Shown one piece after another: positions 1 to 64,000 of a stretch of DNA of 64,000 nt. Origin of the DNA: Chryseobacterium hagamense (GTDB taxonomy: Bacteria > Bacteroidota > Bacteroidia > Flavobacteriales > Weeksellaceae); contig NZ_BJYJ01000003.1 in NCBI RefSeq assembly GCF_007991455.1, forward strand, positions 148,715-212,714, given 5' to 3'. Numbering within the stretch: the stretch's first letter is position 1; the number at the start of each line of letters is the position of its first letter. Position numbers and translations under genes: made by a program. The notes beneath the pieces are model-generated. The model did no database searches. It was not told where the DNA came from and saw nothing but the letters and a program-made list of their open reading frames with translations.

Positions 1-8561: not shown

Positions 8562-10917
8562 ATGACAAATTTCTCCAATAAACAGGCCTCTGAAAAGCAA
8601 AGGGTTGCCGAAACGGAAGCCCGCCTGAAAGCCCTGATCGAAGCAACTTCGGATGTGGTGTATTCCCTGAGCCCGGACTGGAGCGAGATGCGTGAACTCG
8701 ACGGCAGGCGTTTCCTGAAAGATGCAGCGGTACCGACGACCAGTTGGAAAACGGATAATGTGTATCCTGATGATCTTGATATGGTCAATGCAACCATTGA
8801 AAAATGCATCCGCGAAAAAAAAATATTCCAGCTGGAGCACCGCTTCGTCAGGGCAGACGGAAGAACAGGCTGAACCTCTCCAAAGCCATCCCTATTCTGG
8901 ATGGGGAAGGAAACATCACTGAATGGCTGGGGACGGCCAAGGACATCACCCAGCGAGAAGAAGCGGAGGAAGCCCTTTCCAAAATCAGGGTACGGTCTGA
9001 TCAGCAAAAAAGGCTGTATGAAACCATTGCCTCTTCAACACCGGACCTGCTGTATGTTTTTGATCTCGGTTACCGTTTTACGTATGCCAACAAGGCCCTG
9101 CTGAATATGTGGGGCAGAACATGGGAAGAGTCAATCGGGAAAGGACTGCTGGAAATCGGCTACGAGCCCTGGCATGCCGAAATGCACGAGCGGAAGATCG
9201 ACGAAATCATCAGAACCAGACTTCCCATACGTGGAGAGGTCTCTTTTCCCCACGCTACTCAGGGCACCCGTGTTTACGATTATATTTTCACTCCGGTCCT
9301 GAATGAAAACGGTGAGGTAGAAGCCATTGCCGGCGCAACCCGGGATGTAACCGAACGTAAAAAATGGGAAGAAAACCTGAAGGAGCTCAACAGAAAACTT
9401 GCCGGTACCAACCGTGAGCTTGCCGCAACGCTTGAGGAAGTAGCCAAGGTGAACGATGAATTGATCAGGGCCAATGAAAAAATCGAGGAAGGGCAGATTG
9501 CTTTCCGGCTGGCAGTGGAGGCGGCCAATTTCGGCACCTGGTTCATTCATTCCATCACCCGGGAATTTATTCCCGATGCCCGTTCCAGGGAACTTTTCGG
9601 TTACCGTGAAGATGAACCTTTGTCTCTTGAACAGGCCCTGGCACAGATTACCGATGAATACCGGCCCTATGTTACGGCAAACTTGAAAATGCCATTTACA
9701 ACAACGGCGATCATGATGTTACCTATCCTGTGGTCGGGTATTATGATCAGCGCCTTCGCTGGCTGCGTGCCATCGGAAACCTGAAAGCAGATTCTTCGGG
9801 TACGTTTTCCGCTTTTACCGGCGTTGTGATGGATATCACGGATCAGTATCTTGCGGGTGCCGAAATCAGGCGTGCAGAGGAGAGCCTGAGAATGGCAGTG
9901 GATGCAGCCGGTTTAGGGACGTTCCAGATCGGTGTGGAAGACCGCATCTTTACCTGTTCGCCGAAACTCAAAGAATTTTTCGGATTCCATCCGGATGAAG
10001 AAATGTCTTTTGAAGATGCCATGAAGCAGGTACATCCTGATTTCCGGAACCTGATGGCTGCGAATGCAGAAAAAGCATTTTCAGAAAAAGCCCGCTTTGA
10101 TATGGAGCACCTGATCATCGGCTATCATGATGAAAAGCCGCGTTGGGTACGCGCCATCGGTGAAATACAGCAGAAAGAAGGGAAAGAATATTTTGCAGGT
10201 GTGCTTCATGAAATTACCGAAAAAAAATTAGATGAGATCCGGAAGAACGATTTTATCGGTATCGTAAGCCACGAACTGAAAACCCCGCTTACTTCCATAA
10301 AAACATACATTCAGCTCATGCAGGCCAGGTCTGCAAAAATTGAAGACGGGTATATGGTCAGGATACTGGACAAAGCCGACCTCCAGATTAACAAAATGAA
10401 CACAATGATCAATGGCTTTCTGGATATTTCAAGGCTTGAATCCGGAAAAATACACATCAACAGACAGTGGTTTGATCTTTCAGATCTGCTGAAAGCCGCC
10501 GAAGAGGAAACAAAAGCTACGGTAGACAGCCATATTACTGTTTTTGAACCGATCCGTTCCGTACAGGTAAATGCCGACCGGGATAAAATTGCACAGGTAA
10601 TCCATAACCTCATCAGCAATGCCGTTAAATATTCTCCTGCCGGCAGTACCATCTGGATAAGCTGTACTTCGGATGACCGGTTTGCGTATGTAAGTGTTAA
10701 AGACCAGGGGAAAGGAATTAAAACTGAAGATATTGCCCATATTTTTGACCGGTATTACAGGGTGGAAAATGAAGAAATGCAGTCGATTTCAGGTTTTGGG
10801 ATCGGATTTTATCTGTGTTCGGAAATCATCACCCACCACCACGACTTTATTTCCGTAGAAAGTAATCCCTGCTCTGGATCCGACTTTGTGTTTTCACTTC
10901 CGCTGAATATGGATTAA
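8562..10917 (+). pseudogene. Multi-PAS sensor histidine kinase (PAS-PAS-PAS-HisKA-HATPase_c) interrupted by two -1 frameshifts
   Basis: ORFs 8562-8873, 8804-9784 and 9730-10917 read as one protein. The first junction, ...HRFVRADGRTG* / (R)LNLSKAIPILDGEGNITEWLGTAKDITQREEAE, lies inside a canonical PAS fold. The second junction (ITDEYRPYVTANLK / NAIYNNGDHDVTYPVVGYYDQRLRWLRAIG) lies at about 9676-9690. The H-box is IVSHELKTPLTSI. G-boxes are DQGKGI and GFGIGFY. Confidence 0.6.
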
Positions 10918-10986
10918 CCCTCCTGCCTAAAATATTTCAACCTTCAGCAGTTGTAATAAAAAACTATCTATATTAACAAACAATAT

Positions 10987-11008
10987 TTTGTAGAAATATT
11001 TCTACAAA
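10987..11008. promoter_or_regulatory. Perfect 22-bp palindrome TTTGTAGAAATATTTCTACAAA, 70 nt after the histidine-kinase stop
   Basis: Verified base by base. Followed by ..CATTTCTACATATTTGGTTTTT (a further half-site and a T-run). Could be an operator or a terminator-like hairpin. Confidence 0.35.
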
Positions 11009-11194
11009 TCTGACATTTCATTTCTACATATTTGGTTTTTAAAGTATTGTTAAAATCTATATTTTTGCATTGTACTTAGAGTAAAGAACATGCCGTACAA
11101 AATACTTTTTATTGCATGACTTTTAAAAAACCTGGTAGCCGGAATTATAATTTCATCATAACCGATATTAATGATCTGATGAATTTTGTAAATC

Positions 11195-11397
11195 ATGACC
11201 CTTAAAATCCGGCATGCTTCTTAAATGTTTGTTCTCTTATAAACGGATCGATATTTAAGATGACCTTAAAATCAGGCAATAAGTATTGGAAAACACAATG
11301 TAGATTATATAACCGGATGGATATTGGCCCACCATTTCATCAGGTTAGTTTTAAAAAGTTACAGGAAGCAGAATATGACCCTTAAAGTTCAGCCTTT
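11195..11397 (+). promoter_or_regulatory. Three direct copies of an ATGACC(C)TTAAA[AG]T[CT]..GC motif upstream of the Reg_prop sensor kinase
   Basis: Copies at 11195-11217, 11260-11283 and 11375-11397. Each begins with ATG and opens a very short ORF: MTLKIRHAS*, MTLKSGNKYW... (41 aa), and MTLKVQPFCNFYVFNPVF*. Confidence 0.4.
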
Positions 11398-11522
11398 CTG
11401 TAACTTTTACGTTTTTAATCCTGTTTTTTGATTGGATAAATTTCCCGGCTGTACAGTAAGTTTTTATTAACTTCACTAAAAATGCAGGCGCGTAACCGGT
11501 CAAGTAATAAATTAATGTATTA

Positions 11523-14500
11523 TTGCAACAAAATTTGATTTTGTCCAACAGGCTGTTGTTTTTTCTCTTCATTCTCCTCTGCCTGCCTCTTTATGGCCAG
11601 CAGTACAGCCTTACGCATTACAATACGGATAACGGGCTTCCGCAAAACAGTGTAAAAGACATCACCAAAGACAAATATGGCTTTATATGGCTGACTACCG
11701 AAAACGGTGTTGTACGCTATGACGGCTCTGCATTTCTGGTTTTCAAGGATTTTCCGATCAACAACCAGCGTTTTACCTTTTTTTACGGCAATATCAAAAA
11801 CGACAGCATACTTACCGGTGCCGGCTATCACACCATCCTGCTTAATAAAAGGACGGCAAAAGTCTTTAAAGATTCCCGGCATTCCGGCATACGCTATGAA
11901 TATGGCCCTCATCATAAACGGTTTCCCGTAAGCTATAATTACCATCCTAATCAGGGAGGTTCTTTTTATCTGATGCTTAAAGAAGGACGTTATTTTATAA
12001 CCGATTCTTCCGTTACATACCAACAGCCGGTCTCTCTGAAGGAAACCTCGCTCAGGCTTAAAACGGTATTCAAAAATAGAAATACCGTTTTCACACTAGA
12101 TGAAAAGCTCTACAATATTAATTATGCTACAGGAAAAGTATGCAGGATCACCAAAGGAAAAATAACGGCGTCTTATGATATTCCGCTTTTAACGGATAAA
12201 AACAGTCTGGTCTTATGGAGCCAGATCAACAATGCCGTATTTATCGTTAAGGACCAAAAAATCTATACCCTCTCTCATGAAAAAGAACATTTCAGGATAG
12301 ACAGGCTTGCCGAACTGGGCACGCTCAACGTTCAGCATCTAACATGCGCTTTTTATGATAAAACGTATGACAAACTGTACCTCGGAAGCAGTATCGAAGG
12401 AATGAAGGTGCTGAGTTTCCATCAGTTTTTTTCAACAAAAGAACAGGACAGCAACACTACCGTATTCTATTCTACCCTGCCCTATGATCATGCAAGTGTA
12501 ATCACTCCGAAAGGCCAGATCTACAGCCGGAACGGCATGCTCGCAGACAAAGTATTTGAAACGGACAGTCAGTATTTCGTAAGCTACGATCCGGATAAGA
12601 ACATCATCGTACAGGACTCGGGAAAAATATACGCCTATCTGAAGTCTTCTTCTTTTTCAACCCGCCGCCTCATTACGGAAATCCCGGATATTTTCGTAGA
12701 TTTTATCCATGACCAGCAGCGGTATTATGCAATTACCCGTCCTACATCAAGGCAGTATACCGGAGGGCATCTGGTGATTTATAAAGACCGCTCATTCAGC
12801 AGGATAGAAAAGCGTATTCCTTTATCGGCCGAACCGACCAAGCTTTTTATGGCCAATGGTTTCCTGTGGGTCGGAACCATCAGGGGAATGGTTAAAATCT
12901 CCTTAGATTCCTACCGGAAGGAGAATATTGGTCCCTACAAAGATATTTATATCCGGAACATTGTCAGGAGCAACAATGGCCGCCTGTGGATTACGACACT
13001 GGGAAAAGGATTTTATCTGCTGAAAAACAATGAACTCATCAAAATGCCGCTGGATGCAGACAAAAACTTACTGTCGGCGCACACCATTATGGAAGATGAA
13101 AAACATTTTTTATGGATCCCGACGAACAACGGCCTCTATAAAGTGCATGAGCAGAAACTTCTGGAAGCCGCTGACGGTAAAAAAAACGAAGTCAGCTACT
13201 ACCGGTATACAAAGGATGCCGGATTTAATACCAATGAATTCAACGGCGGCAGCAACATCTGCGGAAACCGGTTGAAAAACGGTGATTTCGTCCTGCCTTC
13301 ACTGGACGGACTGGTCTTCTTCAATCCGCTGAAAACAAAAAGCAGATACCCTGAGGATTTTTATCTGGAAAGAGCCCTGGTCGATGGAAAAGAAATCAGG
13401 TTTTCAGAAGGTTTCACCGTTGATCAGGAAGTACAGAAGATCGATATTTTCATCGACGTCCCTTATTTTGCCAACCGGAACAATGTGGTAATCAAGCTGA
13501 ACCGCGGCACGGGAAATAGGTGGGAAAACATCGAACCGGGTATGAAGATTTCCCTTTTCAACCCTTCTTACGGCGATTATGGGTACACCCTTAAAATCCT
13601 TACCTCAGACAACGGGAACTGCATCTATAAAAAAATCCGGATCCGGGTTACTCCCTATTTTTATCAGACAGTATGGTTTAAATTGGCCGGGCTTCTGCTC
13701 CTGTCCATGCTGATTGTTTTCATCATTAAAATCCGGACCCGAATTTTAAAGAACAAAAACCTGATGCTGGAAGAGATCATTGAAGCACGTACCCAAAAAC
13801 TTTCTGCTGCCATAGAAAATCTTGAAAAGACCAAAAGCCAGCTGAATAATGAGATTGAACAGCAGAAAAAACTGATCGGCACCATTACCCATGACATTAC
13901 GACACCCATTAAATTTATTGCATTTGCCGCTCAGGATATTTTAGACAACGGTGAGCATGATGAAGAAAAGCTGCGCCGGATTCTTACTTCCATTTCAAAG
14001 TCTTCCGGACAGCTGTACAATTTCACTCTTGCCCTGAAAGAATATGCAGACATCTATAACCATCACAGGAGCAGCCAGAAAGAAAGGTACAGGCTGTACG
14101 ATCTGATCGAGGAAAAAAAAGAACTTTTTGACCCGATTGCCGTTGACCGCAATACCGTAATTGAGAACGGCGTCAACCCGGGTATTTACCTGGACATCAA
14201 TAAAAATACATTATCCGTCATCATTCATAATCTGCTGGATAATGCCGTAAAATTTACCAGGCAGGGCCATATCCGCATTGAATCCGGGACTGAGGAGGAT
14301 TCTGCTGTTATCGTGATTAAAGACAACGGCATTGGCATGAGTCCTTCGCAAATGGAGTATTATACTTCGCTTCACCGGAATATGGATGACAAGAAACTGC
14401 TGCTCCAGAAATACGGCATGGGCCTGCACCTCGTCCTGCAGCTGATCCACATCCTGGACGGAAAAATCGAACTGGAAAGCAATACGCCTTCCGGCACTGT

Positions 14501-14537
14501 TTTCAGAATCATAATAAAAAGTATAACCGATGCATAA
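11523..14537 (+). CDS. Sensor histidine kinase with periplasmic two-component-regulator propeller (Reg_prop) repeats and a Y_Y_Y domain
   Basis: Signal-peptide-like N-terminus, a long beta-propeller region, a TM segment VWFKLAGLLLLSMLIVFII, a coiled coil, an H-box ITHDITTPIKFI and an HATPase_c (HNLLDNAVKFT, DNGIGM, GMGLHL). No receiver domain. Confidence 0.85.
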   Translation: MQQNLILSNRLLFFLFILLCLPLYGQQYSLTHYNTDNGLPQNSVKDITKDKYGFIWLTTENGVVRYDGSAFLVFKDFPINNQRFTFFYGNIKNDSILTGAGYHTILLNKRTAKVFKDSRHSGIRYEYGPHHKRFPVSYNYHPNQGGSFYLMLKEGRYFITDSSVTYQQPVSLKETSLRLKTVFKNRNTVFTLDEKLYNINYATGKVCRITKGKITASYDIPLLTDKNSLVLWSQINNAVFIVKDQKIYTLSHEKEHFRIDRLAELGTLNVQHLTCAFYDKTYDKLYLGSSIEGMKVLSFHQFFSTKEQDSNTTVFYSTLPYDHASVITPKGQIYSRNGMLADKVFETDSQYFVSYDPDKNIIVQDSGKIYAYLKSSSFSTRRLITEIPDIFVDFIHDQQRYYAITRPTSRQYTGGHLVIYKDRSFSRIEKRIPLSAEPTKLFMANGFLWVGTIRGMVKISLDSYRKENIGPYKDIYIRNIVRSNNGRLWITTLGKGFYLLKNNELIKMPLDADKNLLSAHTIMEDEKHFLWIPTNNGLYKVHEQKLLEAADGKKNEVSYYRYTKDAGFNTNEFNGGSNICGNRLKNGDFVLPSLDGLVFFNPLKTKSRYPEDFYLERALVDGKEIRFSEGFTVDQEVQKIDIFIDVPYFANRNNVVIKLNRGTGNRWENIEPGMKISLFNPSYGDYGYTLKILTSDNGNCIYKKIRIRVTPYFYQTVWFKLAGLLLLSMLIVFIIKIRTRILKNKNLMLEEIIEARTQKLSAAIENLEKTKSQLNNEIEQQKKLIGTITHDITTPIKFIAFAAQDILDNGEHDEEKLRRILTSISKSSGQLYNFTLALKEYADIYNHHRSSQKERYRLYDLIEEKKELFDPIAVDRNTVIENGVNPGIYLDINKNTLSVIIHNLLDNAVKFTRQGHIRIESGTEEDSAVIVIKDNGIGMSPSQMEYYTSLHRNMDDKKLLLQKYGMGLHLVLQLIHILDGKIELESNTPSGTVFRIIIKSITDA

Positions 14538-15165
14538 AAGAATTCTTATTGCTGATGATCATGACATTGTTTTAACCGGTACCAGCCTCATCCTGGAATC
14601 AAAGATCAGAAATATTACGATAGACACGGCAGAAAACTATCTTGAAGTATTGGAAAAAATGGCCCTGCAACCCTTCGATCTGATTATATTGGACATCAAT
14701 ATGCCGGAAAGCAGAAACAAAAGGATGATTTCGGAAATCAAATCGATCTGCGCCAGTACCAGAATCCTGATATTCTCTGTGCACGATGAGTCTGTAGCGC
14801 TGCAGTACATTCAGGAAGGAGCAGACGGTTACCTGAACAAACTCAGCAAAGTCGAGGAAATTGCGGAAGCGGTAAAAAAAATTCTTGAGGAAGGCCATTA
14901 TTATCCGCTGAAAATTACGCAATACCTCCTTAAAACGTCAAACATGCTTCACCAGGTGAATCCTCTGGAAAAATTATCGGATCGTGAGCACCAGATTCTT
15001 CATCTCATGGCCAGAGGCGAAGGCAATCTGGAAATTTCCAACATCCTTAATATCCAGATGCCCACCATCAGCACGTATAAAAAGAGGATTTATAAAAAGC
15101 TCGGGACCAGCAATATTGCAGACCTGATAAAAATCTATGAGAACTTTTCCGGGGAAAACAGATAA
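14530..15165 (+). CDS. Response regulator, NarL/FixJ (LuxR-type HTH) family
   Basis: Receiver domain ILIADDHDIV...DLIILDINMP. C-terminal LuxR HTH (LSDREHQILHLMARGEGNLEISNIL...STYKKRIYKKLG). Its start overlaps the histidine-kinase stop (ATGCATAA). Confidence 0.85.
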   Translation: MHKRILIADDHDIVLTGTSLILESKIRNITIDTAENYLEVLEKMALQPFDLIILDINMPESRNKRMISEIKSICASTRILIFSVHDESVALQYIQEGADGYLNKLSKVEEIAEAVKKILEEGHYYPLKITQYLLKTSNMLHQVNPLEKLSDREHQILHLMARGEGNLEISNILNIQMPTISTYKKRIYKKLGTSNIADLIKIYENFSGENR

Positions 15166-15605
15166 ATCTAAGATTTAGAATAACCAATTAGACCAGCGAT
15201 TATCTCATAAACAGAAATGTACTATGCTGAGCATGCTGAAAATATTGAATTGCATTAATTGTATTGTATATCAGATTCTGTGATTGCTCGATAGGCATTT
15301 AGAGATAAGGAAAACGTAGTAGTACCGGCGGTTAAGGCTTTTGATCTTTATGTTGAACGTAAGAATATCCGGCTCCCTTCCTCTCTGTTTCATTATTTGA
15401 TCTGATCCATATCTTCAGTTTACAGCGGACGGGAGAAAAATAATCAGCTCCGGGTCATCCTTTGATCCGGATTGGCAGTAAAGTTGTATCTCTACCTCAG
15501 GCAAAACCGGAAAAATAAGGAAGTTTCATACTCAATCCGCTTTGCCGGATGCCGGATCAGACAGCGGCATTCCTATTACGTAAATCCATCAAAACAATAC
15601 ATAAA

Positions 15606-16286
15606 ATGAAAGTATTATTTGTCGTAACGTCACATGACGAACTCGGAAACACAGGAAAAAAAACAGGATTTTGGGTAGAAGAATTTGCAGCCCCCTATTA
15701 TTCGCTGAAGGATGCAGGATTCGATATCGTAGTAGCTACCCCGAAAGGCGGGCAGGCACCGATTGACCCTAAAAGTGAAGATCCTGATGCACAGACGCCT
15801 GCCACGGAAAGGTATTATCAGGATAAAGAAGTACAGCAGATCATTGCCGGTACGCAGAAATTAAGCGATCAAAAAGCGGAAGATTTCGATGCCGTATTTT
15901 ATCCGGGAGGACATGGACCTCTATGGGATCTGGCCAACGACCAGGATTCCCGGAAACTGATCCTAGACTTCTACAACAGCAAAAAACCTATTGCTGCCGT
16001 ATGCCATGCGCCGGGCGTTTTCAAAAATATACAACTGGAAAACGGCGAACCGTTTGTTAAAGGGAAAAAAGTAACCGGTTTTTCAAATACCGAGGAAGAA
16101 GCGGTACAGCTTACCGAAGTGGTGCCCTTTCTGGTAGAGGATGAATTGAAAAATGCCGGAGGAGAATATTCCAAAACCGATGACTGGGAAATCCATGTTG
16201 TACAGGACGGTCTCCTGATCACCGGCCAGAATCCAGCCTCATCCGAAGAAGCTGCCAAGAAACTGATGGCCGCTTTAAAGAAATAA
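15606..16286 (+). CDS. DJ-1/PfpI family protein (type 1 glutamine amidotransferase-like)
   Basis: MKVLFVVTSHDELGNTGKKTGFW... with the nucleophile elbow AAVCHAP. The ORF track starts at 15549, but the internal Met at 15606 gives the canonical N-terminus. Confidence 0.8.
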   Translation: MKVLFVVTSHDELGNTGKKTGFWVEEFAAPYYSLKDAGFDIVVATPKGGQAPIDPKSEDPDAQTPATERYYQDKEVQQIIAGTQKLSDQKAEDFDAVFYPGGHGPLWDLANDQDSRKLILDFYNSKKPIAAVCHAPGVFKNIQLENGEPFVKGKKVTGFSNTEEEAVQLTEVVPFLVEDELKNAGGEYSKTDDWEIHVVQDGLLITGQNPASSEEAAKKLMAALKK

Positions 16287-16312
16287 AATAAGCTGAAAAA
16301 GTTCAGCAGTTT

Positions 16313-16361
16313 CCATCATTCCGGATAAAGGTGTCTTCATCCGGAATGATGGATTTTTTTT
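16313..16361 (+). terminator. Rho-independent terminator after the DJ-1 gene
   Basis: 13-bp stem CATCATTCCGGAT / ATCCGGAATGATG with a 12-nt loop, followed by ATTTTTTTTG. Confidence 0.7.
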
Positions 16362-16608
16362 GTGCTGATATATTTGATTGGTTTTCTGCTCAGATTCAAA
16401 AGCCTTTTAGATTTTGATCCAGAAACGCTCCGTTATTTCTCTTAATTTTCTGAATTAAAACAAACCGGTTTACTCATTTTATTGCGATGATTCATGAAAC
16501 CGCTGAGCAACCGGCCCACTGATTTCCTAAGCTAAAAATCTTAATTTCAATAGTGAAAATATAGGCTGAATTCAAGCAGTCAAGTCATTAATCAGCAGCA
16601 ACCGGATT

Positions 16609-17106
16609 TTAGTTGATATCCTCCAGACTGCGGATCATCCAGATGGTACAGGAATCATGTCCGGAATTGCACAACGGCTGTTCCAGCAACCGGAACCCTG
16701 ATTTTTCATACATTTTTACAGCTTTCGAGAACTCCGGCAGGCTTTCCAGGTATACCTTCTCATATCCCATTTCTTTTGCACTGGCAATGCTTTTCATCAT
16801 CAGGCTTTTTCCGAGTCCTATGCCTCTGGCCTCCGGACGGAGATAAAATTTGGCCAGCTCCGCACATCCTTCCGGTAATCCTTCCGTGGGATAAATTCCG
16901 CAGCATCCGGAGATAACGCCATCAGCTTCTCCTACCCAAAGCACGGATTTTTCTTTCCTGAATAACGTATATAAATCGAAAACGGCAGGATCGGAATAGA
17001 CCGTTCCTTCTTTCGGGGCGTTAAATTCTGTAAAGGTATTCCTGATCAGTAGTGCAAGTGCTTCATTGTCTGACTTTTCAACTTTTCTGATAACGATCTT
17101 CTCCAT
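16609..17106 (-). CDS. GNAT family N-acetyltransferase
   Basis: Acetyl-CoA-binding motif RPEARGIGLGKSLM. The internal Met (MEKIVIRKV) is taken as the start. Confidence 0.75.
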   Translation of the reverse strand: MEKIVIRKVEKSDNEALALLIRNTFTEFNAPKEGTVYSDPAVFDLYTLFRKEKSVLWVGEADGVISGCCGIYPTEGLPEGCAELAKFYLRPEARGIGLGKSLMMKSIASAKEMGYEKVYLESLPEFSKAVKMYEKSGFRLLEQPLCNSGHDSCTIWMIRSLEDIN

Positions 17107-17435
17107 AATAGCTCTAATTGATTCAAAATTACTGCAATCCTTTTCAGCAGACAAAAAATTCCGTAAAAACATCCGATTTGAGTCCGGATTTCTTAAAGAG
17201 TTTGATTTAACCTTACAAAAAATACCATTTGACCTTTAGAACGTCCTGATACAACCGGAAAATTTTCCCGCTCCGCTTCCCTCTTTCAACACTTCAAATC
17301 TGATTAAATAAATTCAGTTTGACAAATAAGAGACGATTCGTATAATCATCAACGCCTTTATCGCATTTATGACAGAATGAACTTCCATCATCCAGCTTCC
17401 CTCTTCCAGCTTGTCACTATTCTTCCTACTTTGGG

Positions 17436-17456
17436 TTCACGTTAACTTAACGTGAA
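17436..17456. promoter_or_regulatory. 21-bp palindrome TTCACGTTAA-C-TTAACGTGAA in a 770-bp noncoding region
   Basis: 10-bp arms are perfect with a 1-nt centre. The TCACGTTAA half-site recurs at about 17871 and about 8241. Confidence 0.3.
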
Positions 17457-17875
17457 TTCGATCTTATAAAATCATATTCAGGATTTTACTTAATTCAGGA
17501 ATTAAGGTGGATTCATTCGGGATTTTAAACAGAATTTCTTCTGGCGGAAGGAAGGAATGGTTCACTCTTCTGATAGGATTTTATCCTATACTGTATTAAG
17601 CCGTCCCTCCGGGACTTTAAGACAACATAAAATCATCCATATTCAATTCATATTCAATATTTTAAATAACATGAAACCGTTCATATCAATACTATATTCA
17701 GATATTTAATTAATTCAAAAATAAAATTGAGATTATCTTATTCAGGATTAAATAAGAACTTCATCTGACAAAACGACAAAATGTATATGATCAATAGGAT
17801 CTGCAACCCTGTTTTTGACAAGATAAACTTCCGGCATCCGGCATCCCTCTTCCAGCCTTTTCATCCGAAGTCACG

Positions 17876-18262
17876 TTAACTTATATCCCGGATTGAAATA
17901 ATTTCGCCCTTTTCAAAAGTAAACTCGGAGACACCTCTTAATTTCAGCATTTCCCCTTTCTTCATTCCATTGGGAAAATCAGCGGCAAGTTTTCCGGTAT
18001 AGTCAATTTCTGCAGTTACGGTATTGCCGTGACAACTCATTTTTTCGATTTTTTGGTGCCGTTCCGAGAAATAAGCCACTGCTGCTTCGGCCTGCTTTTT
18101 AAAATTTTCAATTCCTGTAATGTTCATTTCCACATTTCCGCCGGAGATGTTTTCAAAGATAATCCCGTCACTGAGCTGGCGGCACATCCCGCTAACATCG
18201 AAACGGTTGTATGCACCGATATAGTTTTCTATCGCAGCCAGGTAATGCGCATTTATTTCCAT
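17876..18262 (-). CDS. NTF2-like / SnoaL-like small protein
   Basis: 128 aa. The N-terminal ...YIGAYNRFDVSGM... pattern resembles nuclear-transport-factor-2 fold proteins. Weak assignment. Confidence 0.5.
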   Translation of the reverse strand: MEINAHYLAAIENYIGAYNRFDVSGMCRQLSDGIIFENISGGNVEMNITGIENFKKQAEAAVAYFSERHQKIEKMSCHGNTVTAEIDYTGKLAADFPNGMKKGEMLKLRGVSEFTFEKGEIISIRDIS

Positions 18263-18320
18263 TAAGATCCATTTAAAATTGCAGATAAAAATACGGAAAT
18301 CCGGATGAAAAAAAGATCAG

Positions 18321-19061
18321 TTATGAAGGGTTATTTGTTCTGTATTTCCGTTTAAGATGATAATACCGGAACAGCATGTGATCATACCATAGGGCAAACA
18401 GCAGGATAAACACCGGAATAAAAACCGTTGGCAGAAAAAAATACTGATACAGCCAGCCGCCAGTGATACCCCCGGAAAAAAAGCCGCTGATGATCATCAG
18501 CTTTAAAAATATACTTCTGGAAAGCAGGGCTTTCTGCGGTTTGCTCTGGGTAAACAGCTGGGAAAGTTCGATTCCCAGATCGGTAAATAGCCCGGTGAGG
18601 TGTGTCGTTCTTACCACAGACCGCGAAACCCTTGTTACCAATGCATTCTGAAGCCCCATGGCAAAAAGCAGCAGGATGGAAATCAATTTCGGATAAGCGG
18701 GATAAAACCGGATACTGCTGAATGATGAAAGTGCGACCAGTAAAAGAACCGCTATTTCAACGGACACCGGAATCCTGTAAGAAGTATGGGAATACCTTAC
18801 GGAAGCCAGTTCCATTGCCAGGCCGGATACGAAAGCACCTGACAAAAAAGCAAAAATATAAAGCAGGAACGTAAAAGCGGACGTGTAGTTTTCCAGAAAA
18901 AACTGTTCCGAAAAATAAGCGAAATGGCCGGTTACATTCGTCGTCAGCGTATGCACGGAAAATACACCGATGCTGTTAACCATACCGGCAACACCTGACA
19001 GTAATGACGCCAATTTTAAATTATGCCGGTAAGTTCTTCCTTTTCCCGTATGCCTGAACAT
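18321..19061 (-). CDS. DUF1275 (YoaK-like) membrane protein
   Basis: Six hydrophobic segments. The N-terminal LLSGVAGMVNSIG... is typical of DUF1275. Confidence 0.6.
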   Translation of the reverse strand: MFRHTGKGRTYRHNLKLASLLSGVAGMVNSIGVFSVHTLTTNVTGHFAYFSEQFFLENYTSAFTFLLYIFAFLSGAFVSGLAMELASVRYSHTSYRIPVSVEIAVLLLVALSSFSSIRFYPAYPKLISILLLFAMGLQNALVTRVSRSVVRTTHLTGLFTDLGIELSQLFTQSKPQKALLSRSIFLKLMIISGFFSGGITGGWLYQYFFLPTVFIPVFILLFALWYDHMLFRYYHLKRKYRTNNPS

Positions 19062-19226
19062 CAGATTGCTTTATGCAAAAATACAAAATGTACAGGAGTA
19101 TTTTACAGAATACTTCCAATGTCCAGCTTCCTGAAAGAATGCTTTTTAATTTAGCCGCCGATAGATCAGGGTACAATACAATTTTGAAATGGTTTGTTTA
19201 GAATTTAACGGAAACCGTCTTTAATT

Positions 19227-19868
19227 TCAATATTGAATCAGTGTTTCAAGATCGGAAGTTTTGTCCTCGCGGTAAAAATGCCCGTGAAAATCATTCAGTT
19301 TTTTCAGAAGATCCAGCAATGTCGTTTTTTCATTCTCATCCAACTGACCGGATAAAAATTTTGAGGTGATATTCACCTTATTTACGGATTCGTGAAATAC
19401 CTGCTCCCCTTTTGAAGTAAGGTTCAGCCTTTTGCTTCTTTTATCCTTTTCATCATTTTTTTCCGCTACCATCCCGGATTCCAGCAGGCGCCTGATAATC
19501 TGGGTTCCGGTCTGCTTTTCATGGCCGTTCCGCTCGATCAGCTGCATTTTGGTGAGGTTCGGTTCATCTTTGAGACGGTACAGGTAGGTAAATTCTTCAT
19601 TGGCGAGCTCAGGAAAGTCTTTGAGCCCTCTACGGATGGCCTGTTTCGAGTATCTTCCCAGCAGGAGAACCTGCTTGCAGATCTCATTTTCCGTAAAAGA
19701 AACTTCATGCTGTTCTTTTTTAAAAAGCTTGGTGGGGCTTTCTTCCCTGTACTTCCTGTCATTCAGCCACAACCGGAAATCCTCGGCAGAAGAATGAGGT
19801 TTACAGGCTCCGGAATTTTCAAAATCTTTTACCTGATGAAGCAGATCTATGAAAAAGTCAGTATTCAT
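19227..19868 (-). CDS. MarR-family winged-helix transcriptional regulator with an N-terminal extension
   Basis: The C-terminal half (LTKMQLIERNGHEKQTGTQIIRRLLESGMV...DKRSKRLNLTSKGE) matches the MarR wHTH pattern. Confidence 0.6.
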   Translation of the reverse strand: MNTDFFIDLLHQVKDFENSGACKPHSSAEDFRLWLNDRKYREESPTKLFKKEQHEVSFTENEICKQVLLLGRYSKQAIRRGLKDFPELANEEFTYLYRLKDEPNLTKMQLIERNGHEKQTGTQIIRRLLESGMVAEKNDEKDKRSKRLNLTSKGEQVFHESVNKVNITSKFLSGQLDENEKTTLLDLLKKLNDFHGHFYREDKTSDLETLIQY

Positions 19869-19907
19869 AATGCAAATTTAATCTAAAATAAAATAAGAAA
19901 ACCCAAG

Positions 19908-20606
19908 CTATAATTTCACACTGCCCATTCCCCCGTCTATTCCGAAAACCTGTCCGGTAATCCATGAAGCGTGATCCGAAATCAGGAAGGCTGCCATGGC
20001 CGCAATTTCTTCAGGATTCCCGGTTCTCTGCAGCGGATGTCTTTTGGCGGAAGCCTCGCGTTTTTCAGGGGTCGATAGCAGCTGTGCTGCCAGCTGGGTA
20101 TCCGTTAGAGAGGGCGCAATGGCATTCACCCTGATTTTCTGTGCGGAAAATTCGGCAGCCAGGCTTTTTGTCAGTCCTTCCACCGCATTCTTACTGGCAG
20201 AAACCGAAGCATGGAAAGGCATTCCCAGCTTTGCCGCCACGGAACTGAACAAGACCACGGAAGCACTTTCAGACTTTTTAAGGTTAGGCAATAGTTTCTG
20301 GATTATTTTTACCGCTCCCAATACATTGATTTCAAAGTCGTTTTTAAAATTCTCCACCGAAAGCCGGTTAAAAGGTTTCAGGTTGATGCTGCCCGGTGCA
20401 TACACCAATCCGTCCACTACCTCCGGAAAAGCAATTTCGTCGGGATTCCCTGAAAGGATATCCATTACATGAAATTCGATATTCGGATGGTTCAGTTCCG
20501 GATTGCCGGTTTTTGAAATTCCGATGATGTGGTGTTCTTCCGAAAGGATTTTTGCCGCGGCCAGGCCGATTCCTCTTCCGCAGCCGATGATGACGATGTT
20601 TTTCAT
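19908..20606 (-). CDS. SDR family oxidoreductase
   Basis: Rossmann motif IIGCGRGIGLA, a catalytic S...YxxxK context, 232 aa. Confidence 0.85.
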   Translation of the reverse strand: MKNIVIIGCGRGIGLAAAKILSEEHHIIGISKTGNPELNHPNIEFHVMDILSGNPDEIAFPEVVDGLVYAPGSINLKPFNRLSVENFKNDFEINVLGAVKIIQKLLPNLKKSESASVVLFSSVAAKLGMPFHASVSASKNAVEGLTKSLAAEFSAQKIRVNAIAPSLTDTQLAAQLLSTPEKREASAKRHPLQRTGNPEEIAAMAAFLISDHASWITGQVFGIDGGMGSVKL

Positions 20607-20631
20607 ATTTATTTTTTATGTTATCTTTTGA

Positions 20632-20985
20632 ATGTTTTTTGAACACAGAGTCCGCGAAGCTTTTTTAACTACCAGCCGCTTTCAGGTTTCACAAAGGCAT
20701 TTCATTTATAAAAGCCCACAGCGCATTTTTCATACATCCGTTTATCTTAATGTCATGCTGAACCAAACTTCTCCTGGATCTGACGAAGGAAAACCATGTT
20801 ATTGCTTAGGTTCTTTTGAATACAGAGCCCACGAAGCTTTTTTTACTACTAACTGCTTTCAGGTTTCAAAAGGCATTTCATTTCTAAAAGCCCACAGCGC
20901 ATTTTCATACCTGGGCCTTACGAAGGAAAGCTTTGTTTCCTACCTAATTTATTTTGACTGTAAGCCAGAAAAAGATCTCTAATCA
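20632..20985 (+). repeat. Array of about 2 units of an interspersed repeat of about 175 bp (MITE-like)
   Basis: Unit: gaacacagagtccacgaagcttttttt-actactaactgctttcaggtttcacaaaggcatttcatttataaaagcccacagcgcattttcatacctgggcctgacgaaggaaag... Near-identical copies occur at 21425-21640 and, inverted, at 57225-57475. Confidence 0.7.
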
Positions 20986-21075
20986 GCACTAAACTCAGCT
21001 TCTGATCATAGTACCCTAAAACTTATATTTAACTGATTTTAACCCATTTCTTTGTCTCAGTCTTAAGTTTTACCT

Positions 21076-21357
21076 CTATCTCTTCGAAATCTTATTATGG
21101 CTGATGATCCGCTGGCGGCTGCTTTTGAACCGCTGGATTTCCTCACTCCGTTTTTTCAGGTGCTTCTGGCTGACTCCCGAATTCACTCTTTTTCTCCAAA
21201 GCTTAAAACTCGATTCCTTAAGCTCGGAACGCATGAGTTCGATGACTTCCGCTTCACTGATCCCGAACTGGAACCGGATGGCTTCAAAAGGGGTCCGGTC
21301 TTCCCATGCCATTTCGATGATGCGGTCGGTTTCCTGTATGGTGAAATTTTTATTCAT
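21076..21357 (-). CDS. DUF2805 / TIGR03643 family protein (cryptochrome-associated)
   Basis: 93 aa. FTIQETDRIIEMAWEDRTPFEAIRFQFGISEAEVIELMR is the characteristic TIGR03643 sequence. The gene lies next to the cryptochrome/photolyase pair. Confidence 0.7.
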   Translation of the reverse strand: MNKNFTIQETDRIIEMAWEDRTPFEAIRFQFGISEAEVIELMRSELKESSFKLWRKRVNSGVSQKHLKKRSEEIQRFKSSRQRIISHNKISKR

Positions 21358-21424
21358 TGTTTTTATTTTTAATTGAACCTGGAGTTCATGAAGTTTTTAT
21401 TAATTATTATATTGATTACTTAAT

Positions 21425-21640
21425 TGTCTGGCTGAATCAAGTTTCTCCTGAGCCTGACGAAGGAAAGCAATGTTTATAGCTCAGGTTCTCTTGAACACAG
21501 AGTCCACGAAGCTTTTTTTACTACTAACTGCTTTCAGGTTTCACAAAGGCATTTCATTTATAAAGCTCACAGCGCATTTTCATACCTGGGCCTGACGAAG
21601 GAATGCCTTATTTATTGATGAGCTTCTTTTGAACACCATG
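21425..21640 (+). repeat. Second array (about 1.3 units) of the same ~175-bp repeat family
   Basis: ctcctgagcctgacgaaggaaagc...gaacacagagtccacgaagctttttttactactaactgctttcaggtttcacaaaggcatttcatttataaagctcacagcgcattttcatacctgggcctgacgaaggaatgcc. Confidence 0.7.
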
Positions 21641-21751
21641 CTTACAAATAAATTCTTTACGACTATCACAAAGCTACTTCGACAGGCTCAGCATCAGCTT
21701 TTTTCACTTACAGAAGCATCACCAGACTTAATCTATCACTCAACCCCAGCC

Positions 21752-23233
21752 TTAATCGCTCAAACCCTTAATCACCTTTTCAGCGGTTTTCAGGTGCTGT
21801 TTTCTTTTTTCTTCCGGCATTTTTTCCAGGGTGCGTACCATCATTGAGAGCCTTGGATTCTTCAGGAAGAAATCCTTATGTTCGTGAATAAAATTCCAGA
21901 ACAGTGCGTCCCATTTTTCCGTCCATTCGCCGCTGGGGTAATCGCTCATTTTTTTCAGGTAGTTGCTTCCGCTGATGTACGGCTTCGTGCTCATCTTCCC
22001 GCCGTCGGAGAAGCTGCTCATGCCGTAGACATTCGGAACCATCACCCAGTCATAGGAATCGATGAACATTTCCATAAACCACTGATAGACTTCATCCGGA
22101 TTGAACCGGCAAAGGTTCATGAAATTGGCAAAAACCATGAGCCTTTCAATATGATGGGCATAGCCGGTCTTCAGGATTTTTTTCAATGAACGGTCTATCG
22201 GGTGAATACCTGTTTCAGCCGTATAGAAGGTTTCCGGAAGTTTATTCTGATGGTTCCAGTAATTTTTATTCCGCTGATAGGTTCCCTGGTATACATAAAC
22301 ACCACGCACGAATTCCCGCCAGCCGACAATCTGCCGGATAAAACCTTCCAGCGAGTTGACCGGAATATCGTCTTCTTTCGCAAAGGCAATTGCCTTCTCC
22401 AATACATTTTCTGCAGTCAGAAGGCCCACATTCAGCAATGGGGAAAGGATGCTGTGATGCAGGAAATGCTCTTTTTCCACAATACTGTCTTCATACACCC
22501 CGAATTCGGCAAACCGGTTTTCAAAAAACTGGACCAGCCATTTTTCCGCTTCCCCGAAAGTGGTGGGATACAGCTGTTCTTCGGTCAGGCTGCCATAGTT
22601 ATCGGCAAAATGTTTTTCCGTATATTCTTTAGCCTCTTTGAAATAAACATTGTTCTCAGGGAAATGAATCGACGGTGCTTTCCGGTTCTTGGGATATTTC
22701 TTCCGGTTTTCCGTATCAAACGTCCACTTTCCGCCCAGCGGCTTTCCGGTTTTCATCAGGATGTTCCGGGTGATCCGCTGCTGTTTATAAAAATCGGTCT
22801 GATGATAGGATTTTTTATCCCCGAAATATTCTTTAAGGTCTTCTCTGGTGTTGATAAACAACGGGCTGTCCAGGATCTCAAGTGCAAGTTTTGTTTTCCG
22901 CAACCTTTTTTCCAGCCAATGGTCGCAGACATCGGTTGTTTTTATGGCTTTAAAGCCTTCCTCCTCAAGCTTTGGGATCAGTTTCCTGAGGTCTGAAATT
23001 TCAGAAGAGCTTTCAATATATTCCACTTTAAAACCTGCTTTTTCCAGAAAATCCTCATAAAATTTCATCGTAGCACGGTGGAAGGCAATTTTCTGTTTGT
23101 GGAAAGCATACTGCCTGAAAAACAGGAATTCTTCCAGCAGGAAAACCGGCTGGTTTTTATCTAAATACTCCGTGTCTTCAAACAGCTGGTGCGGGAAAAT
23201 GAGCTGGGCGGTATGTTTCAGTTTTGCAGCCAT
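21752..23233 (-). CDS. Cryptochrome/photolyase-family protein, DPRP / FeS-BCP (PhrB-like) type
   Basis: 493 aa. N-terminal LIFPHQLF...VFLLEE...FHKQKI (photolyase-related domain) and a C-terminal FAD-binding-type helical domain (WREF..YW, HH.ER). The start lies 16 nt inside the cry-DASH gene. Confidence 0.8.
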   Translation of the reverse strand: MAAKLKHTAQLIFPHQLFEDTEYLDKNQPVFLLEEFLFFRQYAFHKQKIAFHRATMKFYEDFLEKAGFKVEYIESSSEISDLRKLIPKLEEEGFKAIKTTDVCDHWLEKRLRKTKLALEILDSPLFINTREDLKEYFGDKKSYHQTDFYKQQRITRNILMKTGKPLGGKWTFDTENRKKYPKNRKAPSIHFPENNVYFKEAKEYTEKHFADNYGSLTEEQLYPTTFGEAEKWLVQFFENRFAEFGVYEDSIVEKEHFLHHSILSPLLNVGLLTAENVLEKAIAFAKEDDIPVNSLEGFIRQIVGWREFVRGVYVYQGTYQRNKNYWNHQNKLPETFYTAETGIHPIDRSLKKILKTGYAHHIERLMVFANFMNLCRFNPDEVYQWFMEMFIDSYDWVMVPNVYGMSSFSDGGKMSTKPYISGSNYLKKMSDYPSGEWTEKWDALFWNFIHEHKDFFLKNPRLSMMVRTLEKMPEEKRKQHLKTAEKVIKGLSD

Positions 23234-24516
23234 AGTTGTATAAATTCCTGGTTGGGATCGTACATTTCGGCCTGCTTTTCAGGATTGAAGATCCGGTCGC
23301 GGTTATCATTGCCAACACCGGCCAGGTACATCCAGTTGCCGTAATTGCTGTGGACATCATAATCGATCAGCAGCTCTTCAAAATAAGCCGCCCCGGTCCG
23401 CCAGTCCTGCTTCAGTACCTTGCAGAAATAGGAAGCTACATTCTGCCTTCCGCGGTTGCTCATCCAGCCGGTCTTGTTTAATTCAATCATATTGGCATTG
23501 ATGAAATCCGAATCCGTGGTTCCTTGCTTCCACTTACGGATCAGTTCATCATCATGTTCCCACACATATTCTTTTTTTCCGATTCCGTTTTTCCGGAAAA
23601 TCAGGTCCTGGTACTCCATAGAAACATACCTGAAAAAATCCCGCCACAGCAGTTCAAAAACCAGCCAGTACGTCGATTCGTTGCTGCCGGATTCCTGTTC
23701 GTACTTTTTAATCTCGTGATAAACGGTAACCGCGGAAAGGCTTCCGTCGGACAGCCAGGCCGAAAATTTGGAACTGTAATCAATTCCGGTTAAACCGTTC
23801 CGGGTTTCCTTATAGCTGCTGACATTCCGGGTCTCTGAAAAATAGGACTTCAGCCTGTTCAGGGCCTGCGTTTCTCCGCCACCGAAAGGAAAGGCCGTTC
23901 TGTTATCCGTTTCAAAATCTTCATATCCCAGCGATCCGAGGGTAACCTCATCACTCTGAACTTTGATCATGGCTTTGTCATAACTTATGTTTCCTGAGGC
24001 AAATTCAGGCCGGATCAGCAGATTCTTCTCAACCTTCTGCCTGAAGGCTGTAAACAGCATCGGTATTTTATCCATCGTCCTGGAAACAAACAGCGGATGC
24101 ACCAGAAACTGGGAATAGGATTTTTCCCAGCCTGCCATCGGCAGAACATTTCTGATTTCATTTTCTTTATCCCTTTCTTCTTTGGTCCATTCCTGCTGGC
24201 AGAAAATTTTTACGATGTCGAATTCACCGGACAATTCTTTAAAAACGGTTCCGGTAGTCCCCTGTCTTATCAGGAAAGGAATATTTCTCTTGTTTAAACT
24301 TTCTTTCAGATCTTCTATCGTTTCCAGCAGGAATCTTGCGCGGTATTTCCCGGTTTTCCTGCTGCCAAACTGCTTACTTCCGAAATCACGGCCGTCAAAA
24401 ACATACACTGCAAGGAAAGGCAATCTTTCCTGCATAATGTTGTATAACGGTTCCGAATCTCGGGTCCTCAGGTCTTTGGTGAACCAGAGGATGTTGATTT
24501 TTTGTTTTTCCGGCAT
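23218..24516 (-). CDS. Cryptochrome DASH
   Basis: [14 protein letters not shown]... then ...WREFF and FAD-binding C-terminal motifs ([17 protein letters not shown]). The internal Met at 24516 is preferred over the ORF-track start at 24558. Confidence 0.8.
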
Positions 24517-24624
24517 CTTTCGCTGCAATATTTTACTTCGTCCCAGTTTTTCTTCCATTTTTTTCGCCAGTTGAACGGCAATCCGCAGACTTCGCAGATT
24601 TTGGAGGGTAATCTGGACGGCATA

Positions 24625-25944
24625 TTAAGGTTTTATAAAATTTCTGAAGTTGTTGATCCTGATCCCTTTTGCTTTCAGGTCGTGCATCATATTGTACAGT
24701 CCGAAGAAGGTCCGGTTCAGGTAAATAAAATGCCGCGAACCGCGGTTGGTATTCATGCCTTTCATATCGCTGATTTTGGAATACCGCTGGCCCAGATCTG
24801 CGATTTCATGGAAGAAGCCTTCATCTGAAAAATCGAATTCCTCCTGATTGAAAGGCCGGGTAAACAGTTCCAGCAGCTCATAAAACAATTTGGCAAAAAA
24901 CTCTTTTTCCTTCGGCGTATCTTCTTCCCGCAGAATTTCCAGGGTAAACAGTTTCTCTCTGAAAATTTCAGGATTTTTAAGGTTTTCTTCTCTGGCAAGC
25001 TCAAAGTACGGCACATAGAAGTCTTCCGGAATCTCCTTGATACAGCCGAAATCAATCACCGAAAGCTGAACATCGTCCGAAACCAGGAAATTGCCCGGAT
25101 GCGGATCGGCATGTACTTTTTTCAGGATGTGCATCTGGTACATATAGAAATCCCATAAGGTTTGCCCTATTTTATTCAAATCCTCCGGAGTATTCTGCTT
25201 TTTGGTAAATTCCGAAAAATGGATCCCGGACATCCAGTCCATGGTGATGATCTTCTCGCACGAATATTCAGGGTAATAATCGGGGAACCGGACATTCGGA
25301 AGGTGGCGGCAGGCAGCGGCAAACAGCTGGCTGCGTTTCAGTTCCAGGTTATAATCGGTTTCCTCAAAAAGCTTGTCCTCCACTTCCTGGAAATAAGCTT
25401 CCGACCCTTCCTTTTTAATGTTGAACATTTTCATCGCGATGGGCTTCACCATTTTCAGATCGCTGGAAATACTTTCCCTCACGCCGGGATACTGGATCTT
25501 TACTGCCAGGTTCTGATCTCCTTTCCTGGCTTTATGAACCTGCCCGATGCTGGCAGCATTGACGGATTCCTGGGAAAATTCATCAAAAATCGCTTCCGGG
25601 TTTTTCCCGAAATATTTCCTGAACGTCTTTTTTACCAGTGCTCCGGACAACGGCGGAACGGAAAACTGCGACAGTGAAAACTTCTCCACGTATTCCACCG
25701 GCAGGATATTCTTTTCCATACTCAGCATCTGGGCTACCTTCAGTGCGGAACCTTTCAGTTCTTTCAGGGAGTCGTAAATATCCGATGCATTGTCTTCATT
25801 CAGGATTTTCCGGGCTTCCCCTTCATCTTTTGTTATTTTGTTCCCGTAATATTTCAGGTAATTGACACCGACTTTTGCCCCTGCTTTCAGAAGGCTGCCG
25901 GTGCGTTCAATTTTCCCGGTCGGGATTTTATCTAATGTTTTCAT
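24625..25944 (-). CDS. ABC1 / AarF / UbiB-family atypical kinase
   Basis: [10 protein letters not shown] (Gly-rich loop / Lys), HADPHPGN catalytic loop and a DFG-like IDFG. Confidence 0.8.
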
Positions 25945-26023
25945 TTTTAAATTTTAGGTGTTTAATACAAAGTCCGCCATGGTCATCCAAAGCCGTCAGC
26001 AAGCCGCCAAAAGCTTCAAGCAA

Positions 26024-26677
26024 CTATCTGAACTTTTCTTTCCAAAGGAATTTGCCCAGGTCAATGACTTTCCTCAACGGCTCATTCTCTATCAGTTCAA
26101 AACCTGTATCAATGGTCTTCTCGACAAAAATATCGGTCTTTTCAAAATCCGGCGAGGTATCCTTTTTCCAGAAATCGATGGCCGAAACAAAATGCAGCCA
26201 CAGGGTTTCCTGTCTGGCCTTTTCATTGAATCTCCTGAGGTCCTGCTTTGCTTTTTCAATCATTTCCCATTCATTGAAATCGAGGGTGGCAACAAACCGA
26301 CGGTGGGTTCTCCGTAAATTCTGGAGGACCTGGATTTCCTGAGCTTTCGCCGTTCCTAAAATCGACAGTACCAATGAACGGTTTATCGTCAGGTTTTCAA
26401 AGAAAATGAAATAGACGTTCAGGAGTTTTTCCTTCGTTAATATTTCAGGTGAGGCATTTACTTCTTCCGCGAGCTCCAGGGATTTCCTGAACAGATGATC
26501 CAGCATTTCTTTCTCGATCTGATCGAATCCGGAGAAGAAATGGTAAAATTCCTTTTCTTCAAAACCGTTATCTTTAGCAAAGAGATAAACGTTCTTCGGC
26601 CGTTCGCCATGGTTCAAAAGGTAGTCTCCGTACTGTTCAAATATTTTTTCCTGGGTAAGAGGGGTTTGTTCTTGCAT
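26024..26677 (-). CDS. TetR/AcrR family transcriptional regulator
   Basis: N-terminal HTH with the FYHFFSGFDQIEKEM signature. Diverges from ribA. Confidence 0.6.
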   Translation of the reverse strand: MQEQTPLTQEKIFEQYGDYLLNHGERPKNVYLFAKDNGFEEKEFYHFFSGFDQIEKEMLDHLFRKSLELAEEVNASPEILTKEKLLNVYFIFFENLTINRSLVLSILGTAKAQEIQVLQNLRRTHRRFVATLDFNEWEMIEKAKQDLRRFNEKARQETLWLHFVSAIDFWKKDTSPDFEKTDIFVEKTIDTGFELIENEPLRKVIDLGKFLWKEKFR

Positions 26678-26774
26678 GATAGAATTTATTTATAAACAAA
26701 TTTAGTAATTAATTTTATTTTCAATTGAAATAAAGTATAAATTTGTACTATATAAACTATTTAATTTTTGAATT

Positions 26775-27365
26775 ATGTTAGCGATACAGGCACAATCAAA
26801 CATCCCTACCGACTTCGGAACATTCAGTGTTTATGCATTTTCCGAACATGAGGACGACTGGAACCCGCATCTGGTATGGGTTGCAGAACCTACGGATTTC
26901 AGCAAAACCGTGAATGTCCGTTTTCATTCGGAATGCATTACCGGCGAAGTGTTCCATTCCAGAAAATGTGAATGCGGACAGCAGCTGGATGCCTCTATGA
27001 AGTATATGTCGGAGAACGGCGGGATGATCATTTACCTACGGCAGGAAGGCCGCAACATCGGGATCATCAATAAGTTGAGAGCTTATGCATTGCAGGAAAA
27101 GGGTTTCGATACGGTGGAAGCCAACCTGAAGCTGGGATTACCGGCAGATGGCCGTGACTTTGGCGTTGCTGTGGAAATGCTGGATCTCCTGAACATAAAA
27201 GAGATCAACCTGATGACCAATAATCCGGAAAAACTGAGAGCCCTGGAGAACAGCGGGATTAAATTAAACCAAAGAATCCCTCTTGAAATTGAATCGAATG
27301 AAACCAACGAAGGCTATCTGAGTAAAAAGAAAGATTATTTCGGGCATCTGCTGGAAAAGGTATAA
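26775..27365 (+). CDS. ribA: GTP cyclohydrolase II
   Basis: Zn-binding C-x2-C-x-C (HSECITGEVFHSRKCECGQQ) and the catalytic region RQEGRNIGI...K...YALQ. 196 aa. A TAAATTTG -7 promoter element lies at about 26737. Confidence 0.9.
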   Translation: MLAIQAQSNIPTDFGTFSVYAFSEHEDDWNPHLVWVAEPTDFSKTVNVRFHSECITGEVFHSRKCECGQQLDASMKYMSENGGMIIYLRQEGRNIGIINKLRAYALQEKGFDTVEANLKLGLPADGRDFGVAVEMLDLLNIKEINLMTNNPEKLRALENSGIKLNQRIPLEIESNETNEGYLSKKKDYFGHLLEKV

Positions 27366-27468
27366 TTTTCTCATTAGCTGAAAGAAATCCGGATGATCTG
27401 TTTACAGCTAATTTAAATTGACTGATCAACAACAGATTGCTGACTTCCGGCCAACCAATCCAAATTTT

Positions 27469-28920
27469 ATGAAAAAAATTCTGCTCACCGGGGCTACCGG
27501 TTATATCGGCAAACGGATGATTAACGTTATTGCGGCACAGGGTTACCAGGTCATCTGCTGCTGCAGGGATGCCGGACGTTTCTCGAAAAGCGTGGATATC
27601 GACGATGCCCAGATCGAAGTGGTGGAAGTGGATTTCCTGAAGCCCGAAACCCTGGAAAACATTCCGAAGGATATTTCCGGGGCCTATTATCTGATGCATT
27701 CCATGAGCAACAGCAACGATTATGCGGAGTCGGAAAAACAATGTGCCGTTAATTTTTCGGAATTTATTGAAAAAACGGATTGCGAACACATCATTTACCT
27801 TTCCGGCCTGGTGAACGAGAAACATCTTTCGGCGCATCTGAGTTCCCGTTTTGAAGTGGAAAAAATCCTGATGGAATGCAAAGTTCCGGCAACTGTTTTA
27901 CGGGCGGGGATTATTATCGGGTCCGGAAGTGCCTCTTTTGAGATCATCCGCGACCTGGTGGAAAAGCTGCCGGTAATGGTCGCCCCGAAATGGCTTCACA
28001 CCCGGTGCCAGCCGATCGGCATCGCCAATGTGCTGGATTTTTTGATCTTCACCTTATTCAAAAAACAGGCTTACCATAAAAATTTCGATATCGGGTGCGA
28101 CAATGTCCTTACCTACAAAGAAATGCTTCTGGAACTGGCAAAGATCCGCGGGTTGAAGAGAACGATCATTACCTTACCTGTGATGACCCCGAAACTGTCT
28201 TCCTACTGGTTATATTTCATTACGTCTACTTCGTATAACCTTGCCCAGGCACTGGTAGGAAGCATGAAGATCGAAGTGGTCTGCAGACCTGAAAGCCTCA
28301 GAGAAATAAAAGAAATTACCGGCGTACAGCCCTTTTCTTATGACACGGCGATCCGGAGGACCCTGGCAAAAATTCAGGATAACGAGATTGCATCGAGCTG
28401 GAAAGACAGTTTCATCAGCAGCCGCAGCGATTCCAGCCTCAAAGACTACCTTGATGTTCCAAAATACGGATGTTTTACGGATCTGCGCTCTGCCGAATAT
28501 GACGACCGCGAAAAATGCCTTGACCGTGTCTTTGCCCTGGGCGGAGCCAACGGGTGGTACGGACAAAGCCTCTGGAAAATACGGGGCTTTCTGGATCTGC
28601 TGGTGGGCGGGCCGGGGTTAAGAAGAGGCCGGACCAGTTCCACCCAGCTCCATGAAGGTGATGCGCTGGATTTCTGGCGGGTACTGCATGCCGATAAAAA
28701 AGAAGGCAAGCTGATCCTCTTTGCCGAAATGAAGCTTCCGGGAGAAGCATGGCTGATGTTTAAAGTACATAAAGGCAAGCTTTGGCAGAAGGCGGTGTTC
28801 CGCCCGCACGGACTCAGCGGAAGGCTTTACTGGTATTCCGTTCTGCCGTTCCACGGAATTATTTTTAAAGGGATGGTACGCAAACTTGCCCATCCGCAAC
28901 GACCTCCTGAAACTCCATAA
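27469..28920 (+). CDS. NAD(P)-binding SDR-like (NmrA/atypical SDR) domain fused to DUF2867
   Basis: ILLTGATGYIGKRM Rossmann motif. Long C-terminal domain. The internal Met at 27469 is preferred as the start. Confidence 0.7.
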   Translation: MKKILLTGATGYIGKRMINVIAAQGYQVICCCRDAGRFSKSVDIDDAQIEVVEVDFLKPETLENIPKDISGAYYLMHSMSNSNDYAESEKQCAVNFSEFIEKTDCEHIIYLSGLVNEKHLSAHLSSRFEVEKILMECKVPATVLRAGIIIGSGSASFEIIRDLVEKLPVMVAPKWLHTRCQPIGIANVLDFLIFTLFKKQAYHKNFDIGCDNVLTYKEMLLELAKIRGLKRTIITLPVMTPKLSSYWLYFITSTSYNLAQALVGSMKIEVVCRPESLREIKEITGVQPFSYDTAIRRTLAKIQDNEIASSWKDSFISSRSDSSLKDYLDVPKYGCFTDLRSAEYDDREKCLDRVFALGGANGWYGQSLWKIRGFLDLLVGGPGLRRGRTSSTQLHEGDALDFWRVLHADKKEGKLILFAEMKLPGEAWLMFKVHKGKLWQKAVFRPHGLSGRLYWYSVLPFHGIIFKGMVRKLAHPQRPPETP

Positions 28921-29341
28921 AATCCCGGCACATTTAATTTAACATTCCCGGGCTTTCATTTAATTTTTGACACTCATATTAATTTTTATTTCATTTATTA
29001 ATACCATGTTACCGGATCCTGTAAAGAATTAACATTTATTTTAAATAAAAAATTTTCTGATGTTCAAATAAATCACTAGATATTGATTTCCAAACACTTA
29101 GTATACGAACAAAATTTATTTTACGCGTTACCGATAGGATACAGCCTCATACAAGCCCTGTTAATAAAATATTCACAGTCAAATATTTACTATAAATCAC
29201 CATGTAAAGAATAAATAACATCTATGATGCAGCCTTTTTTGTAAAAAAAATTTTGTTACATTTGCTTTAAAGTAATAAGTAGCCGTATACCACGTTTTAC
29301 TTATTCCGGAAATTTGATTGTAAAAACATTAAAACCAGCTT

Positions 29342-29920
29342 ATGAAAAAAATAGTTCTACTCTTTACGTGCCTGTTCGGAATTTCAGCTTTTGCACAGAT
29401 CAAGGTGCTGAAGAATGAGACTTTAGTGGAAATCGGCAAAGACAATTCCGTAGGTTTATATAAAAAAGACGACCGTTTCACCGTGAATTACCAGGATCTT
29501 AATACGGCTAATCTCAACACCTTCCGGTCTTTTTCTTTTCAGAACCTGAACAAGGATGTTGCAGGGCTGTATGAACTGATCGCCAACGGATTTATCGATA
29601 CGCCCGAAAGCAATATCGTTCTCGAACTTCCCAGCGACATCATCGAACTGCATTTTGAAAAAAATTACGGTACACCCACCGTACAGTTTATCCAGTACAT
29701 CAACAAGAACAGGAAGTATGTAGGAAAATCACAGTTCCTGAACAAGAAACAGGTTGACAAAATCTTCGGAAAGACCAACGGGAAGGCTGCGCTTTATGAC
29801 AAGCCGGCAACGATGAACAATATTCATAACAATAACAGCAATATAAATAATCAGCAGGCGGCCACCCAGGCTTCTTCAGCAGCTCCGGTTTCCAACGGCA
29901 GCCGGAAGCCCCGAAAATAA
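29342..29920 (+). CDS. Hypothetical secreted protein
   Basis: Signal peptide MKKIVLLFTCLFGISAFAQ. Low-complexity N/Q/S-rich tail. A TACATTTG -7 element lies upstream at about 29253. Confidence 0.5.
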   Translation: MKKIVLLFTCLFGISAFAQIKVLKNETLVEIGKDNSVGLYKKDDRFTVNYQDLNTANLNTFRSFSFQNLNKDVAGLYELIANGFIDTPESNIVLELPSDIIELHFEKNYGTPTVQFIQYINKNRKYVGKSQFLNKKQVDKIFGKTNGKAALYDKPATMNNIHNNNSNINNQQAATQASSAAPVSNGSRKPRK

Positions 29921-29943
29921 ATCAAACATTTTGAAATATTACT

Positions 29944-29972
29944 GAACTCATTCATCTGGATGAGTTTTTTTA
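29944..29972 (+). terminator. Rho-independent terminator
   Basis: AACTCAT..ATGAGTT stem followed by TTTTTTTATTTT. Confidence 0.5.
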
Positions 29973-30004
29973 TTTTATTTTTGCAAAAAGATCGTTACGA
30001 CATT

Positions 30005-30700
30005 ATGCCTCTTCAAATCCATAACCTGACCAAACAATTCGGTGAGCAGACCGCGCTGAACAACATTAACATTTCCATTGAAAACAATGAAATCATCGGT
30101 CTCCTGGGCCCGAATGGTGCCGGAAAATCCACCCTGATGAAATCAATTGTCGGTGCCCTGAAAATTGATGAAGGTGAAATTATTTTTAACGGACAGAATA
30201 TTACGGATCATGAAATTGCAAGTAAGAAAAAAATCGGCTTTCTTCCGGAAAATAATCCGTTGTACCTTGAAATGTATATCAAGGAATATTTGATGTTTGT
30301 GGCCAACATCCATAAAATCCCGGAATCCAGAGTGGATGAAGTGATCGAACTGGTAGGCATTACCCCGGAAAAGTCCAAGAAAATCGGGCAGCTTTCCAAA
30401 GGGTACAAACAGAGGGTCGGACTGGCCCAGGCCATTATCCACCAGCCGGACCTTCTGATCCTTGATGAGCCGACCAACGGCCTCGATCCCAACCAGATTA
30501 TTGAGATCCGGAATGTGGTAAAAGAAATCGGCCGGCAGAAAACCGTGTTGCTTTCCACCCACATCATGCAGGAAGTGGAAGCGCTCTGCTCCCGCGTTAT
30601 CCTGATCCACAAAGGCAATATCCTCCAGGATTGCCCGATCGGCGAATTCAAAGGAAAATTTGAAAGCCTTGAGGAAGCTTTTGCAAGTTATACGGCTTAA
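30005..30700 (+). CDS. Orphan ABC transporter ATP-binding protein (ABC-2 type; GldA-like)
   Basis: Walker A GPNGAGKST, signature LSKGYKQRVGLA, Walker B LLILDEP, H-loop. No permease gene is adjacent. The internal Met MPLQIHNL is taken as the start. Confidence 0.85.
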   Translation: MPLQIHNLTKQFGEQTALNNINISIENNEIIGLLGPNGAGKSTLMKSIVGALKIDEGEIIFNGQNITDHEIASKKKIGFLPENNPLYLEMYIKEYLMFVANIHKIPESRVDEVIELVGITPEKSKKIGQLSKGYKQRVGLAQAIIHQPDLLILDEPTNGLDPNQIIEIRNVVKEIGRQKTVLLSTHIMQEVEALCSRVILIHKGNILQDCPIGEFKGKFESLEEAFASYTA

Positions 30701-30710
30701 TTTATATATA

Positions 30711-30750
30711 AACCTCACAGGTTTCGGAAACCTGTGAGGTTTTAGATTTT
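30711..30750. terminator. Bidirectional rho-independent terminator between convergent genes
   Basis: Perfect 15-bp stem AACCTCACAGGTTTC / GAAACCTGTGAGGTT, with a T-run downstream (TTTAGATTTT) and an A/T-run upstream. Confidence 0.75.
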
Positions 30751-30773
30751 CCCACATCAGATACACTTTTTGC

Positions 30774-31010
30774 TCAAAAGGCAGGCTTTCTGTGGATTAT
30801 TTCCGTTGTTTTTATATTTTCTGACATTTCATTTTTAATCAATTGCCTACGGATGCAGGCCAGCTGCAAAATCAAAATAAGGTTGATTATAATAATTTCA
30901 TAGTAAACTGCAGATTTTTTTCCCGATATTTTGTTGCGGATGTGGAGTGACGAAAAAACAACAAGAAAGACCGTCAGCACCGCGATTAAAAGCTGAATAA
31001 TGGCAATCAT
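30774..31010 (-). CDS. Small membrane protein (hypothetical)
   Basis: 78 aa with two hydrophobic helices. Immediately downstream of the flotillin gene. Confidence 0.3.
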   Translation of the reverse strand: MIAIIQLLIAVLTVFLVVFSSLHIRNKISGKKSAVYYEIIIINLILILQLACIRRQLIKNEMSENIKTTEIIHRKPAF

Positions 31011-31030
31011 TAATCTTATTTTAAATATAA

Positions 31031-32971
31031 TTAAACATTGCCCTCCGGCTTTTCTTCAATTACCAAAGGAGTTGCTGCTGCATTTTTCATCTGCACCTGT
31101 TCCAGAAGCTGAAGCCCCAGAAGCCCGCTGATTCCGCCGTTTGCCGCATCACCGTTACCGCCGATCAGAACTTCCGGCATAATCCTTACCTTCTGGCTGG
31201 CAATATTTTCCATGATTTTCAGCTGGGTAAAATTGTTTCCGCCCATGGCTTCCACCGACAGTTTATAGGATTCGGCATTGGATTTCCCGATGGCCAGAAT
31301 CTTTTCCGCTTCCGCATTCCCCGTGAGGGAGATCTGTTCGGCACTTGCTTTGGCCAGCCATTCTATCTTTTCAGATTCCGCTTTGGCAAGGAGCCTGGTT
31401 TTTTCTGCTTCCCCGGTAGCCAGAAGTTTCAGCCGGTCCCCTTCCGCTGTTGCCTGCAGCCTTACCGAATTGGCATCACCCGTGGCTTTTTTTACGGAAG
31501 CATCGGCAATTCTTTCCGCGATCAGTACGCCCTGGTCAGCTTTTACGATTTCTTTCTGCATATCGGCCACTGCCGTTTCTTTCTCCAGAGCCTGCCGGGT
31601 TTCCTGGGCAAGCATCTCGGTTTCGTAGGTGATTTTCTGCTCCTCGGCCAGCTTACGGTCGGTCAGTGTCTTCATCAGGCTTTCAGGAGGAACAATGGCT
31701 CCGATCAGCGTATCGACGGCATTTACATTGTACTGTTCCAGCACGCTGCTGATATGGTCTTTGGCCGACTGCTGCCTTTCCTTACGGCTTCCGAGAAAAG
31801 CAATCACGTCGCTGTCCTGCGCCGAATTCCTGAAGTAGTTTCCGATCGTCGGTTCCAGCACCTGACTTACCAGGTTAATCATGTTTCCGAAACGCGCAAT
31901 CACTTTCGGGGCTTCGTAGGTCGGAATATGGATGATCTGGGAAACATCCAGGTTGAACGGGAAACCGTCTTTACTCCGTACGGTGATGGTAGAAAGGTTT
32001 TTATCGAGCTGATGGGACTCGCTTCTTTCATAAGCCCAGTTCAGCACCAGGTTGGTGGTCGGAACCAGCTCCACTTTCATGATGTATGGGTTGATCGGGT
32101 ATTTTCCCGGTCCTATCGGTTCTGCCCAGACCCCTTTATGCCCTTTTTCCACGATATTTCCATGTTTAAAATCCACACCGCTCAGATCTTTTCCGTCTTC
32201 TCCTACATAGCTGATGATGACGCCTACATGCCCGATCGGGATTTCCGTCATTTTCACCATTTCCACCTTGGTGAACCATGGATTCAGGAAGTAAGAACCT
32301 GCCAGGATTACCTGTTCCTGAAGGCCTTTGTAACCGCCGCTGTTCAGAAAAGTGTCGACATCCTGGAATTTGTTGTGTCCATGGATGATCTTTCCTGCGA
32401 TCTGCCCTTCTTCCAGCGGACTTCCTTCCATCGTGGTGATGATTCCCACAGCGTTATCGGGAATCTGCGTCATATCCGTCAGTTCGATTTCAAAAAGCAG
32501 GGTATTGATCCGGTATGATCCCGGTGCGATGATGGCGGTCTGTCTTCCTTTCCGGCCGCCGTTTTTCAGAAAAGCTTCGGCATCCTGAAAGGAATCACAG
32601 TCTACTTTTCTTGCTAAGATCCTTCCGGTTTCCAGCTCTACCCCGTCTTTGGCCAGAAGCAATCCTATTTTGCCGGTCGGGATCACGGTAAAGGGCTGGA
32701 AATCGATGGAATACTGCCAGATCCATTTGCCAAAATAGACGCCCGGCGCCAGGGTCTGTGCCTGGAAACCGGCCTCTCCGTTGGTAGCAATAATCCGGCC
32801 TTCCGGTAATTCCTGCTTACCGACGAGCACAAATTTTTTGGTAACCAGGCCGATCCTGTCCTGGGGAACAATCACAAGACCGAAGAAAATTCTTAAGATA
32901 AATTTGTAAAAAATAACGCACACCAATGCGATGACGGCCGGAATCATCCAGCCATGAAAACTTAATTCCAT
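31031..32971 (-). CDS. Flotillin-like SPFH/band-7 protein (YqiK-like), unusually long at 646 aa
   Basis: N-terminal TM segment, SPFH domain, long Ala/Glu/Lys-rich coiled coil (EAxK repeats). Confidence 0.85.
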   Translation of the reverse strand: MELSFHGWMIPAVIALVCVIFYKFILRIFFGLVIVPQDRIGLVTKKFVLVGKQELPEGRIIATNGEAGFQAQTLAPGVYFGKWIWQYSIDFQPFTVIPTGKIGLLLAKDGVELETGRILARKVDCDSFQDAEAFLKNGGRKGRQTAIIAPGSYRINTLLFEIELTDMTQIPDNAVGIITTMEGSPLEEGQIAGKIIHGHNKFQDVDTFLNSGGYKGLQEQVILAGSYFLNPWFTKVEMVKMTEIPIGHVGVIISYVGEDGKDLSGVDFKHGNIVEKGHKGVWAEPIGPGKYPINPYIMKVELVPTTNLVLNWAYERSESHQLDKNLSTITVRSKDGFPFNLDVSQIIHIPTYEAPKVIARFGNMINLVSQVLEPTIGNYFRNSAQDSDVIAFLGSRKERQQSAKDHISSVLEQYNVNAVDTLIGAIVPPESLMKTLTDRKLAEEQKITYETEMLAQETRQALEKETAVADMQKEIVKADQGVLIAERIADASVKKATGDANSVRLQATAEGDRLKLLATGEAEKTRLLAKAESEKIEWLAKASAEQISLTGNAEAEKILAIGKSNAESYKLSVEAMGGNNFTQLKIMENIASQKVRIMPEVLIGGNGDAANGGISGLLGLQLLEQVQMKNAAATPLVIEEKPEGNV

Positions 32972-33417
32972 AGTTTTTGTTTTTGATTAAAAGTGAAAAC
33001 GGGAAAGTTGCCCTGTTTTTTCAGAACTTGAAAACAGGGTACGAATTATATGATAATTCTTTTAAAAAATTAAGAAAGTGCAGGTGGAGAAGTATTAAAA
33101 ATCGTGAAGATGATTTCTGATACTTTTAATAGAAAAAACTTAAAGTTAATGAGTTTCATTTAGATCATAAAGGAAAGAGATCCTTTTGCTGTACAAATGT
33201 ACGCAAGAAAAATAATCAGTTGCTGAAAAAATTTTAAATATTTTCCAATGGATAACACAAATTATTGATAATCAATTTAATTATTTTACGGTTTACTCAG
33301 TTTATCTATTTAAAATTAGGATATTTTAATAAAAAACAAGCAGAAAAATGAACAGGAGCACCGCGATTCTGGCTTTAAATTTGATAAAATTTTACCCTAA
33401 CCATTACCATTAAAAAG

Positions 33418-33852
33418 ATGATCAAAAAAATTGCATTGGGTATTTTTTGTGTAGCCCAGTTTTCACTGATGAATGCTAATACCATTGTTAACGAAGCACC
33501 GGTTTCAAAAGTAAATTACCAGAAGGAAAGAGTTCCGAAGTCCGTTATTATCAAAACCAAAAAGTTTAAAATAAAGATTGACCAGCAGCCGGACGGAAAT
33601 TACCTGTATCAGGCCTGGGGAGTTAACGGAAAGGTAACCTCCAAGCCGAGCATGATTATATCAAACGGCGAACTGATCCCGGACGGTACCGGCGGAAACT
33701 ATTATTACGAATTCAGCAACAACGGTTATACTTACCAGATCTGGAGAAATTATTTAACCGATTCAGCCAAGAAAGCACCGTATACGTTAATGGTAACGGA
33801 TCAAAATGGTAAAACGGTCGTCAACCAGGACGGATATGTTGTTAAAAATTAA
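33418..33852 (+). CDS. Hypothetical secreted protein
   Basis: Signal peptide. 144 aa. Confidence 0.5.
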   Translation: MIKKIALGIFCVAQFSLMNANTIVNEAPVSKVNYQKERVPKSVIIKTKKFKIKIDQQPDGNYLYQAWGVNGKVTSKPSMIISNGELIPDGTGGNYYYEFSNNGYTYQIWRNYLTDSAKKAPYTLMVTDQNGKTVVNQDGYVVKN

Positions 33853-33872
33853 AACCGACAGTGAATATAGAT

Positions 33873-33901
33873 TCCTGGCTTTAAAGCCGGGAATTTTTAT
33901 T
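33873..33901 (+). terminator. Rho-independent terminator
   Basis: 7-bp stem (one G-U pair) TCCTGGC / GCCGGGA followed by ATTTTTATT. Confidence 0.5.
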
Positions 33902-33986
33902 GTGAATTTTGCTAAAGCAGATCAATGATCAATCGTTAAAAGGAAGAATTGGCAAGCGAAGCGGATTCACCATTCACCATTGATCC

Positions 33987-34793
33987 TCAAACGATTCGTT
34001 CTTCTTCTTTCAGCACATTATAAAACCGGCTTTCATCAAAACTGTCTTTTGCCGCGTGGTAGCCGATGTTGAAAATCTGTTCGAGGCGGTCTTTTCGTCT
34101 TTCAAAAGTGCCGTAGGTGGATAGTTCCTGGGAGGAAATAAACCAGTCGCAGTGGTCGAACTTTATTTTCTCAATGCGGTAGGACAACAGGTCATAGGAT
34201 CGGGAAACAATGGCTTTGATGGATTTCAGGTCACTGATCTTGATGTCATGGGGCGGTGAGACGAAAACGCCGATCAGTTTATCGCAGTCTTTCCGGATGA
34301 TGTCTGCCGGAAAATTATTCAGCACGCCGCCGTCGCAGTACATTTCATCATCGATGATGTAAGGCGTTGTGACACCGGGGATAGAGCACGAAGCGATAAT
34401 TGCATCCACCACTTTAAAGTTATTATCGAAAATCTTCTCGGTGCCGCCCACCAGTTCCGTTGCTACGATTTTCACTTCTTTATCCAGGTCGCCGAGCTTC
34501 ATCTCTCCAAAAACAGGATTCAGGTAGTTCCTGAAAATTACGGATGAAACCAATCCGGGCTGATTGAAAGCAAAATGTTTCCAGTTGAAAAAATAGATCG
34601 AACTGAAAAATTCCATGATTTCTTCCGGTTTTTTACCGATGGCATACATGCATCCGACGATGGAACCTGCGCTGCAGCACGACAGTACATCAGCAGCAAT
34701 ATTTTTTTCGGCTAAGAATTTTAAAACCCCGGCATGCGCAATGCCTTTGGTTCCGCCTCCGGATAAGACCAGTCCTACTTTCTCAGAATTCAT
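33987..34793 (-). CDS. Patatin-like phospholipase
   Basis: LSGGGTKG oxyanion motif, GxSxG (CSAGS) and a DGG catalytic Asp context. Confidence 0.85.
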   Translation of the reverse strand: MNSEKVGLVLSGGGTKGIAHAGVLKFLAEKNIAADVLSCCSAGSIVGCMYAIGKKPEEIMEFFSSIYFFNWKHFAFNQPGLVSSVIFRNYLNPVFGEMKLGDLDKEVKIVATELVGGTEKIFDNNFKVVDAIIASCSIPGVTTPYIIDDEMYCDGGVLNNFPADIIRKDCDKLIGVFVSPPHDIKISDLKSIKAIVSRSYDLLSYRIEKIKFDHCDWFISSQELSTYGTFERRKDRLEQIFNIGYHAAKDSFDESRFYNVLKEEERIV

Positions 34794-35025
34794 GGAATAA
34801 ATATAAGAAAACAGAACAAAAGAATAAGTCACATTTTTCCAGATCCCGTGATTTTGCCATTTTTTAACACAAATAAAAATTAGATTAATACGGGTCGAAA
34901 GGCGGGAAGAAGGATGTTGGATGCCGGAAGTTTTTATAACTGAAATAATATGAGCTCAACTTAATTCCTGTTTAAGCATTAAAAAAGCCCGGAAGTTCCG
35001 GGCTCAGGTATTTGAAAATATGATT

Positions 35026-35640
35026 CTAATTATTAAGATACTTCTCGAAAATCCTTGAGAAATCTTTCTGATTGTATTTATCAAAGCTGGTGGTATTCCA
35101 GGCGAAAATATACTCGTTGATGGCTCTTAATTCCTGGCTTTTCGAAACATTTTCCTGCTTTCCTGAAGCCACTGAAGTAATGGCTTTCTGGATGCTGTCG
35201 TTCGAGAAATTCAACAGCGAATGGTTGTGGTGAACTTCCTGCTGAATCGCCAGCAATGCCTTATACAGGTCTTTCAGCTGATCGATCTGACCTTTTGCCA
35301 CGCTGATCATCATCGGAACATTACCGATATTGAATGAAATCTCCACATCCAGGTCAATGGTTCCCGCCGTTTGCAAAGCGATATTGGAAAACGGAAACTG
35401 ATAGTATTCGTATCTTTTCAGGACTCTTTTTTTATCCAGAGCACTTGCTCCGTCGATATGGATCAGGGCCCTGTTGGTAAAACAGTATTCGTCCCTTCTG
35501 GATTTAATCAGGAAGAAAATTTTCTCATTGTCTTCAGACAGGATGTAATCGTCAGAATCTACTTTATCGTAATCCTGAGAAGAAATGATTTTTCCGATAT
35601 CTCCCAGTCCCAGTGCTTCTGCCGCCAGTTTTTTAAACAT
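35026..35640 (-). CDS. Bacterial PH (bPH/GRAM-like, YvbH-like) domain protein
   Basis: 204 aa, no TM. The central ...ILSEDNEKIFFLIKSRRDEYCFTNRALIHIDG... resembles bPH_1 proteins. Weak assignment. Confidence 0.45.
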   Translation of the reverse strand: MFKKLAAEALGLGDIGKIISSQDYDKVDSDDYILSEDNEKIFFLIKSRRDEYCFTNRALIHIDGASALDKKRVLKRYEYYQFPFSNIALQTAGTIDLDVEISFNIGNVPMMISVAKGQIDQLKDLYKALLAIQQEVHHNHSLLNFSNDSIQKAITSVASGKQENVSKSQELRAINEYIFAWNTTSFDKYNQKDFSRIFEKYLNN

Positions 35641-35675
35641 CGATTTTGGTATTTAATTATTAGTTCAGGTATTTT

Positions 35676-37064
35676 TTAAATGTGGATCACTTCACCGTAA
35701 GCCGCCGCTGCCGCTTCCATAATGGCTTCGGAAACCGTCGGGTGAGGGTGGATGGATTTGATGATTTCGTGACCTGTGGTTTCAAGCTTTCTGGCTACCA
35801 CCGCTTCAGCCACCATATCGGTAACGCCTTCGCCGATCATGTGGCAGCCTAACCACTCACCGTATTTCGCATCGAAAATCACTTTGATGAAACCGTCGGT
35901 ATTTCCGTTAGCTGTCGCTTTTCCGCTGGCAGAAAGAGGGAACTTCCCTACTTTGATTTCGTATCCTTTTTCTTTAGCCTGCTTTTCCGTAAGGCCTACC
36001 GATGCTACCTCAGGGTGACAGTAGGTACATCCCGGAATGTTGCCGTAATCGATCTTCTCCACATGCATTCCCTTGATTTTCTCAACGCACGTGATTCCTT
36101 CCGCAGAAGCAACGTGTGCCAGAGCCTGAGTTGGGATCAGGTCTCCGATGGCATAGTAACCCGGAACTGAAGTTTCGTACCATTCGTTTACCAGTACTCT
36201 TCCTTTATCCGTCTGGATGCCCACTTCTTCAAGACCGATGTTCTCGATGTTGGCAGCGATCCCTACGGCAGAAAGTAAAATATCCGCTTCCAGGGTAATG
36301 TTCCCTTTGGCTGTCTTTACCGTTGCTTTTACGCCCTCTCCGCTGGTATCCACGCTTTCTACGGAAGCATTGGTCATAATCTCGATGCCGGTCTTTTTCA
36401 GGGATTTTTCAAGGTGCTTGGAGATTTCCTCATCTTCTACCGGCACGATGTTCGGCATGAATTCCACAACGGTAACTTTGGTTCCCATCGTATTATAGAA
36501 ATCGGCAAATTCTACCCCGATGGCTCCTGAACCTACAACAATCATTGATTTCGGCTGTTCCGGAAGAGAAAGGGCCTGTCGGTATCCGATTACTTTTTTA
36601 CCGTCCTGCGGCAGGTTCGGTAATTCTCTTGAACGGGCTCCGGTAGCGATGATGATGTGCGTTCCGGTATATTCGGTGGTTTTTCCTTCCTTATCGGTAA
36701 CGGAAACTTTTTTCCCTTTCTGAACCTTTGCGGTTCCCATGATCACATCGATCTTATTTTTCTTCATCAGGAATTCGATCCCTTTGCTCATTTTGTTGGC
36801 TACGCCACGGCTTCTCTGGATCACGTTCGGGAATTCGAAAGTTCCTTCCACTTTATTCAGTCCGTAATCCTCAGCGTGGTTGATATAATGAAAAACCTGT
36901 GCAGATTTTAACAAAGCTTTTGTCGGAATACATCCCCAGTTCAGGCAGATCCCTCCCAGGTTTTCTTTCTCGATAATGGCAGTTTTGAAACCCAACTGTG
37001 CTGCTCTGATCGCTGTAACATATCCACCAGGACCACTTCCGATGACAATAATATCGTAGTTCAT
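35676..37064 (-). CDS. lpdA: Dihydrolipoyl dehydrogenase
   Basis: FAD motif GSGPGGY, redox-active disulfide GGICLNWGCIPTK, NAD motif GSGAIGVE, C-terminal HPT..E dimer-interface motif. Confidence 0.9.
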   Translation of the reverse strand: MNYDIIVIGSGPGGYVTAIRAAQLGFKTAIIEKENLGGICLNWGCIPTKALLKSAQVFHYINHAEDYGLNKVEGTFEFPNVIQRSRGVANKMSKGIEFLMKKNKIDVIMGTAKVQKGKKVSVTDKEGKTTEYTGTHIIIATGARSRELPNLPQDGKKVIGYRQALSLPEQPKSMIVVGSGAIGVEFADFYNTMGTKVTVVEFMPNIVPVEDEEISKHLEKSLKKTGIEIMTNASVESVDTSGEGVKATVKTAKGNITLEADILLSAVGIAANIENIGLEEVGIQTDKGRVLVNEWYETSVPGYYAIGDLIPTQALAHVASAEGITCVEKIKGMHVEKIDYGNIPGCTYCHPEVASVGLTEKQAKEKGYEIKVGKFPLSASGKATANGNTDGFIKVIFDAKYGEWLGCHMIGEGVTDMVAEAVVARKLETTGHEIIKSIHPHPTVSEAIMEAAAAAYGEVIHI

Positions 37065-37451
37065 TATAATAAAAATTTTTATGCGAATTTAAGGAAAAAT
37101 ATCGGAAAAGGCACATTCCTTAAAAATTGGCAGGCCGTGAATTTCCGGGATGGTTTTAAAAAGAAGGAAGGTATTTTAAATGGAATCAGGTTAGCAGGCC
37201 GGAAGTAGGAAGCCGGATGCCGGAAGTTCCCTGTGTCAGTATGATAATCAAAGGTAATAATCATCACAAGAAATTATTTTTCACTTTAACAAAGAGGGAT
37301 TTACCGGATGTCTTCTTTAGTAATCTGACTTTTACTTTCTACGCTGATAACCGGCAGAATATAAACTAAATGTAATCGAATTTACCTTATTCTAATTCAG
37401 GCAGAAAAAGATGGTCAAAGGCTAACGCTTTTTAGAAAAAAAGAAATGTAA

Positions 37452-37488
37452 AAAGCCTGTTCCAAAGGATTGTAACAGGCTTTTTTAT
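37452..37488. terminator. Bidirectional hairpin terminator
   Basis: AAAAGCCTGTT...AACAGGCTTTTTT, with the stem flanked by A-runs and T-runs. Confidence 0.55.
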
Positions 37489-37510
37489 GTATCAGGATAA
37501 AGGGTTGATG

Positions 37511-37774
37511 CTACCTTGCGCTTCTCAGCAGGCGCTTTTCATTGGCATACCTTTCATTCAATGCTCTCAGCTGGTCCCGCTTCATTTTTTTTGTGGCCAG
37601 CGGATGGTTCAGGATCAGCTTTTTCTCCCGGTTGTATCTCTGTGCCAGCTCCTGGGATTTGCTGCTGGTAAGCTGGCCTTTTGAAGGGTGTGGCGGTACC
37701 GGGGGACGTCGCTGTCCGTAAGCATTCATCGATAATCCCAGCAAAATGACGGTTGATATTAAAAACTTTTTCAT
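37511..37774 (-). CDS. Small secreted basic protein (hypothetical)
   Basis: Signal peptide, then a K/R-rich helical sequence. Confidence 0.45.
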   Translation of the reverse strand: MKKFLISTVILLGLSMNAYGQRRPPVPPHPSKGQLTSSKSQELAQRYNREKKLILNHPLATKKMKRDQLRALNERYANEKRLLRSAR

Positions 37775-37874
37775 GATGTACTTTTTTCCGAATGATTTTA
37801 ATGTAAATGATGCTCCATTAATTTCACTCCGTTCTCAGTCAATGATCAGCAGATATCATACCATATTTTCAGGA

Positions 37875-40532
37875 CTATCTGATTTCGATATTCTGTTTCA
37901 GCGGAAGGTTCTTCGAGGAGTTTCCGACCAAAATCCGGTATGTCCCTTTTTCGACGGTCCGGTTCATCTTTTCGTCCGGAAATTCCAGTTCTTTCACCGG
38001 GACTTCAATGGAAACCTGTTTTGATTCTCCCGGTTTTAAATAGACTTTCTGAAAGCCTTTCAGTTCGATAACAGGTCTTGAAACCGAAGCCAGCAGGTCT
38101 TTCACATACAATTGCACCACTTCGCTTCCTGCTTTTGAACCTGTATTTTTTATATTTACTTTAGCTATGATTGTATCGTTGGCGGAATAAGCTGACTGAT
38201 TTAATTCCAGTCCCGAAATCTCAAAAGTCGTATAGCTTAGCCCAAAGCCGAACGGGTACAACGGTTCGCCGCTCAGATCGTAATAATCATTTCCTCTTCC
38301 GGTCGGATGGTGGTTGTAGGATAAAGGCAGCTGCCCTTCTTCCACCGGAAAAGTCACCGGCAGTTTCCCGGACGGGTTTTCGGCACCGAACAACACTTTG
38401 GCCACGGCATTTCCTCCTTCTTCCCCCGGGTACCAGATATCGAGAATGGCCCCGACCTCATCTTTCCAATGCGTTGTTTTAATCGCAGAACCGCCGACCA
38501 ATACTACAGCAACCGGCTTATTCAGTTTTGAAACGTCGTGAATAAAAGCTTCTTGGTTTCCCGGCAGACTTAACGACGAGCGGTCCTGGAATTCCCCTTC
38601 ATGGATCCCGGCGGTTACCATAATATAATCGGCATTTCGGGCCTGTTTCAAAGCTTCATCATAATCTTTCTGATACTCATTCAACCCGTAATTCCAGATG
38701 AGCTCGATATTCGCCCCGCCCCTGTTTTCATGGAATTCTACGGCAAGGTCATAAGATTGTCCTTTAACAAAATCAAGATCGGCAGTCCTGGTGGAATAGC
38801 TCAGTTTTTCCCAGTGATCAATCAGTAATTTTCCGTTGAGGTACAATCGGAAACCATCGTTTCCCCGAAGGCCCAGCTGGTATTTTCCTGATTCCGGTGC
38901 CTGAAGCTTTCCGGTCCAGCGCACGCTGTAATTATCAGGCTGCAACTTGTCAGGATCCGGCGAATATAAGGTCCATTTGAAATTCAGCTGTCCGTCCTGT
39001 TTTTCAAAAGCAGGATTTCCCGTTAAATCCGGATTGGCAAAATATTTTCCAAGCAATCCTTTTTTATTTCCGGAGGATAAGAAATCAGTAGGAACGGTCA
39101 CAAACTTTTTCAGGTTCCAGTCTATTCCTTTTGAATAGTTGATTTCAACATTTTTATTTTTAACGAAATTACGGATTCCCTCCAGAATGCTTACTTTTTT
39201 GTTTCCCGGACCGGAATAGCCGCCCAGCCTCGCATCGGCCGCATCGGTACCCACCACCAGGATCTTTTTCACATGTTCAGGAACCGGAAGCGTTTTGTCA
39301 TTATTCTGAAGCAGGACAAAAGATTCAACAGCCGCCTTTTCAGCCAGCGGTTTATGATTGATTTTTTTCAAATCCTGAATGTCTTTATCGGAAACATAAG
39401 GGTTTTCAAACAATCCCAGTTCAAATTTCGCTCTCAGGACCCTTGCCACGGCATCATCAATCCGTTCTTTTGAAATCCGCCCGTCCAGGAACGGCGGGAT
39501 AAAAAGCTGATAGTGCTTGTATTCGGTCTGGAAAATGACATCCAGTCCGGCGTTGATGGCCTGCGCCGAAGCATCATCGTAATCTTTTGCCGTAAAATGC
39601 AGCACATTGGCTCCTCCGACGGCACTGGCATCGCTGATGACAAAGCCTTTGAAATTCCATTCTTTTTTCAGTTTTTCCGTCAGCAGCCAGTAGTTGGCCG
39701 TCGAGGGCCTGCCGTCCAGCAGGTTGTAGGAAGTCATGACCGACCGGCTTTTTCCCTTACGGAAAGCTTTTTCAAACGGTACCAGGTGTGTTTCCTCCAG
39801 ATATCGTCTGCTCCAGTGGATCGGATAGGAATCTCGGCCGCCTTCCCCGACGTTGGCCAGGAAGTGTTTCGGCGTGGTGATGATGCCCATGTTTTCAAAG
39901 GAACTGACAAAACTTACGCCCATCACCGAAGTCAGGAACGGATCTTCACCGTAGGTTTCTTCGGTTCTCCCCCACCGGACATCGCTCGCTAAATTCACCA
40001 CCGGCGTCAGAATCTGCCGGATGCCTCTCAGCTTAGATTCTCTGGCAATGGCCGTCGACACCTGTTTCATCAGTTCAGGATTAAACGTTGCGGCAAGACC
40101 GATGGCCTGAGGAAAAGCCGTGGCTCCTTCCCGGACCAGTCCGTGCAGTGCTTCGTCAAAAGGAATAACCGGGATGCCCAGTCTGGATTCCTCAATGAAG
40201 TATTTCTGAATGGCATTGATTTTTCTGGCCAGTTTATCTGCATCTTCGTTGGCATTATAGGTCAGCATCTGTCCTGCCGCACCGCCGCCCTGATTGGCGG
40301 CACTCACCTGCAGCCCGAAAATTCCGTGAGCATACTGCCCTTCCGGAACATGATCGAGATCACCGGGGATCATGAAGCACTGCCAGAATTTTTCTTCGGG
40401 TGTCATTCTTTTCAGCAGATCCTGAACCCGGGCTTCCACCGGCTGTTTCGGATCTTTGTACAAAGGTTTCTGGGCAGAAATGAATACGGAACCCAATAAT
40501 GAAATTCCGATAAGCGTAAAATTCAATTTCAT
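37875..40532 (-). CDS. GH3 beta-glucosidase (BglX-like) with an inserted PA14 domain
   Basis: GH3 N-domain with nucleophile context GFVISDAS and KHF. PA14-like insert LLGKYFANPDLTG...FKW. C-terminal Fn3-like domain. The Met at 40532 follows a signal peptide. Its start overlaps the GH29 stop (TAATG). Confidence 0.85.
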   Translation of the reverse strand: MKLNFTLIGISLLGSVFISAQKPLYKDPKQPVEARVQDLLKRMTPEEKFWQCFMIPGDLDHVPEGQYAHGIFGLQVSAANQGGGAAGQMLTYNANEDADKLARKINAIQKYFIEESRLGIPVIPFDEALHGLVREGATAFPQAIGLAATFNPELMKQVSTAIARESKLRGIRQILTPVVNLASDVRWGRTEETYGEDPFLTSVMGVSFVSSFENMGIITTPKHFLANVGEGGRDSYPIHWSRRYLEETHLVPFEKAFRKGKSRSVMTSYNLLDGRPSTANYWLLTEKLKKEWNFKGFVISDASAVGGANVLHFTAKDYDDASAQAINAGLDVIFQTEYKHYQLFIPPFLDGRISKERIDDAVARVLRAKFELGLFENPYVSDKDIQDLKKINHKPLAEKAAVESFVLLQNNDKTLPVPEHVKKILVVGTDAADARLGGYSGPGNKKVSILEGIRNFVKNKNVEINYSKGIDWNLKKFVTVPTDFLSSGNKKGLLGKYFANPDLTGNPAFEKQDGQLNFKWTLYSPDPDKLQPDNYSVRWTGKLQAPESGKYQLGLRGNDGFRLYLNGKLLIDHWEKLSYSTRTADLDFVKGQSYDLAVEFHENRGGANIELIWNYGLNEYQKDYDEALKQARNADYIMVTAGIHEGEFQDRSSLSLPGNQEAFIHDVSKLNKPVAVVLVGGSAIKTTHWKDEVGAILDIWYPGEEGGNAVAKVLFGAENPSGKLPVTFPVEEGQLPLSYNHHPTGRGNDYYDLSGEPLYPFGFGLSYTTFEISGLELNQSAYSANDTIIAKVNIKNTGSKAGSEVVQLYVKDLLASVSRPVIELKGFQKVYLKPGESKQVSIEVPVKELEFPDEKMNRTVEKGTYRILVGNSSKNLPLKQNIEIR

Positions 40533-41974
40533 TACTGAACGATTTGGATAACGGTGGCATATTTTAATCCGGCTCTCTGCTCGGGCAACTGAACATCGAC
40601 GGAGCTCCCGGTCTTTTTCCACTGGATTTTTCCCGGCAGCCCCAGTACTTTCAGTGATTTCGGGTTGCAATTTTCAGGAATGGTGAAATGTAAGGTTGAA
40701 GGGGACCTGTAGTCTGCTTTTTCATCCAGGTGGAAAACATTCACCGTTTTGCCGTCTTTGCTCCGGGTATAATAAAAATTACCGTCGTGATAAGGCGCAA
40801 TGCTGCGCGTTGCAAAAACGGCCGACTGATTCTGATCCATCCAGCCTGAAATTTCCTTTAATCTTTCGTAAACCACGGGATCATAATCACCGTTCGGACC
40901 GGGTGCGATATTCATCAGGTAATTTCCACCCCTGGAAATGATTTTTACCAGGGTTTCAATGATTTTCTGCGAAGATTTATAATTGTCGTTCGGCACATAG
41001 GAGAAGGAGTCGCCCATCGTGATGCAGCTCTCCCACGGAATATCGAGGGCCTTTTCGGGAACCGCCTGTTCCGGCGTTACGTAATTTTCCCATTTTCCGG
41101 GAACGGTACGGTCCACCACAATGATTCCGGGCTGGTTTTTACGGGCCATGGTCCCGATCTTATCCATATTGATATCCTGTTCCACTTTGATCGTCCTCTG
41201 CCATTCCACCTTCGGATCGATGGTATTAAACGGGCGTACCCAGCCTCCATCGAGCCAGAGGATATCGATCCTGCCATAGCCGGAAGTGATCTCATTCAAC
41301 TGGTTAAAAGTAAATTTCTTAAAATTTTCCCAGCGTCCGGGATATTTTTTCGGGTCATAATTCACGTTACGGTCCTTCGGCGGAAAATAGGACCACCAGT
41401 AATCGTCGGAATGCCAGTCGGGTTTGGAAAAATAAGCCCCGATCTTAAACCCTTCGTTTCTGAACGTGCTGAAAATTTCCTTCGTTACATTCGCCTTCGG
41501 ATTCTTCGAAAAAGGCGTTTTGGCGGACGTTATTTTATAGTCCGACTCTTGGGTATCGAACATGGCAAAACCGTCATGGTGTTTGGTGGTAAAAACCACA
41601 TATTTCATCCCCGCTTTTTTTGCAGCATCCGCCCATTTCTGCGGGTTGAACTGCACCGGATTGAAAGTCGTCTGAAGGTTTTCGTAATTCTTCACATATT
41701 CAAAATACGATTTTCCGTGTTCCGGCTTCCGCCGGGTCCAGGATTCATCTTCCGGGCAAAGGCTCCAGCTTTCCACAATCCCCCATTGGCTGTACGTTCC
41801 CCAATGCATAAAAAGTCCGAATTTCAGGTCCTGCCAGTTTTCAAGATTCTGTATAACCAGGGGATCCGTCGGTTTTTGATAGCCTTCTGAGACATTGTGG
41901 GCCTGGGAAAAAAGAGCGGAAGAAAGGAATAAGGAAGAGCGCAGTAAAGTCTTCGTTTTTGGTAAGATGAACAT
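40532..41974 (-). CDS. GH29 alpha-L-fucosidase
   Basis: FGLFMHWGTYSQWG...HHDGF motifs and a signal peptide. Confidence 0.85.
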   Translation of the reverse strand: MFILPKTKTLLRSSLFLSSALFSQAHNVSEGYQKPTDPLVIQNLENWQDLKFGLFMHWGTYSQWGIVESWSLCPEDESWTRRKPEHGKSYFEYVKNYENLQTTFNPVQFNPQKWADAAKKAGMKYVVFTTKHHDGFAMFDTQESDYKITSAKTPFSKNPKANVTKEIFSTFRNEGFKIGAYFSKPDWHSDDYWWSYFPPKDRNVNYDPKKYPGRWENFKKFTFNQLNEITSGYGRIDILWLDGGWVRPFNTIDPKVEWQRTIKVEQDINMDKIGTMARKNQPGIIVVDRTVPGKWENYVTPEQAVPEKALDIPWESCITMGDSFSYVPNDNYKSSQKIIETLVKIISRGGNYLMNIAPGPNGDYDPVVYERLKEISGWMDQNQSAVFATRSIAPYHDGNFYYTRSKDGKTVNVFHLDEKADYRSPSTLHFTIPENCNPKSLKVLGLPGKIQWKKTGSSVDVQLPEQRAGLKYATVIQIVQ

Positions 41975-42644
41975 TCAGTTAAGTTTTTGCTAATTTAATC
42001 ATCCTTTCAAGAATGCACAAACGATTTTTTAATAGATAAGGTTTTAGCAGTATGAGGTAGATGAGATTTAGACTGAGGTTTTAAAATAGTTTTGATAATC
42101 ATGATCTGCAGCTTACAGTCGACTGCAAAAATTTTAACCACAAAAGATTCAAAAGACTTACTTGCTGTTTAATAAAGCTGAAAAACCGGACGCCGGATGA
42201 GTTCACAAAAGCGTTAAAAAAATCAGAGATTTTTATGCTCCATCCCCGATCTCCAGAATCTGCGTGAGATAAAAACGCAAAACAAAACGATTTCCGCAAA
42301 AATTCAGATGTGAATCTTTTCATACATTCATTCATACTACGTTTAGATCCCTAACCGGAATGACAAACAGGATGTAAAAATTTTTAAAATACACGCAAAG
42401 ATCTGTGAAAATCTGTGCAAATCTTTGGTTCGAATCCCACTCCAATCTTTTAAAAATCTTTGATTTTTAATCTTATGTGTTCTAAAATATACGGGCTTCG
42501 ACTACCCTTAGCCACCAGAAAATCAGAGCTGATGCGTTAAAGTCATACGCCATCATTGTGAAAGCCCATGTCATTTGTGGGAGATTTTTTACCGCAAAGA
42601 AACAGCAATCCGGCGGCTGATCGGAGCCGAAGCCACATGCATCC

Positions 42645-43547
42645 TTAATTTTTACGGATTAAATCTTCAAACGCCTTTTCAATAGTAGGATAAGTAAAAT
42701 GAAAACCGCTTTTGACCAATTTTTCAGGATATACATTTCTGCTTTTGAGCAACAGTTCGGTTTCGGTTCCTAAAAATACGGAGGCGATCTCCAATTGCCA
42801 TACCGCAGCGTTCAGCCCAAAAGGGATTTTCATGGCCTGCCTTAATTTTTTCATGAAAGTCTCATTGGATAAGGGATTGGGTGCCGTGATGTTGATCGCT
42901 CCGGAAATTTGTTCATTATCAATAATATGCTCAACCGCCCTGCAGAAATCGTCGATATGAATCCAGCTGACGTTCTGGTCTCCCCGGCCCTGCTTTCCCC
43001 CGAGGCCGGATTTCGTCAGCACTTTCATTTTCGGAAAGGCACCGCCGTTATTTCCCAGCACAATGGAAGTCCGCAAAGCCACTTTTCTTACGTTGTCCGT
43101 ATTTATTTTAAAAAATTCCTGTTCCCAGCTTTTGCAGATGTTCATAGAAAAATCATCGCCGATGATTCCGTTTTCTTCGGTGTTGAGCCGGGTTTCGGAA
43201 TGGATGTAAATGGTAGCCGAACCGGCATTCAGCCAGGCTTTCGGTTTAAAACGGCATTGGTCTATGGCCTGCTGCAGGACTTTTGTGCTGTCGATCCGGG
43301 ATTCATAGATTTCCTGCCTGTTTTTTGGCGTGTAGCGGCAATCCACGGATTTCCCGGCCAGGTTGATGAGTACATCGGCATTTTCAAGCAGGTTTTTCCA
43401 TTCGCCTAAGGTCCTGGCGTCCCAGTGGAATTCGTTTTTGCGTTTTGGGTTGCGGGTCAGGATAGAGACCTGATGGCCTTTGGCGGTAAAACACTGTTCA
43501 AGGTTTTTTCCGAGGAAGCCGGTTCCGGCAGCGATGATTATTTTCAT
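42645..43547 (-). CDS. TIGR01777 (SDR39U1 / YfcH-like) NAD-dependent epimerase-family protein
   Basis: IIAAGTGFLGKNL Rossmann motif. C-terminal DUF1731-like end. 300 aa. Confidence 0.8.
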   Translation of the reverse strand: MKIIIAAGTGFLGKNLEQCFTAKGHQVSILTRNPKRKNEFHWDARTLGEWKNLLENADVLINLAGKSVDCRYTPKNRQEIYESRIDSTKVLQQAIDQCRFKPKAWLNAGSATIYIHSETRLNTEENGIIGDDFSMNICKSWEQEFFKINTDNVRKVALRTSIVLGNNGGAFPKMKVLTKSGLGGKQGRGDQNVSWIHIDDFCRAVEHIIDNEQISGAINITAPNPLSNETFMKKLRQAMKIPFGLNAAVWQLEIASVFLGTETELLLKSRNVYPEKLVKSGFHFTYPTIEKAFEDLIRKN

Positions 43548-43617
43548 GAGAGGAAGTTTAAAGTTTAAGGTTTAGGGTTTGAGGTTTAAAGAAAATCAGC
43601 TTTTTACTTTTCATTTT

Positions 43618-43914
43618 TTACTCCCGCCAGATTTTAATAACCTTGATTATTAAATAAGCAAATAATAAAATAGCGACAATGGTCTCAGCGAAAAGAATCA
43701 GTAAAAAAGCATGTGATAATTCCCTACGGATATTTTGCTGGAACAGGAAAAATACGGATATGAACAAACTGCTGATTATAAATTTAGATATTTTTTTCAT
43801 TTTTGCATGCTCCAATACCATATTGATGACAACCAATGAAAGTATAGGAAAAATCAACCATGAAATAATCAATACCAGTATCATAAAACCCAAGTCAAAA
43901 GGGGCTCCGATCAT
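43618..43914 (-). CDS. Small membrane protein (hypothetical)
   Basis: 98 aa, three hydrophobic segments. Confidence 0.35.
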   Translation of the reverse strand: MIGAPFDLGFMILVLIISWLIFPILSLVVINMVLEHAKMKKISKFIISSLFISVFFLFQQNIRRELSHAFLLILFAETIVAILLFAYLIIKVIKIWRE

Positions 43915-44052
43915 GATCTAATTTTTTTTTCGTTAAATGTATATATTTTTTGTTTGAGGTATGTACTATAACTTTTTCTTAATCGCCATTGATTATCTTT
44001 GTAAATGTTTCTTCATATTTAAGATTACAGGATAAAGATTCCGGTCTTCTAT

Positions 44053-44508
44053 TTAAACCTTTGCCTCTGCCGTGCTTTTAATCAGCCGGTTTCTTTCCAG
44101 CAGGAATTTTTTCATATAATTTTTAAGGAAAATGGCGTTGAATACTTTCCCGATGATTCCCAACGGAGATTCAAACTCAAAAATATCCTTCATAATCGTG
44201 TACCGTCCTTCCTGCCTGAAAAGATGCTGATGTTTCATGGATCTGAATGTACCTTTCAGCATAATATCCGTGAAATGATAGGGTTTCTGCATGGCGACGA
44301 TCTTCGTGGTCAACGTCTGCGTGACGCCGAGGTGCCTGGCTTTCCAGGTAACGGTTTCGCCAAGTTCGATCAGTCCTGACGTTCTTCCGGCAATGGCTTT
44401 TTCACCGGTCCGGAAAGTGGATTTCTGATGAAGATCGATGTCCCGGGCCAGATCGAAAACTTTCCGGATGTCAGCTTCGATGCGGGTGTGTAAACGGATC
44501 ACAGACAT
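44053..44508 (-). CDS. SRPBCC (polyketide-cyclase/START-like) family protein
   Basis: 151 aa. Pattern typical of the Polyketide_cyc2 / cell-division-inhibitor-like family. Confidence 0.55.
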   Translation of the reverse strand: MSVIRLHTRIEADIRKVFDLARDIDLHQKSTFRTGEKAIAGRTSGLIELGETVTWKARHLGVTQTLTTKIVAMQKPYHFTDIMLKGTFRSMKHQHLFRQEGRYTIMKDIFEFESPLGIIGKVFNAIFLKNYMKKFLLERNRLIKSTAEAKV

Positions 44509-44519
44509 TTTTTTATTTT

Positions 44520-45326
44520 TTAAAGGTTAATTAAAATTAAAACAGCCAGAACGGCCATCCTGAAAAGCGTCCAGGAAAGCGTCGGCAGCAGATTAAGTCC
44601 TAATACTTTACCCCTTCTGATATGTTCGAAAAACATGACGGTAACAACGGTTCCGAAATAGATGAATGCTGCCGTAATGTTAAGGTCTATAAACAATCCT
44701 GGAATCAGGAGAAGGGTTCCGATAAGGGAAACGGTCATCATATTTCCTAAGTAATCCCAAAGCTTTTCCTTCAGATATACTTTCAGAAAAACGGTCTGCC
44801 ATAAGATATGTCCGGTGCAGATTCCGGCTTCCCTGAAGAAATTCCGGTTCAATCCTAATTTTTCGGAAAACAGGCTTAAAATACATCCTGAAAAGACGGC
44901 AACAAAAACGAGGTAAGCCAGTCTGTATTTCAGATTGAAATCAGGATTACAGGCGTCTGCTCTATGACCGTTCCTTGAAGGAATGATCTGTTTGCGGTTG
45001 TACGAAACAAAAGAGTACAGCTTTTTAAAAAACCAATACAGAGGCTTGATACGCGCTGTTTTTTCCAGTATCGGAAAAGAATTGCCGATGATCAGTAACA
45101 GGCTGTCGAGGCCGTAGGTGACTTTATTTTCATCATGGTTCACCAGAGCAATTTCATTTTTTGCCCGGTTAAAATCAATCCGGTTTTCAGTTTCAACACT
45201 CAGTTCCGTAAAAGCTTCCCTTCCGTGCTGATCCAGCATTCCTGCGGCGATAAAGCCTTTGGAATAGAGGTTGCACATCGGGCATTCGCTGTCGTAAATC
45301 AGGGTATGGTTTTTCAGGGTTTTCAT
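44520..45326 (-). CDS. DCC-family thiol-disulfide oxidoreductase (DUF393) with a C-terminal membrane domain
   Basis: IYDSECPMCN (YDGxCxxC). The C-terminal half is hydrophobic. Confidence 0.75.
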   Translation of the reverse strand: MKTLKNHTLIYDSECPMCNLYSKGFIAAGMLDQHGREAFTELSVETENRIDFNRAKNEIALVNHDENKVTYGLDSLLLIIGNSFPILEKTARIKPLYWFFKKLYSFVSYNRKQIIPSRNGHRADACNPDFNLKYRLAYLVFVAVFSGCILSLFSEKLGLNRNFFREAGICTGHILWQTVFLKVYLKEKLWDYLGNMMTVSLIGTLLLIPGLFIDLNITAAFIYFGTVVTVMFFEHIRRGKVLGLNLLPTLSWTLFRMAVLAVLILINL

Positions 45327-45553
45327 GAGTTATTTTTTTATAGATTCATATAATTATTTAAAGAAATAAGCTGTCATAACGGTCAATTATTGAGCTCGCA
45401 ACCATTGGAAACAGGGAAACCAGCATGGACTGAAAATAAAAATCGTTGATAATAAAAGTTTTCATGGTTATCGTTTTTAATTAATTTTTCTGGTGAATCC
45501 CGAAATAAACAATCAGGAACAGATGGATGAATAAGTTTTTCATAATTATAAAA

Positions 45554-45572
45554 TTTTCAATAATTTTTGAAA
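45554..45572. promoter_or_regulatory. Operator-like palindrome TTTTCAATAATTTTTGAAA (TTTCAA-N7-TTGAAA), copy 1, in the promoter region of the DUF393 operon
   Basis: Identical 19-mer at 46212-46230, upstream of the GbsR-type regulator gene. Confidence 0.5.
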
Positions 45573-45658
45573 GTTTAAATTAAATAAAAAAGGCGCTTGC
45601 CTTTGGGGTCCGACTTTGTCAAAGTTGAAATCTTTGAAAAAGTTTTCGCGGCTGACTG

Positions 45659-46162
45659 CTATTTCAACAGGTTGGTAATCTTCCCTACCAGCCAGTGGTC
45701 GTCGCTTTTGATCGCCAGATCCATGATGTTGTTGATTTTCCCGGTCACGGTGCTGAAATCATTCATCAGTTTAATGAATTCTTTGGCACCTTCCGTATCC
45801 TTATCTTCAATATCCTTCAGCTCTTCCAGAAAGGAAATCACCGGTTCTATTTCCCGCTTCCGGCGTTCTTTGGTAATCTGCTTAAAAAGAAACCATACGT
45901 CTTTCTCAGCTACGAAATATTCTTTCCGGTCCCCTTTCACGAACTCCTTTTTTACAATCCCCCAGTCCATCAGTGCCCGGAGGTTCATGTTGGCATTCCC
46001 CCTGGAAATTTCCAGCTGCTGCATCACCTCATCGGTCGAAAGCGGCTTATCACTCACGATCAGCAACGCATGTACCTGTGCCATCGTTCGGTTGATCCCC
46101 CAATTGGTGGCGAACGTGCCCCAAGTCTGGATGTATTTTTCTTTAGCTTCCGATAAAGTCAT
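45659..46162 (-). CDS. GbsR/MarR-type winged-helix transcriptional regulator
   Basis: 167 aa. HTH region LSTDEVMQQLEISRGNANMNLRALMDWGIV. Flanked on both sides by the 19-bp palindrome. Confidence 0.65.
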   Translation of the reverse strand: MTLSEAKEKYIQTWGTFATNWGINRTMAQVHALLIVSDKPLSTDEVMQQLEISRGNANMNLRALMDWGIVKKEFVKGDRKEYFVAEKDVWFLFKQITKERRKREIEPVISFLEELKDIEDKDTEGAKEFIKLMNDFSTVTGKINNIMDLAIKSDDHWLVGKITNLLK

Positions 46163-46211
46163 TGTCTTACTGTTTCAGTTTCTTATGACAAAGATAATTA
46201 TATTTTTTGAA

Positions 46212-46230
46212 TTTTCAATAATTTTTGAAA
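46212..46230. promoter_or_regulatory. Operator-like palindrome TTTTCAATAATTTTTGAAA, copy 2 (autoregulatory position)
   Basis: Exact duplicate of 45554-45572. About 50 bp upstream of the regulator start. Confidence 0.5.
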
Positions 46231-46281
46231 ATTATTTTTTTAGCTGGATTACTTTGATTTGATTACGTCACTCGCCGCTCC

Positions 46282-47457
46282 TTACAAATTTGCGCTGATT
46301 AGTGGGTACAGTACCGCTATGTTCAGATCTCCCGAATAGATGACCGCTCCCTTTTTATCAATCAGCACGATCTGGGGAAAGGCGGATATGCCGTAATTTT
46401 TGTTTACCGCCTCATCACCGGATAAGACCTCGTAATTTACCTTATGCCTGATTATAAACTGATCAATCGACGACCGGCTGTCTGTTGTATTGACAGCAAG
46501 CAATTTGAACTTTGACGGGTCGTATCTATTGTTTAATTTATTTAATTCCGGAACCGCGTTAATACAGTAGCTGCAGTTTTTGATCCAGAATTCCAGTAAG
46601 ACCACCTCTCCTTTGAATTCATGCAGCCTTACTTTTCCTCTCGTCTTACTTTTATCAAGGGTAAAATCCGGGGCACTTTGCCCAACATCGATTATCTTCA
46701 CAGGATTCCTCTCTTCCGGTGTGTATTCTTTTAAATAAGTTGAATAGTACCAGCTGTCTTCTGCCGGAGGTACCGGATGAAGCACAATATCTGAAAACTC
46801 GGTCCGGTTGATGTCCCGGCTTCCTTTTTTAAGCTGTATAAAACTTACAGGCAGGAAACTTTTCCGGTCAACAATTAATTTGTTGTAGAATGTAATTTTT
46901 TCAGTGGTTGCCGTAAAATCCGTCCCGAGATAATTGGGAAAGCGGTCCTGTACTTTAAAGTTGAGAAGATAAAAGTGTTTTTTGCCCATCAGGGTATCCT
47001 TTACGTGTTTTTCAATATGCTCATCCTTGATTACCGTGGGCAGAATATTCCTTAGAGTGATTATTGAATTGTACAAAGCGGACAGGCCTTCAAAATCTGC
47101 AGCTTTCATTTTGTTTTTTATATGAATCGTCCTGTCAGCTGCAGAGGTTTCAAAAAACCCGGAATTATTGAAAACAGAAAATCCGTTCTGATCTTTATAC
47201 TGATACCTGAAGCCCGCGAGATCATATTCTTTATTGAAATCAATATATATGCTGCCTTCCGACTTGCTGTGATAGTCTTCTGCAGGGTAGGTAAATTCTT
47301 GTGTGTAACGATAGGTAATCGTTTTTACCGACTGTAATTTTTGGGAAAGCTTTCTGAAGATCTTCAATTCCTTTTCCGGAGTTCCTGCATTTAACCATAG
47401 ACAGGTACATGCAGACACGAGGATGATAAACCTGAAAAAAAAGCTGAAATTTTTCAT
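46282..47457 (-). CDS. Lipoprotein with a C-terminal TlpA/thioredoxin-like (redoxin) domain
   Basis: Signal peptide plus a Cys. C-terminal FWIKNCSYCI (CxxC) in a thioredoxin-fold context. Confidence 0.65.
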   Translation of the reverse strand: MKNFSFFFRFIILVSACTCLWLNAGTPEKELKIFRKLSQKLQSVKTITYRYTQEFTYPAEDYHSKSEGSIYIDFNKEYDLAGFRYQYKDQNGFSVFNNSGFFETSAADRTIHIKNKMKAADFEGLSALYNSIITLRNILPTVIKDEHIEKHVKDTLMGKKHFYLLNFKVQDRFPNYLGTDFTATTEKITFYNKLIVDRKSFLPVSFIQLKKGSRDINRTEFSDIVLHPVPPAEDSWYYSTYLKEYTPEERNPVKIIDVGQSAPDFTLDKSKTRGKVRLHEFKGEVVLLEFWIKNCSYCINAVPELNKLNNRYDPSKFKLLAVNTTDSRSSIDQFIIRHKVNYEVLSGDEAVNKNYGISAFPQIVLIDKKGAVIYSGDLNIAVLYPLISANL

Positions 47458-47610
47458 GATCCGTTTTTAATAGTTTCAAAAATACAAAATTTTGTCCTGT
47501 AACTAAGAAAATAAATCAATACTTCCCGAATGCCCGGTAATAACCATTGTTAAATAAAAAAAAGCAGGCATTCCTGAGAATGCCCGCTTCACCTAACTTA
47601 ATATATATAT

Positions 47611-49503
47611 TTACTTAATGAAACTTCGGTAATCTTTGATCATCTTTACAAATCCTGACCGGTAGCCTTCCGGGTCTTTCCCGGTATTCTGTCTGGCCAG
47701 GCTTTCGATCTCGGAGAGGCTTTTTTTCCTGATTAATTTAGAATCCCTTAAAACCAGCCCGAACCAGGCAACGGAAGAGGCAAACTTAAAATCGGAAGTC
47801 ACCGCCGGAGTATCTGAATTTCTGATCGCCTGAACAATTTCCGCACTCTTTGATCCGTGTGGCGTCTTATACCTGAATTTCACGGTTCCCAGTTCATCAC
47901 CGGATCCTTTTGCCGCAGATGCTGTAGCATATTTAAGCTTATTTTGTTTCGGTAAAAACTCCGATTTGCTGCCGGCCGGAATAATTTCATACAAAGCCGT
48001 TACGGTATGGCCGCTGCCCAGTTCTCCCGCATCGATTTTATCATTTACAAAATCTTCATTTCTCAGTTTCCGGTTTTCGTAACCGATCAAACGGTACGAT
48101 TTCACATATTTCGGATTGAACTCGATCTGGACTTTAACATCTTTTGCAATGGTGTAAAGGTTTCCGGCGAATTCTTTTCCCAGGAATTTATTGGCCTCCT
48201 GCAGGTTATCGATATAGGCATAGTTTCCGTTTCCTTTATCGGCCAGCGTCTCCATCTTATTGTCTTTGTAATTTCCCATTCCGTAGCCCAGGCAGGTCAG
48301 GAACACCCCGGACTTACGCTTTTCTTCAATCAAACTTTCCAGATCACCTTTGGAAGATTCGCCCACGTTGAAATCGCCGTCAGTTGCCAAAATAACCCTG
48401 TTGTTCCCGCCTTTGATAAAGCTTTCCTGAGCCAGTTTGTAGGCCAGCTCGATCCCTGCTCCTCCGGCCGTGCTTCCTCCGGCACTCAGCTGATCCAATG
48501 CATCGGTTATCTTTCTTTTTTCGGCTGCTGAAGTCGGAGGCAGTACTACGCCGGCGCTTCCGGCATACACCACGATGGCCACTTTATCCGCCGACCTCAG
48601 CTGGTCCAGCAATATTTTTAAGGAAGACCGCAGCAACGGCAGCTTGTTTTCTTCTTCCATCGAACCCGAAGTATCGATCAGGAAAACGATGTTGGAAGGA
48701 GGCAGGCTATTCATCGGAATGTTCTTTCCTTTCAACCCGATTTTCAGCAGTTTATGGCCGGGATTCCACGGTGCAGTTCCAAGTTCCGTATTGATGGAAA
48801 AAGGCTGCATGTTTTTAGGCTGCGGATAATTGTATCTGAAATAATTGACCATTTCCTCGATCCTCACCGCGTCCTTCTCGACTTCCCCATCCTGAATCAT
48901 CCTTCTGACATTGGAATAGGAAGCATGGTCTACATCAATGGAAAAAGTGGACAGCGGCTGATTTTTAGTCAGTTCAAAAGGGTTTTCAGCCAGATGATCA
49001 TATTCTTCATCATTGTACTTTTCGTTTTTCCCTGAAGTGTTCTTTACAGTCTGATGATGGGATGCCGGACGATTGTAAGATGGTTTCCGATAAGAAGTAA
49101 CCACCGATTCCAATTCCATCGCCACCGCCATTTTCGGTTTCGGGCAGCCGTTGTATTCGGGCAGCCCGGGAACGGTCGGGCAGGCATCATCTTTATCAAG
49201 GATTCCGTCGCCATCGGTATCGGGCCAAGGACAGCCGTTGTTTTCTGCAGGGCCTGCTATGGCCGGACAGGCATCGTCTTTATCGAAAAGTCCGTCGCCG
49301 TCGGTATCCGGCCACGGACAGCCCTTGTTTTCTGCCGGTCCGGCGATTTCAGGACACTGATCGTTTTCGTTTCTGATGCCGTCCTGGTCCTTATCTTTTT
49401 TAAAGCTCCATTTTTGCAGCAATTTATCCTGATCCGGAACGGTTTTGGTTTTGCAGCCCTGCAGTATCATCAGTACCAAGAAGGCGATTACTGTTTTTTT
49501 CAT
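47611..49503 (-). CDS. vWA-domain protein (YfbK-like) with N-terminal thrombospondin type-3 / OmpA-like Ca-binding repeats
   Basis: Three DxDxDG-type repeats ([15 protein letters not shown] ...). vWA MIDAS motif [10 protein letters not shown]-terminal DUF3520-like region. Confidence 0.8.
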
Positions 49504-49709
49504 GTTTATTATTTTTGATGATTTTAAATTTCCTTTTAGATAGGATGTGAAAATCAGAAAAGGTTGCAGTGGAAGTTATTTATCTGGTCAAATCATTTAT
49601 TTCATCTCTTTAACTTTTGTATAAGACGTGGTGAGGAAAAAGAAACTTCCGGAGAAATTTCTTTTTCTGATGTATTGTGAATGGATATGAGTTCGGGATG
49701 ATACAAGCG

Positions 49710-50849
49710 CTACTTCAGGGGAAGTTTTTCCTGAAGCAGCTTCTTCAGCCTCCGCTTTTCTTTTTTTGAGATGTCTCTGGTTTCCACCAGGACAACACCA
49801 TTGACTGCTTTACTTCCGAAAAGTGCAGTGGCCTTCTGATCCTTAAAGACCTGTATGGATACAATTTTTTTAGGATCGATTTTTTTGAACACTTCCGAAT
49901 CGGTTTCCTTCCCGTCGACAATAAACAACGTACTCTTGTTTGATCTTACGGAACTCTGACAAGTGATCGAGATATCTACTTTACCCGAACCGGGTGTCTC
50001 TGAAATGGAATTGATATTTACTCCCGAGACTTTTCCCCGGATCATCACAGAGGCTTCCCTGCCTCCGATTCTGTTGGCCATCAGTTTGTTTCCGTCGCCT
50101 GAAGCAGAAGCCGTAAGATTGCTTCTGACCAGGCTGTTTTTGTTATAAGCTAAAATTTCAGGTTCCTGATTTTCATTTCTTAAAGATGGTGAACGGTCCG
50201 GATAGATCGCTTCCGCGGTATCGGCAATGGCAGTCAGATCAGACATTTTCTTTTTCGAAACAGAGGCTGCCGAAAGTTCCTGAACCATGGAAGCCTTCTC
50301 TTTCCTGATGCCCATGGCTATAATTTCTTCGGTATTTCTAAGGTCCGTCCTGTCTACGATTACTTGATCGTCCGGAACAGAGGCTGTTTCCCGAGGAAAG
50401 GCTTGATACAAAGGCATGACCGAAACAGGAACCATGATATGGGTACCGCGTGTTTCCGGAACTTTCCCGTAGGCTGTTTCCGGCGCCGGAGATTTCAGGA
50501 TCTCCTTCATGATATTTGCCTTTACGATGCTGTCGGTTTTGCGGACCGGCGCAGCCATTTTTGCAGGCTCTTCTTCCTTTTGAGACACGTTCTGGTATGC
50601 GATGGCCTTCTGAGGAGACCCTGTGCTGTCTTTTTTACTGGTGAAATAAAATACCCCGGAACCGATCAGCAGGCTGGCAGCAATCCCATACGGGATCCAT
50701 AAGCTGATGGTCTTTCTTTTTTTCTCCTCTTTTTTATCCAGCTTCTCCCCCACTTTAGCCCAGACCTTATCAAATCCCGGGAAAGTTGCAGGTTCCTCCA
50801 TAGTTTTGGAAGCCTCGTTGAATGTTTTATCTATATTGGTATTTTCCAT
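49710..50849 (-). CDS. Putative anti-sigma factor with a TonB-dependent-receptor plug-like C-terminal domain
   Basis: Immediately downstream of the ECF sigma. Single TM segment ISLWIPYGIAASLLIGSGVFYF. C-terminal SIQVFKDQKATALFGSKAVNGVVLVETR resembles the TBDR plug / SusC N-extension motif. Confidence 0.5.
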   Translation of the reverse strand: MENTNIDKTFNEASKTMEEPATFPGFDKVWAKVGEKLDKKEEKKRKTISLWIPYGIAASLLIGSGVFYFTSKKDSTGSPQKAIAYQNVSQKEEEPAKMAAPVRKTDSIVKANIMKEILKSPAPETAYGKVPETRGTHIMVPVSVMPLYQAFPRETASVPDDQVIVDRTDLRNTEEIIAMGIRKEKASMVQELSAASVSKKKMSDLTAIADTAEAIYPDRSPSLRNENQEPEILAYNKNSLVRSNLTASASGDGNKLMANRIGGREASVMIRGKVSGVNINSISETPGSGKVDISITCQSSVRSNKSTLFIVDGKETDSEVFKKIDPKKIVSIQVFKDQKATALFGSKAVNGVVLVETRDISKKEKRRLKKLLQEKLPLK

Positions 50850-50861
50850 TGTGTTTTAAAT

Positions 50862-51380
50862 TTAAATATTATGGCTGACCATCAGCTGCTGAAGTCGTTT
50901 TCTGGCAAAATTGAGCTGGGACTTGGAAGTGCCTTCGCTGATGGAAAGCATACTTGCAATTTCTTTATGGGGATATCCTTCGATGGCAAAAAGATTAAAA
51001 ATAGCCCGGCATCCTTCAGGCAGAAAGTTCAGCAGGCTCAGGATATCCTTTTCGAAAGACCCTTGTTCAGAAACGGAACCGGCTGAAAAAGCATGGTCTT
51101 CCTCCAGCGAAATATGAAGTTCTCTTGACGTACGCAGCTTCTGCAGGCATTCGTTCACTGCAATCTTTCGGGCCCAGGCTTCAAAGATATCCGGATTCTG
51201 CAGCTGGTTTATCCTGGTAAAAATTTTGTAGAAACTGTCTGCCATCGCCTCCTCGATATCTTCATCATTCTTCAGGTAGCGCCGGCATACCGCATACAGT
51301 TTCCCTGCCATCTTTTCATAGACTTTACGCTGGGCATTGCGGTCGTTCCGCTGGCATTCCAATAAGAGCTCTCGTTCCAT
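50862..51380 (-). CDS. ECF-type RNA polymerase sigma-70 factor
   Basis: Region 2 (YAVCRRYL, DIEEAMADSF) and a region-4 HTH (EGYPHKEIASMLSISEGTSKSQL). Confidence 0.85.
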   Translation of the reverse strand: MERELLLECQRNDRNAQRKVYEKMAGKLYAVCRRYLKNDEDIEEAMADSFYKIFTRINQLQNPDIFEAWARKIAVNECLQKLRTSRELHISLEEDHAFSAGSVSEQGSFEKDILSLLNFLPEGCRAIFNLFAIEGYPHKEIASMLSISEGTSKSQLNFARKRLQQLMVSHNI

Positions 51381-51707
51381 AATCAGGCTTTATATCTACA
51401 TAGATGCAGAAAGTTTCAAAAAGGTTGGAAACCGGTTAATTTTTTTTTAAAAATAGTTCAATCCGGTAAAGCCGGCAAATCCGGAGTTTCTTTTCATTCT
51501 GAGAAATTTAAGAAAGGGGATACCGAAACAAATCATTAAACAATTCATCAGTTTTTAAAATAAAACAGCACGCCTGCCCTGAGTCTCAGCCCATCCGGTT
51601 TCTGCCTGATGATCTTTTCATAAAAACGGGTTGATCGATTTAACCTTTCCTCCTGTAACAAATCTCAGGTAATAACGACTATTCGTATAAATAATCTTTT
51701 TATAGTA

Positions 51708-52910
51708 ATGAAAAAAGCCAAATTTGTATCATTACTTTTTGTTTTGTCTGCAGGAAGTATGATGTTTGCCCAGGATGATTTGATCAACAAGCTAAAAAAC
51801 AACCAGTCCCAGAACGCCAATTTTCAGTTTACCACCCTGAAAGACGTCGGAGCGACTTCGGTAAAGAACCAGGGTTCTTCCGGAACATGCTGGAGCTATT
51901 CCGGAAATTCTTTCCTGGAATCCGAAATGCAGAGGATGGGTAAAAAGCCGGTCGACCTGGCAGAAATTTTTACGGCAAGAAATTCTTACCATGACAAAGC
52001 AAAATTATACGTTCTGAACAACGGCGCCATCAGCTGGGGTGACGGCGGGGAACTTCATGATGTCATCAACATGTACAAAAAATACGGTGCGGTTCCTCAG
52101 GATGTCTATACCGGACTGAGACAGGGACAGACGCTGAACAATTTCTCTGAAATGCAGGGCAAACTGAAGCCCGTACTGGACAGCCTGGTTCAGGCAGGAT
52201 CGAAAGGAAAACTGACTGATAACTGGATGTCTTCCGTAGATGCCATTCTGGATGAGTATCTGGGAAAAGTTCCGGCCAATTTTACCTATGAAGGGAAATC
52301 GTACACGCCTCAGACTTTCGCAAAAGAAGTAGTAGGCATTAATGCCGATGATTATGTGGAACTTTCCTCTTATAAAGATTATCCGTATTACCAGAAATTC
52401 GTGGTTCCGATTCCTGATAACTGGAGCCATGACTCCGACTGGAACGTCCCGATGAAAGATCTTACGGCGATTATCGATTATGCTGTGACTAAAGGATATT
52501 CCGTAGGCTGGGCCACTGATGTTTCGGAACCGTATTTCTCTTATAAAAATGGTGTGGCGTATGTTCCGGATATGGACCTGGACCAGATCAACAAAGATAA
52601 TAAGGGAACATTATTCAACGAGCCGAAGAAAGACAAAACCATTACCGAAGATATGCGTCAGAAGGCTTTGAACAACCTTTCCACAACGGATGATCACGGC
52701 ATGCACATCGTAGGTCTTGCCAAGGATCAGTCGGGGAAAGAATATTATATGGTTAAAAATTCATGGGGTGTAACCAACGATTTCGAAGGCTACCTTTATG
52801 TAACAAGACCGTATGTGGAATACAAGTCAACCGCTATCCTGGTTCACAAAAATGCCCTTCCGAAAAGCATCAGCAAACAACTGAAGCCGACCAAAAATAT
52901 TGGTCTCTAA
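51708..52910 (+). CDS. pepC: C1-family cysteine peptidase (aminopeptidase C / bleomycin-hydrolase-like) with a signal peptide
   Basis: Active-site QGSSGTCWSYS and the catalytic His context HGMHIVG. N-terminal signal peptide. Confidence 0.8.
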   Translation: MKKAKFVSLLFVLSAGSMMFAQDDLINKLKNNQSQNANFQFTTLKDVGATSVKNQGSSGTCWSYSGNSFLESEMQRMGKKPVDLAEIFTARNSYHDKAKLYVLNNGAISWGDGGELHDVINMYKKYGAVPQDVYTGLRQGQTLNNFSEMQGKLKPVLDSLVQAGSKGKLTDNWMSSVDAILDEYLGKVPANFTYEGKSYTPQTFAKEVVGINADDYVELSSYKDYPYYQKFVVPIPDNWSHDSDWNVPMKDLTAIIDYAVTKGYSVGWATDVSEPYFSYKNGVAYVPDMDLDQINKDNKGTLFNEPKKDKTITEDMRQKALNNLSTTDDHGMHIVGLAKDQSGKEYYMVKNSWGVTNDFEGYLYVTRPYVEYKSTAILVHKNALPKSISKQLKPTKNIGL

Positions 52911-52961
52911 ATCGAATCGATTTTGTCATCCAATGGCAATTGCAGATATTTAATCTTGTTA

Positions 52962-52996
52962 AAAGCCGTTTTCAATTCTGAAGACGGCTTTTTGTA
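52962..52996 (+). terminator. Rho-independent terminator of pepC
   Basis: AAAGCCGTTTTC..GAAGACGGCTTT stem (one mismatch) followed by TTTTTGT. The IS element begins 20 bp after it. Confidence 0.6.
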
Positions 52997-53015
52997 TGTT
53001 ATCCGTCATCTCTGT

Positions 53016-54424
53016 TTAACCCAAATTACGCAATAGGAAAAAAAGTAGTATTTTGGGTTTTAGAAACCCAACTGCGTAGCAGTAGAAAATTTTGAGTTAT
53101 GAAATTCGAGTTATCCTTTACCAATAAAGAGATTACACCTTGGGGTGGAATGGTATTTTTAAAGCAAATGTTGGATAAAATTGAGTTTAAACAAGAAATT
53201 GAAAGATGTGAATCCTTACCTGTTTCACTTTCCAATAATTCGTATAAAAAAGAAGTTTTGCTTGAGTCATTTATCACGAGTATTTGGTGCGGAGCCAATC
53301 GTTTTTTACATACAGAAATTACTCGTTCAGATAAAGCATTAGGAGAAATATTTGGATGGGGTAAAACTCCTGCACAAGATGCTTATAAACGTTATTTTGG
53401 AAAATTTACCCCAAATATCAATCAGCAAGTTGGTCATCATTTTTTCAGTTGGTTTTTTAACAATCTAAATCTTAACTATTTTACGCTGGACATCGATTCT
53501 TCGGTTATTACCCGATACGGTGAGCAGGAAGGAGCAAAAAAAGGCTATAATCCCAAGAAAAAAGGAAGGAATAGCCATCATCCTATTATTGCATTTGTGA
53601 ACGATGTAAAGATGGTTGCTAATTTTTGGCTCAGAAGCGGAGACACTTCTTCCGCAAACAATTTTGTGGGATTTTTAGAGGAAACACTCTTGAATTTTGG
53701 AGATAAAAAAGTAGGATTAGTACGCTTGGATAGTGGCTTTTTTCAAAAAAGCATTATGGATTATCTTGAATTAAAACAACTCCAATACATCATTGCAGCA
53801 CGATTTACCCACCCCATTCAACACTTGATAGACCAACAAAGTCTGTGGATAAGAGTAGATGACGGCATTGAGATTTGCGATAAATTTCATCAAGCAAAAA
53901 ACTGGGAAAAACCAAGAAGAATCGTCATTGTAAGGCAAAAAATAGCACAACGCCCCAAATCATCAGGAAGAACATTGAGTCTTTTTCCTGAAGATGAACT
54001 CCATCGAAATTATCGTTATTCAGCCTATATCACCAATCAAGAACACTCGGCTACTGATGTTTGGAGAACGTACCGAAACAGAGGGGATGCTGAAAATAGA
54101 ATCAAGGAATTAAAGGCAGATTTTGGAGCAGAAAGTTTTAATCTCAAAGAGTTTTTTCCTACAGAGGCTGCTCTTATATTTTCGATGATTGCCTACAATT
54201 TAATGTCTGTTTTCAGATTATTTGTTCTTCAGGAAAAAACACAGAAAACTCTATCTACACTCAGATACAGAACCTTTGCCATTGGAGCTTATTTCGAAAA
54301 AGTAGGCGATACACTCAAACTAAAAATAGCACTCACAAAAAAACGAAGAAAATGGTTCGCTGGAATTTGGGATTACCCGATTGATTGGACTAAGAAAATT
54401 TCAACTGCGTAATTTGGGTTTAAT
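53016..54424 (+). mobile_element. Intact IS1380-family insertion sequence
   Basis: Terminal inverted repeats share a perfect 15-bp core AACCCAAATTACGCA (left about 53018-53032; right TGCGTAATTTGGGTT about 54406-54420). A single DDE transposase ORF fills the interior. Confidence 0.8.
53099..54412 (+). CDS. IS1380-family DDE transposase
   Basis: 437 aa. GGMVFL N-terminal motif, then DIDSSVITRYG, NSHHPI and WRTYRNRGDAENRIKELK, typical of IS1380 / ISEcp1-like transposases. Confidence 0.85.
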   Translation: MKFELSFTNKEITPWGGMVFLKQMLDKIEFKQEIERCESLPVSLSNNSYKKEVLLESFITSIWCGANRFLHTEITRSDKALGEIFGWGKTPAQDAYKRYFGKFTPNINQQVGHHFFSWFFNNLNLNYFTLDIDSSVITRYGEQEGAKKGYNPKKKGRNSHHPIIAFVNDVKMVANFWLRSGDTSSANNFVGFLEETLLNFGDKKVGLVRLDSGFFQKSIMDYLELKQLQYIIAARFTHPIQHLIDQQSLWIRVDDGIEICDKFHQAKNWEKPRRIVIVRQKIAQRPKSSGRTLSLFPEDELHRNYRYSAYITNQEHSATDVWRTYRNRGDAENRIKELKADFGAESFNLKEFFPTEAALIFSMIAYNLMSVFRLFVLQEKTQKTLSTLRYRTFAIGAYFEKVGDTLKLKIALTKKRRKWFAGIWDYPIDWTKKISTA

Positions 54425-55061
54425 CCTTTAACATCAATAACGTGAACTGGAAGAAGAACTTTGATTAACAGGTTGGAAGAAAGAAACTGGATGCCGAAAG
54501 TTTCTCCTGTCAAAAAAAGATGATAAGAGGTCTTGATGATGAAAGCAGATCTTTTGTCATTCTATTATCCGGAGTTCTTATTTAAATCCCTGATAGACAG
54601 CTGCAGTTTTATCTTTAACTAAACAGGCAACTGAATATAAATTAAATATAGCCGGATGTATGTTGTTTTAAAATTCCGAAGGAACGGTTTTCTACAGGAT
54701 AGGATAAAATCCCATCAGAAGATTGAAGCATTTATTCATTTATCAGGAGAAGTCCCATTTAAAATCCTGACTGAATCAGTCTTATATTTTTGGATTAATT
54801 AAAAATCCGAACATAAGTTGGATCCATTCCAATTCATGTTAAACAGGAAGGAGAACAGGTTTTATTAATACAAATTTAAAATTTATCCGGATTATGTACC
54901 ATATCTTCAAAAAATACTTATACATTCGCTTCATTAGATAATCAGGTGAAAAATAGCGGAGATCCGGAATTCGGATCAATTTCTGATGCCAATCATCATC
55001 GCGACGGTAAATAACCTTAAGATTAATAAGAGGAAAAAAGTCTTTAAAATACAAATGTGTT

Positions 55062-55505
55062 ATGAAAAATTATAAAAATATTCATCTGGGCAAGCTTATC
55101 AAAGCCCGGGTACAAGAAAAGGAAATGAACGTGCGGAAAGTCTGCCGTTCTATGAAAATTACAGAGGAACAGCTGTACGAAATCTATGAATCTAAAAGTC
55201 TCGATTCCGAACAGATCCTGAGCTGGAGCAAGCTGCTGAACTATGATTTTTTCAGGATCTACAGCCAGCATCTGATCCTCTACTCACCTCCGGCATCAGA
55301 CAAAACGGATGAAAACACAAAAGAAGAAAAATCGTCACTGCCGCAGTTCCGTAAAAATATTTACACCACAGAAATCATTGATTTTATCCTTGAAATGATA
55401 AAAAAAGGTAAAAAAACCAAGCGGGAAGTGATCGAGGAATACGGTATTCCCAAAACCACTCTGTATAAATGGCTGAGTGATATCAATAAAACCAAAAACT
55501 CTTAA
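55062..55505 (+). CDS. Small HTH DNA-binding protein (hypothetical)
   Basis: Two HTH-like segments (NVRKVCRSMKITEEQLYEIY ; REVIEEYGIPKTTLYKWLS). There is no adjacent OrfB, so it is probably not an IS3 orfA. Confidence 0.45.
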   Translation: MKNYKNIHLGKLIKARVQEKEMNVRKVCRSMKITEEQLYEIYESKSLDSEQILSWSKLLNYDFFRIYSQHLILYSPPASDKTDENTKEEKSSLPQFRKNIYTTEIIDFILEMIKKGKKTKREVIEEYGIPKTTLYKWLSDINKTKNS

Positions 55506-55787
55506 TTCCGAAGGATAGCAGCAAAGGCTCCGGATACGAGCCAGGAGAAAGTTCGGAACCAAGTCTTCAAAATCCATATTTAATGGTTTATTTTTTCTGT
55601 AGGTCCATGGGATAATATCTTTACGACTTACCAAGATAAAGACTTTTAAAAAATGTAAGGAGGTTAAAAAGACCTGAATTGCAAAGGAGCAGCAGGAATG
55701 TCTTATGGATAGAAAAAATGCGATGACCCGACAGAAATAGAACCCCGGCTACCTGAAAACACAGCTCTTCCGCCACCGGATGCCCGG

Positions 55788-55826
55788 ATTAAAAAACCGC
55801 TTCAGAAAAATTTCCGAAGCGGTTTG
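55788..55826 (-). terminator. Rho-independent terminator downstream of the OYE gene
   Basis: 9-bp stem AACCGCTTC / GAAGCGGTT followed by TTTTTT when read on the minus strand. Confidence 0.5.
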
Positions 55827-55948
55827 GTTTAAATAATTGATAGGTAAAATATATGAATGGTGCATGGTCAATCCGCTGTGCTAGTCAATTGGTTTTGCAC
55901 AGAACAATTCACCATTGATTTGCGAAAGCAAATTTTGCCATTTACCTT

Positions 55949-57010
55949 TTAGTACAGAACGGCCATGCTTTCCGGTTTGAAATCCTGAAGCTCTTCCGTT
56001 TTTCCTTCTTTGATTTTCTGTACCCAGTGCGGGTCCTGCAATAGGGCACGGCCTACGGCAACGAGATCGAAATCTCCCCGCTCCAGCCTTTCGGTCAGTT
56101 CGGATAAATCGGTTTTTCCGGTTCCCTGTCCGGCAAAAGCAGCCATGAAATCGCCTTCCAATCCTACGGATCCTACCGTGATGGTCGGTTGTCCGGTAAT
56201 TTTTTTAGCCCAGCCTGCAAAATTCAGATCGGAACCTTCAAATTCAGCTTCCCAGAATCTTCGCTGTGAACAGTGGAAAATATCGACACCTGCTTCTTTC
56301 AGCGGCATCAGCCATTCTTCCATTTCTTCCGGGGTCTTAGCCAGCTTCGCGGAATAATCCTGCTGCTTCCACTGGGAAAGGCGGATGATGATCGTGAAAT
56401 CTTCTCCTACGGCAGCCCTGATGGCTTTAACGATATCTATGGCAAACCGGCTCCTTTCTTTCAGCGTTTTTCCTCCATACTCGTCGGTTCTGGTATTGGT
56501 TACTTCCCAGAAAAACTGATCGATCAGATAGCCGTGGGCACCATGGATTTCCAGTACGTCAAAACCTAAGTCTTTAGCCGATTTTGCCGAAGCGGCAAAC
56601 TGGGCAATCGTATCCTGGATATCCTCAAGGGTCATTGTCGATGCTTTTTCCATCGGAACCTCCGGATAATCGTCTGAACTGCGGGTATCACCGACGTGCC
56701 AGATCTGAGGTCCCATTTTTCCACCGTTATCATGGACGGCATTGATTACGTTTTGCCAGCCCTTCAAAGCTTCGGTTCCGTAAAAATCGGGGATATTCTG
56801 CATGTTTTTGGAGGCGGGCCTGTCGATCACCGTTCCTTCAGAAATAATCAATCCGACTTCCGCTTCGGCTCTCCGTGCGTAATAGTCTGCAATCTGTTTT
56901 GTGGGAACTCCGTTATCGGATTGAGCTCTCGTCATCGGGGCCATCACGATTCTGTTTTTCAGTTCTAAATTCTTATACTTAAAAGGCTTAAACAATGCGT
57001 CTGTGCTCAT
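55949..57010 (-). CDS. Old Yellow Enzyme family NADH:flavin oxidoreductase / alkene reductase
   Basis: NRIVMAPMTR, HGAHGYL and RFWEAEFEGSD-type OYE motifs. 353 aa. Confidence 0.85.
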   Translation of the reverse strand: MSTDALFKPFKYKNLELKNRIVMAPMTRAQSDNGVPTKQIADYYARRAEAEVGLIISEGTVIDRPASKNMQNIPDFYGTEALKGWQNVINAVHDNGGKMGPQIWHVGDTRSSDDYPEVPMEKASTMTLEDIQDTIAQFAASAKSAKDLGFDVLEIHGAHGYLIDQFFWEVTNTRTDEYGGKTLKERSRFAIDIVKAIRAAVGEDFTIIIRLSQWKQQDYSAKLAKTPEEMEEWLMPLKEAGVDIFHCSQRRFWEAEFEGSDLNFAGWAKKITGQPTITVGSVGLEGDFMAAFAGQGTGKTDLSELTERLERGDFDLVAVGRALLQDPHWVQKIKEGKTEELQDFKPESMAVLY

Positions 57011-57224
57011 TTTTTAATATCTATTTTATAATTGTTACACAAAGTAACTAATAATAGTTCAAATTTGTATCCTTGTAGAAAAAAAAGTAGTAACTTCGCG
57101 GTAACTGATATTGGTAACGCGGAGGTAACTCAGGGAGTCGCGAAAGGTAAAAGTTGAGAAAAAGGCTTTCCTCCGCCGCGCTCAGGATGAACCGGGTTCA
57201 GCCTGACAATAAGATAAATGCACG

Positions 57225-57475
57225 TATAAAAATGCGCTGTGGGCTTTTATAAATGAAATGTCTTTGTGAAACTTAAAAGCACTTAGTAGTTAAAAAAAGC
57301 TTTGTGGACTTTGTGTTCCAAGGAGCTTAAGCAATAAACAGGGCTTTCCTTCGTCAGGCCCAGGTATGAAAATATGCTGTGGGCTTTTATAAATGAAATG
57401 CCTTCGTGAAACTTAAAAGCACTCAGTAGTTAAAAAAATCTTCGCGGGCTTTGTGTTCATAAAAGCATATCAGCC
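57225..57475 (-). repeat. Inverted array (about 1.5 units) of the ~175-bp repeat family
   Basis: Reverse complement of the units at 20632-20985 and 21425-21640 (…aaaatgcgctgtgggcttttataaatgaaatg(c/t)ctt(c/t)gtgaaacttaaaagcac…). Lies between the divergent OYE and hxlR promoters. Confidence 0.7.
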
Positions 57476-57496
57476 AAAAATTATAAACAAACTGTC

Positions 57497-57886
57497 ATGA
57501 AAAAGAACGAATTAATGCAGTACAGCTGCCCTTTAGGCAAGGCCATGTCGGCTTTGGGAAGCAAATGGAAACCGATCATCGTACTGGTCATCAAAGACCG
57601 CAAACTGCGTTTCGGGGAATTGGCCGTACGCATCCATGTGATTTCCAGGAAAGTCCTTACCGACCAGCTGCGGGAAATGCAAACCGACGGACTCGTCATC
57701 CGGGAAGAGTTTAAGGAACTTCCGCCAAGGGTGGAATATTCCCTGACTGAAAAAGGGCTGGCCCTGCTCCCGATCCTCCACCTGCTGGAAGAGTGGGAAA
57801 TGAAATACCATGTGTATGATCCTGAGAAAGTGAAGGATTGTAAGATGATTCTGGAAGGGAAAAAGATACAAAAGACTATTGTTTAA
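57497..57886 (+). CDS. HxlR-family winged-helix transcriptional regulator
   Basis: CPLGKAMSALGSKWKPIIV...RFGEL...ISRKVLTDQLREMQTDGLV is the canonical HxlR sequence. Confidence 0.85.
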   Translation: MKKNELMQYSCPLGKAMSALGSKWKPIIVLVIKDRKLRFGELAVRIHVISRKVLTDQLREMQTDGLVIREEFKELPPRVEYSLTEKGLALLPILHLLEEWEMKYHVYDPEKVKDCKMILEGKKIQKTIV

Positions 57887-58129
57887 AAATGAGCTAAAAC
57901 TTATTTAAATTTGGAGTCTATTTTTTACCATTAAGGCATTAAGATATTTTAACTTAGAAACATTAGCTGCCTAATATTGTATTATTCAATCCACTGAGAT
58001 TGAGCAAAAGATTCCATAGTGTTAAAAGTTAAAAATAAACAAAGTTTATTTTAATTCAGAAAATTAAGGTGAAGAAAAATTACAGAAAATTTCTGAATCA
58101 AAATTTATACAGGTTCTTAAAAGGAGGAG

Positions 58130-59134
58130 GAATAATATTCTTTTTGTTTTTCTAATTGTATTAATATTTCTTTATTAGCATCTTCAAGTTTAGCAAATTC
58201 TTTTCCGGGGAAACTTGTATAACGACAGATGCCATTTTCATCATAATATTCATAGTCGCTATTACCGATATATCCATAGATTTCAGTTTTGAAATTAAAT
58301 CGATCATAGTAATAAATAGCAATGCTAAATTTACCATCCTCTTTAAAAATTAAAGTAACATTGATATCATTCTTAAACGGGTAAAAACGAATGGCACGTT
58401 CATATGAACCCCCATGTAGTATTATAATATCTGTCTATTGCAATCTCTTCCTCTACTTTTTTCGCTATATCATTAAAAAATTCTTGAAGATGATTATTGG
58501 CAAAAATTATCTGAGAAAAATTCTTCTCATAAAAATCAAAATAAGATTGGTCCATATCTATTAATTTACTGCTTGAAAATTGCTGTAAAAAATCGTGAGC
58601 AAAATAATCCCATTTATTATTAAATATATGCAATTGTGCACTGATTATTTTGTCAAAAATGCTTCGGATGTTTAAATATTTCCAATTATTAGGGCAGTCC
58701 TCTTTTTTATATGAAAAAATGACATATTTTTTATTATGAAGTGGATATTTTAAATTAATATCATTTTCATAATCATCGAACGGATTTGCCATCCAATGTT
58801 AAATTTTATTTTCAAAAACCAGAATATTACTCTCATTGTATAAAATCAAATCGATGCGTTTTCCATTTGAAGTTATAAACTGGGTATTGACTTCGCTGTT
58901 TGCCATCAAACTATTTAAAAAATCGTCATCATTTAAATCAGCTAACAGTATTTTCATAAACTCATCCCGCCGCTGATATTCTGTTTTCTTTTTTAATAGA
59001 TATGATAATACCTCTGTAAAAGGATTTTCATAAAAGCCTCTGGTACCGATCGAGAAAAGATTATTAGATTTTAGATTTGGATTTTCAGGAATAGTATTAA
59101 ATATTTCTTTAAGCTCAGATAGATCATTCTGCAT
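58130..59134 (-). pseudogene. Degraded PD-(D/E)XK-like nuclease-family gene in an AT-rich island
   Basis: Three collinear reading-frame segments: 59134-58799, an in-frame TAA, then 58792-58400, then a frameshift at a C5 homopolymer (58409-58413) into 58420-58130. The first segment carries RIDLILYNESNILVFENKI, a D...E-x-K nuclease-like core. GC is about 28% against about 45% in the flanks. Confidence 0.4.
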
Positions 59135-59236
59135 TTTAGGGGTTATTAATTATCATGTAAAATACGATTATTTAATTAAAAAAAGATAAACCGCTTCCCA
59201 AAAAGAAAGCGGTTTAAATTTTATTTCAAATCCCAA

Positions 59237-61669
59237 TTAAGATATCGCAGGATATTTCTGAGGATTGGTTTCATTAAACATCGCGTAGATTTTCTCGACC
59301 ATATCGTCTGCGGACGGCTTGCTGAAATAATCCCCGTCGCTGGCGTAGGCCGGTCGGTGATCATTTGCTGCAATCGTCAGCGGATCGGAATCCAGGTATC
59401 TGAAGGCTTTCTGCTTTTCCAAGATCTGCTGTAAGATGAAAGCAGATGTTCCGCCTTCCACATCTTCGTCGATCACAACTAAACGGTTGGTCTTCTTTAC
59501 GCTTTCAGCGATTTCATGTGTCAGGTCAAAAGGAATCAGCGACTGAACATCGATTACCTCTGCCGAAATACCGATTTTTTCCAGTGCTTCCGCCGCTTCC
59601 ATCACGATTCTCCAGGTTGAGCCATAGGTTACCAGGGTAACATCGCTTCCTTCTTTCGTCACTTCGATCTTTCCTACCGGAACGGTGAATTCCCCTAAGT
59701 TATCCGGCTGTTTTTCTTTCAGTCGGTATCCGTTCAGACATTCAACAATTACCGCAGGATCGTCGCTCTGAAGCATGGTGTTGTAGAATCCGGCCGCTTT
59801 CGTCAGGTTTCTCGGAACCAATACCAGGATTCCTTTGGACAGATTCAGAATTCCCGCCATCGGAGAACCGGAATGCCACACGCCTTCCAGACGGTGCCCC
59901 CTGGTTCTGATAATGACCGGTGCTTTCTGTCCGCCCTTGGTTCTGTACTGTACGGTCGCCAGGTCATCACTCATCCCCTGCAGACAGTACAGGATATAAT
60001 CCAGATACTGGATTTCAGCAATCGGACGCAGCCCTCTCATGGCCATCCCGATTCCCTGCCCCAGGATGGTTGCTTCACGGATTCCCGTATCGGCGATACG
60101 CACATCGCCGTATTTTTCCTGCATGCCTTCCAGCCCCTGGTTTACGTCACCGATATTTCCGGCATCTTCACCAAAGACTAAGGTTTCAGGATATTTTTCA
60201 AAAATTCTGTCAAAATTATTTCTTACCACTACCCTTCCGTCTACCTCTTCGGAACCGTCGGAATAAACCGGCCTGATCTCTTTTACGTTCTCCGCCTTCC
60301 ACTGGGATTGCGAATATAAATGGGAAGAATAATTATCTTTCTCCACTTCAAAGATTTCCTGGTATTTCTGCATCAGCTGGTTTCTCTCCTGAGAATCCGA
60401 ACCTCTGGTGGCCAGCAAAGCTTTTCTTACCAACTGGAAAACATCTTTCTTGGCCTTGGAAACGAGTTTATTGAACTGCCCGATAAACCCTTCAATTTCA
60501 GAGTTCTGTCCTTTCAGGTTCTCTACCAGCGGCAATACCGACTGTACCAGATCCGTAATGGTCTTCTGATAACTTTCCCAAGCTGTTTTCTGGCCTGCCT
60601 TTACTTTCTTTTTTGCTTCGTCATCGATAGCATCGAGTTCTTCTGCTGTAGCCAGCACTTCTTCTTTACCATCGATTTCAATGGAGTAATTCAGGATCCA
60701 TTCCCTGAATTTTACGAGTCCGTCGAACTGGGATTCCCAGGCCAGACGTTCTTCATTTTTATATCTTTCGTGAGAACCTGAGGTCGAGTGTCCCTGAGGC
60801 TGTGTCACCTCAATAACGTGTACCACTACAGGAATACTTTCTACCCTTGCGAACTGCTCCGCTCTTGCATAAGCATCCAGCAAGGCAGGATAATCCCATG
60901 CCTTTACCTGAATAATTTCACATCCCTGGAATTCCCCCTCTTTTCTCTGGAAACCGCTCAGCATTTCGGCAATATCGGCTTTGGCCCGCTGTTTCATGGT
61001 AGGAACCGAAATTCCATAGCCATCGTCCCAGATCGATACGATCATCGGAACCTGAAGCGCACATGCCGCATTCAGTGTTTCCCAGAAATGACCTTCCGCC
61101 GTAGAGGCATCACCAATGGTACCGAAAGCAACTTCATTTCCTCCTTTTGAAAATTTTTCAGAACCTTCGAAGGTTACGGATTTGTATATTTTGGAAGCCT
61201 GGGCCAGCCCGAGCAATCTCGGCATCTGACCTGCAGTAGGAGAAATGTCGGATGAAATATTCTTTTGTGCCGTTAAATCTTTCCAGCTTCCGTCTGCATT
61301 AAGACTGCGTGTGGCAAAGTGGCCGTTCATCTGTCGCCCTGCGGAGGCCGGTTCTCTTTCAACGCTGGTATCGGCATACAGCTGTGCAAAAAAGCTTTCT
61401 ACCGTAAGGGCATCCACTGCCAGGGCAAAAGTCTGGTCACGGTAGTACCCCGAACGGAAATCCCCGTCTTTGAAAACCTTAGCCATCGCCAGCTGAGGAA
61501 GCTCTTTACCATCCCCAAAAATACCGAATTTAGCTTTTCCTGTAAGGACTTCTCTTCTCCCCAAATAGGACATCTCACGGGAAACCCTTCCTAACTTATA
61601 ATCTTCAAGTATCTGATTTTTAAAATCTTGAAAGGAAATCTGCTGGGTTTCAATATAGGTTGTCTGCAT
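59237..61669 (-). CDS. 2-oxoacid dehydrogenase E1 component, fused alpha/beta subunits (TPP-dependent)
   Basis: 810 aa. TPP-binding region in the N-terminal half. Transketolase-like pyrimidine-binding and C-terminal domains in the second half. Confidence 0.85.
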   Translation of the reverse strand: MQTTYIETQQISFQDFKNQILEDYKLGRVSREMSYLGRREVLTGKAKFGIFGDGKELPQLAMAKVFKDGDFRSGYYRDQTFALAVDALTVESFFAQLYADTSVEREPASAGRQMNGHFATRSLNADGSWKDLTAQKNISSDISPTAGQMPRLLGLAQASKIYKSVTFEGSEKFSKGGNEVAFGTIGDASTAEGHFWETLNAACALQVPMIVSIWDDGYGISVPTMKQRAKADIAEMLSGFQRKEGEFQGCEIIQVKAWDYPALLDAYARAEQFARVESIPVVVHVIEVTQPQGHSTSGSHERYKNEERLAWESQFDGLVKFREWILNYSIEIDGKEEVLATAEELDAIDDEAKKKVKAGQKTAWESYQKTITDLVQSVLPLVENLKGQNSEIEGFIGQFNKLVSKAKKDVFQLVRKALLATRGSDSQERNQLMQKYQEIFEVEKDNYSSHLYSQSQWKAENVKEIRPVYSDGSEEVDGRVVVRNNFDRIFEKYPETLVFGEDAGNIGDVNQGLEGMQEKYGDVRIADTGIREATILGQGIGMAMRGLRPIAEIQYLDYILYCLQGMSDDLATVQYRTKGGQKAPVIIRTRGHRLEGVWHSGSPMAGILNLSKGILVLVPRNLTKAAGFYNTMLQSDDPAVIVECLNGYRLKEKQPDNLGEFTVPVGKIEVTKEGSDVTLVTYGSTWRIVMEAAEALEKIGISAEVIDVQSLIPFDLTHEIAESVKKTNRLVVIDEDVEGGTSAFILQQILEKQKAFRYLDSDPLTIAANDHRPAYASDGDYFSKPSADDMVEKIYAMFNETNPQKYPAIS

Positions 61670-61807
61670 AGCCCGATGTTAAATATTTTTAATGTTGAAG
61701 TATTTTGCTAATATACACTTTTTAAATTAATTTTAATTTTTAATAATCTTTTTTAAAAATTTGATAATAAAAAAAAATGTGTCTATCTTGGGATAAATTT
61801 GTAGGCA

Positions 61808-62101
61808 ATGGAGAAAAAGTCCACCCATATTCTTAATGCTTCAAGCAATCTTCTGGGATTTTCGCTGGTGATTATTACCTCATTAAAGATCTCGAGAATA
61901 AGCCGCAGCACGCATTTGGATGAATTTGCCGGGATGGCGTGCATGTTTTTTGCCTTCAGCTGTTTCTTTTCGTTTCTGGCGATCCGGACACAGCATGAAA
62001 AACGGGCAGGCCGGTTTGAAACCATTGCGGATTATTTATTTTTAATCGCTTTATTTTGCATAGTTTCAGCGGTTATCATTGTCACCCTGAAAATAATTTA
62101 A
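61808..62101 (+). CDS. Small membrane protein (hypothetical)
   Basis: 97 aa with two or three hydrophobic helices. A TAAATTTG -7 element lies 11 bp upstream. Converges tail-to-tail with the polyprenyl synthase gene. Confidence 0.3.
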   Translation: MEKKSTHILNASSNLLGFSLVIITSLKISRISRSTHLDEFAGMACMFFAFSCFFSFLAIRTQHEKRAGRFETIADYLFLIALFCIVSAVIIVTLKII

Positions 62102-62102
62102 A

Positions 62103-63080
62103 TCAGAATTTCCTTTCAATCACATAATCGAGCATGATGTGCAGCGATCTTTTCGCTTCGGAATCCGGAAATTCATTCAGGATGTCTTTAGCTTTCTGCT
62201 GAAAATCTTTCATAACAGTCATGGCATAATCCAGGCCGCCGGAATTTTTAACAAAATTAATCAGCTCCTTGACGCGTTTCTGGTCGGTATTGTACCGCTT
62301 AATGGTGTTGAAGTAATATTTCCGGTCTTTCTCCCCGGCCGTTTTCAAAGTATGGATGAGAGGCAGCGTCATTTTCTGTTCCTTGATATCGATTCCTACC
62401 GGTTTCCCGATGACATTGGACGTCAGGTAATCGAAAAGGTCGTCTTTGATCTGGAACGCCATTCCGGTATAGGTTCCGAAGTCCATCATTTTTTTAGCCA
62501 GATTTTCACCGGCATCATTGGACAGGACGCCGATTTCACAGCAGGCTGCAATAAGGGTAGCCGTTTTCTGGCGGATGATTTCGTAATACACATCTTCCGT
62601 GATATCCAGTTTTCTGGCCTTTTCCAGCTGCAGCAGTTCGCCTTCGGACATTTCGCGGATCGTTCTTGAAATGACACCCAGCAGATCATAGTCTTTATGG
62701 TCGGTAGAAAGCAGAACTGATTTGGAAAGCAGGTAGTCCCCTACCAAAACGGCAATCTTATTTTTCCATAAAGCATTAATAGAAAAAAAGTTACGGCGCT
62801 TAAAACTTTCATCTACCACATCGTCGTGCACCAGTGTTGCCGTATGGATCAATTCGATCATGGAAGCCCCGCGGTAGGTTTTTTCATTCACCTCCCCTAC
62901 CAGTTTGGCGCAGAGAAAGACAAACATCGGACGCATCTGTTTCCCTTTTGTTGTCACGATAAAACGGGTGACTTTATCCAGTAAAGGTACTTTACTCTGC
63001 ATGGATTCATAAAACTTCTGCTCGAAAAGTTTCATCTCCTCATTGATCGGTCGTTTGATTTCTTCTACGGTGTTAGCCAC
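62103..63080 (-). CDS. Polyprenyl diphosphate synthase (IspB-like)
   Basis: First Asp-rich motif LVHDDVVDES and second motif FQIKDDLFDY. 325 aa. Confidence 0.85.
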   Translation of the reverse strand: MANTVEEIKRPINEEMKLFEQKFYESMQSKVPLLDKVTRFIVTTKGKQMRPMFVFLCAKLVGEVNEKTYRGASMIELIHTATLVHDDVVDESFKRRNFFSINALWKNKIAVLVGDYLLSKSVLLSTDHKDYDLLGVISRTIREMSEGELLQLEKARKLDITEDVYYEIIRQKTATLIAACCEIGVLSNDAGENLAKKMMDFGTYTGMAFQIKDDLFDYLTSNVIGKPVGIDIKEQKMTLPLIHTLKTAGEKDRKYYFNTIKRYNTDQKRVKELINFVKNSGGLDYAMTVMKDFQQKAKDILNEFPDSEAKRSLHIMLDYVIERKF

Positions 63081-63148
63081 AATCTTCGGATGATAGATAA
63101 ATTATTAATTCCCACAAAGATAATTTTTTTCAGGCAATTTCAAGGGAT

Positions 63149-64000
63149 TTACTCTCCCAGTTTATCTTTCGGAATAAAATAAAGGCTTTGTTTTCCTCCT
63201 CCCAGCGGCGAATGGAACTTTTCCCCGGAGATATAAACCCCGTCCTGATCCGCTGCAATGCCTTCAATCTGCCCGATGGACAATGCACTTCCCAGATAAT
63301 AACGGCGCGGGATGCCTTTAAAAAAAAGTCCGGCTCCGGTTTCTTCAAAAATGTCCAGAAAGACTTCTGTTTTTTTGGTATAGCCGATCAGATATAATTT
63401 CTTATCAAAATAAGAAGCATCGGTCACCATAAAACCGGTTTTGTAAGTTTCTGTTTTCTGTGCTTTCTGCTTTCCGGGTATTTCCGGATTGATGAGGTAA
63501 TGGGTTGTCGATTTAGCACCCCATTCTTTGGTGAAAAGATGGATTTTCCCATTCAGGTACACCATGGCTTCCGCATCGAAATTGGTTGCGGAATATTCCG
63601 GCACAAATTCCTGCTGCTCGGGATATTCAAACGAAATTAATCGGAGGGAATCGTTTAAAGAAATATCCGAAGGAACCTGATAAATTTCCAGATCTTTCCT
63701 GGTCCCGCCATTGTTTCCGAAATCACCGATGTAAAAATAAGTTCCGTCGTTTGCCAGGGCTTCCCAGTCTTTGTTTTTCCCGTTAACTTTCAGGGTATTG
63801 ATGATTTTCCCTGTTTTTTTATCCAGTTCAAAAAGTTCCGGTGTATTGCCGCTGTCATTAAAAGTATACAATTTTCCGTTCATCAGGCTTAAACCAGAGC
63901 TTTCCCTGACTTTTTCCTCCAGTTCTGTGATCCTGTACTTTTTTATTTTCAGCAGACTGGACTGTTGTGCCAATGACAGAGCAGAGAGCGTTATGGTAAA
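63149..64000 (-). CDS. SdiA-regulated / phytase-like beta-propeller family protein (hypothetical); N-terminus lies beyond the window end
   Basis: The ORF is open to the window edge. The ...TFTITLSALSLAQQ sequence upstream of the annotated Met looks like a signal peptide, so the true start is off-window. YIGDFGNNGG resembles the SdiA-regulated domain. Confidence 0.4.
   Translation of the reverse strand, partial: FTITLSALSLAQQSSLLKIKKYRITELEEKVRESSGLSLMNGKLYTFNDSGNTPELFELDKKTGKIINTLKVNGKNKDWEALANDGTYFYIGDFGNNGGTRKDLEIYQVPSDISLNDSLRLISFEYPEQQEFVPEYSATNFDAEAMVYLNGKIHLFTKEWGAKSTTHYLINPEIPGKQKAQKTETYKTGFMVTDASYFDKKLYLIGYTKKTEVFLDIFEETGAGLFFKGIPRRYYLGSALSIGQIEGIAADQDGVYISGEKFHSPLGGGKQSLYFIPKDKLGE

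What the first reader, a model, noticed from the sequence alone, without database searches (positions are those of the whole stretch)
20632..21640. ~175-bp interspersed repeat family in tandem arrays that bracket the DUF2805 gene and interrupt the photoreceptor operon
Units beginning gaacacagagtcc(a/g)cgaagcttttttt...ctgctttcaggtttcacaaaggcatttcatttataaaagcccacagcgcattttcatacctgggcctgacgaaggaa occur in three places: about 2 units at 20632-20985, about 1.3 units at 21425-21640, and about 1.5 units inverted at 57225-57475.

The first two arrays sit on either side of the 93-aa DUF2805 gene. One of them separates it from the photolyase-related gene that normally abuts it.

The element has MITE/REP-like properties: it is intergenic, variable in unit number and occurs in both orientations. 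It may supply promoters or terminators or RNA structure, and it may have been mobilised recently.
Basis: seen in the sequence. Interest (0 to 1): 0.5.

Follow-up and report, generated by a model that had tools for sequence, protein, structure and literature searches.

The report
Chryseobacterium mosaic intergenic repeat arrays
A real but ordinary family of non-coding 140-177-bp repeat units, related to small transposon-like elements in other Chryseobacterium species, fills three gene-to-gene gaps in this Chryseobacterium hagamense region, including two gaps of a photolyase/cryptochrome gene cluster whose genes directly abut in many relatives.

Summary
The repeat is real (nhmmer E 1e-37 to 1e-42 between copies). 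The window comes from Chryseobacterium hagamense.

Each unit has two modules:
- M1, about 95 nt, starts TTGAACAC and carries 3-4 direct CRCAAAG words.
- M2 is a CCTGAGCCTGACGAAGGAAAGCC module. Its long form adds a 37-nt arm that completes an imperfect hairpin.

This gives 177-nt long units and about 140-nt short units. The arrays are larger than reported: 20639-20950, 21373-21745 (reaching the photolyase-related gene's stop codon) and 57163-57460.

Related copies occur in 26 of 81 sampled Chryseobacterium, Epilithonimonas and Kaistella loci. Some species carry complete forms with about 22-nt terminal inverted repeats, or inverted M1 pairs. The same operon gaps range from 0-10 nt to 400-800 nt across species, and different species fill them with different repeat families.

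The C. hagamense units are 79-94% identical across all three loci. Their positional orthologues in sister species are only 50-68% identical. The sites are therefore old, but their content was recently homogenised or replaced.

I found no Rfam match, conserved RNA structure, terminator, canonical promoter or ORF.

Best reading: a MITE-derived mosaic repeat that expands by tandem duplication and spreads between existing arrays. It is a new member of a known kind, of modest interest.

The parts
20639..20815 (+). Unit A1, long form (177 nt). M1 is about 20639-20733, the long M2 with hairpin arm is 20742-20795, and a linker runs to 20815. The M1 5' end lies 32 nt from the SDR start codon (20606, minus strand).
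   Evidence: nhmmer E 4.6e-38. Module hits. Alignment.
20816..20950 (+). Unit A2, short form. M1 is 20816-20907 and the short M2 is 20910-20932, followed by a tail.
   Evidence: nhmmer E 4.7e-41. Its M1 is 94% identical to that of unit B1.
21373..21393 (+). Truncated M1 5'-end remnant (TTGAACCTGGAGTTCATGAAG), 15 nt upstream of the DUF2805 start codon.
   Evidence: Read from the sequence. The same remnant sits at the same place in L001, L002, L003 and L058.
21406..21490 (+). B0: a long M2 module without an M1, plus the inter-unit linker.
   Evidence: nhmmer E 2.2e-12 with the full model and 4e-15 with the M2 model. Collinear with 20742-20800 (family D10).
21491..21628 (+). Unit B1, short form.
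   Evidence: nhmmer E 9.5e-42.
21629..21745 (+). Older, degenerate 'g1-type' unit with a CTTCGACAGGCTCAGCA insert. It abuts the stop codon of the photolyase-related (DPRP) gene at 21752.
   Evidence: Weak by HMM (E 0.02-0.09). It aligns along its length with the orthologous g1 units of L001-L004 and with the L082 HxlR-gap unit.
57342..57460 (-). Unit C1, short form. Its M1 5' end lies about 37 nt upstream of the HxlR start codon (57497, plus strand).
   Evidence: nhmmer E 1.2e-40. Geometry.
57163..57341 (-). Unit C2, long form (M1 plus long M2), with the linker to C1.
   Evidence: nhmmer E 9e-37. The hairpin module scores E 1.5e-12.
25961..25984 (+). Possible solo M1 5'-end remnant (TTTAATACAAAGTCCGCCATGG), 16 nt upstream of the ABC1-kinase start codon.
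   Evidence: Weak alone (E 1.3). The same TetR-ABC1 gap holds a full M1 in L012, L014, L016, L032, L038 and L048.
19908..24558 (-). Host gene cluster interrupted by arrays A and B: cry-DASH-type photolyase (23218-24558), DPRP photolyase-related protein (21752-23233), DUF2805 (21076-21357) and SDR (19908-20606).
   Evidence: Pfam hits. Conserved gene order in 60+ loci.
55949..57886 (.). Divergent gene pair flanking array C: OYE-family NADH:flavin oxidoreductase (55949-57010, minus) and HxlR regulator (57497-57886, plus).

Best explanation
The units are non-coding, selfish or neutral mosaic intergenic repeats of a family spread through Chryseobacterium and its close relatives. Each unit joins two modules. 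M1 starts TTGAACRCAAAG..CRCAAAG, and in other species this sequence serves as the terminal inverted repeat of complete 165-180-nt MITE-like elements. M2 is a CCTGAGCCTGACGAAGGA module whose long form makes an imperfect 11-bp hairpin.

Shown here:
- Ancestral elements entered very short, A-rich spacers between co-directional or divergent genes. In doing so they broke stop/start overlaps such as TAATG.
- The same gaps are empty in many species and filled in others.
- Array content changes faster than the unique DNA around it.
- In C. hagamense one unit variant now occupies three sites that were already occupied in sister species.

Inferred:
- The original spread was by transposition, using a transposase supplied in trans that has not been identified.
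- Head-to-tail arrays then grew and shrank by unequal recombination or replication slippage.
- The recent homogenisation came either from gene conversion between arrays or from re-insertion into existing copies.
- The arrays are probably transcribed through as long intercistronic spacers, and have no dedicated function.
For: 1. The family is real and modular. Copy-to-copy E-values are 1e-37 to 1e-42. The alignment shows M1, M2 and the 37-nt long/short difference.
2. It is non-coding. The only ORF across array A has no homologue among 5.8 billion proteins, and the arrays are read in different frames.
3. It is widespread. Iterated nhmmer gives 60 hits in 26 of 81 sources, plus the HxlR-OYE gap of further sister contigs.
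4. Complete transposon-like forms exist.
   - The DPRP-DUF2805 gap of L012, L015 and L029 holds a 165-nt element. Its ends TTTTAACCACAAAAGACACAAAAG and TTTTAACGCAAAGTCCGCAAAG (reverse complement) align with score 36, against a shuffle mean of 15 +/- 3 and maximum of 28. It is flanked by a direct ATC.
   - L024 and L027 carry inverted M1 pairs that fold into long palindromes.
5. Presence or absence varies among species at four independent gaps.
   - DPRP-DUF2805: 0-21 nt against 98-540 nt.
   - DUF2805-SDR: 10 nt against up to 809 nt.
   - TetR-ABC1: 0-3 nt against up to 540 nt, with M1 present in L012 and L014 but absent in L013 and L015.
   - HxlR-OYE: 234 nt without units in strain SN22 against 453-486 nt with two units.

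6. Tandem growth is visible. L002 has three adjacent units that are 91-96% identical.
7. Evolution is concerted.
   - Window M1 copies are 79-94% identical across three loci, including one 36 kb away and inverted.
   - Positional orthologues in L001 are 50-68% identical, apart from one unit at about 80%.
   - In the HxlR-OYE gap the unique flanks are 86-90% identical to sister species, but the array part is only 58-59%.
8. No functional signal was found.
   - No Rfam match.
   - No terminator, and sigma-70-like sites at chance level.
   - Folding energies are ordinary, with z from -1.8 to +1.4.
   - RNAalifold finds no consensus structure for M1 on either strand.
   - The M2 hairpin shows no covariation beyond shuffles.
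   - There are no TTG-N17-21-nAnnTT[TC]G matches and only one TAnnTTTG box, which lies in the old unit.
Against: - The window's own arrays have no terminal inverted repeats (score 12-16, at the shuffle level) and no detectable target-site duplication.
- No cognate transposase was found. The one IS in the window has unrelated ends, and no M1-type inverted pair flanks a long ORF in 1.66 Mb of sampled DNA.
- The 3-bp ATC duplication rests on a single insertion event in A-rich DNA.
- No new site occupancy was seen in C. hagamense relative to sister species over about 30 kb of comparable sequence. Ongoing transposition is therefore not shown, and gene conversion alone could explain the homogeneity.
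- Genome-wide copy number could not be measured.
- The M1 5' end faces the downstream start codon at 13-57 nt in 6 of 7 independent single-orientation placements. A purely neutral model explains this only in part.
Confidence: 0.6

Rival explanations
1. M1 is a cis-regulatory cassette. Its outward end would supply a promoter, an operator or a leader to the gene immediately downstream. The arrays would then rewire expression inside the photoreceptor cluster and at hxlR.
For: - The M1 5' end lies 13-57 nt upstream of a start codon and faces it at the SDR, DUF2805, ABC1 and HxlR genes and at two unrelated genes in L043 and L021.
- M1 carries 3-4 direct CRCAAAG words. Read in the gene's sense these are CTTTGYG, which contains the TTTG of Bacteroidota promoter elements. 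The match to those promoter elements is from my own knowledge.
- The insertions break the translational coupling of DPRP and DUF2805 (TAATG), so some replacement expression signal would be useful.
- A Bacteroidota precedent exists: segments of the BrickBuilt MITE have promoter activity (PMC4596501).
Against: - The arrays contain no TTG-N17-21-nAnnTT[TC]G match and no TAnnTTTG box, apart from one box in the old unit.
- The ancestral gaps were only 0-40 nt, so any insertion ends close to a start codon.
- Complete forms carry the same end on both sides.
- Flipped copies exist in L008 and L048.
- The orientation count of 6 of 7 gives one-sided P of about 0.06.
- Concordance of word variants within a copy is marginal (P about 0.05).
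Confidence: 0.12
2. The family is a REP/BIME-type system. The M2 hairpins would be REP sequences moved by a REP-associated tyrosine transposase, and M1 would be a linker motif.
For: - The M2 consensus forms an 11-bp imperfect palindrome, GTCAGGCTGAG / CTGAGCCTGAC, with 83% of cells paired.
- The architecture is a mosaic of several small modules in intergenic gaps, including gaps inside operons.
- Other species fill the same gaps with obvious small hairpin repeats such as GGCTAAAGCC and CGGGCTAAAGCCCG.
Against: - Units are head-to-tail, not in alternating orientation.
- Short units lack one hairpin arm.
- No Y1-transposase or RAYT domain occurs among the roughly 50 window proteins scanned.
- Arrays lie in both orientations within a stretch of uniform GC skew, so there is no replication-strand bias.
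- The best-conserved module is the unstructured M1, not the hairpin.
Confidence: 0.08
3. This is purely local duplication. The three arrays would be segmental or tandem duplicates within this region and not members of a dispersed family.
For: - 20742-20957 and 21416-21632 are collinear over about 216 nt (families D1 and D10).
- Tandem copies clearly arise locally, as with the three near-identical units in L002.
- Only three loci carry the family within 64 kb.
Against: - Array C is 36 kb away and inverted, between unrelated genes.
- Related copies occur at other loci and in other genera.
- The same sites are occupied by different variants in sister species.
Confidence: 0.04
4. The units encode a structured RNA, such as an sRNA, riboswitch-like leader, attenuator or terminator.
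For: The arrays lie in transcribed-looking positions, in intercistronic gaps and a 5' region. The long M2 can form a hairpin.
Against: - No Rfam match, even at E of 10 or below.
- No terminator-like sites.
- Folding z-scores are ordinary.
- RNAalifold returns an empty consensus for 32 M1 copies on both strands.
- The M2 hairpin shows no covariation above shuffles.
Confidence: 0.03

Closest known systems
Bacterial MITEs, in particular the BrickBuilt MITE of Porphyromonas gingivalis (PMC4596501)
   Same: - Small, non-coding, strictly intergenic and multi-copy, with a narrow host range, in the phylum Bacteroidota.
- Built from subunits with an internal tandemly repeated part.
- Related complete forms here have about 22-nt terminal inverted repeats and a possible 3-bp duplication.
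   Different: - The window's arrays lack inverted ends and duplications.
- The repeated part is the whole 140-177-nt unit, present 1-3 times, not a 23-nt minisatellite.
- No promoter activity or partner IS is known.
BIMEs / REP sequences of Enterobacteria and Pseudomonas, mobilised by RAYT transposases (PMC2817692)
   Same: - Mosaic combinations of a few short modules.
- Located between genes, including inside operons.
- Variable copy number in arrays.
- One module (M2) is an imperfect palindrome.
   Different: - Units are direct, not alternating.
- The dominant module (M1) is not palindromic.
- No RAYT was seen in the window.
- There is no sequence similarity.
MIRUs of Mycobacterium tuberculosis and BOX elements of Streptococcus pneumoniae (from my own knowledge)
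   Same: - Direct tandem units of tens to about 100+ nt sit in intercistronic gaps of operons, mostly in one orientation relative to transcription (MIRU).
- The architecture is modular, with a variable number of the middle module (BOX).
   Different: - MIRU units contain short ORFs that overlap the flanking stop and start codons. No such ORFs occur here.
- BOX elements form stable RNA structures, and none is predicted here.
- There is no sequence similarity.
Putative mobile promoters (PMC3488235)
   Same: Homologous 50-100-nt non-coding segments are found immediately upstream of unrelated genes in one genome.
   Different: That category is defined by position alone. Here no promoter motif was found, and the segment is part of a larger repeat unit.

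Membership tests
MITE | Terminal inverted repeats at the two ends of the element | tested here: not met
   Window gaps: end-to-end alignment scores 12-16, equal to the shuffle level of 15 +/- 3. The feature is met only by related elements in other species: L012, L015 and L029 score 32-36, and L024 and L027 carry inverted pairs.
MITE | Target-site duplication flanking the element | tested here: inconclusive
   None is visible at the window arrays. There is a direct ATC at the L012-type element, from one event in A-rich DNA. The L013 versus L012 and L029 versus L032 junctions are ambiguous.
MITE | Small, non-coding and present in multiple dispersed copies | tested here: met
   Units are 140-177 nt. 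The spanning ORF has no homologue. There are three loci in 64 kb and further loci in relatives. Genome-wide copy number could not be measured.
MITE | A full-length IS with the same ends that supplies the transposase | tested here: inconclusive
   None was found in 1.66 Mb of sampled loci. The window's only IS (53015-54425, DDE_Tnp_1_4) has unrelated ends. Whole genomes could not be searched.
REP / BIME (REPIN-RAYT) | Short imperfect palindromes arranged in alternating orientation | tested here: not met
   All units within an array are head-to-tail. The M2 palindrome is present in long units only.
REP / BIME (REPIN-RAYT) | An associated RAYT (Y1 transposase) gene flanked by the repeats | tested here: inconclusive
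   No Y1-transposase domain occurs among the roughly 50 window ORFs scanned with Pfam. The rest of the genome was not available.
Structured RNA family (Rfam) | Match to a curated covariance model, or a conserved structure with covariation | tested here: not met
   No Rfam match. The alifold consensus is empty. The M2 helix shows no covariation above shuffles.
MIRU-type operon repeats | Direct tandem units in intercistronic gaps that carry short ORFs overlapping the flanking stop and start codons | tested here: not met
   Position and direct tandem arrangement fit. No sense-strand ORF of 40 aa or more lies in arrays A or B.

The most novel reading that the evidence does not exclude
M1 would be a protein-binding platform made of four direct CRCAAAG words. 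It would be actively copied into pre-existing copies by a homing-like, copy-into-copy spread that needs no inverted ends. Its outward end would supply expression signals to the gene 13-57 nt downstream. On this reading the arrays would be operon-internal regulatory spacers that rewire light- and stress-related genes.
Probability: 0.1. Interest if true: 0.6.

Novelty: new member of a known kind. Interest (0 to 1): 0.3.

Why it matters
This matters mainly for annotation and for understanding genome evolution.

- These arrays generate spurious ORFs, such as 20632-20982.
- They inflate operon gaps from a few bases to several hundred.
- They break stop/start overlaps that normally couple translation, such as TAATG between DPRP and DUF2805.

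The comparative picture is a clean small example of concerted evolution in bacterial non-coding repeats. The operon gaps stay the same, but different species fill them with different repeat families. The content of the arrays also turns over much faster than the surrounding unique DNA.

The family would become more interesting if the M1 end proved to drive or modulate expression of the downstream genes. Nothing found here requires that.

Tried and rejected
- Exact-pattern scans for the unit core gave 0 hits in genome contigs, 1 hit in metagenome contigs and 0 in viral contigs. The core is too variable for exact matching, and the source species is not among the representative genomes.
- blastn of array A against plasmids and phages found nothing.
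- I searched the array-spanning ORF against the protein database, as a census through spurious gene calls. It found nothing.
- Looking up the window's HxlR and DUF2805 proteins by exact sequence found no record. The organism was identified instead from a 100%-identical OYE protein.
- Tandem Repeats Finder does not see the arrays.
- Rfam searches at gathering and at E-value thresholds found nothing meaningful.
- The promoter and terminator hypotheses failed: sigma-70 and terminator scans were at or below chance, and there were no Bacteroidota-type boxes.
- The structured-RNA hypothesis was rejected.
- A search for an autonomous element bounded by M1-type ends found none.
- The window's IS was tested as a possible partner, but its ends are unrelated.
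- Co-variation of the CRCAAAG word variants within copies is only marginal (P about 0.05).
- An apparent ORF-free 4.3 kb at the window start turned out to be one long ORF running off the window edge.
- The literature search found no description of this family.

Full report
**Observation**

The sequence shows the reported repeat at all three places. The repeat finder links 20639-20957, 21416-21632 and, inverted, 57221-57469. A profile built from five units recovers them at E 9.5e-42 to 9e-37, so chance is excluded. Tandem Repeats Finder missed the arrays, because adjacent units differ by a 37-nt indel.

The alignment shows two unit sizes:
- a long form of 177 nt (20639 to 20816);
- a short form of about 140 nt (57221 to 57361).

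- Array A is 20639-20950, one long unit and one short unit.
- Array B has four parts:
  - a 21-nt remnant of the unit's 5' end at 21373-21393;
  - a lone long 3' module at 21406-21490;
  - a full short unit at 21491-21628;
  - an older degenerate unit at 21629-21745, which touches the stop codon of the photolyase-related gene.
- Array C is two full units on the minus strand, 57163-57460.

**Context**

Pfam confirms the minus-strand cluster: ABC1 kinase, cry-DASH-type photolyase, DPRP (photolyase-related protein), DUF2805 and SDR. Array C lies between a divergently transcribed OYE-family flavin oxidoreductase gene and an HxlR regulator gene. A 100%-identical OYE protein identifies the source as Chryseobacterium hagamense.

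**Anatomy**

Each unit joins two modules.
- M1 is about 95 nt and starts TTGAACAC. It carries three or four direct CRCAAAG words, a T-run and the conserved stretch ACTACTAACTG...GTTTCACAAAGSCRTTTCAYTTATAAAAGC.
- M2 is CCTGAGCCTGACGAAGGAAAGCC followed by a short linker.

In long units, an extra arm (TTGTCAGGCTGAGC...) precedes M2 and completes an imperfect 11-bp hairpin. Arrays can begin or end with either module.

**Distribution**

The exact-pattern scans of genomes, metagenomes and viral contigs were nearly empty. I therefore fetched 80 orthologous loci using the DPRP protein and searched them with an iterated nhmmer profile. This gave 60 hits in 26 of 81 sources. The sources are labelled Chryseobacterium, Epilithonimonas and Kaistella. 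Hits lie in the orthologous gaps and also at unrelated loci (L043, L024, L027, L021). Seven further contigs carrying the OYE-HxlR pair were retrieved through protein homologues. Nothing similar occurs in plasmid or phage collections.

**Comparative evidence on the gaps**

- DPRP to DUF2805. In 40 loci the two genes are 0-21 nt apart, typically AAATAATG with the stop codon overlapping the start codon. In the window and 25 loci of its clade the gap is 98-540 nt.
- DUF2805 to SDR. The gap ranges from 10 nt to 809 nt.
- TetR to ABC1. The gap ranges from 0-3 nt to about 540 nt. A full M1 is present in L012, L014, L016, L032, L038 and L048 and absent in L013, L015 and L017. The window keeps only a 24-nt remnant.
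- HxlR to OYE. The gap is 486 nt with two units in the window and 453-463 nt with two units in three sister contigs. It is 234 nt without units in strain SN22.

Different species fill the same gaps with quite different small repeats. Examples are GGCTAAAGCC-type hairpins, GCCACGAATGCACGAAT palindromes, CTTCGACAAGCTCAGCCTGACA modules and GAGATTTTAGAT words. These short, A-rich spacers are therefore recurrent landing or retention sites for small repeats.

**Link to transposable elements**

In L012, L015 and L029 the DPRP-DUF2805 gap holds a 165-nt element. Its two ends are inverted copies of the M1 start. They align with score 36, against 15 +/- 3 and a maximum of 28 in 500 shuffles. The element is flanked by a direct ATC.

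L024 and L027 carry two M1 modules tail-to-tail, forming 170-180-nt palindromes. The M1 start therefore behaves as a terminal inverted repeat elsewhere in the genus.

The window's own arrays have no inverted ends (score 12-16) and no visible duplication. No element with these ends and a transposase gene was found in the 1.66 Mb sampled. The one IS in the window has unrelated ends.

**Dynamics**

M1 identity within the window is 79-94% across all three loci. The units that occupy the same positions in the closest relative, L001, are 50-68% identical to them and to each other. The exception is one L001 unit at about 80%.

In the HxlR-OYE gap, the unique DNA on both sides of the array is 86-90% identical between the window and sister contigs. 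The array itself is only 58-59% identical and consists of a different sub-type.

The sites are therefore old, but in C. hagamense one variant has recently replaced or joined the older units. One old unit survives at 21629-21745. L002 shows plain tandem amplification, with three units 91-96% identical.

I cannot tell gene conversion between arrays from re-insertion into existing copies. No new site was seen in about 30 kb of comparable sequence.

**Function tests, all negative**

- Rfam gave no match at gathering thresholds and only chance-level matches at E up to 10.
- There are no terminator-like sites, and sigma-70-like sites are at the shuffle level.
- Unit folding energies are ordinary on both strands, with z from -1.8 to +1.4.
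- RNAalifold gives an empty consensus for 32 diverse M1 copies on both strands.
- The M2 helix is 83% paired, but its changes are not compensated. Shuffles do equally well.
- A scan for the Bacteroidota promoter pattern (TTG, about 19 nt, TAnnTTTG; the pattern is from my own knowledge) finds nothing in the arrays. The only exception is one box in the old unit.
- The ORF across array A has no homologue.

**One regularity that remains**

In 6 of 7 independent single-orientation placements, the M1 5' end faces the next start codon at 13-57 nt. The small size of the ancestral gaps forces part of this, as does the presence of the same end on both sides of complete elements. The orientation count gives a one-sided P of about 0.06. 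Concordance of word variants within a copy is also marginal (P about 0.05). I keep a regulatory-cassette reading as a minority rival.

**Comparison with known families**

- MITEs. The family behaves like a MITE-derived mosaic repeat. BrickBuilt of Porphyromonas gingivalis is the nearest described case in the phylum (PMC4596501). As MITEs, the window's arrays fail the inverted-repeat test. The duplication and partner-IS tests are inconclusive.
- REP/BIME (PMC2817692). The arrays fail the alternating-palindrome test, and no RAYT was found in the window.
- MIRUs. The arrays share the operon-gap, direct-tandem layout but lack the bridging ORFs.
- Literature. I found no description of this family in the searchable papers. 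A large MITE census of Bacteroidota exists (PMC11602168) and may already contain the complete forms.

**Verdict**

It is a genus-level family rather than a local duplication. The 'MITE/REP-like' label is only partly right. It is a new member of a known kind with an instructive evolutionary pattern, and I found no evidence of a dedicated function. I score interest at 0.3.

Noticed in passing
window 53015-54425: An insertion sequence carries a DDE_Tnp_1_4 / DDE_Tnp_1 transposase (53099-54412). Its inverted ends are TTTAACCCAAATTACGCA and TGCGTAATTTGGGTTTAA. The transposase segment has no match in the peptidase C1-OYE gap of four sister contigs. The ends are unrelated to the repeat family.
   Followed up: partly
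window 17366-17870 and 54470-54900 (reverse complement): A second, unrelated repeat of about 400 nt, 79-82% identical between its two copies, contains CTTCCGGCATCCGGC-type words. Each copy lies upstream of a small gene: a GNAT acetyltransferase at 16609-17172 and an HTH_7 protein at 55062-55505. Shorter word matches occur at 8165, 34900 and 37196.
   Followed up: partly
window 25945-26023; L012 6872-6957 and orthologues: The TetR-ABC1 gap of the same gene cluster is a further variable site. The two genes are 0-3 nt apart in L005, L008, L019 and L021. The gap holds a full M1 plus about 400 nt of other repeats in L012, L014, L032, L038 and L048. In the window only a 24-nt remnant is left.
   Followed up: yes
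L005-L063, gaps DPRP-DUF2805 and DUF2805-SDR (about 11470-12800 in most loci): Other species fill the same two operon gaps with other small repeat families. These include GGCTAAAGCC / CGGGCTAAAGCCCG hairpins and GCCACGAATGCACGAAT...ATTCGTGCATTCGTGGC palindromes. They also include a 3.5-copy tandem array of a 118-nt unit in L017, and GAGATTTTAGAT words in Cloacibacterium.
   Followed up: partly
window 20632-20982 (+): A 116-aa ORF spans array A exactly and reads through two repeat units. It has no homologue in the protein database and is most likely a spurious gene call.
   Followed up: yes
window 1-4316 (-): The ORF lister shows no ORFs here. The stretch is in fact one open reading frame of at least 1438 codons that runs off the window's left edge. 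It lies next to two proteins with no Pfam match (4283-5296 and 5308-6138).
   Followed up: partly
window 57011-57160: The part of the HxlR-OYE gap next to the array is conserved in all sister contigs, including the one without units. It contains repeated GTTACC words and a GTTAC-TTTGT-GTAAC palindrome near the OYE start. This is probably the HxlR operator and promoter region, and the array now separates it from hxlR.
   Followed up: no

Follow-up and report, generated by a model that had tools for sequence, protein, structure and literature searches.

Gene Content and Organization of the Locus

The locus described here lies in a 64-kb window of Chryseobacterium hagamense DNA, i.e., the whole stretch that was analysed, and consists of a series of minus-strand genes facing a pair of plus-strand genes across a short control region (Table 1). 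Gene identities were assigned from Pfam and NCBIfam profile matches, and the seven genes listed by the initial annotation were all found where it had placed them, including the start of the photolyase homologue 16 nt inside the cry-DASH gene (overlap 23218-23233). Its minus-strand series was correct in the genes that it named, but overlooked the DUF2256 gene between those of the ABC1 kinase and cry-DASH, and the island that it drew at 21076-28920 is a real cluster whose conserved block reaches further left through the classical short-chain dehydrogenase (SDR) and MarR genes, covering 19227-28920.

Table 1. Features of the Locus, in Window Coordinates
Feature	Position	Strand	Profile match or remark
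MarR-family regulator, 213 aa, end gene of the conserved block	19227-19868	minus	Pfam MarR_2/MarR/HTH_27
Classical SDR, 232 aa	19908-20606	minus	adh_short_C2 150 bits
Repeat-filled spacer	20607-21075		direct-repeat families D1-D7, also in 21358-21751
DUF2805/TIGR03643 protein, 93 aa	21076-21357	minus	PF10985 120 bits; TIGR03643 112.1 bits vs cut-off 66.55
Spacer with two more repeat-element copies	21358-21751		GCCTGACGAAGGAA core
Cys-less prokaryotic 6-4-photolyase homologue, DPRP family, 493 aa	21752-23233	minus	PF04244 182.7 bits
cry-DASH, 432 aa from ATG at 24516	23218-24516; ORF to 24558	minus	TIGR02765 458.1 bits vs cut-off 317.05
DUF2256, small Cys-rich protein, 51 aa	24468-24623	minus	PF10013 77 bits
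ABC1/UbiB-family atypical kinase, 439 aa	24625-25944	minus	PF03109 183.7 bits
TetR-fold protein, TetR_C_23, 217 aa	26024-26677	minus	PF17931 101.7 bits vs cut-off 29.1
Divergent control region, 97 bp, between TetR-fold gene and ribA	26678-26774
ribA, monofunctional GTP cyclohydrolase II, 196 aa	26775-27365	plus	NF001591 and TIGR00505, above cut-offs
Atypical SDR (NmrA/epimerase-like Rossmann domain) with DUF2867, 483 aa	27469-28920	plus	PF11066 113 bits; NmrA, Epimerase, NAD_binding_10

The DUF2256 gene begins 1 nt past the ABC1 stop, and its product is 94-98% identical in relatives. The cry-DASH protein gives a full-length match above the TIGR02765 cut-off, with both PF00875 and PF03441 found, and its start is most likely at 24516, matching the gene calls in relatives. 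For SDR-DUF2867, which weakly resembles complex-I 39-kDa-type subunits in the PDB, the ATG at 27469 is the most likely start, the ORF itself opening at TTG 27418. Both gaps flanking the DUF2805 gene are occupied by copies of one repeat element; in relatives, DUF2805 and DPRP either overlap or are separated by about 170-210 bp. A 116-aa plus-strand ORF inside the repeat spacer (20632-20982), which has no Pfam match, is probably spurious.

On the left side of the block, 44 of 55 Weeksellaceae-type loci have the MarR gene and 45 of 55 the classical SDR. The latter shares 50% identity with the SDR encoded after PTPS-folE in the Tenacibaculum clusters, and it might conceivably act as a pterin reductase. 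The DUF2805/TIGR03643 gene, initially regarded as a companion of cryptochromes, does adjoin the cry-DASH cluster here, but it occurs in 53 of 55 loci, about 20 of which have no cry-DASH in cis, and so shows no dependence on an adjacent cry-DASH.

The Divergent Control Region

The spacer between ribA and the TetR-fold gene contains two back-to-back Bacteroidetes -7 boxes, the reverse complement of TAAATTTG at 26697-26704 and TAAATTTG at 26738-26745, together with palindromes; the initial annotation had advised looking for one of TetR type. The palindromes are two inverted repeats of 16 bp each, 30 bp apart, at 26704-26719 (imperfect) and 26734-26749 (AGTATAAATTTGTACT); both have the form AGTA-N8-TACT, for which the window holds 2 matches versus 0.26 expected, and they flank or overlap the -7 boxes, both repeats being conserved. 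Column identity over the 97 bp reaches 97% across genera, and the nucleotide identity of the spacer is about equal to, or above, that of the flanking coding DNA in 10 of 10 comparisons. In Cloacibacterium the same two repeat sites occur with identical spacing, and a 17-mer of the control region occurs in a single copy at each of 52 loci, out of 92 examined. The FMN riboswitch (RFN element) was not found, every Rfam family staying under its gathering score throughout the 64-kb window.

The two repeats are candidate operators, and a conserved spacer with back-to-back promoter boxes makes it plausible that ribA is co-regulated with the divergent cluster. As for the protein that binds them, the MarR-family regulator, overlooked initially, is as good a candidate as the TetR-fold protein.

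Related Clusters in Other Bacteria

The synteny is conserved, since the arrangement recurs in dozens of complete and draft genomes of four genera, Chryseobacterium, Epilithonimonas, Kaistella, and Cloacibacterium, and on these genome comparisons it is not a chance juxtaposition. In Cloacibacterium, ribA opens a carotenoid operon, ribA-crtI-crtB-crtZ-crtY-SDR/DUF2867, in which crtI follows it after 20 nt and which is divergent from TetR-ABC1-...-MarR-CPD photolyase. In Flavobacteriaceae, the order is crtI-crtB-x-crtZ-crtY-TspO-TetR-ABC1-flavin reductase-SDR/DUF2867-DUF2256, followed by cry-DASH-FeS-BCP-photolyase-x-DUF2805-PTPS-folE-x-SDR-CIA30. Accordingly, SDR-DUF2867 is part of the ABC1 operon in Flavobacteriaceae and closes the ribA-crt operon in Cloacibacterium, and the Tenacibaculum clusters include cofactor-pathway genes of their own, namely folE, PTPS, and flavin reductase.

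A cluster of this kind has been studied in Dokdonia sp. MED134, where the cry-DASH/DPRP/photolyase operon and crtBI are reported to be light-induced (bioRxiv 10.1101/2023.12.25.573297). The window shares with it (MED134_10201, 10206, 10211) the adjacent cry-DASH and DPRP gene pair, and the carotenoid-gene company of the marine Flavobacteriaceae clusters is also found in relatives (Tenacibaculum, Cloacibacterium). The window differs in lacking the third photolyase, TspO, folE, PTPS, MerR, and crt genes, none of the latter occurring anywhere in its 64 kb, and in having a Cys-less DPRP, ribA on the divergent arm, and MarR at the end. The cluster is a variant, specific to its lineage, of a light-protection cluster already known from flavobacteria.

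The Enzyme, Distribution, and Loss of ribA

The RibA protein scores above both specific models (NF001591, 250.8 bits vs 148; TIGR00505, 227.8 bits vs 205.85), and alignment to E. coli RibA (2bz0, E. coli numbering) shows that the Zn-binding Cys54, Cys65, and Cys67 and the catalytic Tyr105 and Arg128 are all conserved, so that the enzyme is predicted to be catalytically intact. Its identity within the genus, 88-94%, is on par with that of a housekeeping enzyme.

The initial annotation had proposed a phylogenetic profile of ribA next to photolyases. Over 55 species-level loci, the presence of ribA turned out to be unrelated to that of DPRP (odds ratio 1.3, p=0.76) and statistically independent of that of cry-DASH, and to be strongly linked to SDR-DUF2867 (odds ratio 31, p=1e-6); ribA is even kept where both DPRP and cry-DASH have decayed. 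The compared loci indicate that ribA joined the cluster in Weeksellaceae alone, and more than 60 contexts of this RibA clade all have the same TetR|ribA arrangement.

Within the family, the gene has been lost repeatedly. Remnants are still in place at four loci (L044, L049, L050, and L054), a fifth (L033) carries a frameshift, and about 10 separate losses map onto an ABC1 tree, a count that comes from a one-protein NJ tree and is uncorrected for phylogeny. Moreover, the named RibA matches include none of the 16 named species without ribA at the locus, versus 8 of 17 species with it (p=0.003). Because it is lost or decayed in place in many lineages, ribA is probably a dispensable extra copy, and the in-place decay in several species suggests that it is not the sole essential one. 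A second GTP cyclohydrolase II or a DHBP synthase gave no match in the window or the compared loci; a representative search and a cluster look-up returned no Weeksellaceae RibBA, and no second GTP cyclohydrolase II was found in any Chryseobacterium.

In E. coli, ribA belongs to the soxRS regulon. Extra paralogues of ribA/ribBA that lie apart from the main rib operon and are regulated separately are known from Vibrio cholerae and Aeromonas salmonicida (PMC5312566, PMC10012899). The gene discussed here resembles them in being a monocistronic-type GTP cyclohydrolase II gene with no FMN riboswitch and with a stress-type control region, but its context is a photoprotection cluster, and it is a putative extra copy.

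The TetR-Fold Protein and the ABC1 Kinase

The kinase is a member of the ABC1 family (PF03109), 68-94% identical across Flavobacteriales, Sphingobacterium, and Agriterribacter, with mycobacterial ABC1/MABP-1 and COQ8A/B as PDB relatives. UbiB proper was rejected as an assignment, the scores being far under the equivalog cut-offs (TIGR01982, 155.8 bits vs 487.55; PRK04750, 121 vs 667).

Its partner, the TetR-type regulator of the initial annotation, carries the TetR_C_23 domain, and its profile aligns to the helix-turn-helix (HTH) of FadR in a PDB profile search (E=0.002). However, the TetR_N model (PF00440) finds no match in this protein even at E<=5, the N-terminal 80 residues have a net charge of -9, i.e., the HTH region is acidic, and the predicted recognition helix opens with an FEE motif, two of whose three residues are invariant. 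NCBI names the homologues only as "C-terminal domain-containing". The AF2 model has a three-helix, HTH-like N-terminal domain (pLDDT 70-82) in a structure that is poor overall (pLDDT 56). The TetR-fold protein and the kinase are paired everywhere, also where photolyases are missing, and the pair stands alone in Agriterribacter. Given the missing TetR_N match, the acidic HTH, and this universal pairing with ABC1, DNA binding is uncertain, and so is the role of the protein as regulator of the island.

The Photolyase Homologue

The DPRP of the window belongs to the prokaryotic 6-4 photolyase group, as it has the DPRP N-terminal domain (PF04244), the FAD-binding domain, and the catalytic His-His pair. 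Its best PDB matches are all bacterial 6-4 photolyases, namely 9hnk, PhrB (4dja), and CryB (3zxs), with E from 1e-70 to 1e-78, and it shares family and architecture with PhrB of A. fabrum and CryB of R. sphaeroides (phmmer E ~1e-73). In FeS-BCPs, the four [4Fe-4S] cysteines are described as conserved without exception (PMC3204975), and binding of 6,7-dimethyl-8-ribityllumazine (DMRL) has been tied to these cysteines, to the Glu37-Arg108 "ceiling" pair, and to the D-loop Y-V-x-H (PMC9178010).

In the window protein, C350, C438, C441, and C454 of PhrB align with P, P, a gap, and E, and 10 residues are deleted. The residues of the DMRL pocket are likewise not conserved: E37 is replaced by F, R108 is deleted, I51 is replaced by H, and the D-loop YVGH reads Y-(gap)-A-F. 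Other changes relative to PhrB are E403 to M, Y391 to F, and W342 to Y, while the His365-His366 pair, W390, and Y424 are kept. The loss of the four cysteines is common to four other homologues from Weeksellaceae and Sphingobacterium, whereas the Tenacibaculum DPRPs keep all four as well as the DMRL signature, their cluster having a true FeS-BCP and no ribA, with folE and PTPS instead.

The label of PhrB-like photolyase given initially does not hold, as none of the four Fe-S cysteines is present and the Glu37/Arg108/Y-V-x-H signature is lacking, and assignment to the FeS-BCPs (PhrB/CryB type) was rejected. On its residues, the protein is a Cys-less prokaryotic 6-4-photolyase homologue. In its residues it resembles subgroup M (e.g., PromaPL of Prochlorococcus), with Met close to N5 of FAD, a feature shared by most non-ABG members, and a non-canonical antenna pocket; the antennae of the Cys-less members are described as unknown and diverse (PMC9178010).

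Interpretation of the Cluster

Taking together gene content, synteny, cofactor-site residues, presence/absence statistics, and control-region conservation, all directly observed, the reading that we prefer, with a probability of roughly 0.55, is that the locus is the Chryseobacterium-type form of a Flavobacteriales light/photo-oxidative protection neighbourhood, in which ribA is a co-regulated extra copy, on the divergent arm, for general flavin supply. The TetR-fold, ABC1, DUF2256, cry-DASH, and photolyase-homologue genes, tightly packed, and then DUF2805, SDR, and MarR, would be co-transcribed, opposite the ribA/SDR-DUF2867 pair. The gene would be part of an arm that corresponds to the carotenoid operon in carotenoid-making relatives, and would travel with SDR-DUF2867, its many losses and decays being irrespective of photolyases. 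Once the regulon is switched on, presumably by light and through the TetR-fold protein or MarR acting at the repeats, ribA may raise the general supply of FAD and FMN, both for new flavoenzymes (CrtI, cry-DASH, photolyase) and for the replacement of photodamaged flavin. As the window has no crt genes, the need related to CrtI does not apply to this genome. Of the co-regulated cofactor or antenna supply originally suggested for ribA, it is the co-regulation that is plausible, and general flavin supply is possible, while the antenna part falls with the missing DMRL signature.

A possible, though doubtful, alternative is that ribA is the sole housekeeping copy, placed beside the cluster by a lineage-specific accident with no functional or regulatory link. 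This would agree with the intact and highly conserved enzyme, its retention upon loss of cry-DASH and DPRP, its confinement to Weeksellaceae clusters, and the lack of a second GTP cyclohydrolase II in the searches made. Truncated or degenerate genes in four species and some 10 losses argue against it, because a cell with a single copy and no importer would not survive them, as do the lack of a relocated copy among the named RibA matches of ribA-less species, the ribA -7 box within an invariant palindrome, the conservation of the spacer, the uniform TetR|ribA context, and the missing riboswitch.

It is unlikely, in our view, that the core of the locus serves isoprenoid-lipid (carotenoid/menaquinone) homeostasis through the COQ8-like kinase, the TetR-fold, possibly COQ9-like, protein, and SDR-DUF2867, with photolyases, cry-DASH, and ribA as passengers added to a stress-induced locus and with MarR, instead of the TetR-fold protein, acting on the repeats. 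The idea stems from the mitochondrial COQ8 (ABC1/ADCK3)/COQ9 system, in which COQ9 is a TetR-fold lipid-binding protein: here too an ABC1 atypical kinase invariably has a TetR-fold partner, one that shares with COQ9 an acidic, non-canonical HTH region, and in Flavobacteriaceae the pair sits directly between crt genes/TspO and SDR-DUF2867. Pfam COQ9 gives a match at E=0.046, far below the cut-off, and three divergent homologues match one region of a COQ9 model at E=0.009, 7e-5, and 0.11, over about 30 residues only; all of these scores stay under every threshold, the PDB profile search points to FadR-type regulators, not COQ9, and the AF2 model is too poor for fold comparison. In addition, Bacteroidota use menaquinone, the host has no ubiquinone pathway, and the locus holds no quinone genes. 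This possibility and the preferred reading are not mutually exclusive. A bolder version, still harder to credit, would make the TetR-fold/ABC1 pair a bacterial counterpart of COQ9/COQ8, a lipid-sensing module, as opposed to a classical repressor, that is central to a photo-oxidative-stress regulon of Flavobacteriales, with MarR on AGTA-N8-TACT; in Weeksellaceae, this regulon would have recruited an inducible, dispensable GTP cyclohydrolase II, flavin synthesis being switched on by light or stress with the carotenoid, cryptochrome, and photolyase genes.

Finally, the mechanism put forward originally, in which a dedicated ribA supplies DMRL as antenna to a neighbouring PhrB-type (6-4) photolyase, is highly improbable and is rejected: although PhrB, CryB, and related FeS-BCPs bind DMRL (PMC9178010) and ribA adjoins the photolyase cluster, is probably co-regulated with it, and, being apparently dispensable, might be "dedicated", the DPRP of the window lacks the binding signature, the Tenacibaculum lineage that retains it has no ribA nearby, ribA is independent of DPRP and outlasts its decay, and the enzyme that makes DMRL, lumazine synthase (RibH), has no gene in the cluster.

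Biological Meaning

Current knowledge is not overturned by the preferred reading of a light-protection neighbourhood with an extra ribA, while the idea of antenna supply is contradicted. At their conserved core, these "photoreceptor islands" have the TetR-fold/ABC1 pair with SDR-DUF2867, not the photolyases, and Weeksellaceae carry a Cys-less 6-4-photolyase homologue. The candidate operator pair is now precisely defined. If ribA is co-induced with the cluster, it would provide a clear bacterial case of flavin synthesis wired into the light/photo-oxidative response, in parallel with the pterin genes (folE, PTPS) found in the same cluster of Flavobacteriaceae.

Composition of the cluster

The photoprotection cluster consists of two divergent arms, whose genes and intergenic elements are listed in the table. 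Pfam and NCBIfam scans confirmed all the genes named in the initial annotation, which had also described correctly the 16-nt overlap between the genes for cry-DASH and the photolyase-related protein (DPRP). To that list we add a DUF2256 gene, located between ABC1 and cry-DASH, and, as a leftward extension of the conserved block, a classical SDR gene and a MarR gene. The DUF2256 gene starts 1 nt past the ABC1 stop and overlaps the start of cry-DASH; its product carries a CxxC...CxxxC motif and, with an identity of 94–98% across genera, surpasses all the other proteins of the block in conservation. A five-gene operon, with overlaps or gaps of 1–79 nt, is predicted on the minus strand. The gene for cry-DASH probably starts at 24516, giving a protein of 432 aa that matches the calls in relatives, and the fusion of a Rossmann/NmrA-like domain to DUF2867 (SDR-DUF2867) probably starts with the ATG at 27469.

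Features of the photoprotection cluster and of its intergenic regions
Feature	Position	Strand	Evidence or remark
MarR gene	19227-19868	-	
Classical SDR	19908-20606	-	
SDR/DUF2805 gap	20607-21075		dispersed repeat
DUF2805/TIGR03643	21076-21357	-	112 bits vs cut-off 66.6
DUF2805/DPRP gap	21358-21751		dispersed repeat
DPRP-family photolyase-related protein	21752-23233	-	PF04244, 183 bits
cry-DASH	23218-24558	-	TIGR02765, 458 bits vs cut-off 317
DUF2256	24468-24623	-	51 aa
ABC1 atypical kinase	24625-25944	-	PF03109; UbiB cut-offs missed by far
TetR-fold/ABC1 spacer	25945-26023		79 bp
TetR_C_23 (TetR-fold) protein	26024-26677	-	PF17931, 102 bits
Control region	26678-26774		97 bp
TAnnTTTG match	26697-26704	-	TetR side
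AGTA-N8-TACT repeat	26704-26719		imperfect in the window
AGTA-N8-TACT repeat	26734-26749		perfect
TAnnTTTG match	26738-26745	+	ribA side
ribA, monofunctional	26775-27365	+	scores exceed both RibA cut-offs
NAD-binding/NmrA-like domain + DUF2867 fusion	27418-28920	+	PF11066, 113 bits

Alignment to the E. coli enzyme indicates that RibA retains the zinc cysteines and the catalytic residues, while a sequence search of SDR-DUF2867 against the PDB gave nothing better than weak matches to Rossmann domains. No terminator-like structure was found at the ribA/SDR-DUF2867 junction, and an Rfam scan of the whole 64-kb window returned no family, hence no FMN riboswitch. Scanning for sigma-70 promoters and terminators gave the same counts as shuffled sequences, and such a scan is uninformative for Bacteroidetes promoters.

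Both gaps flanking DUF2805 are filled with copies of a dispersed repeat of 140–180 bp, which resembles intergenic elements of the MITE/REP type and is also present at about 57346. Its core, GCCTGACGAAGGAA, has four matches against 0.03 expected, and the 116-aa ORF that the copies create is probably spurious.

Conservation of the block among relatives

In the database search, a RibA identical to that of the window occurs only on metagenome contigs, and the relatives at 87–94% identity all belong to Chryseobacterium or Epilithonimonas. The complete genomes of both genera share one gene order, namely MarR, SDR, DUF2805, DPRP, cry-DASH, DUF2256, ABC1, and TetR on one strand, with ribA and SDR-DUF2867 divergent on the opposite strand. 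The synteny of ribA with photolyase-type genes is conserved, and the genes outside both ends of the block vary from genome to genome. Directly downstream of SDR-DUF2867, Chryseobacterium sp. C-71 has contractile injection system genes (locus L091, 8466-12591: Pvc16_N, phage sheath, gp19-like tube, and CIS_tube), where 6PGD/G6PD or an RND efflux pump is encoded elsewhere; the right-hand border is therefore a variable junction. The spacer between ABC1 and the TetR-fold gene is 79 bp in the window, against ~0.5–1 kb in close relatives (8730-9243 in locus L004, ~8975-10000 in L020), and this variation implies that something has repeatedly been inserted there.

A search of the genome collection with ABC1, a COQ8-family kinase, gave 80 species-level loci, each scored by tblastn for every cluster protein. 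The TetR-fold/ABC1 pair is present in all the loci with sufficient contig reach, including those of Sphingobacterium, Tenacibaculum, Polaribacter, and Kordia, and in Agriterribacter it stands by itself among unrelated sugar-metabolism genes. Two Agriterribacter MAGs (L071, L072) have degenerate tandem repeats of the type GCTGA(A/T)(A/T)G about 130 bp 5' of the TetR-fold gene, which are unlike the AT-rich control region of Weeksellaceae. Chryseobacterium-like versions of the cluster also occur in four loci labeled Sphingobacterium (L054, L065, L067, L068), in Pedobacter flavus (L047), and in 'Flavobacterium ichthyis' (L018); their ABC1 proteins are 78–89% identical and nest among Chryseobacterium on the ABC1 tree, which suggests that the block has moved horizontally from class to class or that the assemblies are mislabeled. 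In three other loci (L033, L034, L039; ~18–21 kb, plus strand) a second divergent SDR-DUF2867, 53–57% identical, lies downstream of the cluster and might represent a paralogue of the type found in Flavobacteriaceae and Cloacibacterium.

Status of ribA

We favor, with a probability of about 0.65–0.7, the reading that ribA is here an extra copy, as inferred from its decay in some species and from the absence of relocated copies. Truncated or degenerate copies of the gene remain at the locus in C. formosus (134 aa), in Chryseobacterium sp. ON_d1 (31 aa), in Epilithonimonas sp. JDS, and in Sphingobacterium faecium, and the copy of sp. Leaf201 is frameshifted, possibly by assembly error. On the ABC1 tree, the deepest branches of Weeksellaceae already have ribA, which then shows about ten separate losses. 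If it were both sole and essential, such decay would require either import of riboflavin or a further GTP cyclohydrolase II. Two database searches yielded named RibA matches for 8 of 17 named species that bear ribA at the locus and for none of 16 that lack it (Fisher p = 0.003), which argues against a relocated copy in the latter, and this RibA clade has the TetR|ribA arrangement in every context seen.

The main competing explanation is that ribA is a plain housekeeping gene that sits beside the cluster by coincidence. A tblastn search with RibA and with an approximate E. coli RibB query found no ribB and no second ribA in the window or in the relatives' loci covered; a search of 1.84 billion representatives matched RibBA-type proteins, which carry no organism assignment, and together with a look-up of their clusters it gave no RibBA from Weeksellaceae. 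Given the decay in place, we regard the housekeeping explanation as the less likely one.

The presence of ribA does not follow that of the photolyase-type genes. Among 55 Weeksellaceae-type loci with adequate flanks, intact ribA, DPRP, and cry-DASH number 32, 40, and 34, respectively, and, in statistics that carry no phylogenetic correction, ribA shows no association with DPRP (odds ratio 1.3, p = 0.76) or cry-DASH (~1.1, p = 1.0) and a strong one with SDR-DUF2867 (31, p = 1e-6). In Epilithonimonas vandammei and its metagenome relatives (L008-L010), only 24 codons of cry-DASH remain, and DPRP is either truncated (437 aa) or fragmented; despite this decay, the rest of the cluster is intact in these loci, including, in E. 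vandammei, ribA, SDR-DUF2867, TetR, ABC1, DUF2256, and DUF2805.

The photolyase homologue and the antenna

The initial annotation had linked ribA to the antenna 6,7-dimethyl-8-ribityllumazine (DMRL) of PhrB-type (6-4) photolyases. The DPRP of the window was aligned to PhrB (4DJA) and the Caulobacter enzyme, together with four other Weeksellaceae/Sphingobacterium homologues. The four [4Fe-4S] cysteines, reported as completely conserved in the iron–sulfur photolyases of the PhrB/CryB type, or FeS-BCPs (Oberpichler et al., PMC3204975), are missing from the window protein and the four homologues: C350 is replaced by P, C438 by P, A, T, or M, and C454 by E, K, N, or D, while C441 falls inside a 10-residue deletion. 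The features to which DMRL binding is tied (PMC9178010) are also altered in all five, with Phe at position 37 and Arg108 deleted in place of the Glu37-Arg108 "ceiling" pair, and Y-(gap)-x-F in place of the D-loop Y-V-x-H; in addition, E403, the Glu near FAD N5, is replaced by Met. Cys-less proteins such as PromaPL form a separate "subgroup M", whose antenna is regarded as unknown and probably diverse (PMC9178010). In Tenacibaculum DPRPs, all four cysteines are present and the DMRL signature is complete, yet their clusters have folE and PTPS and no ribA, so the lineage with ribA is exactly the one without the signature. With the Fe-S cysteines and the DMRL signature gone from the window protein, and the signature and ribA in opposite lineages, antenna supply is a very improbable role for ribA, its place beside a photolyase homologue notwithstanding. 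A literature search on ribA beside photolyases in Flavobacteria gave nothing relevant.

The control region and its candidate binders

The length of the spacer between ribA and the TetR-fold gene is constant in Chryseobacterium and Epilithonimonas, with a column identity of 97%, and in comparisons with ten relatives its nucleotide identity about equals or exceeds the values for the coding DNA of ribA, TetR, and ABC1 on either side (0.95 vs 0.74–0.80 in locus L017; 0.74 vs 0.63–0.72 in Cloacibacterium). It holds two back-to-back matches to TAnnTTTG, which we take to be the Bacteroidetes -7 promoter box. A reading of the inverted repeat ACAAATTTA...TAAATTTGT as one long TetR palindrome was rejected, since the arms of this repeat are the two divergent -7 boxes.

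A search for palindromes, as the initial annotation had proposed, revealed two 16-bp AGTA-N8-TACT inverted repeats, 30 bp apart, which are better operator candidates than the long repeat. The first, perfect in many relatives, adjoins the TetR-side -7 box, and the second contains the ribA -7 box; both occur in Cloacibacterium with unchanged spacing. The bare pattern has two matches in the window against 0.26 expected. Of 92 loci, 52 each have a single copy of a 17-mer that surrounds the second repeat. This 17-mer lies upstream of the TetR-fold gene in every locus checked, and species with a deleted ribA keep it in slightly changed form. The AGTA-N8-TACT pattern is absent upstream of Flavobacteriaceae clusters and therefore cannot be generalized. 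Together, the repeats and the conserved shared spacer make co-regulation of the two arms plausible.

Of the regulator of TetR type assigned to the cluster, the TetR_C_23 domain stands, and a regulatory role for the protein is doubtful from its N-terminal region. Only the C-terminal domain is recognized by Pfam, with no TetR_N match even at E<=5, and NCBI names the homologues "C-terminal domain-containing protein". The N-terminal 80 residues have a net charge of -9 in the window, -8 to -10 in most Weeksellaceae-type homologues, and -10 to +1 over all homologues, and a nearly invariant F-E-E motif lies at the start of the predicted recognition helix. An AF2 model, poor overall (pLDDT 55.7, pTM 0.40), has a three-helix N-terminal domain. 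Weak matches to the COQ9 model TIGR02396 were obtained for the proteins of the window, Tenacibaculum halocynthiae (L077, 9345-10004), and Agriterribacter (L071, 5450-6115), with E = 0.009, 7e-5, and 0.11; all three fall on one C-terminal stretch of the model, and each protein is paired with a COQ8-family ABC1. A profile search against the PDB did not recover COQ9 and found FadR-type TetR regulators instead. The AGTA-N8-TACT repeats could equally well be bound by the MarR protein encoded in the block. Literature searches on DUF2867 and on ABC1/TetR with photolyase gave nothing relevant.

Carotenoid-linked versions of the neighborhood

In Flavobacteriaceae, the TetR-fold/ABC1 pair is part of a single long co-directional array, in which crtI, crtB, x, crtZ, lycopene cyclase, and TspO are followed by TetR, ABC1, flavin reductase, and SDR-DUF2867, then by DUF2256, cry-DASH, DPRP, and a further photolyase, and finally by x, DUF2805, PTPS, folE (GTP cyclohydrolase I), x, SDR, and CIA30; ribA is absent from these loci. 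T. halocynthiae has a 16-kb array of this type (L077, 4968-21112), with a true FeS-BCP and the pterin genes inside the photolyase cluster. In Cloacibacterium rupense, a deep-branching member of Weeksellaceae, and in a related MAG, ribA is located 20 nt 5' of crtI in the operon ribA, crtI, crtB, x, crtZ, crtY, x, SDR-DUF2867, and the divergent arm comprises TetR, ABC1, DUF2256, cry-DASH, DPRP, DUF2805, SDR, MarR, and a CPD photolyase. Immediately past the ribA-side arm, crt genes are found in C. shigense and Chryseobacterium sp. Leaf405. As the window contains no crt genes, the cluster represents a reduced, Chryseobacterium-type version of a neighborhood for photoprotection by carotenoid, photolyase, and cryptochrome. 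Induction by light has been reported for crtBI and the cry-DASH/DPRP/photolyase operon of Dokdonia MED134 (bioRxiv 10.1101/2023.12.25.573297).

Implications

The cluster as originally observed is sound, and the antenna mechanism attached to it is contradicted. Both arms would answer one signal, which may be light, photo-oxidative stress, or an isoprenoid-derived ligand. As an additional, inducible GTP cyclohydrolase II, RibA would then increase the supply of flavin in general, and the additional flavin could serve the FAD enzymes of the regulon (cry-DASH, photolyase and, in relatives, CrtI) and replace photodamaged flavin. This proposed role would have a parallel in the pterin genes folE and PTPS and in the flavin reductase of the Flavobacteriaceae version. 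The TetR-fold/ABC1/SDR-DUF2867 core was not described in the literature covered by limited searches. By its gene content, the cluster belongs to an already known type of light-protection cluster in flavobacteria, and its variant features are ribA on the divergent arm in Weeksellaceae, a Cys-less homologue of 6-4 photolyases, and this invariant core.
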